IMG/VR virus record: IMGVR_UViG_3300043436_004687
Location: 275,636 to 339,635 of that record
Strand: one strand, 5' to 3'
Length of the DNA stretch: 64,000 nucleotides
The notes beneath the pieces are model-generated. The model had not been told where the DNA came from and searched no databases. It was given only the letters and a program-made list of their open reading frames with translations. Below, in pieces: positions 1 through 64,000 of the stretch (position 1 is the first letter of the stretch; every line of letters begins with the position of its first letter). The translations under genes were made by a program, and so were the position numbers.

Positions 1-702
1 ATCGAATTTAGTTTCATCTAATTTAACTTTAAATTTCTTCAATATTTTTTCAAACCAAGTTAATTCTCTTTTAACTTTAACATTTCCAATAACAATTGAG
101 GTTCCATGTTTTTTATAAGAAATTTCAATTAAATCATTTGGATTTAATTTGTGGATTTCCTTTCTTAAATTTGAAGTATCGTTATGTAAATAGAATTGAT
201 TATCAACTAATCTACTAATTTTAACTGATTGTTGCCCCTTATTTTTAGAACTAGATTCTTTAATAGGTACAATATACTTTTCACAAATACTAATATTATC
301 AATATCCGTAAATTGATCCCCCACTTTTAAAGAAGTAACATTAGTTACCAATGAAAATAAACTATCTAAAGGCATTAGCATACCATTAGATATAACACCT
401 CTTAATTTTAAAGCTTTTACACGCTTTTGTCTAAATGAAATAAAACCTTTTTTCTCAACATCTAAATTTTCTTCTGGTTTATCATATAAATTATTATTTT
501 TACAATAATCGGCTGATAATTTAGTTCCAGCAACAAAATATAACATAATAGAACCCACTTCAGTAGTTTTTGGTACTACAACATTATTCCCATCGACCAC
601 AACCCTACAAATTGCATCAGCGTTTTCAATATCAAATTTTTCTTTAATTTCAACTACTGAACAAGCATAGTTAGTTGATGATTCTTTAATAGTTAATTTC
701 AT
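1..702 (-). CDS. RNA ligase, DRB0094/Rnl5 family (5' part; runs off the window start)
   Basis: Not in the ORF track. Manual translation from ATG at 702: MKLTIKESSTNYACSVVEIKEKFDIENADAICRVVVDG...RVKALKLRGVISNGMLMP (OB-like N-domain), then IEISYKKHGTS (ligase motif I, KxHGT). Confidence 0.8.
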   Translation of the reverse strand, partial: MKLTIKESSTNYACSVVEIKEKFDIENADAICRVVVDGNNVVVPKTTEVGSIMLYFVAGTKLSADYCKNNNLYDKPEENLDVEKKGFISFRQKRVKALKLRGVISNGMLMPLDSLFSLVTNVTSLKVGDQFTDIDNISICEKYIVPIKESSSKNKGQQSVKISRLVDNQFYLHNDTSNLRKEIHKLNPNDLIEISYKKHGTSIVIGNVKVKRELTWFEKILKKFKVKLDETKFD

Positions 703-761
703 AATAGTATTTTTTATTAATTAAGATTACAAAGATAGAAATAATAAATTAAATAAACAAA

Positions 762-1172
762 TTATTTTTTCTTTTTATTTAAACTTTTTCTTTGTACGTT
801 TTTCATTGCGTCAGCAACTTCTTTATTTTGTTTAATTAAATCTGCGATTAAACCGTCAAATTTAACAAGGGTGGGTGTATCTAATGTTGATATGGCATTC
901 ATGCTTCTAAGGTCATTTAAATCTATTAAAATACCCGATTTTGGTTCTTCTTCCTTATGAACAATACTAATTGATGGTTCTTCTTTAATAATTTCCTCAT
1001 AACCACTTAATTGGTTATACAATTCTTTAATATTTATTGAAACTTCACCAGATTTCATACCTTTTAATTTAAATTTAATAGATTGGTCTTCTGAAAGTGT
1101 GACAATTATTTCTCTACCATCAATAATTTCAGAACTTTCTCTAATTAAATCTTTATCTAATTTAGTGGCCAT
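762..1172 (-). CDS. hypothetical phage protein
   Basis: 136-aa ORF in a tightly packed minus-strand run. Confidence 0.6.
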   Translation of the reverse strand: MATKLDKDLIRESSEIIDGREIIVTLSEDQSIKFKLKGMKSGEVSINIKELYNQLSGYEEIIKEEPSISIVHKEEEPKSGILIDLNDLRSMNAISTLDTPTLVKFDGLIADLIKQNKEVADAMKNVQRKSLNKKKK

Positions 1173-1177
1173 ATTTA

Positions 1178-1621
1178 TTATTTTGAGTTTTTGCTAATAA
1201 AATCATTATAATTTTTTTTATACATTTTTCTATAAAAGTTTTGTGGACCATAATCACAATATGTTCCACGAGTTCTTTTTAATATTTTAAATTCGCAAGG
1301 AACATTTTCTATGATATAATAATATATTTTATCGTTTTCTTTTGTTTTGGGAATACAATAAATCCTATCTAATGAATTAGCAACGCAAATCTTAATACCC
1401 GTTATTTCATGTAACTCTTCCATAGAAGAATCCATCGGCCCAAGCATATATTCTATTTCAAAATGTTCATCATATCCCTTATTTATTGAAAATTTTAACA
1501 AATTTTTATAAAATTCTAAATATTCCCCATAATCACCCCACATTAATTTAGCATTGTTTTTTGAAATCTTTTTATAAGGGGTTATTTTAATAAATCGATG
1601 TGTTTTGCTAGTTATCATCAT
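1178..1621 (-). CDS. hypothetical phage protein
   Basis: 147-aa ORF, tightly packed with neighbours. Confidence 0.55.
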   Translation of the reverse strand: MMITSKTHRFIKITPYKKISKNNAKLMWGDYGEYLEFYKNLLKFSINKGYDEHFEIEYMLGPMDSSMEELHEITGIKICVANSLDRIYCIPKTKENDKIYYYIIENVPCEFKILKRTRGTYCDYGPQNFYRKMYKKNYNDFISKNSK

Positions 1622-1627
1622 ATTATT

Positions 1628-2578
1628 CTAATTTTTAAATCCAACTCTACTTGGGGTTTCATTATTAGGTTCAATGTCCATTACTTTATCCAAAACCCAT
1701 TGCTTCAATTCATCAATAGTCCAACCTTTCATCTTAGATATTTCACTAGAAAAATCATATTTCATATCTACTTTTTCTAAACTTTGATTTAAAAATCGAG
1801 TTATTAAGTTTTCATCTTCAAGACCCTTAACTTCAATAGAATATTTTACTCTACTAGGTCTTTCTTTAATAGTTTTTGGTATTTTGTTAATATAATTTGT
1901 GGTCATGAAAAACAAAGAATTGTCTATGGAATCAGTACCATCTAATATTCTTTTAAATTCGGTCTCATATGAATTTCTACTTTGGTTAAAAAATTCATCA
2001 TATTCATCTAAAAATATAATTATTGGGTTTTTTTGAATTTTTCTAATGCTTACTATTAAACTCCACCAAACCATAACATTATTTGTTGCAGTAATATTAA
2101 AAACAATTGCATTTTTATTTTTAACTGCTTCATTAAAATATTTTTTAAACATGGATGTTTTACCAGTTCCTTGTTTGCCATATAATATAATCCCTAATTT
2201 ATGGTTGTAACCTAATTTTTTAACTTTGATCCTTATTTCTTTAGTAAAGAATTTTTCGTAAATATTTTTGATTTTATCTTCATAATAAAACCCTAAATCA
2301 TCATTAAATTGTTCTTTATCTAAACAAACACTTAAATCTGGCACATAATCACCATTTAAAACTTTAACACCTAAATTATAAACTTTGGGTTCTAATTTTT
2401 TAGTTGTGTATTTTGTTTCTAATATTGAAAAATCAATACTATCATTTTCAAGGTAATGAAACGATTTTATATTAGTTGTGTTAGATTTACTTTTACTTTT
2501 ACTTCTAACTTTAATTGGTTGGGGTTCTGGCATAACTTCTTCAGTTAAATTTATTTCTTCGTCTTCGTAATCTTCCAT
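1628..2578 (-). CDS. AAA+ ATPase
   Basis: Walker A GKQGTGKTS, Walker B IIFLDEYD, sensor-1 MTTN, Arg finger RPSR. Confidence 0.9.
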   Translation of the reverse strand: MEDYEDEEINLTEEVMPEPQPIKVRSKSKSKSNTTNIKSFHYLENDSIDFSILETKYTTKKLEPKVYNLGVKVLNGDYVPDLSVCLDKEQFNDDLGFYYEDKIKNIYEKFFTKEIRIKVKKLGYNHKLGIILYGKQGTGKTSMFKKYFNEAVKNKNAIVFNITATNNVMVWWSLIVSIRKIQKNPIIIFLDEYDEFFNQSRNSYETEFKRILDGTDSIDNSLFFMTTNYINKIPKTIKERPSRVKYSIEVKGLEDENLITRFLNQSLEKVDMKYDFSSEISKMKGWTIDELKQWVLDKVMDIEPNNETPSRVGFKN

Positions 2579-2592
2579 ATTATTTTTGGGGG

Positions 2593-2925
2593 TTAATTAT
2601 CAAATTTATTTCCAATTATTTCAATGTTTTTAAAAGAGTATAGTGGTCTATCGCCATTTACACTAGCACCAGATAATGGTGACCATTCTACTATATTAAA
2701 ATCATCTAACCAATCATTGCTGTATATTTCAACATCATTTTTATCTTTTAAACCAACAAATATACAAAGAGTATTTGGATTTACCTCATAAATTACATCA
2801 GAACCCTCTAATCTATCATAATATATTATAGCGCCTTTGATAACCCCTAAATGATTTTCTTCAAAATAATGGCCAAAAACCCATTCATTGTTATCTACTC
2901 TTTTTGCTTTAAATTTTAAATTCAT
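2593..2925 (-). CDS. YopX-family protein
   Basis: LKFKAKRVDNNEWVFG...GLKDKNDVEIY...IEIIGNKFD signature. Confidence 0.85.
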   Translation of the reverse strand: MNLKFKAKRVDNNEWVFGHYFEENHLGVIKGAIIYYDRLEGSDVIYEVNPNTLCIFVGLKDKNDVEIYSNDWLDDFNIVEWSPLSGASVNGDRPLYSFKNIEIIGNKFDN

Positions 2926-3693
2926 TATTTAAATTTGTATATGTAAATTGTATCTATTTCTTTTCCGTCCGTAGTTATTCTATAATCTGGCTTTACCAAC
3001 TCTTTACTTTCGATTGTTGTGTCTGAAACCCATTTATAACCACTGTAAACAATAATTCCTATTATCAAAATAATTGATAACATAAATCCTTTAAAAATAA
3101 TATCTAAACCACTTCCTATTCCACTCATATAATTATAATTTAATCATTTTATTTAATATTAATATCTTATTAGTTTCAAATTCTTCACTTGAAATTTCCT
3201 TTATTTCTAATTCATCTTGTTTCCACTCACCTTTAAAATATTCTTCAATTAAGGCACCTAAATAATCTGTAATTTCTTCTTTAAATGAAACTAAATAATC
3301 ATCATATGAATTCCGAACTTTTGTAATTTTTAAATTGACTTGATCATAAACTTCATTTTCAATTATAACTTTATAAAATTCATAAGGTTCTTCATTTTTA
3401 TAACCATAACTAAAGTAATAAATCCCATCATTTACTTCGATTTCTTCTGTTATAGTCTCAATTTTTTTTGTTTTAGTTAACTTCATATTATCCCTATTTG
3501 ATTTAAAAATTAATCTATTTTACCTAAATAATATTCCTCTATGTCTGACATTTGTTTTAAATATCTCTTTTCTAGTTGTTTTATGCGACCAACTAAAGAA
3601 AACAAATCTTTATCATCTTCTCTTGGTATTTTTAAATCATCTAAATACATGTGAGCACATTCTAGTTCTTCTTTATAATAATCTTCCATAATT

Positions 3694-4167
3694 TTAATTT
3701 TTAATTTCGGCAAAAATATTGGTGGTATATTTATATGAGTTAGAAATACCCATAATATTCCATTTAGGGTTTTCTAAATTCTCCTTATGTGATGGGCTTT
3801 GTAACCAAGCATATAATGTGGCTTTTGGTGTTGAAAAATTAAAAGCTACGTTTTCACCCACTGAATCTGCTTCTAAATTAGAAACTATTCTCTCACTTCT
3901 TTCCTCAAAATTATCGTGAGAGGGTTTATTATTTTTTTGCATGTAAGTATTATGTTCTAAACATATTTTAGATATGTAGTTAGACAATTTGACTTCTTGA
4001 ATATTTAAAGATTTGCGATATCTATTAACTTCATCAATAATCCCTAATTCAAAATCAGTGTAAAAAAAATTTACATAAGTATTTTCTTTTACCTTATTAA
4101 TTTTCTTTTTCTTAATTAATAGAAAATAAACCAATAAAATTACTATTATTATAATTGCTAATTCCAT
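3694..4167 (-). CDS. CAP (SCP/PR-1) domain protein with N-terminal membrane anchor
   Basis: VNRYRKS, HNTYM, SH, GENVA, WLQSPSHKENL motifs; hydrophobic N-terminus. Confidence 0.85.
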   Translation of the reverse strand: MELAIIIIVILLVYFLLIKKKKINKVKENTYVNFFYTDFELGIIDEVNRYRKSLNIQEVKLSNYISKICLEHNTYMQKNNKPSHDNFEERSERIVSNLEADSVGENVAFNFSTPKATLYAWLQSPSHKENLENPKWNIMGISNSYKYTTNIFAEIKN

Positions 4168-4521
4168 ATTTTTTAATTTTATTTACCATTATAATGATAA
4201 AATTTGTTAATATTTAATTGTTTTAACCATTATAATGGTTAAACCCTAATTTCTGTTGTAATGTAAGCATCTTTTATTTGATAACCCTCCCAATCAATTA
4301 TTTCATTGATTTTATTAGTTTCTTCTTCTGAAATTTCAGAAACATATTGATATCCATCCCATTTTTTATCCCTATTAAATATTTTATTTAAGAATTCTCT
4401 GTCAATGATAGCATTTTCTTTATTATCATAAAATCTAGAGATAATGGTATTTCCATTATCGGCCCTACCCGTATTATATTTGTAAATTGGTATGTTTAAT
4501 GAATAACTCATATCCTTTAAT

Positions 4522-4773
4522 TTAATTTTTTTCTACCCAAGCGGCAGCTGTTGAAGTTCCTTTCTCTACTATAGTCAAACCTTTATCTATTTGAACATAA
4601 CAACCAGGATTAGCTTCAACCATTTCATCAAATTTCTTATCCGAAACTTTTAAAACTATAATATCACAATCAATAGGGGTAACACCTAAATTTTTAACAC
4701 TATGGGCTATTTGGCTTGCGACCTTCCCTTCTGGCATTTTCAAATTCTTCTTATATATTGCTTTTATTCTCAT
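4522..4773 (-). CDS. peptidyl-tRNA hydrolase 2 (Pth2)-like protein, short
   Basis: KMPEGKVASQIAH, IVLKV and DKGLT..KGTST match PTH2 motifs; 83 aa. Confidence 0.75.
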   Translation of the reverse strand: MRIKAIYKKNLKMPEGKVASQIAHSVKNLGVTPIDCDIIVLKVSDKKFDEMVEANPGCYVQIDKGLTIVEKGTSTAAAWVEKN

Positions 4774-7700
4774 TGTTTTAATGATTTTATGAATTTTTCA
4801 ATTTCATCGTCTGATTTAGTTCCAATTATATTCCCATACATTGTATGATACTTATTAAAATCAATCGCTTTTCTAATATCTTCTTCAGTGTAGAATATTT
4901 TTTTCTCGGTTTTAATTTTGGTGGGTTCTTCGTTGTAATTATAAGTGCAACTACATTGAACTATCCACATTCCACAATCTTCACAAACAGTACTCATTAT
5001 AATAACATTTCATGGTTAGATAAAACTAATATAGTAAATGACCAATTTCCACCCCCTAAGATATCCACCTCACAACTACTTAAACCCTTTTCATTTAATT
5101 GTTTAATGTAAGAATCAATCCCTTTTTCTAAATCACCTTTATGCCATTCTTTACAAGAATCTATCTCCAGCTCATTTAAAAAATCTATTAAGTTTTCTTT
5201 TGCGGTTTCATCGTTAAATTCTAAATTTATTTTGTAATCGTAATTACGTTTAATTTTAAATCTACTTGCATTAATAAATTTTGGAAATCCTAATTTAAAA
5301 TCTCCATCAGTCTCTACTTTAATTTTTACTTTTATCATGATTTTAAATCTTCCTTTATAATTTTAATACAATTTTTTATATCATAACTCATAGCTTGTAT
5401 TTTTAAATCACCCGTTTTCTCATTATAAATTCCAATAGTGTAACCATCGTTTATCCCTTGACAAATACTTATGGGGTGATTTAAATCAGCTGAAATTTTA
5501 TTGAATAATTTTTCAAATTGTTTATAATCATCGTCAGTTATTTTTTCTGTTTTTTTGCTAAAAAATCTTTTTAAATTCATAATTTATTTATTTTTATAGT
5601 TTTCCACTCATATTGCCAAAGACTCCAATATTCTTGATAGGTCCAACCATCATCAAACCATTTATACCTAGTCTTTATTTTACGTTGTTTTAACTTTACC
5701 TTACCATAAATTTCATTTGTAAAGTGAAATTTACCACCAAAGAAAGTTATGTATAATATACTAAAACTAATTACTTCTCTATATTTATCCAATCTAATTT
5801 CTTGGAAATCGCTAACAAATGAATTAAATGGTGCTCTCATAATTAATAAATTTCTTGAATTAAACGATCAATATTTAAAGGACAATTCCCTAAATGTTCT
5901 TTACCCACGAAAACGCCATTAAAATAATATGGGGTTTCTTTTTTTAAATCTTTATCGTATTTATACTTGATTTCTTTTATTGTGAATTTTTGATTGGTTA
6001 CCCATTTTGTTTGATAAGTTTTATTTATTTGAAAAGGTTTGTACCTAATTTCTTTCTTTTCTTTACCTAAATGCTTCTCAACAATATTCATTAATTGTTG
6101 TGGTTGTAACTTAAAATCACCATGTTTATTTTTAGGAATTGCGATACATTGATTCCATATATCTCTTACTAATGCTTTCATAAATTTATTTATAAATAGG
6201 TTTAAAAAATTCTGGATTAGATAAGCAATTTAATATACTATAACCAACTGTTTCGTTTAAACTAATCCCACCATCTCCAGATAATTCAATTATTTTACCT
6301 TTTCTACTAAAAGGTAAATTATTTACTATTTCAAAAGCAATTATTTCTTTCCCAGGATACCAAGGATGTGGATAATAATTATCTAAGGTTTTACCCCACC
6401 ATTTTCTTGTTCCACCATGTTCCATTCTTAAAAATTCATCCTCTAAGTCATCATCATTAAAATATTCTACTAATTCGTAAAATTCAACTTCGGTTATCTG
6501 AACACCTTTTAAGTAATGCTTACACCCATCCTCAACAAATTCAAACAATTGAACCTCATTATTATGGTTTAAAATAAAACCACTAGTACCACCATAAGAA
6601 TTTAATTGTAATGGAGTGTCTGAATTTATTTCATAAAAAGATTTCCCACCAAATTTTATATATCCTAAACCAACATCTTTATAACGCTCACTAAGTTCTT
6701 TTAAATTTAACATATTTATTTATTTAATATATTATTCCTTACTAATTTATATAAGTTATGTTCTTTTCTCAAATGTTTATAAGTCCAATTATTTTCACCT
6801 AATTTCAAGTCATATATTATTCCTTTATGTTCAATTTCAATTGAATTAAACCCCTGATCAAATAAATCAAAACTTATAAAATCTAAATTGGTTGTTGCAA
6901 TCAAATCATAACCCATTTCAATTGCAATAGAAGTTTCATTATAATAATGATAAGGTGTTGGATAATATTTTGATCGTTCTGTTAAAAATACTATTTTTCT
7001 AGGTGAATTCATATTTTTATTTAATTATTTCTTTTAATTCAGTGGATATTCTGCTATATTTATCTAAATACTCTTGATATTCTTCTTTACTGATTTTAAG
7101 CATTCCTCTTAAATCTTTTGTTGAAAAAGAATTTTCACATCTATTAGTATCAAACTCAACATCAAATAAATGCCTATTTGAAAATGAAGTTTTCCTTCCT
7201 TCAAAATAATAAACAAGATTCCATTCAGTTGTTCTTTCATGTCTTATTAATTCCCTTAATTCAAAAACTTCTAATTCTTTTCCGAATAATGAATTTTTAT
7301 CTAAACGCTTTAAATAAGTATTTTCAAACTCATTTTTAATGGTGTTTATTTCTTCTGTTTCTCTTTCTTTTTTAAGAATTTCATCTTGTTCAATTGCTTT
7401 CTTTAATTGTGCAATTGTTAAATTATCGCCATATTTTGATAAGTCTATGCATGTTTTCATTATATTATTTTTTTAAATAACCATTTGTTTTAGCAAATCT
7501 TTCAACTATTACTTCTTCATCCTTTAATCTTTCAACATATGGTGGATTATGTACACCATTCACCATACCATCACTAAACAATCTTATTGGATTTAATGTT
7601 TGCCAATGATTAAAAAAGCTTTCGTATTTTTCTTGTTCAGAAATTCTATCATTTTCTACATCAACAAATAATTTATGTTTATATGGTTTATGTTGAACAT

Positions 7701-8777
7701 AAAATTTATAATAAGTGTTATTATTAACCCAACTTATATCATTTTCAAACCAAACTCTAACTCTATAAGTACCTTCTTTACCTTTATTAATTTCGGTGAA
7801 AGTATCTTTGGTGCCAGTACAATATATTTTATTTTTCATAGCCACTCACTTTTATCAAATTCTTCATTTTCATTTTCCACATCATCAAGAATTTGCTCAT
7901 AACTTTTACTTAATAAGGCATCTAATTCTTCTTTGGTGTTAATGTAAATAAACCCATCTAACCCCTCTAATGAGTCTAGTTTTGTTGGGGAATTATTACA
8001 AACAGATAATGTACTTAATCTTAAACCATTGGGTAATTCATATTCAACTTGAACATCATCCCAGTCTGGTTTACTTATAGTCTGAGGAAATTCATACCCC
8101 TCAATAATTTTTTTACTTAATTTCATATTTTTAATTATTTATCCATATAATATACTGCTACTAATAAAACAATAATAATTATAATTATTATTAAACACCC
8201 CCAACCAGGTTTCTTATCTTTAGAGGTAGATTCTAATCCAGCTTCAGCTAAACCTGCTATTACCTCAGCAATTATTTCGTGTGCCATAATCCATCTTTTT
8301 TAAGTTCATATTCTAACAAAGTTAATAATTTATCAGCACCATACCACGAACTAACATACCCTATTACATCTCTATTGTTAATGATGAATAATATTTCGTT
8401 CAATTCTAAATTTGGAAATTTTTCATATAATATTTCTTTAAATTTACCAAACCTATAAATAAAGTCATTGGTTTCACCAACTTCTGAATAATTTAAACGT
8501 TTACCATTTTTATCGGTAACCATAGCCTCAACTAATTCTTCAATGGTTTTATATTTTTCTAAATTTTCTTTCGATATTCTATCCATTATAAGTCATGTTG
8601 AAATTCATATTCACCCTCAATGGCTTGGACCATTAAATTAAAATCCATTGTACAATCAGGGTGTGGTAGCCACCTACCATCAACAAAGAATTGTACACCA
8701 CTTTCTATTTTTTCGGCCATTAAACCAGTTGTGGTTTCTGTGACAATAAAATCACCATATTTAGTTTCTACTTCCAT
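4770..8777 (-). other. run of about 13 small hypothetical phage CDSs, probably one transcript
   Basis: Abutting or overlapping minus-strand ORFs downstream of the promoter at ~8797-8827. Confidence 0.6.
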
Positions 8778-8844
8778 ATTTCATAATTTTAAAATACAAA
8801 GATAAAACAAAAAAGTGAAATAAACAAATATTTCACTTTTATTT

Positions 8845-9228
8845 TTAAATTATTTTTAATGCTTCTTGTAATCCTAATTCTAAAGCATCTTCAAAACTAT
8901 GATTATTAGTTTCACCTTGTAAGACATTATCAAAATTCCTATCTTTAATTATAACATAATAGTAATTTTTAATTTTACCCATAAAAGATGGGTAAACTAT
9001 TAAATCAATATCATGAACTTCCCTTAACCAATTTTGAAGTGATGACTGTTTTGGTCTAGAATAAAAACTCCTATCTTTTATTTCGCTTCTCCGTCCATTC
9101 CAATTAGTAAAATAGTTTTTATTAAATAGGTCTACTCCCTTTTCATCAAAACCATCTAAAGTGGTTATTTTAAACTCTTTTTCTTTAGCTAATCTAGCTG
9201 TTTCAAATGTAACTAACTGATCTATCAT
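8845..9228 (-). CDS. paralog family 1 protein (QLVTFETARLAKEK subtype)
   Basis: Shares N-terminus, P.QS.LQ.WLRE.H and FEDALELGL with 10847 and 11278. Confidence 0.75.
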   Translation of the reverse strand: MIDQLVTFETARLAKEKEFKITTLDGFDEKGVDLFNKNYFTNWNGRRSEIKDRSFYSRPKQSSLQNWLREVHDIDLIVYPSFMGKIKNYYYVIIKDRNFDNVLQGETNNHSFEDALELGLQEALKII

Positions 9229-9423
9229 AAGCTCTTCTATTTTCTTTTCTACATATTCCTGAACAAAAGTTTATTGAATTGGTGGTAATGTATTGACCTT
9301 TATCATTTGGGATAACATCTTCTCTCTTCTTAATTATTTTGTTACATTGAGTGCATTTATATTCACCATATTTTAAATCAGATAATTCATCTGCTTTAAG
9401 TGTTCCATATCCATCTGTATATC

Positions 9424-9801
9424 TCATTTTACAAATTCTATTAATTTATTAATGCAAGCTAATTCAGCTTCTTTATATGTTTTATAACCATCTTTTATAA
9501 GTGTAGTGGATTCATCTATAAAATCAGCAAAATTGGTAATTTTAAAATAATAATTATCACCTATATGATTTTGTGATAATATATCAACATGACTAGAAAG
9601 TTTGTATTTTTCTCTAAAATATTTAAATACTTGTGAATATGTGGGTGCTAATATTGCATTTTCTGAACAATGAGTAGAAGTAAAATACCCTAAACTTAAT
9701 TTCAAGTCGATATAAGATGCAAAACATGTCACTATTTCTATATTAAATTTTAATTTTTTCATTGTTAATGCAATTTCGTAAGGTACAAATTCTTTATTCA
9801 T
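9424..9801 (-). CDS. paralog family 1 protein (KEFVPYE subtype)
   Basis: MNKEFVPYE...APTYSQVFKYFREKY...YKEAELACINKLIE; start moved to MNKEF. Confidence 0.75.
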   Translation of the reverse strand: MNKEFVPYEIALTMKKLKFNIEIVTCFASYIDLKLSLGYFTSTHCSENAILAPTYSQVFKYFREKYKLSSHVDILSQNHIGDNYYFKITNFADFIDESTTLIKDGYKTYKEAELACINKLIEFVK

Positions 9802-10213
9802 ATTTAACAATTTCAATTAATTTATTTAAACATTCTATTTGTGCTTCTTCATAAGATTGAATACAATTAGAAAAAATACTTTTGTCAAGCTTGGAAGATT
9901 TAATATTCCATTCTGATAATTTATCACAACAATCTATATTACCACTATAATTATACTTGTTTCTAAACCACTTAAATACTTGTTGATATAATGGTGCAAC
10001 ACAAAGTGTGATATCATTATAATCATGTCCATAGTTACAATTATTATCCTTCAATATTATTTTATTATTATCTCCAAAAATGAAAGTCTCTCCTCTCCTG
10101 GGATCATCTACTTCATGTTCTTTTACATAATAATATTTACCAAAACAAGATTCATCAAATCCTAATTCTTTTAAAGCTAGTGCTTGTTCGTAAGGTACAA
10201 ATTCTTTTTCCAT
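9794..10213 (-). CDS. paralog family 1 protein (KEFVPYE subtype)
   Basis: MEKEFVPYEQALALKELGFDE...APLYQQVFKWFR...YEEAQIECLNKLIE. Confidence 0.8.
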   Translation of the reverse strand: MEKEFVPYEQALALKELGFDESCFGKYYYVKEHEVDDPRRGETFIFGDNNKIILKDNNCNYGHDYNDITLCVAPLYQQVFKWFRNKYNYSGNIDCCDKLSEWNIKSSKLDKSIFSNCIQSYEEAQIECLNKLIEIVKYE

Positions 10214-10247
10214 ATATTTAATTATTTTAACACTTCTTTTGGTAAAT

Positions 10248-10847
10248 TTAACAACTATAACTTGTTTTTAAATATGTACCATCTTTTAATGGGTGCAACA
10301 ACCAACCAGAATAATCATCACCCATCATACCAACTCTCTGCCAGACAAAACATTTATTATCAGAACCTAACATATATAGATAACCCTTTTCACCCTTTAT
10401 TCTAGCACATTGGTAGTTTTGATATCCATTTCTTTTTTCGTCAGTTAATTCTATTTCAACTATACCTTCAATATCCCAAGAATCATTATCCTCCATTTCT
10501 TCCCAAAGACGCTTGACATTAATCAAACCCTTAAGTTTCTTTTTCCAAGAATCTCTTTCTTCTTCACGCTTTCTCTCCATTTCGAAAATTTGGTTCCAAG
10601 CATCGGCCATCCATTCTTTTTCTTGAATGACTTTATTTTTCCACATAGATTCTACAGCAGATTTTAATTCATCTATATTAGGTGGAAAAATATTAAAAGA
10701 AATTGGGTTAGCGTCTTCCCAATCACCCATCATATTATATTGTTCTACAACAAGTTTGTTATCAAAATCTATTTTATATCTGCTAACAAAAATGTTAGCG
10801 TAAAAATACCAAAAACCATCTACTAACTCCCAATAACTTTTCTCCAT
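10248..10847 (-). CDS. hypothetical phage protein
   Basis: 199-aa ORF abutting the upstream gene. Confidence 0.6.
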   Translation of the reverse strand: MEKSYWELVDGFWYFYANIFVSRYKIDFDNKLVVEQYNMMGDWEDANPISFNIFPPNIDELKSAVESMWKNKVIQEKEWMADAWNQIFEMERKREEERDSWKKKLKGLINVKRLWEEMEDNDSWDIEGIVEIELTDEKRNGYQNYQCARIKGEKGYLYMLGSDNKCFVWQRVGMMGDDYSGWLLHPLKDGTYLKTSYSC

Positions 10848-11278
10848 TATCCAATTAATTTAAGCCCTTTTTCTAATGCAATTTCTAAAGCGTCTTCCCA
10901 GGTATCAAATTTATATTTTTCTTTCCCAACTGGCTGTTCACCTTTTATCGAGTAAGTATAATATCCAATTTCTAAATAACCAGTATATCTAACTGGGAGC
11001 ACAAAAACATCGATATCATGTTTTTCTCTAAGCCATTTCTGAAGAAGAGTTTGAGTTGGAGCTGAATATGCGTTACTATTTTTACGACTATTGTAGTTAT
11101 GTAACACATATTTGCGAGCTATTATATAACCATGTTCGTTAATATCTTTTTTACCATAATATCCACCACAACATAAAATAGGTTTTTCCTTGCACTCATA
11201 AGAAAAAAATACTTTTTGATTAAAATTTTTTTCTTTTGCAAGTTTGGCTATTTTATAACTTATTAACTTTTCTTCCAT
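10847..11278 (-). CDS. paralog family 1 protein
   Basis: MEEKLISYKIAKLAKEKNF...SAPTQTLLQKWLREKH...WEDALEIAL. Confidence 0.8.
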   Translation of the reverse strand: MEEKLISYKIAKLAKEKNFNQKVFFSYECKEKPILCCGGYYGKKDINEHGYIIARKYVLHNYNSRKNSNAYSAPTQTLLQKWLREKHDIDVFVLPVRYTGYLEIGYYTYSIKGEQPVGKEKYKFDTWEDALEIALEKGLKLIG

Positions 11279-11646
11279 TATTTAATTAATTTTAATCCTT
11301 CTTGTAAACCTATTTCTAAGGCTTCTTCATAAGTTAAATTATCTTTACCTTTAGTAGGAACAAACCACTCCCATAAATCATTATTAATAAAATTAATTTT
11401 ACAATGATTAGATAACGTTAAATCAGCCCAACCAATCATAAAAGTATTTACACATATCTCATGTTCATCTCTTAACCATTGTTGAAGAAAAGATTGGGTT
11501 GGGGCAGATGGTTCATCATAACCATCACTATTGGAATTTATTTGATTTACTAGATTATCATTTTGATAGTAATAATTACATTTTTCACTAAAACCCTTTT
11601 CTTTTGCGAGTTTCGAAGTTTCGAAACTAACTAATTGTTCTTCCAT
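11278..11646 (-). CDS. paralog family 1 protein
   Basis: MEEQLVSFETSKLAKEKGF...SAPTQSFLQQWLRDEH...YEEALEIGL. Confidence 0.8.
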   Translation of the reverse strand: MEEQLVSFETSKLAKEKGFSEKCNYYYQNDNLVNQINSNSDGYDEPSAPTQSFLQQWLRDEHEICVNTFMIGWADLTLSNHCKINFINNDLWEWFVPTKGKDNLTYEEALEIGLQEGLKLIK

Positions 11647-12897
11647 AGTTCTACAAATTTTTTTAATGTTAACTTATCATCTATTTTTTTACAAATAGAG
11701 TAAGCGTCTAGTTTATGAGTATTGTTTTTGATTAATTTTTTTATTTCTTTCTTAACTAATTTACTCATTATATTTTACTCATTATATTTTACTTTGGTGA
11801 TTAATTTGTTTTCTCGATTAAAACCACCAGCAATATCCCAAGCCAAATAATTTCCATTACTCATTAACTTCCAATTATTTGAGTTTGATCCACTAAATTG
11901 ATTTCTATAGTAAGAATTACGTTTAAATTCAAATTTAACAAAAATAAATATGAATTTTAAAAATAAATTGTTGGTGCTTTTTATCAAAGCTTTATTAAAT
12001 GATTTATCAAAATAAGTTTTATTTCGTCCAACTTTTATGATGTAATAATCAAGATACTTACTAACTTTACTACCATAAATAAATTTATCTAAATTAAAAT
12101 ACCAATCTAATATCTTATCATTCATAATTCTATTTTTAAATCCTCCATTTTATTCCAAAAATAAGGTAACCCAAATTCTTTATATTTACCACCTTGATCC
12201 CATAAAACACCTATACCATCTGGATTGTTAAATTTAATTATTTTACCTTTTAAAGGAGTACCTTTATAGAAAACAACCTCATTTTTCAATTCATTACATG
12301 ATATAGACAAAACACTTGACATTTTATATTTTAATGATTCATCAGAAAACCAAGCACCATTATACCAATGACATTTGGTAACATAAAATCTATTATAATT
12401 TGTTTTAATTAAGAAATAATCTTCTGAATTAAAATATTCACTTTCATTATATTTTAACATCTTTCATAGATTTTACATAAGTCCTAAACAATTCTTCTTT
12501 TAATTTTAAACTTGAGTTTATTGTTGAAAAAGCAGCTAAATTATTTATTGAGTTATCATAAGTAGTACAATTATCAATACCTTGTAAAAGTTGTAATAAA
12601 TTTGATATGTCATTAATCAAATACTTTTTAAAATTTTCTTTGTTCATAATTATTTAGTTTTAAAATTCATTGCTTCTATCTCTTTGAGAAATATTTCTAA
12701 TTTCATTTAACATATCTTTGAATTTATCTTCAGCTTCATCGCAAATACAACAAACTACATATTTTCTATTGCAATATTTACAATTTGATAAATCACCAGA
12801 TAAATTTTTAGTTATCTTATCATTAGCCCATTGCATTTCCATTGCCTGGTTATATAAATCAATATTCAAATTCAATAATTGATCTCTTTTTAATATG

Positions 12898-13464
12898 TTA
12901 CTCATTTTTCATTCGATTACATAATTCTTCAAAAGCATCAAACACAACTTCCAACCAAAAATCAACTGTTTTACAAAAAGGTATTAATTCATAATCATCA
13001 ATATCAGTTTCCCTATAAGCTTTATAAGTGTATTCAAACTCATCATCAACACAATCCAATAATTCTCTAAATTGTTCTTTTAATTTTTTAAGTTCATCAC
13101 CTTCATAACCATAATCTTTAAGACCTGATTTAATAAGCTTATTTAACTCTTTTCTAGTTTTATCTCCATCATATTTTGAATATTCTTGTCTACTAGCAAT
13201 TCTTAACTTCTCAAACCAATAACTATCAGATACACCACCATCAGCACTTGGGTGAAATTCCCTATTAAAGGTCCATCTACCAAAATCCCCATCAACAGTT
13301 AATATTCCACAAGAATTGATAAATCTAACTCTATGGTAATAATTACTATCTGGTGCTTTTAAATCCCATATATCCAGAGAATGATAATCATTTTTAAAAT
13401 GTGTTTCTAAAACGATGTGTTTTGAAAAATCGACCTTAGTTCTTTTCTTATTATTATATGACAT
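12898..13464 (-). CDS. hypothetical phage protein
   Basis: 188-aa ORF in an operon-like run. Confidence 0.6.
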   Translation of the reverse strand: MSYNNKKRTKVDFSKHIVLETHFKNDYHSLDIWDLKAPDSNYYHRVRFINSCGILTVDGDFGRWTFNREFHPSADGGVSDSYWFEKLRIASRQEYSKYDGDKTRKELNKLIKSGLKDYGYEGDELKKLKEQFRELLDCVDDEFEYTYKAYRETDIDDYELIPFCKTVDFWLEVVFDAFEELCNRMKNE

Positions 13465-13924
13465 ATTTAGATCTATTTTTTAAAAAGAATATTTTCAAAC
13501 TTAATATCTACTGTATTATAAATTTGTTCCATAATTTCACAAATAGCTCCCTCAAAACTATCAGAAGCGAATTGAACCTCACATTTCCCATCCCTATAAC
13601 CATCGCCTTCATAGCATGGTTGGTCACTTTCTCTTGTCATCTCATAGTTTCTCAACTCCATTCCAGCAGTTGATAATAACATTTCGATAATTTTTTTATT
13701 TGTCATATTTTTTAAATTTTGTTTATTAATAAAATTCACTATTATCAATTTCTTCAATACACTCTAAATATTCCATATGAATTTTAGATTCGTTATCTTG
13801 ATATTTAAATAACCTATTTTTATTTTCGTAAAAAGCGGTTCTAATGCACCCACACTTAAGACATCTATCTTGACTGGAACTTAGCTTATTCCATTTATGG
13901 AATTTTTTGTTATTTCTATCAGCC

Positions 13925-14209
13925 CTAGCCATTTAATTTTATATGTTTATTTATCCATTCTAATCTAGGTTCAATTTTACCATCTTCCCAATAAAAAGCT
14001 TCAAGATAAAACCATTGTTTAAAAGCATCTAAACTAGAAAAAAGTGAAGGTCTATTATTTTTAATGTACTTAATTAACAACCCATATTCATCTGCCGTTA
14101 TTAAGTAATACAACTCTAATTTATATACCCAATGGCATAAACCGTTCTCAAATTTATCTTGATGTTGTAACATTAATTCTAGTAATTCTTTAATTGTTCT
14201 AACTTTCAT
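13925..14209 (-). CDS. paralog family 2 protein (copy 1 of 3)
   Basis: LELMLQHQD.F.NGLC.W...PRLEWINKHIK. Confidence 0.8.
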   Translation of the reverse strand: MKVRTIKELLELMLQHQDKFENGLCHWVYKLELYYLITADEYGLLIKYIKNNRPSLFSSLDAFKQWFYLEAFYWEDGKIEPRLEWINKHIKLNG

Positions 14210-14210
14210 T

Positions 14211-14492
14211 TTAATTTAATTTTATATGTTTATTAATCCATTCTAATCTAGGTTTTATATTACCCATTTTCCAATAATAAGCGTCTGGAAAAAAATATAG
14301 TTCAAAAGCATCTAAACTAGAAAAAATCCAGGGTCTATTATTTTTAATATATTTTAATAAAATACCTAATTCATCCATTGTAATTAATTTATTTGCATTC
14401 AAACTAAAAGCCCAATCACATAAACCATTATTAAAGTCATCTTGATGTTGTAGCATTAATTCTAGTAATTCTTTAATTGACTTAATATTCAT
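14211..14492 (-). CDS. paralog family 2 protein (copy 2 of 3)
   Basis: Highly similar to 13925..14209. Confidence 0.8.
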   Translation of the reverse strand: MNIKSIKELLELMLQHQDDFNNGLCDWAFSLNANKLITMDELGILLKYIKNNRPWIFSSLDAFELYFFPDAYYWKMGNIKPRLEWINKHIKLN

Positions 14493-14493
14493 C

Positions 14494-14787
14494 TTAATTG
14501 ATTTTTATATGTTTATTTATCCATTTTAATCTGGGGTTTATTTCACCAAATCCCCAATAATATTCAGGATAATCGAAAAGGGTTTTAAATGAACTCCAAC
14601 TGGAGTATACTGGTGGTTTATTTTCACGAATATATTTTTTTAATATTTCATATTCATTACTAGTGATAAAACGTCTTATGCGTAAATGATAAATCCAGTT
14701 ACACAAACCACTTCTAAATAGATTTTGGTGTTCCAACATCACCTCTAACCATTTTAAAAACCCATTCTTTGTTAGTTGTTCTTGCAT
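14494..14787 (-). CDS. paralog family 2 protein (copy 3 of 3)
   Basis: LEVMLEHQ..F.SGLCNW...NPRLKWINKHIK; likely start MQEQL. Confidence 0.75.
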   Translation of the reverse strand: MQEQLTKNGFLKWLEVMLEHQNLFRSGLCNWIYHLRIRRFITSNEYEILKKYIRENKPPVYSSWSSFKTLFDYPEYYWGFGEINPRLKWINKHIKIN

Positions 14788-15173
14788 ATTTCTATTAATT
14801 TTTTTAAACATTCTAACTCAGCTTCTTCATAATTTTTATAAGTAGGTGAGTAAAAATCTATACAATTAGTCTTATCAATACCAAAATAATAACCAATTTG
14901 ATTTATTTGTTTATACTCTTTCTTTATAAAAGAGTCTAAATTATAAACTACTCTAAACCATTTAAAGGTTTGTTGATATAATGGTGCTAATGTTAAATCA
15001 TCTATTTTATAACCTAAAGATTTAGAAATGCCTGATATAGACATTCCCCAATGCTGATCAACAGCTTTTAAATTGTTATCTTTACTATAAAACCCTAAAC
15101 ATTCCTCATCAAAACCTAATTCTTTTAAACTCAACGCTTGTTCGTAAGGTATAAATTCTTTATTCATCTCCAC
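14772..15173 (-). CDS. paralog family 1 protein (KEFIPYE subtype)
   Basis: MNKEFIPYEQALSLKELGFDEEC...APLYQQTFKWFR...YEEAELECLKKLIE. Confidence 0.8.
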   Translation of the reverse strand: MEMNKEFIPYEQALSLKELGFDEECLGFYSKDNNLKAVDQHWGMSISGISKSLGYKIDDLTLAPLYQQTFKWFRVVYNLDSFIKKEYKQINQIGYYFGIDKTNCIDFYSPTYKNYEEAELECLKKLIEICKNN

Positions 15174-15264
15174 TTCCTTTTTTAATTAAAAAATACCATA
15201 ACCAAATTATTTTTGGTCTTATTAACTCATAAGCTAACCAAATTAGTAAATACTTTATCCCCAT
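15160..15264 (-). CDS. small hydrophobic protein (34 aa), duplicated near 63.8 kb
   Basis: MGIKYLLIWLAYELIRPKIIWLWYFLIKKGSGDE; overlaps the start/stop of both neighbours. Confidence 0.5.
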   Translation of the reverse strand: MGIKYLLIWLAYELIRPKIIWLWYFLIKKGSGDE

Positions 15265-15422
15265 AATGTAATTAATGCATGAGATGTGCCAGTTAGAACT
15301 AAAATAAACATTGCAATAAACACACGTCTTTCTTTAGTTTGATCATTTAATAAGTCAATTATCACACAAGATAGGATAAACCCTATCAATAAAACATATG
15401 TTGTTAAAAAAAATCTATCCAT
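15255..15422 (-). CDS. small two-helix membrane protein (55 aa), duplicated near 63.9 kb
   Basis: MDRFFLTTYVLLIGFILSCVIIDLLNDQTKERRVFIAMFILVLTGTSHALITLWG; promoter TATCTTTG at 15453-15460. Confidence 0.6.
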   Translation of the reverse strand: MDRFFLTTYVLLIGFILSCVIIDLLNDQTKERRVFIAMFILVLTGTSHALITLWG

Positions 15423-15485
15423 AATTATTATTTTTAGTTATTTATTATTCAACAAAGATATAACTTTATTTTTTAATATCCTAAT

Positions 15486-16703
15486 TTAATCAAAACATTT
15501 TCCATACTTCTTTAAAAACAATTTCCTAAACCCTTCAGCATACTTCAAATAATAAGAAGATTCTTTACCCATAAACTCACTCTTTAATTTCTCATATTTC
15601 TTTTGGTCTCTAATATCATTAAAATTATGAAAAGTCCAAAACTTATCTAAGGTCCTAAAATTTCTATCACCAGGGTTCAACAACCACATTTCCCAACTAC
15701 AAGTTCTATAAGAAAGGTCATTATGTTTCTTATTCATATAATCTTTTATAGGGGTATCATTATATTTCAACAATCCCTTATCCTTTAAAAAATCAATAAA
15801 TTCATGTAAATAAAGTAATTTAGAAATCCCACCATTATTCTTATGATTCATCATTTCACCCACATCAAAATATGTATTGTCAACATCATAAAAACCAATG
15901 TGAAGACTCTTATACTCATCTGGGATATCAGTATCATCAATCCAAGTATAATAACTATACCCACTACCAAAACTAGATTTTAAATGAAACCCTAAATAAT
16001 AAAGAAAATGCTGTTCATCACCAATCAATACATTCTTAAAATCCAATTTATATAGCTTATGGGAAAGATCGATATCAAAGGTATAACAAGCACAACCCCA
16101 AGGAGTATTCCCATACTCAATAAATTTAACCTTCCTTAAAATGGCTTGCTCAATAATCTTAGCATATTTAGGATAAACCTTATATGCTGGAGTATAACTA
16201 CCACTCACTTCATGACCCCTAAACACAACAGTCAATATAGTACCATCAGTTATATATTTAAATGCAGAAAAACGATAACGATAATTGTCTTTAATATTCA
16301 TTATCTTATTCAAGATACTTAAATATCGATTCTTCTTATTATAGGAAAGGGTTTTTATGATAGTATCATATGATGTTATCATTTTCTTTCTCTCAACAAA
16401 GATACCTTGATTCAACATTTCAGAAGACAAAACATCAAGCGTGGAAATGCTTTTATAATATTCACCACCTAATGAAGGTAAAACAAATTTATTAGTATTG
16501 TCTACGATTAATTCGCTATCATTCTTATCAAGAGAAATAATCCCCTTATCAGGCAAATCTAAAATGAAATCGGGTTTATAACAACCCATCTTTATCTTTA
16601 GTTCCATATTATAGACTAATTTGTTTCTTTTTACAACACCAGCATAATTCAACCCCATTTTTATTTCTGAAATAACCATCAAGTCTAGTTTTTCCATTAT
16701 CAC
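15486..16703 (-). CDS. hypothetical protein (405 aa)
   Basis: Long ORF with no recognisable catalytic motif. Confidence 0.65.
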   Translation of the reverse strand: MIMEKLDLMVISEIKMGLNYAGVVKRNKLVYNMELKIKMGCYKPDFILDLPDKGIISLDKNDSELIVDNTNKFVLPSLGGEYYKSISTLDVLSSEMLNQGIFVERKKMITSYDTIIKTLSYNKKNRYLSILNKIMNIKDNYRYRFSAFKYITDGTILTVVFRGHEVSGSYTPAYKVYPKYAKIIEQAILRKVKFIEYGNTPWGCACYTFDIDLSHKLYKLDFKNVLIGDEQHFLYYLGFHLKSSFGSGYSYYTWIDDTDIPDEYKSLHIGFYDVDNTYFDVGEMMNHKNNGGISKLLYLHEFIDFLKDKGLLKYNDTPIKDYMNKKHNDLSYRTCSWEMWLLNPGDRNFRTLDKFWTFHNFNDIRDQKKYEKLKSEFMGKESSYYLKYAEGFRKLFLKKYGKCFD

Positions 16704-17167
16704 AAAATAATCTTACATCATTTTTAAGATGCTTTTTAATATATTTTTTCATATAATTTATTTTGAAAAGAATCTTTCCCTATTAGCAAAACGAGGTTCT
16801 ATTATATCAGCAACAATCTCAATAAATGATTCGTCAATGACCCCATCATAAGTAAGCCAAGCAGTTTCCTTCCCCTCCTGCTCATACCCAATATTCTTTT
16901 CACCAAACACCCTTTGACATCTTATTATCTCCTCATTAAACCCCAATTCAACAAATTTTAAACAATTAGGTTCTTGACATAATAAAAATTGCAACCAATG
17001 ATAACCATCGGTATTGCTAGACAATCTTATATCACCATCATCATAAACTTCAATAGTTACGTTGCATTTTTGTTTTTCAAAGGTAAAATCAATATGATAC
17101 TCAGTTTCATAACCATAATAATCTTTATCCAAACCAGTTTTCTTTGTAATCAAATAAGACATATATT

Positions 17168-17998
17168 TTATTGTTTCTTTTTAAGTTGATTAAACCATTC
17201 TTTAGTGGGAATTTCACTTAAATTTATCTCTTTTGGTAAATTCCTTACACCTTTTTCATACCCCGCTTCAAACATAATTTTCATATCTTCAGCACTATAA
17301 CTTCTTTCTTGTTGAACTTTCAAATCATCATACATTTTACTAAATGAATCATTGTAATAAAAACAATCTTTGTGATGTTTTATTTCCCCACCATAAAAAT
17401 GTTTACACCCAGGAACACATTTATCTTCTTCTGGTAAAATTACATTACCCTTACACCAACCATAATCATACTTGTGTTCTTCATTCTGAATATTACCATG
17501 AACGTTACAACAAGCATTGTTATATGGATGCCCAATTTCACAAATACAAGTATCTTCTTTTGGAATGATGGTTTTATAGCCCAATAACGGCTTAAATTCT
17601 AATCCGTTTTTACAACCAATAATATCTTTTTCAGTTTGAATACTATCACAACCTGGATTCTTAATAAACCATTCTAAAAATTCATTAGGAATAGCTTGTA
17701 CACCATCTTTGATTAAATCTTCATCAGTTGTTAGGATAATTTTTTTATAACCAAAAGTACCATTACAAAATAAGTTTTTATTATATTTAATAGGTTTAGT
17801 GTCTAGTTTATGTAAACACCAATTTCCTTCTTTGATCTCTTCATCAGAAGTTATAAAAATATTCAATTTAGTGGTGGTTTTACCATATTCCTTACTATCA
17901 TTTTTAGTGAAAATGTGAATATCACCATACTGGTCTTTAACTAAATTACCAACAGTTTTTATTGGCTTATCTGTTGGCAAAAGAAATACGTTTTTCAT
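17168..17998 (-). CDS. paralog family 3 protein
   Basis: KKIILTTDEDLIKDGVQAIPNEFLEWFI motif, shared with the 32.6-33.0 kb gene and 59887..60624. Confidence 0.7.
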   Translation of the reverse strand: MKNVFLLPTDKPIKTVGNLVKDQYGDIHIFTKNDSKEYGKTTTKLNIFITSDEEIKEGNWCLHKLDTKPIKYNKNLFCNGTFGYKKIILTTDEDLIKDGVQAIPNEFLEWFIKNPGCDSIQTEKDIIGCKNGLEFKPLLGYKTIIPKEDTCICEIGHPYNNACCNVHGNIQNEEHKYDYGWCKGNVILPEEDKCVPGCKHFYGGEIKHHKDCFYYNDSFSKMYDDLKVQQERSYSAEDMKIMFEAGYEKGVRNLPKEINLSEIPTKEWFNQLKKKQ

Positions 17999-17999
17999 A

Positions 18000-18422
18000 T
18001 TATTTATCTTTTACAATTTCAATTAATTTTTTAATACAAGCCAATTCAGCTTCTTTATACTGCTTGTTATTAAAGGTATCTAAACCATCAATACAATGAG
18101 GGTAATATACATCAGAAACAAAGGTATTACTTTCATCTAATTGTTTAATACTAATCTTTAGTAAGTAAGGCTCCTTATAAGAATCCAAATCAATTTCACT
18201 ATATAGATTATACTTATCCCTAAACCATTTAAATGCTTGTTGATACAAAGGGGCAGTTATTGGTCTAGTAGGTAGAGTGTTAAAAACACTTGTATTTGTA
18301 TGAGTGTTACTAAAGTTAATCAAATCTTTATATTCTTCAGTATAACCTTTAAAACAAGGTTCATCAAAACCCAACTCTTTCATCACCAACGCTTCTTCGT
18401 AAGGTATAAATTGTTCATTCAT
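18000..18422 (-). CDS. paralog family 1 protein (EQFIPYE subtype)
   Basis: MNEQFIPYEEALVMKELGFDEPC...APLYQQAFKWFR...KEAELACIKKLIE; starts downstream of the promoter at 18449. Confidence 0.8.
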   Translation of the reverse strand: MNEQFIPYEEALVMKELGFDEPCFKGYTEEYKDLINFSNTHTNTSVFNTLPTRPITAPLYQQAFKWFRDKYNLYSEIDLDSYKEPYLLKISIKQLDESNTFVSDVYYPHCIDGLDTFNNKQYKEAELACIKKLIEIVKDK

Positions 18423-18476
18423 AATTGTATAATTTAAATTATTTTCTACAAAGATACAATATAATATTTTAATACA

Positions 18477-18778
18477 CAAATTTTTCCCAAAAAATTTTTA
18501 ATAGATCCCCATATAGAAACAACAACAAGAAATTAGAGGGTGCCTAATATTTAAAAGCAAAAAATTCCCCAAAAAATTTTAAGGGGAATCCATATGTAAA
18601 CAATAAGGGGGAAAATTGCCAGGAAAGAAATATATTTTATAAGAACAAAATTTACCAAAAAATTTTTGAACATCAATCTGATTGCCCATATAGCATAGCG
18701 TACGGGAGGGGTAGTAAGAAAGGTTACGGGAGGGAGGTCTGACGTACAGGGAGGGGTATGTATTAGTTATAACTAATA
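18477..18778. repeat. non-coding repeat locus (origin- or terminus-like)
   Basis: Three degenerate AAATT..CCAAAAAATTTT...CCATAT units at ~18477, 18558 and 18646; three TAC(A)GGGAGGG units at 18701, 18725 and 18745; perfect 18-bp palindrome TATTAGTTATAACTAATA at 18761-18778. Confidence 0.75.
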
Positions 18779-18815
18779 ATGTGGTTGTTTTAAAAAGTTT
18801 GTTATATTTATTAAT

Positions 18816-19442
18816 ATGAGAAACGAAAAATTAAAAGGTGCTAAAGAAAAATTAAAAAGACGTGGTATAGATAATTACAATAAGTATTTTTTTAATAATT
18901 ATGAATCTATTCACTATATAGTTGATTGTTTAGATAATAATATCGAAATTAATATTAATAAATGTGATACTATATTTAACATCAGTGAATTTAATATGAT
19001 TAAAATTTATGAATTGATTAGTTATTATCCTAAAAAGTTAAAAGAAATTAAAATCATAACAGACAATGTAATTAATGAATTATATTCTATATATGGTACT
19101 ACAATTGATATAATGAATTGTAAAAAAAATAATACTAATGTTAGAGGTAAATTATTTAATTCAGCTAATGTTAGAATAAAAGAATTAAAAAGAGAAACCA
19201 ATATTACAAGTGAAGATATTATTTTAGTTAACAAATGTCCTTATTTAGATATTGAACTTTGTTATACTAATACAATAGCTTCTTATAATTCACCATCATT
19301 GGACAGAATTGATAATTCAAAGGGTTATTTAAAAGATAACATTCAAGTAATTTCTTTTTTAGCTAATACAATGAAAGCAAGTGCAAGTAAAGAACAGCTT
19401 TTAAAATTTTCAAAGAACGTAATTAAAATGTATGATAAATAG
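18816..19442 (+). CDS. HNH-type (homing) endonuclease
   Basis: C-terminal CPYL...SPSLDRIDNSKGYLKDNIQVISFLANTMK; opposite strand to neighbours. Confidence 0.8.
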   Translation: MRNEKLKGAKEKLKRRGIDNYNKYFFNNYESIHYIVDCLDNNIEININKCDTIFNISEFNMIKIYELISYYPKKLKEIKIITDNVINELYSIYGTTIDIMNCKKNNTNVRGKLFNSANVRIKELKRETNITSEDIILVNKCPYLDIELCYTNTIASYNSPSLDRIDNSKGYLKDNIQVISFLANTMKASASKEQLLKFSKNVIKMYDK

Positions 19443-19473
19443 CTCGTTTAAGCCATTATCTTAATAGATCCAT

Positions 19474-19584
19474 CTATGAGTTCCACGCAATATAATATAG
19501 TGCGGTAAATACGATAAAAACAATTGCGTATAGTTGTCCTACTGATGCTTGTCTTTTAGTTTGATTAAATTCAGAATTTTTCAT
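19474..19584 (-). CDS. small membrane peptide (36 aa)
   Basis: MKNSEFNQTKRQASVGQLYAIVFIVFTALYYIAWNS; promoter-like TATTTG box at ~19608. Confidence 0.5.
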   Translation of the reverse strand: MKNSEFNQTKRQASVGQLYAIVFIVFTALYYIAWNS

Positions 19585-19810
19585 TGTTATATATTTTAAT
19601 GTTAATGCAAATATAGTAATTAAATTTGATGTATGCAAATTTATTATGTTAAAATTTGCATTCCCACCTCAACAAAATGACTTATTGGTGTTCTAACTAA
19701 TCTATCCTTATCATCGTCCCACCGAATAAATAAATCATTATTTTCAATTTTTTCTATTGTGCCAAATAATATATTATCTAAATGCACTCTATCGTTTACT
19801 TTATATTCCA

Positions 19811-20305
19811 TTACTCTATTAATAATTTGTTATTGTTTAGGAATATGTTAACTTCTTTGAATGTTTGTGCTACCTTTGTAAATTGTTCAATTTGGTTTTC
19901 TGTTAATTCTTGAGTTCTATCGAAAAAACCTGCTCCGTGACCATTTCTAGTTAACCAAAAATCATGTCCCATTTGTGATGCTTCTAATGATGTAATGTCG
20001 TTAACTTGTGTTAAGAATGATTCACAATCGTTTTTAGCTTGTTTAAGGTTTGAATTTTCAAATATGCTATCTACATTGTCAAGGTCTTCATTTGTCCATT
20101 GTGCGCATTCTAAATAACCATTAACCATATCATTAAGATATTGTTGATAAAGCAAATAATTTCTATTTGTCTCATATTGGTCTTTATCGATTAGTTGACT
20201 TAATGATAATCTATTGTTATATAGAAAGGTTTCTTTTATAGAATTTTCTTTATTTTCTAGGAAGTCTAATACTGCTAATGATACGTTTTCTCTATTGATT
20301 TTCAT
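19811..20305 (-). CDS. conserved phage protein (GHDFWLTRNGHGAGF motif)
   Basis: Widespread phage motif; has its own promoter repeat at 20321. Confidence 0.7.
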   Translation of the reverse strand: MKINRENVSLAVLDFLENKENSIKETFLYNNRLSLSQLIDKDQYETNRNYLLYQQYLNDMVNGYLECAQWTNEDLDNVDSIFENSNLKQAKNDCESFLTQVNDITSLEASQMGHDFWLTRNGHGAGFFDRTQELTENQIEQFTKVAQTFKEVNIFLNNNKLLIE

Positions 20306-20748
20306 TTTGAATTGTGTTATTTGATTAATACACTACAAAGATATGAATTTATATCTTATAAAACAAACTTATTATGTTAAAGTTTTGAGTTATAATATTC
20401 AATAAATTTTTCAAGGGTTTTAAAATAACCTAATACAAACCCTTCGTCTTCGGACTCTTCAAAACCATCAAATTTGGGTGCATCTAATTCGGGAGCGCAC
20501 ATTTGATAACGTTCCATAATTTGGGTTAATAAGCTTGTTTCTCTCGAAATTAAAGCGCCTATTTCCTTACGATTAAATATAATTGATTGGTAGTATTCTC
20601 GACCTCTGCCAGTCGAATTTGGTTCACTAAAAGTAATTTGATTTGTGTTTGTGATTCTCATAATGTTTGTTGATTAATACATAGCAAAGATATAACTTTA
20701 TATTTAGATATACAAATAAAAAGTGAATTATTTTCAAATATGCGTTAT

Positions 20749-20829
20749 AAAAAAATATAAGGTAGGTTGGAGTCTACTCTTCCACCTTGTTAGGGTACGC
20801 CCTTTGGGAGTTTTGCTCTACCAACACTA
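20749..20829 (-). ncRNA. putative small RNA, GTRGACTCC family, copy A
   Basis: TTTG (20858-61) N20 TACCTTTG (20830-37), then TAGTGTTGGTAGAG-variable-GTAGACTCCAACCTACCTTATA-T7. Confidence 0.65.
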
Positions 20830-20845
20830 CAAAGGTATGAATAAA

Positions 20846-20961
20846 GATCCATATATGCAAATAAAAAGTGTTAAATTTTTACAAATAAAAAACCCTATTC
20901 ACTCTGAAGTTTGGAATAGGGTTTTTAAAAACAAATGTTAGTATTAATCAGATAAAACATT
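20846..20961. repeat. 116-bp perfect direct repeat, copy 1 (copy 2 at 23257-23372)
   Basis: Identical; contains terminator hairpin and the -33 box of the sRNA promoter. Confidence 0.9.
20886..20927. terminator. intrinsic terminator
   Basis: AAAAAACCCTATTC...GAATAGGGTTTTT; duplicated at ~23297-23338. Confidence 0.75.
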
Positions 20962-21231
20962 TTTCTTTTTAGGGTTCAATAAACTATCTATAAATTTATT
21001 GAATGTATTTCTTTTGTAGGGTTTGTAATTTATTTCGGTATTGAATAAGGCTTTAAATTTATTCAATTGGTACTGAATACCCGATTTTTGCAATTTGATA
21101 GGATTTTCTTTTTTCAATCTATTTTTGAATGAAATTGAAAATCTTTTTAGGTCGTAATAGCTAGGAATTATTTGAATGTTTAAAATTCTCAAGCTATATA
21201 ATTTATAATCGTTTCTAAATGATTTCATATA

Positions 21232-21753
21232 TTAATAATTGTATGAATTAATAAATTTTACACAAGCGTTATAAGTCGCATTTATTTTTGATTCATTAAA
21301 AGAAAATGAACCACTTTGTATAAATAATTCTCTTTCGTCATTTGGTTCAATTACACAACTATAATTTTCTATGTTAACACTATATCCTAAACTTTCAATC
21401 TTTTCAACTACTTTCATTAACCAATTCCAGTCAGTATGATATTTAGAATATTTTGCAATACCTTGAATTACTTTCTCAATATCGTTTTCTCTTATTGAGA
21501 AAAAAGGCATATCTGAAAAACTATAAACTCCATCTAATTCACATTTAGGTTTTAAACCAACAAATTCGTTTATAATTCTATTATTTTCTTCAATAGTTGG
21601 AACAATGTTTAAACTTTCCTTTGCTCTTTCAAGGGTGTTAAAATCTCCGCTTTCAAAGTTTTCCCCATTTTCAAAGATTCGTGTAAAGAATTTTTTACCT
21701 TCTTTAACTACTTGCATATTGTTTTTTTCAAAAACTACTTCTTGTGTGTTCAT
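21232..21753 (-). CDS. paralog family 4 protein (DWNWLM motif)
   Basis: NRIINEFVG...YHTDWNWLMKVVEKIESLG; paralogs at 43949 and 45461. Confidence 0.75.
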   Translation of the reverse strand: MNTQEVVFEKNNMQVVKEGKKFFTRIFENGENFESGDFNTLERAKESLNIVPTIEENNRIINEFVGLKPKCELDGVYSFSDMPFFSIRENDIEKVIQGIAKYSKYHTDWNWLMKVVEKIESLGYSVNIENYSCVIEPNDERELFIQSGSFSFNESKINATYNACVKFINSYNY

Positions 21754-21818
21754 AATGTTTTTTTGTTATCTTGATTAATACACTACAAAGATATAACTTT
21801 ATTTTTTAATATGCAAAT

Positions 21819-22214
21819 TTATTTATTAAAAAATTGTATAATACAACCATTTTGATTAATATTGTAATTTTGGTTTAATATGGTTGTGTTATTGCTTTTG
21901 ATTAGTATTGAATTCGTACTAGGTGTATTGTTAGTTATTTTTACTTCAAAATAACCTCTTTTTAATAAGGAAACATTTATATTCCTTTGAGTTGTTTTCA
22001 ATAGTGTATCGGGTGTAATTCCGTTATAATCAATTAAGATTAAACTGCTATTGGTTGCACCTTGCCAATTGATTTGGTTTTGTGTAAATTCGGCTTTCGG
22101 TGGTTCGTTTTTAATGTTAACATTTTCGTTATCAGCTGTACAACTTGCCAATAGAAAGATTAACGAAAATGCAACTAATTTCATTATCGACAAAGTAAAG
22201 AATAATTTTTTCAT
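21819..22214 (-). CDS. predicted lipoprotein
   Basis: Signal peptide with lipobox LLASC. Confidence 0.65.
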   Translation of the reverse strand: MKKLFFTLSIMKLVAFSLIFLLASCTADNENVNIKNEPPKAEFTQNQINWQGATNSSLILIDYNGITPDTLLKTTQRNINVSLLKRGYFEVKITNNTPSTNSILIKSNNTTILNQNYNINQNGCIIQFFNK

Positions 22215-22981
22215 AATATGTATTTTTAATGGTTAATACCTCAACAAAGATATAAATTAATATTTTAATATGCAAACTATTTTAGATAATTTTTTTCATA
22301 AATATCAAATTGTCCTACAATTGATAATAAGCCGTTTTCATCATTTAAAGTATCTTTGGTAATGATTTTACCATCCTTTGATTGATATTGAGTCAAAACG
22401 CCTTTAAATTGCTTTATATAATCTATTTCGTTTTCAAATAACCATAAATCATATTCGGGGTTTGTTGGGTGTTGTAATTCGGTTTTAAATCTATATCCGT
22501 GTTGAGTATATTTAACCTCAACAATTAGAGTAGATTTTCCGTTGTATTGTGGATAATGACAATTTTTAATAACTACCCTTTCATTTTTATAATCGTATGG
22601 TGTCATATTATTTTGTTATTGGGGTGTAAATGTTGCTATTCATTGCAATTCTGTGAGTTTCTTGTGTTGCGTGGTCAAAAAATTGTAAGTAACCATTATG
22701 TTTATTACTTAACAATTGACAATTTTTATAGGTTGTTGGTGGAAAACCATAACTAGGGTTTATATCTTGTGTTACATCAGCAAAATAGGGCATGAATTTA
22801 TTGTTAACATCAATTGCATCCTTTGGTGGGTTGCTTGAATATTCCCACAATCTTGATTGAAATGCTAATTTGCCATTAGTATCAAAAAATTTACCATCCT
22901 TTTCAAATATGTTTGGCATTGGTTCTTTTGTATATAATACTTGACCAATTAAATCGAATTTTACTATTTTGAATACCATAA

Positions 22982-23083
22982 TTATATTTGAATTAAGGTT
23001 AAAACTATTAATGATAAGAATGTAAGCAAAGCAATGTTTACTTTAGTTTGAATTTCTTTTGATGCTTTTTTAGTTGTTGCCAT
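22982..23083 (-). CDS. small membrane peptide (33 aa)
   Basis: MATTKKASKEIQTKVNIALLTFLSLIVLTLIQI directly behind the promoter repeat at 23101. Confidence 0.6.
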   Translation of the reverse strand: MATTKKASKEIQTKVNIALLTFLSLIVLTLIQI

Positions 23084-23175
23084 CGTTATAATAATGTTTG
23101 TTGATTAATACACTACAAAGATATAAAATAATATTTACTTATCCTAATAAAATGTGTTAAAATTTTCAACCTTAT

Positions 23176-23240
23176 AAAAAAAATATAAGGTTGGTTGGAG
23201 TCTACGTCTCAACTTTTCTCGTTTGCTTTGTATTACTATG
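23176..23240 (-). ncRNA. putative small RNA, GTRGACTCC family, copy B
   Basis: TTTG (23269-72) N20 TACCTTTA (23241-48), then ...TACAAAGCAAACGAGAAAAGTTGAGACGTAGACTCCAACCAACCTTATA-T8. Confidence 0.6.
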
Positions 23241-23297
23241 TAAAGGTACAACAAAGGATCCATATATGCAAATAAAAAGTGTTAAATTTTTACAAAT

Positions 23298-23735
23298 AAA
23301 AAACCCTATTCACTCTGAAGTTTGGAATAGGGTTTTTAAAAACAAATGTTAGTATTAATCAGATAAAACATTCGATTTTAAAAATAGGGAATAGTTTTCT
23401 CACCCTATTATGATTGAAACTTTAATATCATCCGACAATGGCGCACATATTGGCAAATCGGAATTAAATCAATCTTTGACAAAACCACCTATCTAGTTTT
23501 TATCTTCTCTTTGAGCCGTGTGAAATCAGTTAATATAAAACGGCATTTGATAGGAATTTAAAATAAACCATTGTGTTAAGTTGCGTACACTACTACTTGC
23601 AATATTAATAAGATTTTAAACACTTGTAATCCTAGTCTTCTTTATGGTTTATTATTTTTTAAAATGAAAGGTAAGTCTTGATGTCTTACGTTAATTCGTT
23701 TTATGATGGCTTGCTTACAACCCTCTCATTTCTTT
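23298..23735 (-). ncRNA. putative ~430-nt structured non-coding RNA
   Basis: Own promoter (TTTG 23766-69, TACCTTTG 23738-45); only very short ATG-started frames; five consecutive stem-closed domains; ends at a terminator. Confidence 0.55.
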
Positions 23736-23917
23736 TACAAAGGTAATTCTTTTATTTTAAACTACCAAATATTTTTTGTTAAATTTTCAATAAAGTTTTA
23801 CATTCTAAACCAAATGAATTGTTTATAAAAACCTCTTTCATTTGATATTTTCTACCATTCTTTAATTGGAATTTATCCAATGCGTCTTGACTTTTAAATT
23901 CTTTTATGAATGTCATA

Positions 23918-24834
23918 TTAAATAAATTTTCGTATGTTGTCAGCCTCTTTTTTATATTCAGAAGTTTTGATTTTATATTCTGAACATACGTCTTCTAAAA
24001 TTGTCAAAGCCAACAAAGAATTATGTTTTAAGAATTCGCTATCTGAACCAATAGCACCGCTATTTAAAGCACGTTCTAATTTCTTGAATGCGTTTTCTTC
24101 AATATCTTTTAACATTTGTTTTACTCTTACTTTGGAGTATCTTAATGCAGTTTTTTTAGTATTGTCCATAATGTATTTTGATTAATATTTCTTTAGCAAA
24201 GATATGAATTAATATTTAAACTACCAAATAAAAAATGTTAAAGTTTTCTATAATCAAAATTAATAAGGGAATTGCCTCTTGCTCTCTTTTGAATCATTGG
24301 TAAAAATCCAGCACTAAAATAAGGATATTGCCTTTCTAATTCTTTGAATTTTTTTGTACGTCTATCTAACTTTTCAATTACAATATGTACCTTTAATTCA
24401 AAATAATCAAATATGTTAACATTCAAATCAGCAATTTCCTGGCTTTCAAACATTGTACTATTGCATTGTCTATTGGTAAGATTTTCTTTTGCGTTAAGCA
24501 TAATAAATGTATCTCTACCTATCTGAACTAAACTAAATACTTTTTTCATTTTGTTTTTATTTATTTGATTAATACACTACAAAGATATGAATTTATATTT
24601 TAATATCCTAACAAATTATGATAAACTTTTAGCGCAAAAGCTTTCTTTTACATCTTCAAAGTTTCTTTCAATTAATTCTATAGTTACATTTAAAATATAA
24701 CGTTCATCCGTTTCTTTGTTTCCACATCTTAACCAAGTTGAAACATTTTCAGCATCAATCGCAACTATAAATAAATCCCAATTAATACCACTACTAAATG
24801 TAATTTGTAATCTATATTTATGTGCTTTTTTCAT
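23918..24834 (-). other. three single-gene cassettes (23918..24169, 24238..24549, 24616..24834), hypothetical proteins
   Basis: Each ORF is preceded by its own promoter repeat. Confidence 0.7.
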
Positions 24835-24971
24835 TTTGTTTTTTATTATCTTGATTAATACACTACAAAGATATGAATTAATATCTTATAAAACAAATAA
24901 ATTATCATTTATTTTTATTTGAAATTTTAACACTTTTTATTTGGTGGTTTAAAATATATTTTGTACCTTTG

Positions 24972-25055
24972 TTATGTTGAAAGATACAAACAAAGAAAGT
25001 AATGAAAATTATTGATACGTAGACTCCGTCACACCCATATATGAAATATTTTTTT
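24972..25055 (+). ncRNA. putative small RNA, GTRGACTCC family, copy C
   Basis: TTTG (24940-43) N20 TACCTTTG (24964-71); GTAGACTCC at 25019-27; T-run 25049-55; terminator at 25064-96. Confidence 0.55.
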
Positions 25056-25575
25056 AAAAGCATAAAAAATCCGTATTATAATAATACGGATTTTTAAATA
25101 TAATTTAGTATGTAAAATTTCTCGTTCTACCTAAAAGAGTATAACGGCTTTTATCGCCTAAATAAGTCAATTGTACATTAACAACCATTCTTACAATATC
25201 CTCAAAACTTCCACTAGTAAAAGAAACATCTTTCAAACTACCAATTGAAAATTTAACCTTGATAGTTAACACTTCGCAATATTCGGTTTTAGTTGCTTTG
25301 ATTGTATATTTTACATTCAATTCTTTTAAATAGTCTTTAACGTTTCCATTGTACTGAAGTGTTTTACTTCCCATATTCCACCAATGGATTAATAAATTTG
25401 ACTTTAAAATTCTTTCTATTTCTCTTTTGTTGTATGGTTCCATAATATTTTTATGTTATTTGATTAATACACTACAAAGATATAAAATAATATTTACATA
25501 CGCAAATAAAAATGCAAAAAAAAATCCATTATTTTCATAATGGATTTTTAGACGTTTTAAGCAACGTTATTAGAT

Positions 25576-26130
25576 TTAATGACTACTAACTCTAAATGGT
25601 TGGAAATCTTTAACCTCAAAGCTTTTAATTGCATCCACATCCAATTTAACTTCATTGAATAAATTCAATGTTGGATTGTTTGCACCCTCAACCATTTTTT
25701 TAACGCTTGCATCATACAAAGGAATCAAGTCTTCAACCTTAGCACCGCAATAGATAACATTTGCTTTCATATCTAGCTTAGACATTGCAATATATGTAAC
25801 ATACAAATATTTAATTTCATCTTGACTAAACAAATCGAAATTTTCAGCTAAAAAATCACTTGCTCGGTTTAATTCTTTTGCACCATTCAAAGAAAATGCA
25901 GTAGTTTTAATATGATTGTTTTCATCATAGAATCTAACTAAAAATTGAGAATAGGTAGATTTTTTAGGTTTGTTTTTTAATCCAGTTTTTGGATTGATAG
26001 TTTGCGTTACGTGACGATAACCCTTCTTTTTATCGAATTCAATTGAATCAAACAAAGTAGTTCTAGCTGTGTAACCATAAGGATAATTTTCTACTTCTAC
26101 TACTTCTGATGTTGGGATAAATTTTCTCAT
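25576..26130 (-). CDS. conserved phage protein (VENYPYG...TINPKTG motif)
   Basis: 184-aa ORF with its own promoter (26146) and terminator (~25518-25548). Confidence 0.7.
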   Translation of the reverse strand: MRKFIPTSEVVEVENYPYGYTARTTLFDSIEFDKKKGYRHVTQTINPKTGLKNKPKKSTYSQFLVRFYDENNHIKTTAFSLNGAKELNRASDFLAENFDLFSQDEIKYLYVTYIAMSKLDMKANVIYCGAKVEDLIPLYDASVKKMVEGANNPTLNLFNEVKLDVDAIKSFEVKDFQPFRVSSH

Positions 26131-26554
26131 TTTGTTTTATGTTATTTGATTAATACACTACAAAGATATAAATTAATATTTACTTATGCAAATTTATTTT
26201 GAATTAATTTTGATATTTGAATGAATAAAATAATTGTTATTATCTTTCAATCTCAATTTTCTCAATTTCATAATACAAATATTTGGAATATCTGAAATGT
26301 GGATAATTTTATAATGATTGTTATTAATTCGTTTTAATAATAAAGTAGGGTTTGGATTAAATATTTCATTAATTGAATTGAAAGAACCATTTGGAATACC
26401 TACAAAAATATGTGAATTTTTAAATTTTCTCATTTGAATTATGTTCTTGATTAATACACTACAAAGATATAAAATAAAATGTTACAATCCTAATAAAAAA
26501 ATGAATTATTTTTTATTTAAAATTTGTGTATATGGATTTTTATTTGTACCTTTG

Positions 26555-26637
26555 TAGTGTTGGTAGTGAAAACTGAAACGGGTTACTAATCAAAAATTAG
26601 TCAGAGGGTGGACTCCGACCTACCTTATATTTTTTTT
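26555..26637 (+). ncRNA. putative small RNA, GTRGACTCC family, copy D
   Basis: TTTG (26523-26) N20 TACCTTTG (26547-54); TAGTGTTGGT...GGGTGGACTCCGACCTACCTTATA-T8; terminator at 26654-87. Confidence 0.65.
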
Positions 26638-26779
26638 AAAAAAAACTGAAGACAAAAAAACCATATAAATTTCTTATATGGTTTTTTAATTTATTATTTT
26701 CGATCTCTATTTTATTAAGTATATATTATTTATAGTTACCTATTCGGGTGGTGCTTTATTTCTATCCATCTTTAAATTA

Positions 26780-27825
26780 TTAATCAGCGTTCAAAACTTC
26801 TAAATTGTAACCAATGTTTTCTAATTCGTTAAACAAATCTTTGTATTGTTCTTTGGTTGCATCCTTGCAATTGTTTTTGATAAAATCAGAATGACAAATT
26901 GAGTGTTGCCCTAAATTAGCATAACAATCAAATCCATTATCTTTATTTGGCATTTCTGGGAATACTGCCAAAACCTCGCTAAATGGTTGTTCATCCAATT
27001 CACTTGGTGTATATGTAGCAATGTAAAATTGTACTTTGGTAATTTCTGTATCTTTTTTCATTTTGTTTTTATTTATTTGATTAATACACTACAAAGATAT
27101 GAATTTATATTTTAATATCCTAATAAAATATCAATTATTTTCTAAAACCATTTAAAAGTTCATCTAGTAAAATATAACCTACTCCGATAAATGGTAAACC
27201 GCTATTTGGTTCGTAGTTATAATTGTATTGTAGTCTAATTTGCAATTCATTATTTTTATCTAATAAGAAATTTTGAAATCTACTAAATCCAGTAATTGAT
27301 TTTTTAAGAATTTCGTTTACTTCTTTATCAGCTTTTTTTTCTTCATCTGTAAAATCACTTCTTTTTATTCCTTCATAACCTTTATTTTGAAGTGTTAATG
27401 ATGGAAAATTTTTATAAATTTCTAATAAAGTTGAATGTTGCTCCTTAGTTAATAAATTGATTTTCATAATGATTTTATTTATCTTGATTAATACACTACA
27501 AAGATATAAATTAATATTTAGATATACAAATTTATTTTACTTTATTTTCACTATATAATTTTTTCGCTTTATATTGATAACTACCAAAAGAAACAATATG
27601 TTTTTCTACTAAATTATGAATAGTTGCATTATTACTTTCACAAGCTTTTGACAACCTACCTATAAAAACCTTATAAGTTAAAGCACCATTATTAAAATCC
27701 TCAATTGATTTTCTTGCTTTCCAATAGTTTTGATTTTCAGTAGTTCCGTGATTTTCATTTGGAAAAAATCTACTAGTTACTTCCGTAGCCACCTTATTGA
27801 AAAAATCTTCTGTTGTATGTATCAT
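26780..27825 (-). other. three single-gene cassettes (26780..27061, 27135..27467, 27532..27825), hypothetical proteins
   Basis: Each has its own promoter repeat; the first carries a common phage motif AVFPE...CYANLGQHS. Confidence 0.7.
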
Positions 27826-27972
27826 AATATTTTATTTATCTTGATTAATATGATACAAAGATATAAAATAATATTTTAATATTCTAATAAAATATGTTAA
27901 AATTTAATCATAAAATATTTTAAAAATAATTGTATTTTTATTTGGTAGTTTAAAATAATTGTCGTACCTTTG

Positions 27973-28056
27973 TAGTGTTGGTGGTGATAACCGAAACAGG
28001 CTCCTACAATTCTTTTGCGGGCGGAGGGTGGACTCCGACCTACCTTATATTTTTTT
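27973..28056 (+). ncRNA. putative small RNA, GTRGACTCC family, copy E
   Basis: TTTG (27941-44) N20 TACCTTTG (27965-72); TAGTGTTGGT...GGGTGGACTCCGACCTACCTTATA-T7; terminator at 28074-28104. Confidence 0.65.
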
Positions 28057-28121
28057 AAAAAAAAAGATATAAAAAAATTCCATATATTAACTATATGGAA
28101 TTTTCAAAACCAAACCAAAAC

Positions 28122-29731
28122 CTATTTAACCAATCTTAAAAAATCATCCAATTTACTACCACATCTTAAAGTAATTTTTTCGTAAACATGACCATTGTCC
28201 CCAATCTCAAAAAAGTATTCAACGTCTTCAGTTCTCAAGCTACCCTTTTTACCACCTTTAACGCTATTGTGAACCTCTAAACCAGTGTTTTGTATTCTAG
28301 TTAAAAACGCATTTGTTTTTTCATCAATTTCGTTTTGTTCAATGTTTTTTAAAACCTCAACCGCTTGCAAATAACTTAACCAATCATCCATTTTTTTAAT
28401 GGTTGGTTTACCTACTTTGTTAGGCATAACTAAATCGTGCTTTATATCAGTTTTTGAACCATTAAGTAAAGAAAACTCGAAACTAGTTTCGTTGTAACGC
28501 TTAAATGGTCTTAACAAAATACCTTTAAACTCAACATATACATCAATAATATCGTGGTAATTTTTTATTTGTTCAATATCATTTTTAACATCTAAATAAG
28601 GAATAATTTTTACAATCCCTTCAAAGTGTTTTAAACTATCTAATTTTTCTTTTAAATATTTTTCACTATATTCAGTTAAAATGTAACCTTCTTTTTTTGC
28701 TTGCTCTAATGTAATTTGATTTTTCATAATTAAATAATGTTTGTTGATTAATACATAGCAAAGATATAAATTAATATTTACATATACAAATAAAATATGT
28801 TAAAATTTCAAATTAATCTATACCCCAACCACATTCGTCATACTCATTACTATTTTTGCAAATATAACAAGCAATTACATTAATAATTTCATTTAAAAAT
28901 AACATAGCATTTTCTTCTAATTCTGTCAAATTTCTAATATCAGTTATATGCTCAACTTCAATTTGATAATCTAAACATTGTAATTGTTTAAATAAATTAA
29001 TTGGACTCAATTTAAAAATAGGAGTTTTTTCAAAAACTTGTAAATTTTCCTTTGCAATTTCAGCATCTAAAACACCCTCGTAATGATGCTTATATTGAAG
29101 TGTAACTGCCAATACATTAATTTTTCTTAACTCATCAACAATCAAATCAATTTCATTTTGCCAATCATTTTTTTTGTTGACAATGTTTTCAAATTTTTCT
29201 TTCAATTCATAAGGCAAATAAAAATTAGATTTTGAAATTAATACTTTCAATGATTCAGCAATTGAATTAAAATGTTTCGGACTGCAAATGTAACTAGACA
29301 TAATATTTTATTTTTATTGATTAATACCTTACAAAGATATAAAATAATATCTTAATAAACAAACTTTAAATGTTAAATTTTTGAAATTTCACTTGGACTT
29401 AATCTAACATCTTTTTTACAATCAGTAGTACCATATACAAACGAACCTCTTTTCATTGGATATGGTGGAAATGATTTAATAACAAATTCAGTACCCATTG
29501 CAATTTTTTCTTTATAGTCAAAACTCTCTACTAAAGTTTTACATCTATCTCCAACTTTAAAACCTTTATAACTTAACATAATTTAATCGTTTAAATGTTC
29601 AAATACATCGTTGGTACTCATTCCCATAGTACGAGGAAAATTAATATATTGTAAGTCATTATTTTCATCAATATAACTAAATATATCGTTAACCTCATTA
29701 CTTCTCACAAATTGAATATTACTTGCTTTCA
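28122..29731 (-). other. cassettes 28122..28727, 28813..29301, 29373..29579 and 29583..29731, hypothetical proteins
   Basis: Promoter repeats at ~28744, 29317 and 29746; likely start of the last ORF is MKASNIQF. Confidence 0.65.
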
Positions 29732-29877
29732 TTTTTTTATCTTTATTGATTAATACACTACAAAGATATAAATAAAATTCCATATAAACAAATAAATTAA
29801 TATCTTTTTTACAATAAAAATAATTTGAAATTTTAACACTTTTTATTTGTATATTCAAAAAACAATTTGTACCTTTG

Positions 29878-29956
29878 TAGTGTTGGTAGAGAATATCCCA
29901 AAAGAAAGTAATGAAAATTATTGATACGTAGACTCCAACCTACCTTATATTTTTTT
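29878..29956 (+). ncRNA. putative small RNA, GTRGACTCC family, copy F
   Basis: TTTG (29846-49) N20 TACCTTTG (29870-77); TAGTGTTGGTAGAG...GTAGACTCCAACCTACCTTATA-T7; terminator at 29971-99. Confidence 0.65.
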
Positions 29957-30429
29957 ATAAAGATATAAAAAAATATTCCATACATTATATGGAATATTTA
30001 AAAACATATTAATTAATATATTAATTCTTTTATAAATTTAAAATCCTTATCAAATTTAACTAACTTTTCTTTATTGGTTAAACTATTGATAATACCACAA
30101 TCTAAAGTATAAGAGTTTTTATTTTTGTAAACTCTTGCCTTATGTAAAAATATCTTTGTTTTAGATAATAAACTATCTAAAGCATAATATCTATTTTTTT
30201 CTAAATAGATATGAACATAACCCAATTTTTGCAATCCCTCTTTACTATTATTAGCTTGTACCAAAATAGTGTTTTCTAAATTTGTGAAATACATAATATT
30301 TTACTTTATCGATTAATACACTACAAAGATATAAAATAATATCTTATAAAACAAATAAAAATCAATAAAAAATAAATTAAAAATAATTGCATTTTTATTT
30401 GCATATCTAAAATTTTATTCGTACCTTTG

Positions 30430-30485
30430 TTATATACAAAGCAAGGGAGCAAACCTGAGAAGTAGACTCCACCCTACAATAAACT
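30430..30485 (+). ncRNA. putative small RNA, GTRGACTCC family, copy G (3' end uncertain)
   Basis: TTTG (30398-401) N20 TACCTTTG (30422-29); TACAAAGCAAGGGAGCAAACCTGAGAAGTAGACTCCACCCTAC. Confidence 0.55.
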
Positions 30486-30671
30486 CAACTTATTTATAAC
30501 AAGTCTAAATTATAAAAATTTAACAAAATAAATTTGCATATCTAAAAAACAATTCATACCTTTGCATTTGACTGAATAGTGTACACTCACCCAAAAATGT
30601 AGTGTACACCCAACTCATACAACCATATCACAAAAGTACCCTCTAATGCGGTACAACACAACTATGAAGTA

Positions 30672-30983
30672 ATGCCAAACATAAAAAAACTAAAAGAAGC
30701 ATACAACAAAGCAAGCCAATCAAAAATTGGTGATAAAACAATATGCCCTTCTTGTAACAACTCATTCGAGAAAAAAACATATAACCAAATATTCTGTAAA
30801 GCAAAACCAAATACAACTTGTAAAGACTATTACTGGAATAACATAACACCCAATAAAAGAAATAACAAAACTAGAATATCACCAGCTTCCAAAAGATTCA
30901 TGGCTAATAATATATTATATAATATATTTAACCCCGATGACTATGAACACCCCTTCAGCTCCGATGCTCTAGGACAAGACTAA
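30672..30983 (+). CDS. zinc-finger-like phage protein
   Basis: CPSC...FC...C motif; plus-strand promoter TTTG-N20-TACCTTTG at ~30533-30564. Confidence 0.6.
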   Translation: MPNIKKLKEAYNKASQSKIGDKTICPSCNNSFEKKTYNQIFCKAKPNTTCKDYYWNNITPNKRNNKTRISPASKRFMANNILYNIFNPDDYEHPFSSDALGQD

Positions 30984-31137
30984 AATTATATTTCATAGCA
31001 ATCATGTAAGGTTAAAACTGACTATGCGTATATGAAACATAATATATAAAATATCCCCAAGTACACATTTGTGTTTATAAAATTTAATGTATTGTGTACT
31101 TTATAATTTTTCACTCTATTTATAATAAAAGATTATT

Positions 31138-31647
31138 ATGGGTAGAAATATGGAAGTTAGAAAAAAATATTTAGAAGCTAATAAAGAAAAAATAAAAGAA
31201 CAAAAGAAAATTCGTTATGAAGCTAATAAAGAAAAAATAAAAGAATATCAAAAAAATTATCGTATAAATAATAAAGAAAAAATAAATAATTATTATAAAC
31301 GAAAAAGAAGTGAGGATGAATTGTATAAATTAAAAGGAAATACAAGAAATTTAGTCAAAAATTCACTTAAAGGTTTTTTTAAAAACATATATAGAACAGA
31401 AGAAATCTTAGGTTGTACACTAGAAGATTTTAAATTACACTTAGAATCAAAATTCGAATCATGGATGAATTGGGGTAATTATGGTATCTGTAATGGTGAA
31501 TTAAATTATGGATGGGATATTGACCATGTTATACCAATATCGAGTGCTAAAACATTAGATGACGTATATCGTTTAAATCATTATACTAACCTACAACCAT
31601 TATGTAGTTATACTAATAGATATATAAAAAGGGATAGCTACACATAA
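31138..31647 (+). CDS. HNH endonuclease with basic N-terminal repeats
   Basis: EANKEKIKE repeats; WMNWGNYG...WDIDHVIPIS...NHYTNLQPLC...N. Confidence 0.85.
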   Translation: MGRNMEVRKKYLEANKEKIKEQKKIRYEANKEKIKEYQKNYRINNKEKINNYYKRKRSEDELYKLKGNTRNLVKNSLKGFFKNIYRTEEILGCTLEDFKLHLESKFESWMNWGNYGICNGELNYGWDIDHVIPISSAKTLDDVYRLNHYTNLQPLCSYTNRYIKRDSYT

Positions 31648-31799
31648 CAAAAAATTAATCCTACCCTCATACTTGAGAATAGCATTATAATACCCTTATA
31701 TACCATCGATCCAAATCAATGGACACAAAAGTGTACCTGTAAAAAATAACTAATATCCAAATTTAAAATGTTAAAATTTTCATAAAATATCCGAAGCAA

Positions 31800-31855
31800 T
31801 CAGATTTTTAGATAGATTAAGTTAGATTTAAGATAGTTTTAGATAGATTAGAATA
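31800..31855. repeat. short (T)AGAT(A) tandem repeats in a non-coding stretch
   Basis: TTTTAGATAGATTA occurs twice, with several further AGAT units. Confidence 0.55.
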
Positions 31856-32352
31856 TAATCATATTATCTTTTATTGTATGTTTATATGGTATATTCTATA
31901 TCATTTCACTTTGTAATTCAAAGTACTTTATAGTTCAAATTTCTTTGTAGAATTTAGTGGAGTTCTTATATACGTTACTTTTGCGTATATTTTGTATTAT
32001 GTTGCTTCTATATTCTATTAGTCTTATGCTTATATTTTATGGTATCTTATCCATAATTTACCACATATTACCACTTGATTTTAAAGCGTGAACATGAAAT
32101 ATTTATTAGAATGTATAAAAATATGGGTTAATTATGGGGTTTTACATCAATTTTTGTATAAAATTGATTATACCAAGAATGGGTATTGCATGAATAAATG
32201 TTGTATAGGATATTATACAATTTCTATAATTACATTCTTCACTATCCTTTCCATCGAATATCCAGTTTACCATTTCTTTTAGAAAGAAGATTGATATAAG
32301 GGGTATATAGAAATACCATTTGCTATCTAGGAATGCTTTTTTCATATATGAT

Positions 32353-33034
32353 TTATTTTAGGTTTTGTTTTATGTATTGGTTGAATTCTATTTCATCTAG
32401 GTTACTGGATTTTCTACCTATATGAGAATTAAAATCTAGGAGTAGGTTTATTGCTTCTTTTCTATTCCAATTATCTTTTGGGTTTGGAATAGGGAATGAT
32501 GTAGTTTTTATATTGATAGTATTATCTTTTGGATTTACTTTCAATTGGGTTGGTTCATCTTCATAGACTTTGAAAAGAACATCTGTTTTTATTTCATATT
32601 CTACATATACCTTTGTGATTATGTTCAAAGTAATGTTCAAGGAATTCTTTTGATGGTTTTGGTAAAGATTTGTAACCGCTTGTATCACATGATTTGCATT
32701 GATTGAATCCATCTTTATCGTGTGAGCCTTGTCCATTGCAAGAAATACAAATTGATTTTAGGGATTCATCATTTGATGCTATAATCTTTTTATTTAATCT
32801 ATCTTTTATTGGTATATGATTACCGCTTGCAAGATATTTCATATTTTCTATAAAGCAATCACCTCTTTGTATTTCATCATTTGTTATGATGGATATGCTT
32901 TGTAGTATGAGAGAAGCGTTCCAATCTTCTTTGGTTGCATTTAAATCCTTTACAAACTTTAATTGGTTTTTATTTGAGTCCAATATAATTTGCTCTTTTA
33001 TTTCGTGAGCATGATTCCAGTCTTTTAATATCAT
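32353..33034 (-). pseudogene. frameshifted paralog family 3 gene (ORFs 32594..33082 and 32353..32736)
   Basis: N-half ends LPKPSKEFLEHY; C-half NIITKVYVEYE...LKVNPKDNTINIK continues in another frame at the TTGAACAT direct repeat near 32620-32640. Confidence 0.6.
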
Positions 33035-34394
33035 AGTTTTAAATTTTTTGACAATAAACGCATTTTGCGGTTTCTCTACCATACATAGTTTTCATTGAGC
33101 AAGTTCCATAATGAGTTCTTAAATCTGAAAACTTAATTTCTGTGTAACCTAATGTAACTAAATGGTTTTCTAAATCCACTTCATTATTAGCTACCAACCT
33201 TAAATCTTCACCAAAATCATTTTCTAAATGTAATACTAATAAATTCATAATTTAATCAATTTAAGTTTTCCTATAATTCCAGTTGCAATAAATGTAGATG
33301 TCTCACCTTTTAAAATTATTGAGCCAACACCATTTGTAAATTTATCGACCAATTCAATATCTTCAATTATTCCTTTATAACCTTTGTAAGCATCTGCACC
33401 ATCACGTCTTGGGCAAGTTAATATTTCAACCTCATCACCCTTTTTAAAATTCGATAAGTGTAATTTTGATAAAAAATTAAACATAATAGTTTTTTTTATT
33501 GATTAATAACATTACAAAGATATAAAATAATATTTACATACGCAAATAAAAAACATATTTTTTTAAAATGTTTCAAGCCAACGATAAGAAGCTTGTTTAA
33601 GAATGTTTATTTGTACCATCAATAGATTAGAAGATACATCCATTTGAGTTAATTTTGCAGTTTCTCTACATAATTTGCGAACCATTGAATTATCTGGGAA
33701 AATACCAGTTTTTTCAGCTTCTTTAATTTCTCGAACACTTAACTTGATTTCATCATCAGATAAATCAGCATATAATTTACTTATTTCATTCATTATCTTA
33801 TTTTTTTGTTGAATTGTACTTCCATTTAATTTTATTAATAAATGATTCATTTTCACATAATTCATCAAGATTTGAAAAAAGTTTATTTTGATTTGAATTA
33901 ATGTAAAAACTTATACCCGAAACCCCTTTATTTTTCGTATAATGTCTTCCATCGCTAAAATAAACAACTTCGCCTAAAATTTTATATTCAAATGTTATAT
34001 CGGGGAAATTTCTGTTTTCTTCTCCTTTTATATCTACTCTAATAAGTCTAGGGTTAGAATATTCAGTAGCAACTATTCCCATTTTATTGAGACATTCATT
34101 TAACTTTATTAAATCATCTGAAATCAATTTTTTTAAGTTATCATTAACAAACCTATTATTTATTTCAATCTCTTTAATTGCTTTATCAATATCAAATGCT
34201 TCTATATCGAACGCTTCTTTAGATAACAATTTAAATGGTTTTTGTTCTGCATTGTTTAAATTGATAAACTCATTTTCAAGATTAGCTAAAATTTGAATTT
34301 GTGTTGGTGTTAAATTTATGTTTATCATAATCTTATTTTTATTGATTAATAATTTTCTTCTACAAAGATATAAAATAATATATTATAAACCTAA

Positions 34395-34817
34395 TTATTT
34401 TTGATTTAATTTTTCAATTAATTTCTCAATTGAAATTGGTTCTTTATAATACCTTAAATTTTTCATTGATTTAAGACGCTCTGTTACCCTTTCCCTAACA
34501 ATTTGAATATCTTGTTGGGTTGGTGTATAATCATTCATTAAATGACTTGGAATGTCGTTGAAAGCATCTGAATAGTCAGTTGGATTGAAACCTCGTTTGA
34601 TACATTCTTGTGTTAATGCTTCGTAGTGTTTTTTTAAAAAACCGCATTTATTCATCAAAGAAAGTTCATGCCCCTTATTGAGTGTGAATTTATCAATTGG
34701 TTTACTTTTGTATTTCCCCGATTTTATTTTGTTTGGGATTCTTAATACCTCAATTCTTTCTCTGTTAAGATGTTTATCACATAATTCATGTGAAAACCCT
34801 ACTGAAACTCTAGTCAT
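34395..34817 (-). CDS. denV: pyrimidine-dimer DNA glycosylase / endonuclease V
   Basis: MTRV...LCDKHL..E..E..RI, FTLNKGH and ECIKRGFN match T4 DenV (T2, R3, E23, R26). Confidence 0.85.
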   Translation of the reverse strand: MTRVSVGFSHELCDKHLNRERIEVLRIPNKIKSGKYKSKPIDKFTLNKGHELSLMNKCGFLKKHYEALTQECIKRGFNPTDYSDAFNDIPSHLMNDYTPTQQDIQIVRERVTERLKSMKNLRYYKEPISIEKLIEKLNQK

Positions 34818-35450
34818 ATCTTAAAGTGATATGAATTTAACCGCATCGGGTTGTAAAGAAAATTCTTTTAAAATATAAGTTTCTATCTCAAGTTTTGTGA
34901 AATTTGGAACATCATCACCCTTATAAAGATAAGTATTTATAACGTTATTTGGTTCATTGTTTTCTATTCTATATACAAATAAACTTCTAGTGTTTTCTTC
35001 ACCCAATATTGGTTTTAAAACGTAATATAATTTTAACATATCTTTATGTTTTAATGATTAATAATTTTCTTCTACAAAGATATAAAATAATATTTTAATA
35101 TGCAAATAAAAAAGACATTTTTTTTAATATTTTATTTAGGAGTCATTTCAACCTTATTTCTATCCCCCAAATTAAATTTGGTGACTGGAAAGAGCGTCTT
35201 TTAAATAAAATATTAGTCTAATAATTTTTTCACTAATTCATAAGATAATGAAAAACTTTTAGGTGTTACATCAAATCGTCCATTTAATTTTAAAATATGA
35301 ATAGTATCATAAGTCATATCACATACTGCAATTTCTTCAGTATGTTTACCCTCTTTGAAATCCACTTGTAATTGCCTTACTTCATATTCATTCAAAATAT
35401 ATTCACCAACTTTAAATTTAGGAACTGGAATTCTCGTGATATTCATATCT

Positions 35451-35708
35451 TTATATTTTTTTAAATGTTTCACATTCTTTTGCTATAACAAATGCTTTAA
35501 AATCGGAACCCCATCCACTTTTAGGTTGGGTTTTCAAAGCATTTATAAATTCTGTATTATGAAATCCCAAAGGGATACAATTACCTTTATATACTGCATT
35601 TAAGTTATCACTATATTTACCCTCTGAATTACCACAATCACATTTTTTTATGATGTTGGGTGATAATGAGAAAACAGATAAACAATCATTACAAAATAAT
35701 AGTTTCAT
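35451..35708 (-). CDS. zinc-ribbon phage protein
   Basis: CNDC...CDCG. Confidence 0.6.
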   Translation of the reverse strand: MKLLFCNDCLSVFSLSPNIIKKCDCGNSEGKYSDNLNAVYKGNCIPLGFHNTEFINALKTQPKSGWGSDFKAFVIAKECETFKKI

Positions 35709-36914
35709 TAGAAATCGTAAGTTACTACTTGAACATCACTTAATGTTATTTCAAGATTATTAACAAAGTAAATTTTTTTACCGCTTGATTTAAAAAACGC
35801 TTCTTTAAACTCATTTAAAGCTATTAATTTAATCTCCAAAGTTTCATTATCAGTTTGATGTCTAAACCATTCCATAAAAGGAGTTGCATACATTTTTATC
35901 ATATTAATATGTTTTAAACGTTATACAATAATCAATAGCTTCTTGTTCATCGTCAGTAAACAATATTTCTTCATACCACAATTCACCATTAGCCGAATGA
36001 GTGTTATTTTCGGTATTCATAGTCCAAAATCTTTGTTCGGTTTCTATGTTCTCTAATACTACAAATTTTTTCATTATAAAGAAATAGTTTAGTTAAATAT
36101 TTAATATCATCAATTTTTCTTTTATTGTCATTTTCATCAACAATATTATCAAGTTGGTAATGTTTTGCACTTCTTATTGCATCAGCAGTTAATAAGATAA
36201 ATGCTTGTATGAAACCATTACAATTAACTTCTAATGTATAAGTATGTCCATTAGAAGCTACAAATGTTCCAATATATTTAGTTAATTTCATAATACCATT
36301 GTTTTAATTATTATGATACAAATGTATAAAAAAAATAATTAATAAAAAAGTTGTTTATTAATTATTTTTTTCGTATGGATCTAAAATGTTGTTAATTTAT
36401 TCTTTTAATGATGCAACTATTTTTTGGTGAACAATATGAGGATGCTCTGTTGTGATTTCATATCTAGTATTAAGAGTCTTAATAAAATCTTCAATAATAC
36501 CCCAATTTTCTTCTTTTGCATTAACTGAAACCCCACCAATAGTTATATTGGCATAATCATCACTATCATTAGTATTGACGAATTTAATTAATTTACAAGC
36601 ATCTTCGTAGCTTAACAACCTTAAATATTTTTTCATAATTTATATTTTAATTATTAACCACCAATGCCAAATGGACTTCTTTGAGTACCAACCCTTCCAT
36701 CGTTTCTTAATGTTTCCATTGATATTGACAATTCTTTTGCAAATCCCTCAATATCTTTGTGTAAAGTTCCTTTGGTGACAGATAAAGCATCTGTTAACAT
36801 TTTGTTTTCAAATTCTTCATCAGTTCTAGGAATAGATTTATATCTACGTTCCAATTTTTCCATAATAATTTAATGTTTATGATTAATAACACTACAAAGA
36901 TATAAAATAAAATG

Positions 36915-37655
36915 TTATAAAACAAATATTTCTTGAATAATTTTATTTAATTTTTCAACTTCATTTGGAATTGGTTGATTATCATTCATATAAAGTTTAC
37001 GATTTATTTCAATCATAACACTATTAACATTTTTATTTATGTTAAAATGCTCTAATGGGACAATAGTTCCTTCATAAGGGTCATTTATCTTTACTGAATA
37101 ACCTTTCAAAGTAAAAATGCACACCAACCTATCTAATAACCAATTTGGGGTATGGAATTTATCAAAACCTATACAAATATCAGGTCTGCTATTATCTTGC
37201 TTTAAATCACTTAAAAATGGTTTATCAGAAAAACTATGGCAATCAATAATAGTACAAAATCCCTCTTCTTTAAGTTTATGATTTACCATATCATTAAATA
37301 ATTTATGATGTGGTTTATAATAATTTTGATAAATATGATTTTTAAATTCCTTATCTGTACTTCTTAAAGTTAAACCACTATCAGTTTTGGTATAGAAAAA
37401 CCCTCGCCCAAATTGGAACATTGGTTCAATATCATCAGAAAGTCTTTCAACATCACAAAATATTCTACTAAATGGTGTTATTATCTTTGAAGTGTTTGGA
37501 ACATTGAAAATTTTATCCGTATCATGGTCAGTAAGCAATTGTAATTCCTTATGAACAAGCGACCAATCATAACCATCAGTTAATGGTATATGTGTTGATG
37601 AATGTGGAATATGGAATATAAGACTATTTAAAATATTTTCTTGGAACATAATCAT
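36915..37655 (-). CDS. N-formylglutamate amidohydrolase family protein
   Basis: HIPHSS, TD, SR..CDVER, YY.P.H, IDCHSF, RPDICIG, N.PY.G, MIEINRKLY. Confidence 0.9.
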   Translation of the reverse strand: MIMFQENILNSLIFHIPHSSTHIPLTDGYDWSLVHKELQLLTDHDTDKIFNVPNTSKIITPFSRIFCDVERLSDDIEPMFQFGRGFFYTKTDSGLTLRSTDKEFKNHIYQNYYKPHHKLFNDMVNHKLKEEGFCTIIDCHSFSDKPFLSDLKQDNSRPDICIGFDKFHTPNWLLDRLVCIFTLKGYSVKINDPYEGTIVPLEHFNINKNVNSVMIEINRKLYMNDNQPIPNEVEKLNKIIQEIFVL

Positions 37656-39214
37656 ACTAAATCTAAATTATAATATTGTAAATTTTTAATTATATAACCA
37701 TTGTCAAATTGCACTTCATATACATAATTTGACCTTGAGTTATGAATCTGTTTTATAGTTTTACCCTTTATTTGTGTAATGATAATGCCAACAGATTTTC
37801 TCTTGGAATTGAGACCCTTAAATGATTGTGTATAATCATTTTTTAATGTGTAAGGTAAATAACGACTTATATCTACATTCACCTTTGTTTTTTTACCTAA
37901 AATGTTTTCCCATTCAGTCATAATTAACTAAAATAAATTATTATGTTAACTAAAATAAAGAAAATTAAAGCTAACCAATAACCATAAGGACTACCTAAAA
38001 AAATACCATTATTTTTCATAATTATTGTATATATTTGTAACCAGTTTTTTGAAAAAGTTCTTCAATGAGGTTATTGATAATATTTGGGTCAGAACTACCA
38101 TGTTCAATAGCTTCCACAATATAATAAAACTCCGATTCTAATACTTCAATAAAAGTCATCTTATTAATTTATTTGAAAAGAAAATTCTGAAAGTGTTACA
38201 GAAATTCCTTTGGTTAAAGCTAAATTGTTTGGATTTAACGCTATTATTGGCTCATCAATATCACCATTTTCAATCCAATCTTGAATCACTTCATTTAAGG
38301 TCATACCATCATCCATAAATTCTTTTGTGATATTGATATTTCTATTTTCAGAATCAACAAAAGAAATTATTTCCCAGTTATTCAAAACTCTTTTAGGTAG
38401 TCTATTTTCTAGCAAATCATTAATATCAATTGCTTTAAATAATTCGCCCACAATTAATCCCGAATGACAAACAGAAAAAGGTTTTAATTTATTTTTCATT
38501 TTCTTTAAAATTAGATACTAAATTTTCCACTATTTTTCTATCGACTACTAAATAATCTTTCTCAAATTGTTTTACTTCTTTCCAAGTTTTCAACCAACTA
38601 AATTTTGCTGAAAGAGATTGTAATTTGTTTTGTTGAGAATATGAATTAATCATTCTTTCAACTTCTTCCCTAGTCTCAACTTTATGTCTATTTCTAATTG
38701 GGAAATAATAAGAAAATATACCAGTAGCACCATAAGAAGTCTTTCTCCAAAGAGTTAAATGATACCCCAATAATGTTTTATTTATAAAGGTTTCGTTTTT
38801 TCTAAAGGTAAAATAATACTTCGCATCTTTAAAAATAAGAATATAAACTATTGCTAAGGTATTTAAAATAATTAAGTAATTCATAGTATTTGTTTTAGTA
38901 ATTAATAATTTCTTTGACAAAGATATAAATTAATATCTTATAAACCAAATTTATTTTAAACTATTTTTATCTTTCTACCAGTTAATTTTTCATCAAACCA
39001 AAGCTTGTCAACTGAAAATGGTGTTTTAAATCGATTACCAATTAATAAAACATCATTGTTTTCATCAAAACCAACAACAAAGTATTTATTTGTTACGCTA
39101 CAATAAAAATTTGGTTCTGTGGTTATATAATCACTTTCTTTAATATTATAATCAATTGAAACACTAATATTTTTACCAAAATAATTACTTTCAATGTCAA
39201 TTTTATAATTACCT

Positions 39215-39577
39215 CTAACCAATGTTTTTAAATTTTACTAATAAAAAAAGAATTGTTACAGCCACAAAAAGAAATATAATAATATTCCTCGCATCTTCTT
39301 TACTTTTTTTATCTTGTATTTGATATAACATATTATCCATTTCAACTTCTTTTTTAGTTTTAATATATTTTTGATTTTTTTCTTCTAAAGTTAATGGTTT
39401 AATTATAATTTCTTCTAATCTTTTAGAAGCAATAACAAATAATAAACCTAAAATAGGACTAAACAAGAACGATAACAAAAAAGAAGTTGAAAAACCAATC
39501 TCTCGCTTCCCACCTTCTTTAGCAACTAAAAAAGATAAAAATAAATTAAACACTAACACTAATAAAATAATTCCCAT
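39215..39577 (-). CDS. membrane protein
   Basis: Three hydrophobic segments; KREIGF...SPILGL. Confidence 0.65.
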   Translation of the reverse strand: MGIILLVLVFNLFLSFLVAKEGGKREIGFSTSFLLSFLFSPILGLLFVIASKRLEEIIIKPLTLEEKNQKYIKTKKEVEMDNMLYQIQDKKSKEDARNIIIFLFVAVTILFLLVKFKNIG

Positions 39578-39650
39578 AATTTTTGTTTTTTAAATTAATA
39601 ACACTGCAAAGATAAAACAAAAAAATAACATAAACAAATTATTTTATTTA

Positions 39651-40965
39651 ACTTTTAAAATATTACCTTATATTTATAAGTATATATACATAAATAATTA
39701 ATGATATTAGCTGAATCACATATAATAAATAAATCAAATAAACTATATTCTAGTTGTGATTCGCTATGTTTTAAATCAAAAAACCTATATAATTATGGAA
39801 TGTATTTAGTTAATAGTGAATACAAATCAAGTGGTAAATATCTATCATATAATGAGTTGGATAAACTATTAAGAGATTCTAAACAATTTGATTATTTGCA
39901 ATTAAAACAGAAGGTAGCTCAACAAACCTTAATGTTATTAGATAAAAATTATAAATCCTATTTTAAAGCATTAAAAAGTTATAATACTAACCCATCTAAA
40001 TTCACTGGTAAACCACAATTACCTAAGTATTTAAATAAATTAAAAGGTAGGTTTGTAACTACATTTACAAACCAAACAATATCTTTAAAAGAATTAAAAA
40101 AAGGGTATATTTTATTAAGTGGAACTGATATTAAAATAAAAAGCGATAAACAACCTAAACAAGTTAGAGTATTACAATTAAATACTGGTAGTTATAAAAT
40201 TGAAATATTGTATGAAAAACTAGAATATCCATTAACTATAAATGATAACTATTGTGGTATTGATTTGGGTTTAGATAATTTAGCTACATGTGTAACTAAT
40301 ACCAAGTTAGACCCATTTATAATAAATGGTAAACCACTTAAATCAATAAACCAATATTATAATAAACAATTAGCAAAATATAAGTCTGAATTACCTAAAT
40401 ATAAATTAAATAGTGTAATAAAACAAAAAAATATAAGTAAAAAAATAAGTAAATTAACACATAAACGGAATTGTAAAATAATGGATTATCTTCATAAAGG
40501 TAGTCGATTAATTACAAATAAATTGAAACAAAACGATATTAGTAAAGTTGTAATTGGTCAAAATAAAGACTGGAAACAAAATATTAATATTGGCAATAAA
40601 AATAATCAAAATTTTGTTTCAATCCCACATAGCAAATTCATTGAATTAATAACCTATAAATGTAAATTAGAGGGTATTGATGTAATAGTTAGAGAAGAAA
40701 GTTATACTAGTAAGTGTAGTTTTTTAGATGGTGAAATTGTGAAAAAACATGATAAATATAAGGGTAGTAGAGTGAAGAGAGGTTTATTTAAAACTAGTAC
40801 TGGTTTTAAATGGAATGCTGATTGCAATGGTGCTTGTAATATATTAATAAAGGAAGTTCCAAATGCGTATGCTAATGGAATAGAGGGTGTTGTAGTTCAC
40901 CCATTAAAATATAATTGTTAATTCACTTATATTTATAAAACTAAATGTTTATAAATTTAGTAACT
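39651..40965 (+). mobile_element. solo TnpB element (IS200/IS605 family, no TnpA); ends approximate
   Basis: tnpB lies against the gene flow; 3' hairpin GGGTG-N8-CACCC at ~40885-40902 and ACTAAAT..ATTTAGT at ~40940-40961. Confidence 0.65.
39701..40921 (+). CDS. tnpB: RNA-guided endonuclease TnpB
   Basis: RuvC-I GIDLGLDNLA, VVIGQNKDWKQ, EESYTSKCS, RuvC-III NADCNGACNI; 406 aa. Confidence 0.92.
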   Translation: MILAESHIINKSNKLYSSCDSLCFKSKNLYNYGMYLVNSEYKSSGKYLSYNELDKLLRDSKQFDYLQLKQKVAQQTLMLLDKNYKSYFKALKSYNTNPSKFTGKPQLPKYLNKLKGRFVTTFTNQTISLKELKKGYILLSGTDIKIKSDKQPKQVRVLQLNTGSYKIEILYEKLEYPLTINDNYCGIDLGLDNLATCVTNTKLDPFIINGKPLKSINQYYNKQLAKYKSELPKYKLNSVIKQKNISKKISKLTHKRNCKIMDYLHKGSRLITNKLKQNDISKVVIGQNKDWKQNINIGNKNNQNFVSIPHSKFIELITYKCKLEGIDVIVREESYTSKCSFLDGEIVKKHDKYKGSRVKRGLFKTSTGFKWNADCNGACNILIKEVPNAYANGIEGVVVHPLKYNC

Positions 40966-42351
40966 ATGTGGTGGAATGATGTTGTTTTGCATATCATCAA
41001 CATATCTTTTTTTAGTGATAGGAGTTTTTACCCTATCAATGAATTGACCATAAACAATATTACGATTAAGTCCAGTAAAATCATCACTAATGACCTTAAC
41101 CCTATTGTTATATCTATCTATGTAAATTTTACCTAACTCCATAATTAATAGTTTTTATTGTTCTAACATATTTGCTAGGAACAAGATTTTATTTGGATAA
41201 TCTTTATATTTTCTCATCAACTCGCAAAATTCATTTATTGTTACATAAATATTTTGTTCTTTAATGTCAGTATTATTTGGAATATAAATTTTTTCTTCCA
41301 TGATTTCTATGTGTTTTAATTTGTTGATACAAAGATATAAATTAATATTTTAATATCCTAATTAAATTTCATAAATTTTACTACCAAATTCAATTTTATT
41401 CTTATCTTCAGTTTCTTGAATGAATGGTATTACAAATGTTTCAATATAATAATCCAAAGTCCAATCATTAGAAACTGCTTTTTTAAGTAATTTAATCTCA
41501 TCATTAATTTGAAACCATTTAAGATGTTTAGTTCTTTTATCTCTAAACAAATCACTTTTAAATAACTCAACTTTATCTTCAAATTTGGCTAATCTAATTG
41601 AAACTACATCACGATTACTTCTAATATATTTGATTGCTTCAAGTATTTCACTTTCACTATTTTTATTTGGATAAACAATAAAATAGCCACCTTGATTACC
41701 TAGTGAATAATCATATCTAATTCCGTTTGGTGTAGTTTCCATTTTAAATTAATTTTTTTAATTCAATCATTGAGATATTAAACATAGTAGAAATATCTTC
41801 AAGAGTGTAAAGATTTAAACTTTTATATTCAACAGAAAATTCTCCCTTAACAAAGATTTCATAATAATCAAATGATTTTTTCCTATTCTTAAATTTAATT
41901 TTTATAAGTTTCATAATATAAATTTTTAAATTAAACCTTTGTTCCATTTACCTCTAAACAATCTACCATTTTCTTTATCACCATCATTATAAGCATAAAA
42001 TAAATCACCATAAAAAGACTTTGATAGTAATTCAAGATTATCATATATTGATAAATCAACTTCATTTTTTGGTTGATACCATTCGATATTGTTTTTTAAC
42101 CAATATTCAACGATAATTTTATCTTCACTATTTTCTTTTTTTTGAAGACAATTTTCGCATAAAACTCTATTATGTATTTTATAGTAAGGTAAAAAAACTA
42201 TATTTTTACAATTAGAATTAATACAATCAGTTGGTGTCATTTTATCGTTCATAATGTTTGTTTTAATTTTCTTTAGCAAAGATATAAAATAATATTTTAA
42301 TATCCAAATAAAAAAGTCATTATTTTCATAATGACTTTAAATTTTAACTAT

Positions 42352-42954
42352 TTAATTGCAATTCCCATGCTTCCTATAAATCACATCTGCTTCACCATAT
42401 TTGGATCTAAAACTTCCATCTTCATCATATTTTGGGTCAAATTTATCCCTCTTGTATTCCTCAAAACCCATAGATTGATATATTTGAGTTAAAAATCCAT
42501 CAAAATGGTCAAGATAACAACCACCATTATCAATACTTGATTTAACTAATTCTCTACCAATATTTTTAACTGGTTCATTATTAAATACTGCAACAATTTC
42601 AGAATAACTTCCATTGAATAATTTCAAAGCAAATCCAATATTGTAACCATTTAATTTAAACAATTTCATCTTATTAAAATCCTCTACCGAATAATCAGTT
42701 AGCATTGATTTGTGATTACTTAAATTAATTGCATCGTAAAATCTTTGAGGGTTTTGTTTTTCATAATCATTATTCCTAATTTTAGAAATTACATCATTTC
42801 TTAAATTTTCATCCTCATTATCATTTACTTCTTTTAAAGAATAGTTAAATAATTTAACTACATCTTTATGTTTTCTTACTCTATTTTTAAACAATTTTTT
42901 TTCATATATTTTGTTTAAATTTTCTTTTATTAATTTATTCATTATTTCTCCCAT
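42352..42954 (-). CDS. GNAT-like domain protein
   Basis: EIVAVFNN...IGRELVKSSIDNGG..LDHFDGFLTQIYQSMGF resembles GNAT motifs A and B. Confidence 0.5.
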   Translation of the reverse strand: MGEIMNKLIKENLNKIYEKKLFKNRVRKHKDVVKLFNYSLKEVNDNEDENLRNDVISKIRNNDYEKQNPQRFYDAINLSNHKSMLTDYSVEDFNKMKLFKLNGYNIGFALKLFNGSYSEIVAVFNNEPVKNIGRELVKSSIDNGGCYLDHFDGFLTQIYQSMGFEEYKRDKFDPKYDEDGSFRSKYGEADVIYRKHGNCN

Positions 42955-43775
42955 TGTGATTTTTTATGAACATAAGAATTAACCCTATCAATTATTTCAT
43001 TCTCAATTTGATTATAAGGTTTCATAGGTTGACCACTAGATTTTAACTTAATAACATTAGCTTGAGAAATATATTGACCACCTAAATCAGACTTTTGGAT
43101 ATTGGTATCTGTAACTGGATTATTAAATGCAAACCAAATATCACCATCCATAAAATTAGATAAATCGGGTAATTGAATTAATTCATTTATAGTCCTTGAA
43201 ACTCCTTTATGAATATCTTTAAATACAATTGTAGGTACAACCCTATCTCTTTTTTTATTATTTTTTAAAGCAGTTTGATATTCGGTAACAACCCAAACTA
43301 AATGAACATTTTTCATTTCATAACCCATTTCTCTAATCATAGTTGTTAGATTATTAAATGTAGTCAAAGAAGAAAGTGTTGTATCAAATATAATATTTGG
43401 TTTAAGACTTATATTTTTTATTGTGTTACTTAAAATATCAATTCTTTTAGCATTAACACCCTTTGCTGACAAGATTTGATGTAATTTGTTTACATCATTG
43501 GGATTTTTAAAATCAAATTCATTAACATTTAAACCATAATCGTTTTGTAATGCGGTTTTTAATTTTAATGATTTAAGATATAACTCTTTTAGTTGGTCTG
43601 TATCAATAACTTTACCCTCCAAACCTAAAAGATTATCTTTAACAAAACCTTTCCCACTAGCTGAACCACCCGCAAAAATAACAACATTTCCATTATTAGG
43701 GTATGCTTTACCACCTAATGTGATAAGAACTTCATTTACCTTTTCTCTTATTTTTTCTTTTATAATTTCCTTCAC
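42942..43775 (-). CDS. zeta-toxin-like P-loop kinase
   Basis: AGGSASGKG P-loop, DTDQLK, IIFDTT, NKKRDRVVP. Confidence 0.7.
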   Translation of the reverse strand: MKEIIKEKIREKVNEVLITLGGKAYPNNGNVVIFAGGSASGKGFVKDNLLGLEGKVIDTDQLKELYLKSLKLKTALQNDYGLNVNEFDFKNPNDVNKLHQILSAKGVNAKRIDILSNTIKNISLKPNIIFDTTLSSLTTFNNLTTMIREMGYEMKNVHLVWVVTEYQTALKNNKKRDRVVPTIVFKDIHKGVSRTINELIQLPDLSNFMDGDIWFAFNNPVTDTNIQKSDLGGQYISQANVIKLKSSGQPMKPYNQIENEIIDRVNSYVHKKSQWEK

Positions 43776-43948
43776 TTGATATGCTTTAATAATAAATAGT
43801 TACGTTGTTGAAATTGTAATATAAGTCATTGGAAACTTTATTCCAATAAGAAACACCCTTGTTACCAAATTTAGTAATAACATTCCCATTTGGCTTTAAT
43901 TTTCCACCCATATCTAACAATTCTTTTAATGAATGAGTTCCAATCATA

Positions 43949-44281
43949 TTAATTTTCTTGTTGATTATACCATTTTATAAAATCTAAACAACCACTATAA
44001 ACATATTCTTTACCTTCTAAAATGCTCATATCAAAGATAGTTTTATTATTTCTTTGCCAATGTAGTAATTTAGATTTAAAATCTCCTTTTGCTTTTTGGT
44101 CTATTTCTCTTACTTTTTTCACCACTTCCATCAGCCAATTCCAGTCTTTGTGAAATCTTAATTCACTATCATTAAACCAAATTTGACCATTATATTCAAG
44201 ATTTTTAAAAGCATATAAAAGTTTACTAGCTTTACCAGTTCTTCCTAAGAATTCAGCAAATAATTTATTATTTTCAATCAT
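43949..44281 (-). CDS. paralog family 4 protein
   Basis: NKLFAEFLG...FHKDWNWLMEVVKKV. Confidence 0.75.
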   Translation of the reverse strand: MIENNKLFAEFLGRTGKASKLLYAFKNLEYNGQIWFNDSELRFHKDWNWLMEVVKKVREIDQKAKGDFKSKLLHWQRNNKTIFDMSILEGKEYVYSGCLDFIKWYNQQEN

Positions 44282-44322
44282 AATTATATTTTTTTATTTG
44301 CACAAAAGTACAAATTAATTAT

Positions 44323-44679
44323 TTATTTTCCAAGTTTTTCAACATAAATTCTACCCAAATCACTTAAATTACTAGAATAAGCAATTTTATTAAAATGTTT
44401 TTTCATTTCATTATGAACCCTTTTTGCAAAACCTAATCTGCGATATTCATTTAATGTAATGACATTCATAGCGATTGCAATATTGTTAGAATCTACCATC
44501 ATGTGCAAACCCGAAACCGCAATATCATTTTCATAAAAAATAAATCTATAAGACCCAAATTTATCTTTAAAGCATTTTATATTAGAATCGAATGTTTTTA
44601 TTTGTCTTTCATTTTCAGTATAAGGATATTCATTTTTATCAAACAAAATAGATTCAAAACCAACTGATTTAAATTCCAT
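44323..44679 (-). CDS. GNAT acetyltransferase-like protein
   Basis: VITLNEYRRLGFAK acetyl-CoA-binding motif A. Confidence 0.65.
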   Translation of the reverse strand: MEFKSVGFESILFDKNEYPYTENERQIKTFDSNIKCFKDKFGSYRFIFYENDIAVSGLHMMVDSNNIAIAMNVITLNEYRRLGFAKRVHNEMKKHFNKIAYSSNLSDLGRIYVEKLGK

Positions 44680-45460
44680 ATAATTTATCTTTTTAATATT
44701 ACATTACAAAGATATTAAATAATATTTTAATATCCTAATTTAATCGTTAGGATTTTCAATTGAGAATAAAATATTATTTATTGCAGAAAACAACCCATTA
44801 ATATCTCTAATAAATGTTATATTTTCAATCTTACTTTCACCCTCACCAATTAATTCATTTTCATAATATTGGTTACACTTTCTACTGAAGATTAATTCTT
44901 TTTTAGAATAAACTTTCATTTTATATAATTCCCCTTTAGGGGTGAATTCAACTACTAACTCCAAGTTCATTAAATTAGTAGTATTATATAAATTTAAAAC
45001 TACTTTTCGATAATCTTTGTTTACTTTTAGAATATTAAAAGCATCCATTTCATCATCAATAATATTAAAATCAAAACTAGTAAATTCTTTAGTTAAAATA
45101 TCATCTGAAATTAATTTTATAATACTTCTGTCACAAGTAGATTTTGAATAATTGTCAACCAAAATTTGAATTTTAGAATCCAAATCTTTAGTTCTAAAAT
45201 TCAATTCATTTTCCATCAATCTACTAGAAATACTTGACATGGGTAAAATTGCACCATAATCATCATTATTGTTTTTATTATTAACATAATGTTCAGTTTG
45301 TGTGATTGCATCAGCTAATGTATAATTAAAGTGATAACTATCAAAACGTTTATGTTTATCGGGGTTCAAGGATTCTTTTTTTTCAATTTCGTTAGCAGTT
45401 TCTAAAAAATCACTAATAAATTTGTTTGTTAATTCTAATAATTTTGGTGATACTTTCATT

Positions 45461-45910
45461 TTATTTATTTTGTTCGTTATACCATTTGATAAACTCTACA
45501 CAACCATTGTAAAAAGCTTCAATTTTATTTGTTTTTCCCCCATAACTATCAATCGTTATATCTGCGCCACTATAAGAAGTACTTCCTATTTCTATATTGC
45601 AATACATAAGACCTTCTTTTTGATTACTTTTTTGAGAAAGCATTTCAAATCTAAAATCCAAACTTTCAATCTTTTCTACTACTTCCATTAACAAATTCCA
45701 ATCATTTTGAAAATTACAACTATTATAAACATTTTCTTCTACTCGTTGTCTATCACTTGAACCACAAGACCAACCCTTGTGATTTGTGCCTTTGTAATAA
45801 GGTTGATTTACTTCTTCCCATATCTCGATTTTAGCACCCATAAACTCTGCTATTAAACGATTAGTTTCACTTTTATTGTTTTGCGCTATCGCTTCATTTG
45901 TTGTATTCAT
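45461..45910 (-). CDS. paralog family 4 protein
   Basis: NRLIAEFMG...FQNDWNLLMEVVEKIESL. Confidence 0.75.
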   Translation of the reverse strand: MNTTNEAIAQNNKSETNRLIAEFMGAKIEIWEEVNQPYYKGTNHKGWSCGSSDRQRVEENVYNSCNFQNDWNLLMEVVEKIESLDFRFEMLSQKSNQKEGLMYCNIEIGSTSYSGADITIDSYGGKTNKIEAFYNGCVEFIKWYNEQNK

Positions 45911-46024
45911 AATGTTTTTTAATTTGTTGATACAAAGATATAAAATAATATTTTAATAAACAAATAAAAAAGCAACTATTTTTCAAGTTGCTTTTAATTC
46001 CCTCTAATATTCTAAATATTTTAA

Positions 46025-46189
46025 CTACAATTCAATTCCAACTAATTCTAAAGCCATTTCAAGCGATTTTTGATTAGTTTTGTAGTTAGTCCCCACCATA
46101 ATACTTTCAAGTCTTCCATTGTCTCTTGTTGGCGCTTGTTTCTCGTGTGTAGTCCAAGAAGTAACGCCCGAATGTAAACCCCATAAATT
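46025..46189 (-). pseudogene. orphaned 3' end of the DUF932 gene
   Basis: Startless frame NLWGLHSGVTSWTTHEKQAPTRDNGRLESIMVGTNYKTNQKSLEMALELVGIEL*, homologous to the C-terminus of 47036..48007. Confidence 0.9.
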
Positions 46190-46232
46190 GACTTTCCAAA
46201 AATAATTTTATATTTATTATTAAAATAGTTTT

Positions 46233-47057
46233 ATGGAAATAAAAATTTATGGGTTAGTTGACCCAAAAAACAATCAGATTAGATATATAGGTAAAACACA
46301 ACAACCATTAAAAAGAAGATTAACTCAACATATTTATGATAATGGTTTAAGCAATAAATATAAATATAATTGGATAAATAAATTAAAAAATGAAGGTTTA
46401 AAACCACAAATAATAGAACTAGAAACTTGTAATGAGGAAAATTGGGTTGAACGAGAAAAATTCCATATTAAAAATAATAATAATTTGACTAATTTAACAG
46501 ATGGTGGGGAAAGTGGTTTATTTTTTACTAAAGAAATTATAAAAAAAATATCAGATGGTTTAAAAAAGAAATGGTTGGAAGAAGGATTTAAAGAAAGTTT
46601 TTCATTGAGAATGAAAGAATATTGGTCTGACCCACTAAATAGGGAAGAATCATCAAAAAGAATGACTGGTAAAAAAATGCCACTTAGTCACGAAATAAAA
46701 CAAAGAAATAGAAAACTAAATGAATGGAAAGAAAATAAATATAAAGAAAAAATGTCAATTCAAAGTAAAAAATTATGGGAAGATAAAGAATATATTGATA
46801 AAACATTAAAATTTTTAAAATCTGATGAGCATAAAAAAATGGTAAGTGATAGATTTAAAAATTGTAAATTAAGTGAAGAACATAAGAAGAAAATGTCAAT
46901 TTCATCTAAAAATAAAAAACCAGTTATTATTGATGGAGTTGAATTTGAAAGTATTACTGAAGCATCTAAGCTTATCCCAATAAATAGAGATAAGCTTAAA
47001 GTTAGAATTAAATCAAAACATTTTGTGAATTATAATTACAAAGAAACACCACAATAA
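46233..47057 (+). CDS. GIY-YIG homing endonuclease with NUMOD3-like repeats
   Basis: KIYGLVDP...RYIGKT...R..QH, E, N.TDGGE; LSEEHKKKMS; C-terminal FESITEAS HTH-like tail. Confidence 0.9.
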   Translation: MEIKIYGLVDPKNNQIRYIGKTQQPLKRRLTQHIYDNGLSNKYKYNWINKLKNEGLKPQIIELETCNEENWVEREKFHIKNNNNLTNLTDGGESGLFFTKEIIKKISDGLKKKWLEEGFKESFSLRMKEYWSDPLNREESSKRMTGKKMPLSHEIKQRNRKLNEWKENKYKEKMSIQSKKLWEDKEYIDKTLKFLKSDEHKKMVSDRFKNCKLSEEHKKKMSISSKNKKPVIIDGVEFESITEASKLIPINRDKLKVRIKSKHFVNYNYKETPQ

Positions 47058-48007
47058 TCTAACATTAATTCTAATGCTTTTTGATTGGTTTTGTAGTTAG
47101 TTCCCACCATAACACTCTCTAATCTTCCATTTTCTCGTGTAGGAGCTTGTTTCTCGTGTGTAGTCCAAGAAGTACAACCACTAAATAAACCCCAACATGT
47201 ATCTCCCTTCTGTTTGGTTTCTTTTTCAATGTGAGAATAAAGGTTTTCCATGTTACTAATAGCTTTTTGACCAATTAATTTCACAGATTTTTTTGTATCA
47301 ACCTTATTTCCCTCAACTTCAATTCTATTCAAACCAACCAATTCTTTTACAAAAGTTTCAACAAGTTCTTTGGTAACTGGTGTTTTTTCAAATTGTTTGT
47401 AAGCATTGATTAATTTCATTTGTTCAGCCAATGCAAAGGTAATCAAATTTGGCAATTCTTTGATTTTTTCATCCATAGAATTACTATGGCGCATTTTCAT
47501 TTCACCAGCTTTATAAAATCTAAAGAATTGATTTTGACAAGACATAGTAAAATCATTCACACCTACACTCAATCCAGTAGTACCATCATTTGAATCAATG
47601 ATTGTAATGTATTTTTTGATTGTATCTTTACCTACTTTTTCAACACCCTTCACTTCTAATTGGATATATACTTTTCGCCCACTATGTAATGCACCCGCTT
47701 TGTACACACTAAGTTGACCAAATCCCGCAATACCTCTTAAAGCTAATTCAACAACTTCTCTATTTTGAGAGGGTCTATAAGAACTTTTAACGGTATTTAA
47801 ACATTCTTTAGTATCATCTCTGAATAAACCAAAATCAGTTGTACCATAATGGAATAAACCACCATCTTCTGTTTTATGCTCACCCAATAATGGCAATTTA
47901 AGAATTTCAAAATTCAAACCATATTGGTCAAGGATTTGTGTTGTAACATCTGATATTTCAGATTGCGTTGCTTCTAATTCTAATACGTGTGTTTGCTTTT
48001 TATTCAT
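47036..48007 (-). CDS. DUF932 / phage-plasmid protein
   Basis: FRDDT...Y.P.QN.E, GALHSGRKVYI, SNDGT, CQNQF, MRHS motifs. Confidence 0.8.
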   Translation of the reverse strand: MNKKQTHVLELEATQSEISDVTTQILDQYGLNFEILKLPLLGEHKTEDGGLFHYGTTDFGLFRDDTKECLNTVKSSYRPSQNREVVELALRGIAGFGQLSVYKAGALHSGRKVYIQLEVKGVEKVGKDTIKKYITIIDSNDGTTGLSVGVNDFTMSCQNQFFRFYKAGEMKMRHSNSMDEKIKELPNLITFALAEQMKLINAYKQFEKTPVTKELVETFVKELVGLNRIEVEGNKVDTKKSVKLIGQKAISNMENLYSHIEKETKQKGDTCWGLFSGCTSWTTHEKQAPTRENGRLESVMVGTNYKTNQKALELMLDYCGVSL

Positions 48008-49707
48008 AACTATATTTTAATTGTTGATTAATTATTTCGTTAGCAAAGATATAAAATTATATTTTAATATCCAAATTTATATTTCATTAATTGATTGATT
48101 TTTTCTAATTTCAAAATCATTTAAAAAAATGATTTGTTTTTCAGTTATTCCATGTGTAGTTAAATCTCCAAAATTTTCGTGCATCGGTACAATCTTAGTT
48201 ACCTTAACTTCAAAAAATTCATTATCATCATCTTCATCACTAGGAATATTTATAACAACACCCTCATGGTTATGGTCTGTAAACTCCCCCATAATTGCAA
48301 ATTCTATTTTAGCACCTATTTCCATAAATTAATATTTTAATTTGTTGATACAAAGATATAAATTAATATTTTAATATCCTAATTTCTAGCAATAAATTTA
48401 TTTAATTTTGATAATTCATCTCTAATATGTAAATTATCACTTATATTATCTTGATTTAATTGAGTAATATCATATTTCATTAAGAATTCAGAAATATATT
48501 TTAAGGTCTCTTTAATGGCGAATTTAGTACCGCCATTTTGAGAGGGTAAAAAAATTAGATTATTGAATAAAGCTGTTACATAATTACAAGAACCAATTTT
48601 ACAAGTTTCAACAATAATATTGTTTTCGTCCTTATAAACATTTGCACACATTTTATGGAATGTACTAGATTCTAAACCAATTGTTATTTTATTCATTACA
48701 AACCTTTTTAAAATTTTCGATTTGAGTTACCGATAATTCATTGGTTTCACCATCTTCAAATTCATTATGAAATTGATTGTCATTGGTTTTATCAATACAA
48801 TTTATTGTGATTATACCACTATTTTTTGCTGAATCTTCGGCATTTAAAAGAGCATCACAAACGAATTCACAAATTGCTTTTACTTTATTCTCTTCTAAGT
48901 TAGCAATATCTAATATAAATCTAGCCATGTTTTTAGTATTTAGCGGTTAAAGTAAGGTTAAAATCAATAGTATCTTTACTACCATCTTCATCAACAACAT
49001 CAACTGAAAACATCATTTGATATTCGTTATTATTTTTTTCATCAAGTTTTTTGATTTTAACATCTTGAGCATTCAAATCTTCTGAAATGGCTTGAATTAC
49101 CTTATCGGTAACATCTTCACCATTTTTGCCCTCGATAATTGCAGTAATTTTACCTTCTCTCTCATCACTCAATACATAAGAAAGTAACGTTGTTTTAAAT
49201 GATTGTAAGATTATTTTTTTCATAATTTTGATATGTTTTAATTATTATGATACAAAGATATAAATTAATATTTTAATATCCTAATAAAAAATGTTAAAAT
49301 TTAGATTCTAAAAACAAATGGATTTAAGTTTAATTGTTGATTATTATATGCTAAATGATTTTTTCTCCAATCATTATCAGTTTCTTTTTTTGGGAGTGAA
49401 AACCCTTTGCTTTTAAACCAAATAAATAAAATTGATTTAGCTTCTCTTAATGTTTTACATTCAGTTGTTAAACAACGTTGAGTATCACTTCCCCAACCCC
49501 ATTGAATATCAATAGCAAATGTATCACCACAACTTCTTATTTCACCTAATAATCCGTTGCTTCTAAAAATACAACGTATTTTAATTTTTTTGGTTTCGTG
49601 ATGTCTAAATTTAGCCATCCAACTAACAACAACACCATTTTGATAAAAATCCATAATTGAATAATTTTTATCGGGTAAATCACCTCTATATATTACTGCC
49701 ATATCTA

Positions 49708-50238
49708 TTATTGTTTATTTTCTAATTCAAAATTATGTTCCTTAATAACGTTTTTAGGAAACAAATCACTAGGTAAATTTGTATTTAAAATGTTTTTGTT
49801 TTCAGATAACAACTTAGCAATAGCATTTTTTAAATATTCTTGACCTTTTAATGATTTACATAAATCAGCAATTGTATAATTTCTTACTGAATGAAGTACA
49901 TATTGATTTTTATCACCAACACAAATTCCTTTAGCCATATTAGAAATAAGTTTTTTCTCTGATTTTGCTTGTAACCAATCTTCAAAAAGTAAATCTACTT
50001 TGTATTCAAGATTCATTTTGAAACCATGTTCATCGGGTAATGTTTTACAATATGCTTCAGCTTCTTTTAATGTTAATCTATCTAAAGCACAATATGGGCT
50101 AATGTTAGTTTGACCACCCTCACCACTATTTTCAACATAAGCCACTTTTTTACCATCAATGTATAAATCAGCCACAAAACAATTAGTCTCTTTTGATTGT
50201 CTTTCTGAAAATTTAATATTCTTTAATTCTAGTTTCAT
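49708..50238 (-). CDS. conserved phage protein (S.ET.CF.ADLY.DGK...N.G.GG motif)
   Basis: Recognisable motif, function unknown. Confidence 0.6.
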   Translation of the reverse strand: MKLELKNIKFSERQSKETNCFVADLYIDGKKVAYVENSGEGGQTNISPYCALDRLTLKEAEAYCKTLPDEHGFKMNLEYKVDLLFEDWLQAKSEKKLISNMAKGICVGDKNQYVLHSVRNYTIADLCKSLKGQEYLKNAIAKLLSENKNILNTNLPSDLFPKNVIKEHNFELENKQ

Positions 50239-51853
50239 AATACTACATGTTTTAATTTCTTTAGCAAAGATATAAAATAATATTTACATATGCAAATAAA
50301 AAATCCATTATTTTCATAATGGATTCATTTAAAATTGAAATAAGGTGTTTTTATTTGTCAAGTGGTGCAATTTCAACTGCAAATATAAAATCATTGGAAA
50401 GATTATCTAACACTTGGTCGTTTACTGCTTGTGTAAACTCATTCAATTGATAAATTAGAATTTGCTCCTCATCTAATTCATTTGGTTCGCCAATTTTATT
50501 GATAATTGCATCTTTTAATTCTTTAGTGCTTTTAAATTTTTGACCTTCTAATAAATTAGTTAAATCTTGTGAACCATAACCTGCTGAAACTAATACGATG
50601 TGAATGTTTTTCATAATATTTTTATTTTTAAATGATTAATTATAGTACAAAGATATAAAATAATATCTTATAAATCTAATAAAAAATGTTAAATTTTTAA
50701 TCAATTAATGATAAATCAAAATTGGTTGATTTAATTTTATAACATCTTTTCCAAAACCCAGTAACCGCATCAATTATATTAGGATTTCTTACCCTATCAT
50801 TTTTATTGATTTCATATTTAACATTTTCAGAGTCACAAATTTGAACATCTGCAATACCACAGAAAAAGAAAATATACTTATCACCAATTTCAATTGGATG
50901 GGTATTTGGATAACATTCAAAGTTAAACTCATCATTAAACCCTTCTATTTTAGTTTTAAAATTCTCCATTATAGATTTTGTAAATAATTTATCTGCTCTT
51001 CGGTATCCATTAATTCTTTATTTAAAGAATCTAAATCACCATCACCTAATTCTTCGGGGTTGTATGTATAATACTCAACTCTTGTTTGAAAAACTTGAAG
51101 TTTAAATTCCAATAATTCAATTAATTCTGAATTATCTATAATTGATTCACCTTTTAAATTTGGATTTTTTCTAAAATTTACCATAACTATATATTTTTTG
51201 GTTTAAAATTTTTAATGAACACATCTAAGCTATTACCCCTACAAATATCAAAACCATCCTTAGCTTGATTATTTTTACTAGTGGCATATACAAACAAAGC
51301 AAAATAAGTTTCGTGATTTAATTTAGTTCTCCAATCTTCTAATTGTCTTGTTTGAATTTTTATTCCTTCTTCAACTGATAATACCATAATTTCTAAGTGT
51401 TTTAATTTTCTTTTACAAAGATATAAAATAATATTTTAATATGCAAACATTTGGATCGAAAATATTAATTTTTATTCAAATAACTAATTTTAGCTTCTAT
51501 TAACAAATTTATTACAGATTCACTTCCCATTATATCTTTACCATCAAAAATAGGAATATCTAAAGCTGAAATGTTAGCAATAAATTTATTATTTGAATAC
51601 AATTCATTAATATAGGATTGTACAATATCGTCTTTAACATGTTTTGGCACATCTAAAACGCTTCTTACTTGGGAATTCTCATCGTTAAAAACATTCCAAA
51701 TATAATATGTGGATTTAACGCATCTATGGTAAATTGAAACCTTTGGTAATTTACCATACCAAATAATAAGAAATAAATCTAAAAAACTTAAAGTAATAAA
51801 AGTTAAAAGATTTGAAATGAGCATGAATATTTTTTTCATAAGTAAATATTTTT

Positions 51854-52390
51854 TTAATCTTCGTAATCTTTAAACCAAAAAGTACAAACGTCTCTAGGTT
51901 CTTCTTGATTTTCATAATCGTTTTTATTTTCCCAAAGGTTTAAAATAAACCCTAAATTATCTTCGCTTTTTTTGAATTCAAAAACTGGATTCTCATATAC
52001 TATTTCAATAATATCTTCTCTCATTTCTTGTGTGATAGAATCTTCATTCATCAAGAAATCATCTAAGATATTTGAATCAGTAATCAAATCATAAGTACCC
52101 TCATATCTAAACTCTTCTTGACCAGTTTCCCACTCATTTTCAGTTATGATATAACCAATTCTATTCATTAGGTGATAACCCGAACTACAAAACATATCCC
52201 CATCATTCTCGATGATTGTCCAAACCCTCTTAGGGTCTTTATTAACAACACTTAAAACATATTGAATTTCATCACCAAAAGTTTCTAACATTGTTCCACT
52301 AAAAGAAGCGTTTTTATCTAATGGATTTTGAATTGGTTTGAATAATTCATCAAATGTATCTTCAGTTAAAATTACTTGATTTGTTTTCAT
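51854..52390 (-). CDS. conserved phage protein (VWT...G.H..NRIGY motif)
   Basis: Own promoter at ~52418; common phage motif. Confidence 0.6.
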   Translation of the reverse strand: MKTNQVILTEDTFDELFKPIQNPLDKNASFSGTMLETFGDEIQYVLSVVNKDPKRVWTIIENDGDMFCSSGYHLMNRIGYIITENEWETGQEEFRYEGTYDLITDSNILDDFLMNEDSITQEMREDIIEIVYENPVFEFKKSEDNLGFILNLWENKNDYENQEEPRDVCTFWFKDYED

Positions 52391-53834
52391 AATATTAATT
52401 TACTTTAATTATAGTACAAAGATATAAAATAATATTTTAATATGCAAATAAAAAAGCTATTATTTTCATAATAGCCTTAATTTTTATTTATAAACACCTA
52501 AATCAAATGTTTGATTTTCTCTTTCTTGAATGTCAGATAAATGTAATTCCACTTCAACATTTTGTGAATCTAACCAAGTTATTTTTTTAACTTGTAATTC
52601 ATCAAATGGTAAATTATGTTTTAAATAATAGTTATTTATTTTAATAAAATCACCATTTGTAGGTACTTTTGTAAAATTATTAGGGAATTTACCTTTAAAT
52701 TTATCAATGTTGGTTTTGAAAATTATATCCATAGTTATTAATTTAAATTGTTAATTTCATTTTCCATTAACTCTACTTCATTAAAAGTAGTTAATTTGGT
52801 ATCAAGGCAAAATAAACGCATAGCCAAATATCTAGTTGTTTGTATTTGAATAGTATCTTCCATATTTGAATTTACTACTATTTTATACTGCTCTTTCAAT
52901 CTGTTCAAATAAATATTTTCCTTAACTGGGTTTTCCCTGTTTGGAACACTTTCAATAGTAATTGGATTATTTGAAAGGCATTTTTGACAATTATTACAGA
53001 CTATATTTGGTGGTGAAAACCCACCCGAAGGAACTTCTGCAATATTTTCAGAATCACAACAATCACATTTATAATAATAGGTTTTAAATCCGTTATTATA
53101 AATCTTTCTTTCAATTTTTGGTGTAACTCTAATTTTTAACCCATCTACTTCAAATGCTTCGTTTAATTGTTCACATTTCCAAATTGCTTCAATTTCTCTA
53201 CCAGTTAGACTAGTATAATTATAACTAACTGAATCTTTATAATACTTGTGACTTAATTCACTCTTATTATAAGAATCTTTCTCATTAAACCATTTTATCG
53301 CTTGTTCTCTTGACCCCATAATTACATTAATTTAATATTATATTGCATTCCCAAATAATTCTTTATTCTTCATTTTGAATCCAAAAAGAATAACACTCAT
53401 TAACAGAATCAAATCTTGTCTTCTCTATAAATTTATCTGTTCTACTTGATGGTGATAATTCATAGTGAAATTTACCATCTTTACCAAATACCAATTCGTG
53501 CATTTTTAGTACCCATTTTCTACTACCATCTATTTGGTCACGAGCCTCAATTACAATGGGTTTATTGTAAATAATGCAAACTCCCAAATCGAATTTTGTT
53601 GCTTTTTCAAGCCATTCTGTTTGATTCATAATTTAATTATTTTTATGTAATACCTAAAAATTCCTTCAATTCCCAAATTGATTTATCAACATGTTGTTCA
53701 TCATAAGTCCATTCACTTTCAATCAATGGATTATCATTCAATTGTTTTACCCAATCTTTTATTTGTTGTGTTACACTACCAAATAAAATTTGTTTAACTT
53801 CATAACCTTGTTTTACTATTGTTACTATCATAAT

Positions 53835-54347
53835 TTAATTATTTTTATATAATCTTTGTGAATTAAAATTTACTACTGCTGAATCCATCCTTTGATATTC
53901 AGATTTAACCTTTAATAAAATATCTTTACTATCCAAATATTTACCCATTATTTCAGCAAATTTTTTATTAGAATCTTCAATTTCGTTGAAAGTTAATCCA
54001 TAAACACCCTCATAATAAGCTTCATCAATTTCTGAAATAAACATACCAGTATAAAAACCCTTTAAATTGTATTTCTTTACAAATTCATCAGCATTACACC
54101 AAATTGCAACAACTTCCTTTTCTCTTAAAGTAGCTACATCATTAGAATCTATCATAAATTTTTTATGACCAAAAAGACCATGTTTTGTTCCATGACCCAA
54201 CATGATAATTCTATCATATTCTTTTAACAATTTTCTTTTTTTTGAATTGGGTAAATTTTCTTTTATAACCAAAAAATCTTTACCCTCATATATCTTTGAG
54301 AGAAAATCTGTTGTACTATCTTTTGGATGAATTACTAATGTTTTCAT
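53835..54347 (-). CDS. possible caspase/gingipain-fold (clan CD) protein
   Basis: IIMLGHG followed by VAIWC; likely start MKTLVIHP. Confidence 0.4.
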   Translation of the reverse strand: MKTLVIHPKDSTTDFLSKIYEGKDFLVIKENLPNSKKRKLLKEYDRIIMLGHGTKHGLFGHKKFMIDSNDVATLREKEVVAIWCNADEFVKKYNLKGFYTGMFISEIDEAYYEGVYGLTFNEIEDSNKKFAEIMGKYLDSKDILLKVKSEYQRMDSAVVNFNSQRLYKNN

Positions 54348-55096
54348 ATTAAAGTAAATTATATTTCTTAGCTTGTGAAATAGTGAAATAATAAATTTCA
54401 TTATCATTAATTTCACCACCCTCATTAATTGCCCATTCACTAGTGCCAGTTAAATCACAAAATTTCTCCCAACCTAGTTTACGCTTCAAAAAAGAATATG
54501 TAAAACTAAGTTTTTCTTCTTCATCCTTTATTGGGTATAAAGTTTTTATAAAGTCTTCAAAATCTAAAGGTTCTCTATCATTATGTGAAGTACTATGGTC
54601 AGAATACCAAACTTTATATTTTCCTTCTTCAAATGCTTTTCTTAAATCTTCTTTAGCATATAATTTTTTCATGTTGTTTTAATTTTATTTGACAAAGATA
54701 TAAAATAATATTTAGATATGCAAACTTTTTATTGAAAATTAAGAAAAAGTTAGTGAACTACTATTAACAATACGTTTATTAACTTCTTTAGTTGTTAAAT
54801 GAGTAGGAGTGTAATTTAAAACTCTATTTGTAAAAGGGCAATACTTTGAATAAAAATGTTTACTTTTATCAAACTTTTCTATTGCTTGAAAATCATGTGA
54901 ATAACCATTACTTTTATTCACTATAACATTATATTTTTCAAAATCTGTTTCCTCTATATCTGTTGATATTCCATCTATAAACACTCTCATATTATTCTTA
55001 TTTGATTAATAACATTGCAAAGATATTAATTTATTTTTTAATACGCAAATAAAAATATAAAATAATATTTGTTTTTTTAAAAAGTTTTATTTACCT

Positions 55097-55661
55097 TTGT
55101 CAAATATTAAAACAGATAAATTTATGAAAACATTTAAAAAAGTTGCAAAACATTTTAATTTAAATAAAATTTCTGATAATGAATATACACTACAAACAAA
55201 AGTAGGTACACTTCAAATTACGGATAGAAATGATTTAAGTTTTATACCAATGATGTTTCAAAATGATTTTAATTTGGATGAATTTCTAAAATTAACTCAC
55301 GATGATACAATTGGTAAGCATAGCCATAAATGGAATTTGCATAGTTCAGACAAACAATTTAATCTATCTCGTTTGATTTCAAGATTAGAATTTTTCACTA
55401 AACATAACTAATAATATGAAAGTATATAAACTAAGGTTTAATAGCTTTGCTAAATCAAATTCAAGATATTCTCAAGAATGGAAAGAATTAGTAGTTAAAA
55501 TTTATGCAAGGAATAAATTTGAATTGATAAGGACTTTTTTAATAGAAACTAAAAACATCAATTCAAATATAAAAACACAAAAACAATTGTGGGATGAAGT
55601 TAAACATAAAATAACTTATGAAGAATTAAAATTCCCAATTGTTGAGTATTTTAACCCTTAG
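55097..55661 (+). other. two plus-strand hypothetical CDSs (first probably starts at MKTFK, ~55123)
   Basis: Plus-strand promoter TTTG...TACCTTTG at ~55067-55099, divergent from the 54990 gene. Confidence 0.6.
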
Positions 55662-55802
55662 ATGAATTTTATTCCAACACAATATCAACAAGATTTATTA
55701 GATGGTCTTATATGTCCATATTGTAAGAATAAATCTGAATTCATTAATTCTTCTGAAATATATGGAGTTGATTATGGAATGATGTTTATATGTAAACCTT
55801 GA
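55662..55802 (+). pseudogene. truncated DUF3268-like zinc-finger gene
   Basis: MNFIPTQYQQDLLDGLICPYCKNKSEFINSSEIYGVDYGMMFICKP* stops inside the second CxxC. Confidence 0.6.
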
Positions 55803-56494
55803 TTATCTTCATAAAATGTTTCAAAAACATCACCACAAATCTCACCAAAATCTCTAATTAGACAAGCATATTCATAAATTTGATTTACCTTAATATTTGG
55901 GTGATTGTTAATGAAATTAAAATCCATATCTTCAAATTCTCTTAACAAATTTACTAACTTTATTTCAATTGCATTTTCAAGGAAACTTAAAGAAATAGGG
56001 TTGAGATAAGTTTTAAATAAAGAAGCCGCATTTAAGTCTAGCTTTAAACCATATTCATTGATGGTTAAATTTCCATTTTGTTTTGTTATATTCATCTTTA
56101 TTTAATTTTAAGTCCAACTATTTTTACAAATAAGATATAAACGATAAACCTCATCATCAGTAAGTTTATCTAAACTTCTCCAATTTGTTCTCCCATATTG
56201 GTCACTATAATCGTGACCCGCTTTTTTAACCAAAGAATTATTGAAAACATTGTAGTTTGCTTCAGTACCTTTAATTAATGCTTCTAACCCCTTTCTATCA
56301 AGTTCTATTTTCATAATTTATTTTCTTTTAAAATTTCTATTGCTTGGTTAAATCCAGTTTTTTTACCTCTTTCATAGGTATCTTCACTTAATTGCTTTAA
56401 AACTTTTCTTAATTCATCACATTGCCATAGTGAGGATTTATTTTCGTTTTCCATTGAATTAAAAACCCAATTTATTTTTTGAAATGCCGTATCT

Positions 56495-57061
56495 CTATCC
56501 ATATTTTTTAATTTTATATAATTTTCTTAAATCTATCATCGTACTATTATTATCAACAAACATAACACTTTCTTTATTGGTGTAAGGATTGATAATGAAT
56601 TTATCAACAATACCTAATTCTTTCATACCTCTAGGTTTACCTCTTTTATTTAAACGTTTTGTAAAAACTAAATCACCAATATTTATACTTTCTTTAGTAT
56701 ATGAATTTTTTTTCATAATATTTTCAAAATAATGGCTATTTTTTTCATCACCATTACCCTTACGTTGATTACAAATAAAACACATTGGTTGATAATTGGA
56801 TAAATGATTTGAACCACCCTTACTTTTAGGGTCTATATGGTCAATTGTCATAGGGACACCATTTTCACAATATAAATCTAAATGTTTATTACCTTTTCGA
56901 TCCACACCTAATGCTAAATTAGTACCAACATTATCACATGAAACACACTTACAACCTTTATGGAAAAATACTTGTAATCGTCTATGACTTGAATATTTAT
57001 CCAATTCTAATAATTCAAATTTCTGAATTATTTTATAATTGAAAAATAATGCTTTTTCCAT
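56495..57061 (-). CDS. HNH endonuclease domain protein
   Basis: CVSC...MTIDHIDPKSKGGSNHLSNYQPMCFICNQRKG. Confidence 0.88.
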   Translation of the reverse strand: MEKALFFNYKIIQKFELLELDKYSSHRRLQVFFHKGCKCVSCDNVGTNLALGVDRKGNKHLDLYCENGVPMTIDHIDPKSKGGSNHLSNYQPMCFICNQRKGNGDEKNSHYFENIMKKNSYTKESINIGDLVFTKRLNKRGKPRGMKELGIVDKFIINPYTNKESVMFVDNNSTMIDLRKLYKIKKYG

Positions 57062-57521
57062 AATTTTTAATTAAAATTAAATGCACAATCTATTTCACCA
57101 TTTACCAAACAAGGCATGTAATCACTACCCTCATAAAAATCGAAAGTATCATAAAACTCGCTATTTACTGCAATGTTTTCAATAACAACTATTACTGGAT
57201 ATTCATCACCATAATGAGGATGTTCATAACAGAATACTTCTTGACCCAAATGGTTAGTAAATTTACCATATAACGTTGGGTTTTGAGACATCAACTTTTC
57301 GTAATTTAATTTTTTCATAATTATAAATTTTGAATTCGTGTTCCTTTTTTATCGGTAGAAAACCAATACCATTTTTTCTTTGGGACAATAGTTATACTAT
57401 TTCTAGTATAAGCACAACTTCCAGCTCTTTTTTCATAGCCAAAAGATTCTAACATTGACACTAAATCATCTGATTTATCAACTACTATTAGTAAACAATT
57501 TTCATACATAATTAATTTATT

Positions 57522-58196
57522 TTAAAAATCATAACCTAACCTACTATCCATAGTAAATCCACATTCATTAGCAATGTCTAGTGGAACAAGAACACCATCA
57601 ATAAAAGTCTCATCATCCCCATTGCTACTAAATTCTTGATTTTCGATATTAGGGAAATATTTTTTAACCGCTTCTCTTTGTTTTAATCTTAATTCTCTAG
57701 GTAATTCTTTTGCTCTAATATTAGCAGAACCAAAAGCAGTTGATTTTGAGAATACTTGTTGGTATTTAAAACCTAGTTTTGGTTTTTTCATATTTGAATC
57801 TAAAAATATATCACAATCAAATATAACAACCTTATTATCACTTTCTCTAAAACCCAATTCTCGATAATAATTACCACAATCGGGATTTATTTTAAGATAC
57901 TCTTGAATCACATAATTATCCTTAGTTAATTCAGTTACTGCAATATAATCTTTACACCAAGTTGGGGCATCTCTATAAACTTCATATTCTAAAATATTAT
58001 GATTGAACCCATAATTTGCTTTAGGAATTTTAATCACAAATTTACCACAATCAGAACGAAATACTTCTCTAACAAACCCAGTTACTATATAACTCCATTC
58101 TTTACCATTGTATTGAAATTTAGTGTGTTGTTTTGCTATATCAAATAAACCACCTTTATCCGTTAAATCTACTGATTGTATTTGTTCTAATCTCAT
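57522..58196 (-). CDS. possible protein-kinase-like fragment
   Basis: G..REVF....FVIKIP....N..EYEVY resembles a kinase N-lobe; catalytic loop not evident. Confidence 0.35.
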   Translation of the reverse strand: MRLEQIQSVDLTDKGGLFDIAKQHTKFQYNGKEWSYIVTGFVREVFRSDCGKFVIKIPKANYGFNHNILEYEVYRDAPTWCKDYIAVTELTKDNYVIQEYLKINPDCGNYYRELGFRESDNKVVIFDCDIFLDSNMKKPKLGFKYQQVFSKSTAFGSANIRAKELPRELRLKQREAVKKYFPNIENQEFSSNGDDETFIDGVLVPLDIANECGFTMDSRLGYDF

Positions 58197-59237
58197 AATT
58201 CCAATTTTAAAGTGTTAGGTAAATAAAATAAATCTATATTGTATTCTTCCGTAAATAATTTAATTTTATACCATTGTTCTTTGTATTTAAAATACATATA
58301 TTTCCCCCAAGATGAATCTACAAATACTGGAGTTTTTTCACCATCAATAATTAAACTTGTTTCGTCCCAAGTTCTACCAAAACATACCTTAAAAGATGGT
58401 TTTTTAGCTTTAACCAATGATAAAATTACTTCTTTATCGTGTACTTTAGTCTTAAATTTCATAACCCAATTTTTAAATGTTGATACAAAGATATAAATTA
58501 TTATTTTAATTTCCTAATTTATATCCCTTTATTATGAATTTAAATAAGTTAATTCTTCTATTGCTATCCCACTCACTAACTTTCAATTCATAAGTTCTAA
58601 CAACATAATTCATAAATGAAATCAACTCATTATAATTCAAATCATTTAATTCATCTATTTGAAATTCAGAATCCAATGTTTTAAGATTACTTGCCCTAAA
58701 CAAACAACCCATAGGTTTATCCAAAAAATTTAAACCACCAATATAAATGGTTGTTTTATAATTTTCCCTAGAAATCCAACAATCTCTTTTCCCTATATAA
58801 AATCTTTCATTAATTGAACTCTCAATTAACTTATTAAAGTTAAATCTTAATTGCTTTATCATAATATTTTAGTTTAATATTACTGCAAAGATATAAATTA
58901 ATATTAACATATACAAATTTATTTCACTATTTAAAATTATTATAAACAATAAATAACTTTTGGTTAATTAAATAAAATATTGTAAATTTGCATTTAAATT
59001 GTAATATTATGTTAGTAAAAGAACTAAAAGAAGTAAAAGAAATAAATCTAAATGATTTGCAAAAATGGCAACAAGAAGAAAAAGTTCTTTTTGCTTATGT
59101 AATGACTAGTAAAGAAAACAAACAACTTTATTGCACCTTGCGAGGAAGTTATGAAGTTTGGCAAAATAATGAATTGGTGATGGAAACTATGCAACCATTT
59201 AAAGCTGTTGAAAAGTATAACAATTTAAAATAAAAAT

Positions 59238-59678
59238 ATGGGTAAAGAAGAATTGATACATAAAACATACCAAGATTTATTAGAACTTGATGATTATAAC
59301 CAGGTTAAACCATTTATTGATTTAAATGGGTGGTTACCTATGCGAAATTTACCAAAATATTTTGATTTAGATCAATTAATTGATAAATTTAGCTATGATG
59401 TTGACAAAGAATTAGACTTTAATAAAACATCAATTAGACCAATTAAATTAAAAGGAATTGAAGATAATAATGGGTGGGTAGTTATTAATACTGAAGACGA
59501 TTTACCAAAACAAGATTGTGATTGTTTCATTATCTTTTATGGGGGTAAAATTATTAGAAAGGGGTATTCTTATTCTCAACTAAGTAAAGAATTTAGTACA
59601 AACTATAAAGATTATAAATGGAATTTAATTTCACATTATCAAATAGTAAAAGAACCCATAGGATTACCATTAATCTAA
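59238..59678 (+). CDS. conserved Bacteroidota-phage protein
   Basis: IRPIKLKGIEDNNGW..I..EDDLP motif. Confidence 0.6.
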   Translation: MGKEELIHKTYQDLLELDDYNQVKPFIDLNGWLPMRNLPKYFDLDQLIDKFSYDVDKELDFNKTSIRPIKLKGIEDNNGWVVINTEDDLPKQDCDCFIIFYGGKIIRKGYSYSQLSKEFSTNYKDYKWNLISHYQIVKEPIGLPLI

Positions 59679-59705
59679 AAAAGTACACAATTGTGTACTT
59701 TTTTT
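59677..59705. terminator. bidirectional intrinsic terminator
   Basis: AAAAAAGTACACAATTGTGTACTTTTTT between convergent genes. Confidence 0.8.
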
Positions 59706-59886
59706 ACCCATTAATTATTTTTAAAGTAAAAATATAATCCCGCATGACATAAGGAATAGAAAAAGCTTTCAATAGCATATTGCCACCAATGAGTGAATAT
59801 CATGTGTTCCAAACCTTCATGTAAGTTAAAATATCTTGCTAAAATCATTTGTAATAAACCACTAATAATAAATAAAGTTGTTAATT

Positions 59887-60624
59887 TCATATTATCTTAT
59901 TTTCAATTAATTTTTCTTTCATTTGGTCAAAGGCAATTAATAATGAAGTTGCTTTAACTCTGGTTGCATTATCCCAAACCAATGAACCAATAAAATCAGT
60001 ATAATTTTTTCTTTCATTTTCAATATAAGTTAAGAAATCTTCTTTCTCAAGATTTTTATTACAATAACACTCTTCTTCATTTCTACAACAACTGAATAAA
60101 CCATGTTCATTTTTATAAGCATAAATCAATTTATATTTCCAAGTACATTCTGAATGATTTTGGTGAACATTATTTGGATCGACTTCACGACCCATTGGAT
60201 TAGCAAAAACTAATTTAGATTCAACAAAATCTATTGGTACGCCAGAATCATTAGCTATTTCTATATAATATTTAATAAAATTAATTGGCACTTTTTGTAT
60301 ATTATCTTCAATTAATTTTAAATCTGTTGTAAATATAATCCTTTCAATAACATAATCTTCTTCTTCCCAAAATTTTCTTGAATCAATATCACGTTGATTT
60401 GTTTTGCAAACCTCATCACCATATTTTGAATTAAAATGATAACCTCCTAAAGCAAGTGGTTCTGTTGATGAACAAATGTAAATATGTTTATTTGTCCTAA
60501 TTGCTCTAGTGGTTATCCCATCATCTAAATAAAGTTTATTATCAAACCCAAATTGGATTATTGATAATCCATCTGTGGATAGTAATTTAATTGTGTTTTT
60601 AATCATAATTGAATATATTTTCAA
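59887..60624 (-). CDS. paralog family 3 protein
   Basis: HIYICS...ERIIFTTDLKLIEDNIQKVPINFIKYYI. Confidence 0.65.
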   Translation of the reverse strand: MKIYSIMIKNTIKLLSTDGLSIIQFGFDNKLYLDDGITTRAIRTNKHIYICSSTEPLALGGYHFNSKYGDEVCKTNQRDIDSRKFWEEEDYVIERIIFTTDLKLIEDNIQKVPINFIKYYIEIANDSGVPIDFVESKLVFANPMGREVDPNNVHQNHSECTWKYKLIYAYKNEHGLFSCCRNEEECYCNKNLEKEDFLTYIENERKNYTDFIGSLVWDNATRVKATSLLIAFDQMKEKLIENKII

Positions 60625-61433
60625 AATTATTGTTTATTAAATCTTTAATTGTAAAAGGGCATTCATGATTCATTAAATTTATATTATAAACATTACCCAA
60701 ATAATCTGAATAATATATTATTTTCCCAAGGCAAGATTTTACTTCTCTACATAGAATTTCATCATTTCTCAATAATAAATTTTCAACATCACCATCAGAA
60801 TGATGAATGTTTTTTATTTTAACTAAAGAATTATCGGTTTTTAAATAAAACTCAATTTCTTCAGAACTATATTTAAATGTTGACTCTAACTTTATTTGAT
60901 CATTATGTGTTATTCCACTAATAGAATCAAATTCATATTCTTTATTTAAGAATACATATAAAGGATCAATTATTTTAATATTTAATAGAGTTTTTATTTG
61001 GTGAATATCTAATTCACTTATTATTTCATAAGCAAATTCTTTAATTAGCTTATCTTCACCAATAAAATTATAAACGTCCCTAGAAATAACCCTATTACAT
61101 TTATGCTGCTTCATTATATTCAAGTTCTTCTTTATAAATTTCAACTTCTTCAGATACTTCCATCATTTCAGATGGTAAAGCTTTGCGAAATCTCCATAAT
61201 GCAAATGCTGATTCTTGAAATCCATTTATTAATTTAAAATAAAATATTGGGTTATGAATTTCTTCTAACCAAACACCAGTAACAATACCATTATTATCAG
61301 CAAAGCCTCTTATAGTATATCTATTTCCCTCAACCACCCAATTAGGGCAACATTTAGTCAATTCTTCAACAGTATGGGGTTGCATTTTATCATCCACACA
61401 AATTACTGAATCACCTATATCAAACATAGTATT

Positions 61434-62021
61434 TTATTTTATATTTCTAAAACTAATTTTTTTATCAAAACCATTGCTTTCTAATTTTAAATCATCTGTT
61501 CTATTATCAACATAGTTTTGTTTCTCATCTATTTTATTTGCTAACCAAGTTGATAACCATTTATAAATTTCCTCAGCTGGAATAAATTTAGCTAATTGGA
61601 ATTCACTCAAAATAGGGAATTTAGTAAAATTATCTACTCTTATTCCAGTTGCTAAAATTATGGGACAATTTTCTTTTTTATTAATATTGTTTAAATCTTC
61701 TCTAATATCTAGACAATAATAATCTTCCCTAGAATATGTTTTTTTCTTATTTGAAATAAAAACACATTTATTGTCGGGATAATAAAAATTTTTAGTTTTT
61801 AATTCTTCACCAAATTGTTTTAAACTATCACCATAATGATAATTTTCACCATCAAAATAACCCTCAATTATTTTACCGCAAATAATAAAAGTTATTTTAC
61901 CTTTACTTGGTCTATATTTTTGGTAATAGAAATCTCTTCTATCTAAAATTAATTTTGGATCTTCTCCATAAACACCAGATAGAAAGTCATAATAATCTTT
62001 ATACTTACTTAATATTTTCAT
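61434..62021 (-). CDS. conserved phage protein (KDYYD...GFDKK.SFR motif)
   Basis: Recognisable N- and C-terminal motifs. Confidence 0.6.
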   Translation of the reverse strand: MKILSKYKDYYDFLSGVYGEDPKLILDRRDFYYQKYRPSKGKITFIICGKIIEGYFDGENYHYGDSLKQFGEELKTKNFYYPDNKCVFISNKKKTYSREDYYCLDIREDLNNINKKENCPIILATGIRVDNFTKFPILSEFQLAKFIPAEEIYKWLSTWLANKIDEKQNYVDNRTDDLKLESNGFDKKISFRNIK

Positions 62022-62869
62022 TTTAAATTTAATTTTTCTTTTATTAAATTTAATAAAGCTTTATCTAATTCAATAGTTGGATTACCAAAACCTTTAGAAA
62101 AGAAATTATTTAAAACTTCTTGTACTTCTTTTAAAGTAAGAACTGGTTTATTATGAATAACATAATCCTCAGCATTAGATTGTTCTTTAAAACGCTTATA
62201 ATTAGGTTTATCTTTTGTAAAATGCCCACCAATTGTTTTATGAGTTTTAAAAAATTTTGCATCGACCACATAAAATTCATCACCAGTGAATATTTCAGCA
62301 CCATCCAGTGTTTTAAATAAAGGCATTTTAACTTTACTCCAAGAACTTAATTCTTGATTAAGACATTTGCCGTACCACCCGAAATAACCATCATTATCAA
62401 TATAAAAATCTATAGAATTATTATTTATTCTAAAAGATTTAATTTTACAATCATTGTCTGTCCATTTTTTATCTAAAGAAACTATATCACCTAAAGAAAA
62501 AGTTTCACCATCGTCTAGTCTCTCAATTTGTCTAATACGCCAACCGCTATTGAGTAATTTAGTTAATGATTTACCATTACTATTTGTTCTTATAGAACTT
62601 GGGTAATAAGTGTCATTAAATAATGAATAATAATAAAGAGGTAAATCAAAATGTTCCAAAGAAAGTATTTTATATTCTAATGAACCAACGTAAATCTCCC
62701 AAAAATTCCCATTTTTTTCAACTTCGTTATTATCTATTTTTTTATCACTATAATTTCCAGCGCAAGGTGAATAACCAAAATTCCTATCACCTAACCCCAC
62801 AACCATACCAACTTCCCAATCATTTGGTAATGATGGATATTTTTGAATCAATTTATACTCTTTATTCAT
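62018..62869 (-). CDS. hypothetical phage protein (283 aa)
   Basis: Long ORF with upstream promoter-like TATTTG at ~62890. Confidence 0.65.
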   Translation of the reverse strand: MNKEYKLIQKYPSLPNDWEVGMVVGLGDRNFGYSPCAGNYSDKKIDNNEVEKNGNFWEIYVGSLEYKILSLEHFDLPLYYYSLFNDTYYPSSIRTNSNGKSLTKLLNSGWRIRQIERLDDGETFSLGDIVSLDKKWTDNDCKIKSFRINNNSIDFYIDNDGYFGWYGKCLNQELSSWSKVKMPLFKTLDGAEIFTGDEFYVVDAKFFKTHKTIGGHFTKDKPNYKRFKEQSNAEDYVIHNKPVLTLKEVQEVLNNFFSKGFGNPTIELDKALLNLIKEKLNLK

Positions 62870-62921
62870 ATTTATTTTTTTAATTATTGCAAATATATAA
62901 AATATAGTTTAATAAAGCAAA

Positions 62922-63308
62922 CTATATTTTGTTTTTGGTTAAATAATAAACAATATTCTGAAGTTCATGGAAATATTTAAATTTATATTGAACAAAACCA
63001 TCATTTTCATAACCCATATTATACCTAAATTCATCACCAACTTTTTCCAAATAATGAAATCTACCATTATAAGAAAAAAACCACTTATCTTTACCATTAA
63101 TTGCTTGAAATAAATTAGTTCTGCTTATTAATTCTTTTGTTATAGATAAACCTTTCAAGTCTTTTAAAAGATATTTACCAGATACAATAAACCCTACTTT
63201 TTTCAAATTTAACGTTTCATTTTCAATATCAATTAATGTAACCTCCATAATTCCAGAGTAATCATCCCAAATAAGATTACCACCTCTAAATTCATTTATA
63301 TCTAACAT
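62922..63308 (-). CDS. conserved phage protein (HELQN motif)
   Basis: INEFRGGN...KYFHELQNIVYYLT. Confidence 0.6.
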   Translation of the reverse strand: MLDINEFRGGNLIWDDYSGIMEVTLIDIENETLNLKKVGFIVSGKYLLKDLKGLSITKELISRTNLFQAINGKDKWFFSYNGRFHYLEKVGDEFRYNMGYENDGFVQYKFKYFHELQNIVYYLTKNKI

Positions 63309-63312
63309 ACTA

Positions 63313-63747
63313 TTATTTTTTAAAAATTATTTGTTCCATTACATTAAGATGATAAGCACCATTACCAACACCATATTTATGTAAATTTTTCTCCCTTATT
63401 AATTCTATACTTTTAACATATTGTTTCCATAGAATGCTTTCCACTGATGATAAATTTGCAATAATCTCCATTAACTTATCTTGTAATTTAAAATCACCAA
63501 CTTTATAATAATGTTTAAATAGAGTGTATAATTCCAAAAACCAATATGGTGCACCAATTGTTTTTTCAAACCCTCGATTTTTACATCTTTGTGAGGATGT
63601 TATCCCCGTATTGGATAAATAAGGAAATAATTTAAAAATTTGTTCTTCATTATCATCATCATAATAATTAAAACACTCTTCATCAAAACCTAATTCTTTT
63701 AAACTCAACGCTTGTTCGTAAGGTATAAATTCTTTATTCATCTCCAC
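63313..63747 (-). CDS. chimeric paralog family 1 protein
   Basis: N-terminus identical to 14772..15173; C-terminal half lacks the family motifs. Confidence 0.7.
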   Translation of the reverse strand: MEMNKEFIPYEQALSLKELGFDEECFNYYDDDNEEQIFKLFPYLSNTGITSSQRCKNRGFEKTIGAPYWFLELYTLFKHYYKVGDFKLQDKLMEIIANLSSVESILWKQYVKSIELIREKNLHKYGVGNGAYHLNVMEQIIFKK

Positions 63748-64000
63748 TTCCTTTTTTAATTAAAAAATACCATAACCAAATTATTTTTGGTCTTATTAAC
63801 TCATAAGCTAACCAAATTAGTAAATACTTTATCCCCATAATGTAATTAATGCATGAGATGTGCCAGTTAGAACTAAAATAAACATTGCAATAAACACACG
63901 TCTTTCTTTAGTTTGATCATTTAATAAGTCAATTATCACACAAGATAGGATAAACCCTATCAATAAAACATATGTTGTTAAAAAAAATCTATCCATAATT
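63680..64000. repeat. 321-bp perfect direct repeat, copy 2 (may extend beyond the window)
   Basis: Identical to 15106-15426. Confidence 0.95.

What the first reader, a model, noticed from the sequence alone, without database searches (positions are those of the whole stretch)
46025..48007. Homing endonuclease that inserts into a gene and supplies a replacement 3' end
Seen: the DUF932 ORF ends ...TCWGLFSGCTSWTTHEKQAPTRENGRLESVMVGTNYKTNQKALELMLDYCGVSL. Beyond the antisense GIY-YIG gene lies a startless second C-terminus NLWGLHSGVTSWTTHEKQAPTRDNGRLESIMVGTNYKTNQKSLEMALELVGIEL*, followed by a terminator. A 30-nt tract is identical (46134-46163 and 47145-47174), and differences cluster at the junction. 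Known: 3'-end-replacement homing is described for fungal mitochondrial genes. Inference: an intron-less mobile cassette (~46190-47200) that keeps the host gene intact while recoding its own cut site, which implies DUF932 is under selection.
Basis: partly seen in the sequence, partly recalled or inferred. Interest (0 to 1): 0.7.

Follow-up and report, generated by a model that had tools for sequence, protein, structure and literature searches.

The report
Phage homing endonuclease swapping a gene's tail
In a 340-kb lake-water phage, a selfish GIY-YIG nuclease gene sits inside the end of a conserved gene, supplies a substitute end that keeps the gene whole and leaves the original end stranded downstream, an arrangement known from fungal mitochondria and apparently not yet described for phages.

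Summary
The DUF932 gene (47036-48007, minus strand) ends in a 54-codon tail. A startless second tail (46025-46189, minus strand) lies beyond an antisense GIY-YIG/I-TevI-like gene (46233-47057) and is followed by the only terminator.

The stranded tail is the native one. It is 80-89% identical to the tails of the six closest DUF932 relatives; the tail in use is only 63-68% identical. Three of those relatives have DNA past the stop codon, and there the native tail is followed by a terminator hairpin or the next gene, with no nuclease.

The nuclease belongs to a family (43-63% identity). All ten members with known context lie convergent on the 3' end of a DUF932 gene, scattered over the DUF932 tree.

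One close pair (L020 with the nuclease, L034 without) shows the same insertion point. There are 51 identical bases up to the junction, then a tail with about four times the synonymous divergence of the gene body.

The tail in use is a mosaic. Its last ~40 nt match the nuclease-linked tail of L016, its middle is of the resident lineage, and its first nine codons are heavily altered.

Cleavage, self-immunity and active mobility are inferred, not shown. This is a new variant of a known kind.

The parts
47036..48007 (-). DUF932 gene (323 aa), the host gene; intact ORF whose last 54 codons are the substitute tail
   Evidence: ORF list. Pfam PF06067 E 5.9e-23. 543 homologues, best 67% identity. AF2 model pLDDT 85.6, pTM 0.80, with the tail modelled as three confident helices.
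47036..47200 (-). Substitute ('new') tail: 54 codons plus TAA, a mosaic
   Evidence: 63-68% identical to the tails of the closest relatives, against 80-89% for the old tail. Groups with the L016 nuclease-linked tail, support 98/96. By segment: nt 124-165 new-L016 31/42 against new-old 22/42; nt 58-123 new-old 57/66 and new-L147 53/66 against 42-45/66 for other lineages.
47174..47200 (-). First nine codons of the substitute tail (T C W G L F S G C); proposed immunising changes at the cut or recognition site
   Evidence: 12 of 27 nt differ from the old tail, against 10 of 96 in the middle (p 0.0002). dN 0.73 exceeds dS 0.50 here; dN 0.18 and dS 0.60 in the rest. All 7 nuclease-linked tails examined lack His at this position.
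46233..47057 (+). Free-standing GIY-YIG homing-endonuclease gene (274 aa), antisense to DUF932
   Evidence: Pfam GIY-YIG 24.2 bits (cut-off 22.6); I-TevI_DNA-bd 26.8 bits (cut-off 27). PHROG 314 'homing endonuclease' E 2.6e-16. Residues invariant or nearly so (H33 in at least 90%) in 17 homologues: Y6, R17, Y18, G20, R29, H33, E75, N87. AF2 model matches the I-TevI catalytic domain 1MK0/1LN0 (TMt 0.67-0.74) and DNA-binding domain 1I3J.
47036..47057 (.). 22-nt convergent overlap of the nuclease 3' end with the DUF932 3' end
   Evidence: Coordinates. Same 22-nt overlap in L016/L017; 12 nt in L020, 40 in L067, 9 in L068; gaps of 2 to 30 nt in L022, L069, L070 and L023.
46190..46232 (+). 5' flank of the nuclease gene (promoter-like), abutting the old tail
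   Evidence: Weak sigma-70-like match at 46193-46220. The flank aligns across nine lineages, with a conserved TATTTAT and an upstream ...AACCCCA....
46025..46189 (-). Displaced native ('old') tail: 54 codons plus TAG, no start codon, still open
   Evidence: Translation. 80-89% aa identity to the tails of P0001-P0006. Groups with that clade, support 94/87, with a zero-length terminal branch. nt 58-123 are 57/66 identical to the nearest relative L147.
46134..46163 (.). 30-nt tract identical to 47145-47174 (codons T S W T T H E K Q A)
   Evidence: Exact and maximal. P about 0.005 under an even spread of differences. Three other lineages with the same amino acids differ from it at 2-4 positions by eye.
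45968..45995 (-). Intrinsic terminator of the DUF932 unit, now downstream of the old tail
   Evidence: 10-bp stem plus T-run. Relatives L147-L149 and L034, which lack the nuclease, have a hairpin directly after the native stop.
48040..48069 (-). Promoter-like repeat upstream of DUF932 (TAnnTTTG type on the minus strand)
   Evidence: One of about 35 copies of the motif in the genome, another at 45929-45958. Reading it as a promoter is inference.

Best explanation
This is a free-standing I-TevI-type GIY-YIG homing-endonuclease cassette specialised on the 3' end of phage DUF932 genes.

The mobile unit has four parts:
- the end of a substitute DUF932 tail;
- the nuclease gene on the opposite strand, overlapping that tail's stop codon;
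- the nuclease's own promoter region;
- a short piece of target sequence.

The unit sits just before the codons N-L-W-G-L-H of the host gene. The gene therefore keeps an in-frame, functional C-terminus, and the native tail plus terminator are pushed about 1 kb downstream as an untranslated relic.

Inferred mechanism. The enzyme cuts nuclease-free alleles near that junction. The break is repaired from a nuclease-carrying co-infecting genome. The body-side end primes copying through the substitute tail and the nuclease gene, and the new strand anneals to the tail-side end through the retained target fragment. This would explain the sharp left boundary and the tail duplication.

The carrier genome would be immune for two reasons. 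The functional copy is altered in its first nine codons, and the relic has lost the upstream half of the site.

In this window the middle of the two tails is of the same sub-lineage. That fits later gene conversion between the two direct repeats, with conversions that restore the cut site being eliminated.

Shown: the anatomy; which tail is native; recurrence of the arrangement; a presence/absence pair; an intact catalytic domain.
Inferred: cleavage site, immunity, repair pathway, gene conversion.
For: - Anatomy and duplication.
- Native against substitute tail: old tail 80-89% and new tail 63-68% identical to the six closest relatives. In the tail tree OLD joins the native clade (94/87) and NEW joins L016 (98/96). 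The AU test rejects NEW, taken alone with the native clade and without OLD, at p 0.024.
- Closest relatives lack the nuclease: L147/L148 (P0001) and L149 (P0003) have the native tail followed directly by a terminator hairpin, and L019 (P0006) has the next gene.
- Family-wide position: nuclease homologues in the window, L016-18, the P0124 contig, L020/21, L022, L023-25, L067, L068, L069 and L070 are all convergent within 40 nt of a DUF932 stop.
- Patchy distribution: at least 6 changes for 7 nuclease-carrying rows on the DUF932 body tree. Nuclease identity (43-63%) tracks DUF932 identity (29-64%) only weakly, rho 0.41.
- Presence/absence pair: L020 and L034 are syntenic. The body is 92% nt identical with dS 0.36. 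There are 51 identical nt up to the junction. The tail is 72.5% identical with dS 1.5. 885 nt (nuclease gene, its flank and a roughly 30-nt tail remnant) are present only in L020.
- Remnant: a TGGGG... piece of the tail start sits at a fixed distance upstream of the start codon in 8 of 9 lineages.
- Enzyme intact.
- Changes clustered at the junction.
- Real in nature.
Against: - No cleavage, homing or expression data exist.
- No empty-site variant of this phage was found in eight lake-water runs. These were low-depth Logan contigs, so absence is weak evidence.
- No near-identical donor cassette is in the databases; the closest nuclease is 59% identical.
- The substitute tail is not wholly foreign. 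Its middle is of the resident sub-lineage, and the AU test does not reject NEW+OLD+native as one clade (p 0.21).
- Outside the window the tail remnants are individually weak (local-alignment p 0.006-0.3).
- The His-to-non-His association with the nuclease rests on 3-4 independent pairs (sign test p 0.125).
- Ordinary phage recombination, rather than nuclease-driven homing, could have spread the module.
Confidence: 0.75

Rival explanations
1. Local duplication. The phage duplicated its own DUF932 3' end, an unrelated endonuclease gene landed between the copies, and the functional copy then diverged. No cassette carries a tail.
For: The middle of the two tails (nt 28-123) is 90% identical and of the same sub-lineage as the nearest relative. 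The AU test does not reject NEW+OLD+native as one clade (p 0.21).
Against: The last ~40 nt of the new tail match the nuclease-linked tail of L016 (31/42) better than the old tail (22/42), and NEW joins L016 with support 98/96. The nuclease 3' end overlaps the new stop by the same 22 nt in the window and in L016. In L020/L034 the whole tail has about four times the synonymous divergence of the body. All ten family members have the same position on DUF932.
Confidence: 0.1
2. A once-mobile element now passively inherited. It was inserted long ago, and since then it and its flanks have been shuffled among phages only by ordinary homologous recombination. The nuclease is inactive or has been recruited to another role.
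For: No empty allele was seen in the population. The closest nuclease homologue is only 59% identical. In most lineages the old tail has decayed to about 30 nt.
Against: The catalytic residues are invariant or nearly so in 17 homologues and the fold is intact. The window's old tail is still a full 54-codon open frame with all conserved residues, which indicates a recent event. In a 25% GC sequence an open frame of that length has a chance of about 0.007 (my estimate from base composition). Nuclease presence is scattered over the DUF932 tree, with at least 6 changes for 7 rows. L020 and L034 differ by presence/absence at 92% body identity.
Confidence: 0.12
3. Self-splicing element. The ~1-kb insert is a group I intron or an intein, so the mature product would carry the downstream tail.
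For: I-TevI-type enzymes are often intron-encoded (established knowledge). The downstream tail is intact and in the same orientation as the gene.
Against: No Rfam intron match at E up to 1 in 45000-49000. The upstream reading frame continues into a homologous, complete tail with its own stop codon. The nuclease gene is on the opposite strand and overlaps that stop. In other lineages the downstream tail has decayed to about 30 nt while the gene stays intact.
Confidence: 0.02
4. Assembly chimera of two DUF932 alleles from co-occurring phages.
For: Metagenome-assembled genome. Many DUF932 variants are present in the same lakes; a contig with 9 differences over 72 nt lies on the tail in run X5.
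Against: Independent contigs from several runs (years 2020 and 2024) span the junctions with zero differences at even depth. The same architecture occurs in unrelated assemblies.
Confidence: 0.01

Closest known systems
Fungal mitochondrial mobile endonuclease ORFs with an inserted C-terminus (Allomyces macrogynus atp6; Glomus sp. atp6, atp9, cox2, nad3; Rhizopus atp9; Mortierella cox2), as described in PMC3630166
   Same: An endonuclease ORF (LAGLIDADG, or GIY-YIG in atp9) is inserted in the 3' part of a conserved gene. An in-frame substitute C-terminus lies upstream of it. The native C-terminus is retained downstream and clusters with close relatives, while the inserted one does not.
   Different: The host here is a phage, not an organelle. 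The nuclease gene is on the opposite strand and overlaps the stop codon, instead of following or being fused in phase. The target is a gene of unknown function. The substitute tail is a mosaic. A short target fragment is kept next to the nuclease promoter across the family.
Free-standing Seg (GIY-YIG) and Mob (HNH) homing endonucleases of T4-like phages and intronless homing (review PMC2988022)
   Same: A free-standing phage GIY-YIG nuclease gene lies beside the gene it presumably cuts. It has patchy presence among relatives and sits at a boundary where sequence similarity changes.
   Different: In T4 the Seg and Mob genes lie between genes, and seven of them are promoter-less cassettes reading with their neighbours. 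None is described there as carrying a replacement gene end or leaving a duplicated tail.
Endonuclease insertions inside phage genes that keep function: mobE in Aeh1 nrdA, mobA in the T4 topoisomerase gene, seg in phage 25 gene 43 (PMC2988022)
   Same: A homing-endonuclease gene is inserted within a coding region of an important phage gene without loss of function.
   Different: In those cases the gene is split into two polypeptides that reassemble. Here the gene stays in one piece because a substitute end is supplied.
I-TevI (T4 td intron endonuclease)
   Same: Two-domain build: an N-terminal GIY-YIG catalytic domain and a C-terminal DNA-binding domain joined by a long linker. The model matches 1MK0/1LN0 and 1I3J. 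Catalytic residues fall at the equivalent positions (the I-TevI numbering is from my own knowledge).
   Different: Not intron-encoded. No sequence match to any solved structure at E up to 0.1. The linker is longer and has three repeats of K..MS...K.LW type. Target and cleavage distance are unknown.
Integrative elements that insert into the 3' end of tRNA or protein genes and restore it from their own attP (established knowledge)
   Same: The inserted element carries a copy of the target's 3' end, so the gene stays intact and the original end is displaced.
   Different: No integrase is present. The duplicated segments are only 75% identical rather than an identical att core. The enzyme is a homing endonuclease.
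Nuclease genes at boundaries of genetic exchange between phages (PMC10448857)
   Same: The nuclease gene sits exactly where sequence similarity between related phages changes (L020/L034).
   Different: A text search of that paper for duplication, remnant and related terms found no account of tail replacement or duplication of a host-gene end.

Membership tests
GIY-YIG homing endonuclease, I-TevI/Seg type | GIY-YIG catalytic domain with the conserved Tyr, Tyr, Arg, His, Glu and Asn | tested here: met
   Pfam PF01541 24.2 bits against a cut-off of 22.6. Y6, Y18, R29, E75 and N87 are invariant and H33 is at least 90% conserved in 17 homologues. Fold match to 1MK0/1LN0: TMt 0.67-0.74, rmsd 2.4-2.6 A.
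GIY-YIG homing endonuclease, I-TevI/Seg type | Separate C-terminal sequence-specific DNA-binding domain | tested here: inconclusive
   PF20987 scores 26.8 bits, just under the cut-off of 27. The database's precomputed annotation lists PF20987 for this protein. The model matches 1I3J over 67 columns at 30% identity, TMt 0.41. Binding was not tested; the complex job was not folded.
GIY-YIG homing endonuclease, I-TevI/Seg type | Presence/absence polymorphism at one site among close relatives | tested here: met
   L020 (with the nuclease) and L034 (without) are 92% identical in the gene body, and 885 nt are present only in L020. The window's closest relatives lack the nuclease.
GIY-YIG homing endonuclease, I-TevI/Seg type | Cleaves the nuclease-free allele and not its own genome; over-inherited in mixed infection | not testable with these tools
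   Only indirect evidence: changes cluster in the first nine codons of the substitute tail.
Endonuclease ORF with C-terminal replacement (fungal mitochondrial 'gene hybrids') | Endonuclease ORF inserted in the 3' part of a conserved gene, with an in-frame substitute C-terminus upstream of it | tested here: met
   The ORF is intact and dN/dS is about 0.3 outside the junction.
Endonuclease ORF with C-terminal replacement (fungal mitochondrial 'gene hybrids') | Native C-terminus retained downstream and clustering with close relatives; inserted C-terminus clustering elsewhere | tested here: met
   OLD groups with the native clade (94/87) and NEW with L016 (98/96). Caveat: only the last ~40 nt of NEW are clearly of foreign type.
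Endonuclease ORF with C-terminal replacement (fungal mitochondrial 'gene hybrids') | Endonuclease ORF on the same strand as the host gene, often in phase with it | tested here: not met
   The nuclease gene is antisense and overlaps the host stop by 22 nt. It is convergent in all ten family members examined.
Group I intron or intein | Conserved intron RNA structure or in-frame intein; the product is joined across the insert | tested here: not met
   No Rfam hit at E up to 1. The frame ends with a stop after a complete homologous tail. The nuclease gene is on the opposite strand.
Integrase-type integrative element restoring a gene's 3' end | Site-specific recombinase and an identical att core flanking the insert | tested here: not met
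   The insert holds only the nuclease gene. The repeats are 123/165 identical with a 30-nt identical core. Pfam and PHROG scans found no recombinase among the neighbouring genes scanned.

The most novel reading that the evidence does not exclude
The element may be more than a nuclease gene that happened to duplicate a tail. It may be a self-contained 'tail-swapping' cassette family. Its kept fragment of target sequence (TGGGG..., the W-G-L-x-S-G-V codons), at a fixed distance upstream of the nuclease start codon, would be a working part: either the homology arm that captures the tail-side end of the break, or an operator through which the enzyme represses its own promoter as I-TevI does. The two tails in one genome would then exchange sequence by gene conversion under nuclease-imposed selection that keeps the cut site destroyed. 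A related enzyme in L037, placed on the other strand relative to DUF932, also carries an antisense piece of the DUF932 tail inside its promoter region.
Probability: 0.3. Interest if true: 0.75.

Novelty: new variant of a known kind. Interest (0 to 1): 0.62.

Why it matters
The arrangement shows a third way for a homing-endonuclease gene to live inside an important phage gene without an intron or intein and without splitting the protein: it brings a replacement end.

The family is recurrent (ten lineages, freshwater and other metagenomes) and always targets the same codons of DUF932. This marks that uncharacterised protein as conserved and probably important in large Bacteroidota-type phages.

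It also gives a natural series of insertion ages, from a full stranded tail (this window) to 30-nt relics. With that series the life cycle of such elements, the role of kept target fragments and nuclease-driven mosaicism of phage genes can be studied.

For annotation, it warns that C-terminal parts of phage genes next to nuclease genes may be chimeric, and that 'intergenic' DNA may hold displaced gene ends.

Tried and rejected
- **Group I intron or other RNA family.** Nothing found in 45000-49000.
- **Empty-site variants in public runs.** Eight lake-water runs were laid, and no joint skips the cassette. These are Logan contigs at low depth, so absence is weak evidence.
- **Asn codon before L-W-G as an immunity marker.** I first thought its replacement (N to T or S) marked nuclease-carrying alleles. 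The wider sample shows T at that position in several lineages without the nuclease (L034, L053, L056, L048), so the link is confounded by lineage.
- **His to non-His two codons later.** It goes the same way in 3-4 independent pairs and never the other way, but the sign test cannot reach significance (p 0.125).
- **Tail remnants upstream of the nuclease in other lineages.** Individually they are weak in local alignment against shuffles (p 0.006-0.3). Their weight comes from the shared position and from the L020/L034 synteny.
- **Counting error.** A Fisher test used a miscounted 21/135.
- **The idea that old and new middles are uniquely alike.** This was tempered once DNA of the nearest relative was fetched. 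Old-L147 is as similar (57/66) as old-new.
- **Protein-DNA complex prediction.** Neither counts as evidence.
- **Other duplicated ends.** There are none next to the other two GIY-YIG genes of the genome or in the related loci.
- **DUF932 fold search.** No match above noise: Foldseek TM at most 0.16, VIA best Z 7.4.
- **Literature.** No phage report of C-terminal duplication by a homing endonuclease in the searchable library. Subscription-only papers are not covered.
Full report
**Setting.** The window is the last 64 kb of a 339,635-bp virus record with direct terminal repeats. GC content is 25%. The sequence is found in lake-water metagenomes from 2020 and 2024. Most genes here lie on the minus strand. 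A promoter-like repeat of TAnnTTTG type precedes many of them. One DUF932 relative is labelled Bacteroidota. I infer a large phage of a Bacteroidota host.

**The observation.**
- The DUF932 ORF is 47036-48007 (-), 323 aa, PF06067 E 5.9e-23.
- A 274-aa ORF at 46233-47057 (+) carries a GIY-YIG domain (24.2 bits, cut-off 22.6). It also has an I-TevI-type DNA-binding domain (26.8 bits, cut-off 27).
- The two genes converge and overlap by 22 nt.
- On the minus strand, 46025-46189 reads as a second complete DUF932 tail of 54 codons plus a stop. It has no start codon, and stop codons lie just upstream in frame.
- The two tails share 40/54 residues and 123/165 nt.
- The only intrinsic terminator of the unit (45995-45968, minus strand) follows the second tail.
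- Contigs from several runs cover both junctions without a difference.
- No other gene-tail duplicate lying across a nuclease gene exists in the genome.

**Which tail is native.** Among 120 homologues the best six (59-67% identical in the body) have tails 80-89% identical to the downstream tail and only 63-68% identical to the tail in use. With the downstream tail substituted, the window's similarity to these relatives returns to the level they show among themselves.

In a tree of the tail columns the downstream tail joins this clade (support 94/87) with a zero-length branch. The tail in use joins the tail of L016, another large phage that carries a homologous nuclease (98/96). The AU test rejects placing the tail in use, without the old tail, in the native clade (p 0.024). 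It does not reject a clade holding both window tails plus the native group (p 0.21).

DNA of the nearest relatives shows the native tail followed directly by a terminator hairpin (L147/L148 = P0001; L149 = P0003). In L019 (P0006) the next gene follows and there is no nuclease. A search scored on the tail alone found no protein with the TCWGLFSGC or LDYCGVSL features.

**A nuclease family tied to DUF932.** Full-length homologues of the nuclease (45-59% identical to the window's) were read in their contigs. All lie on the strand opposite to a DUF932 gene, with their 3' end within 40 nt of its stop codon:
- L016/L017/L018: the same 22-nt overlap; the tail ends LLDYCGLSL, against LMLDYCGVSL in the window;
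- the P0124 contig;
- L020/L021, L022 and L023-L025;
- L067, L068, L069 and L070, from the metagenome scan.

None of 41 DUF932 loci from viral contigs has such a gene.

On a tree of the DUF932 body the seven carriers with full data need at least six changes of state, which is about as scattered as random labels. Pairwise identity of the nucleases (43-63%) follows that of their DUF932 genes (29-64%) only weakly (rho 0.41, p 0.065).

The enzyme looks active. Y6, R17, Y18, G20, R29, E75 and N87 are invariant and H33 nearly so in 17 homologues. The AF2 model (pLDDT 86) matches the I-TevI catalytic domain (1MK0/1LN0, TMt 0.67-0.74) and DNA-binding domain (1I3J).

**A presence/absence pair with the same junction.** L020 (with the nuclease) and L034 (without) are syntenic.
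- The DUF932 body is 92% identical in DNA (dN 0.03, dS 0.36).
- The last 51 nt before the junction are identical.
- From the codon after K, just before T-L-W-G-L, identity falls to 72.5% for the whole tail (dN 0.21, dS 1.5).
- 885 nt are present only in L020: the nuclease gene, its 5' flank and a roughly 30-nt remnant reading T L W G F Y Y G I.
- L034 has instead the native tail, a hairpin and 121 nt that L020 lacks.

The fourfold synonymous divergence of the tail shows a different origin rather than faster protein evolution. The junction is the same as in the window, where the old tail begins N-L-W-G-L-H.

L016/L017 keep a comparable remnant (N V W G * F C G T). In 8 of 9 lineages a ...AACCCCA... 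(the complement of TGGGGTT) lies at a fixed distance upstream of the nuclease start codon, next to a conserved TATTTAT. Individually these remnants are weak. Together with the L020/L034 synteny, I read them as decayed old tails, of which the window holds the only complete one. That makes the window's insertion the most recent in the sample.

**The substitute tail is a mosaic.** The 42 differences between the two window tails lie at both ends: 12 in the first 27 nt, 10 in the middle 96 nt and 20 in the last 42 nt.
- In the last ~40 nt the tail in use is closer to L016's tail (31/42) than to the old tail (22/42).
- In nt 58-123 it is close to the old tail (57/66) and to the nearest relative L147 (53/66), and far from other lineages (42-45/66).
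- The part that demonstrably travels with the nuclease is therefore the tail's end, which it overlaps.
- The middle is of the resident sub-lineage. Either the donor was a close relative, or gene conversion between the two direct repeats has occurred. This would also account for the 30-nt identical tract (P about 0.005 under an even spread).
- The first nine codons (T C W G L F S G C against N L W G L H S G V) carry an excess of amino-acid changes (dN 0.73, dS 0.50, against 0.18 and 0.60 in the rest).
- All seven nuclease-linked tails examined lack His at this position (F, L, M, F, F, M, F), while the nearest nuclease-free relatives in several pairs have it. With only 3-4 informative independent pairs this remains suggestive (p 0.125).

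**Mechanism (inferred).** By analogy with I-TevI and the T4 Seg enzymes (PMC2988022), the protein would cut nuclease-free DUF932 alleles near the junction. Its DNA-binding domain might sit on the strongly conserved T-S-W-T-T-H-E-K codons some 30-55 nt downstream.

Repair from a carrier genome by synthesis-dependent strand annealing would leave the recipient's gene body untouched up to the cut. It would copy the substitute tail, the nuclease gene and its flank, and it would close on the recipient's own tail through the kept target fragment. This reproduces both the sharp left boundary (51 identical nt in L020/L034) and the duplication.

The carrier would be immune because its functional copy is altered at the junction, and because the relic has lost everything upstream of the N codon.

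Transcripts of DUF932 must now run antisense through the nuclease gene to reach the terminator, which may damp nuclease expression. None of these steps has been tested.

**Comparison with what is known.** The arrangement matches in logic the 'gene hybrids' of fungal mitochondria. There a mobile endonuclease ORF brings a foreign C-terminus for atp6, atp9, cox2 or nad3, and the native C-terminus stays downstream and clusters with close relatives (PMC3630166). It differs in host, in strand arrangement (antisense, overlapping stops) and in the mosaic tail.

For phages, the T4 review lists nuclease genes between genes and three cases where an insertion splits a gene into two working parts. It lists no replacement of a gene end. 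Searches for such a report in phages found nothing, within the limits of the open-access library.

I therefore rate it a new variant of a known kind. It is well supported as anatomy and natural history, and untested as biochemistry.

**The target gene.** DUF932 remains of unknown function. PHROG 1221 carries no annotation. The confident model (pTM 0.80) has no solved structural relative above noise. The tail forms three confident helices, which fits the need for a compatible replacement.

Noticed in passing
window 45929-45958, 48040-48069 and about 33 further sites (genome 294-334 kb): A roughly 30-nt repeat, ACAAAGATATAAAATAATATTTTAATAAAC. On the minus strand it reads ...TATCTTTG, the TAnnTTTG type known from Bacteroidota promoters (my own knowledge). 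It precedes many minus-strand genes, and Logan contigs pile up on it (depth 281 against about 24). It is probably the phage's early promoter and a hint at the host phylum.
   Followed up: partly
window 20830-20941 and 23242-23349: A 108-nt repeat, 94% identical at the translated level, holding a hairpin AAAACCCTATTC...GAATAGGGTTTT. It lies in two intergenic regions 2.3 kb apart. A weaker pair lies at 24716-24922 / 27044-27142.
   Followed up: no
G000:C1:69333-70046 (+) (L002 1492-2205) and G000:C1:48489-49169 (-) (L003 1111-1791): Two more GIY-YIG genes in the same genome (33-40% identical in the N-terminal domain). The first is also antisense to its neighbours, with its 3' end 13 nt from the 3' end of a minus-strand gene, but no duplicated gene end was found.
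   Followed up: partly
L037 2048-2996 (same phage as L072, L073): A 34%-identical relative of the nuclease lies downstream of DUF932 on the SAME strand, after the native tail and its terminator. Its 5' flank is homologous to that of the window's family. The promoter spacer holds CATGTGTAGTC, the antisense of the DUF932 T-T-H-E codons (14 of 15 nt). The nuclease module seems to carry a target fragment whichever way round it sits.
   Followed up: partly
L019 2736-3245, L028 about 1110-1616, L075 495-1007, L135 645-1196: A short GIY-YIG protein (169 aa in L019) matches the N- and C-terminal parts of the family but lacks the repeat linker. It lies just upstream of the DUF932 5' end (same strand in three loci, divergent in L135). 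DUF932 thus seems to attract related nucleases at both ends.
   Followed up: no
L020 (reverse complement) about 3895-3960; L034 about 4020-4090; L037 about 2115-2150: A GC-rich element conserved downstream of DUF932 in different AT-rich phages: GGTAGGTTGGAGTCTACTCTC...CCCTCGACCCGTTTCGGTTA. It may be a structured RNA or a protein-binding site.
   Followed up: no
window 13925-14811; 8845-9228 with 10847-11646; 43949-44281 with 45461-45910: Tandem and nearby paralogues of small genes: three copies at 50-67% identity, and others at 31-36%. The gene just downstream of the old tail is one of them, sharing a C-terminal ...FIKWYN.Q motif with 43949-44281.
   Followed up: no
window 47036-48007 (protein): The DUF932 model is confident (pLDDT 85.6, pTM 0.80): an N-terminal beta-sheet domain and a C-terminal helical domain. 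No solved structure matches above noise. The low-ranking look-alikes include AcrIIA11 (Z 6.2) and PsiB (Z 4.6), and no weight should be put on them.
   Followed up: partly
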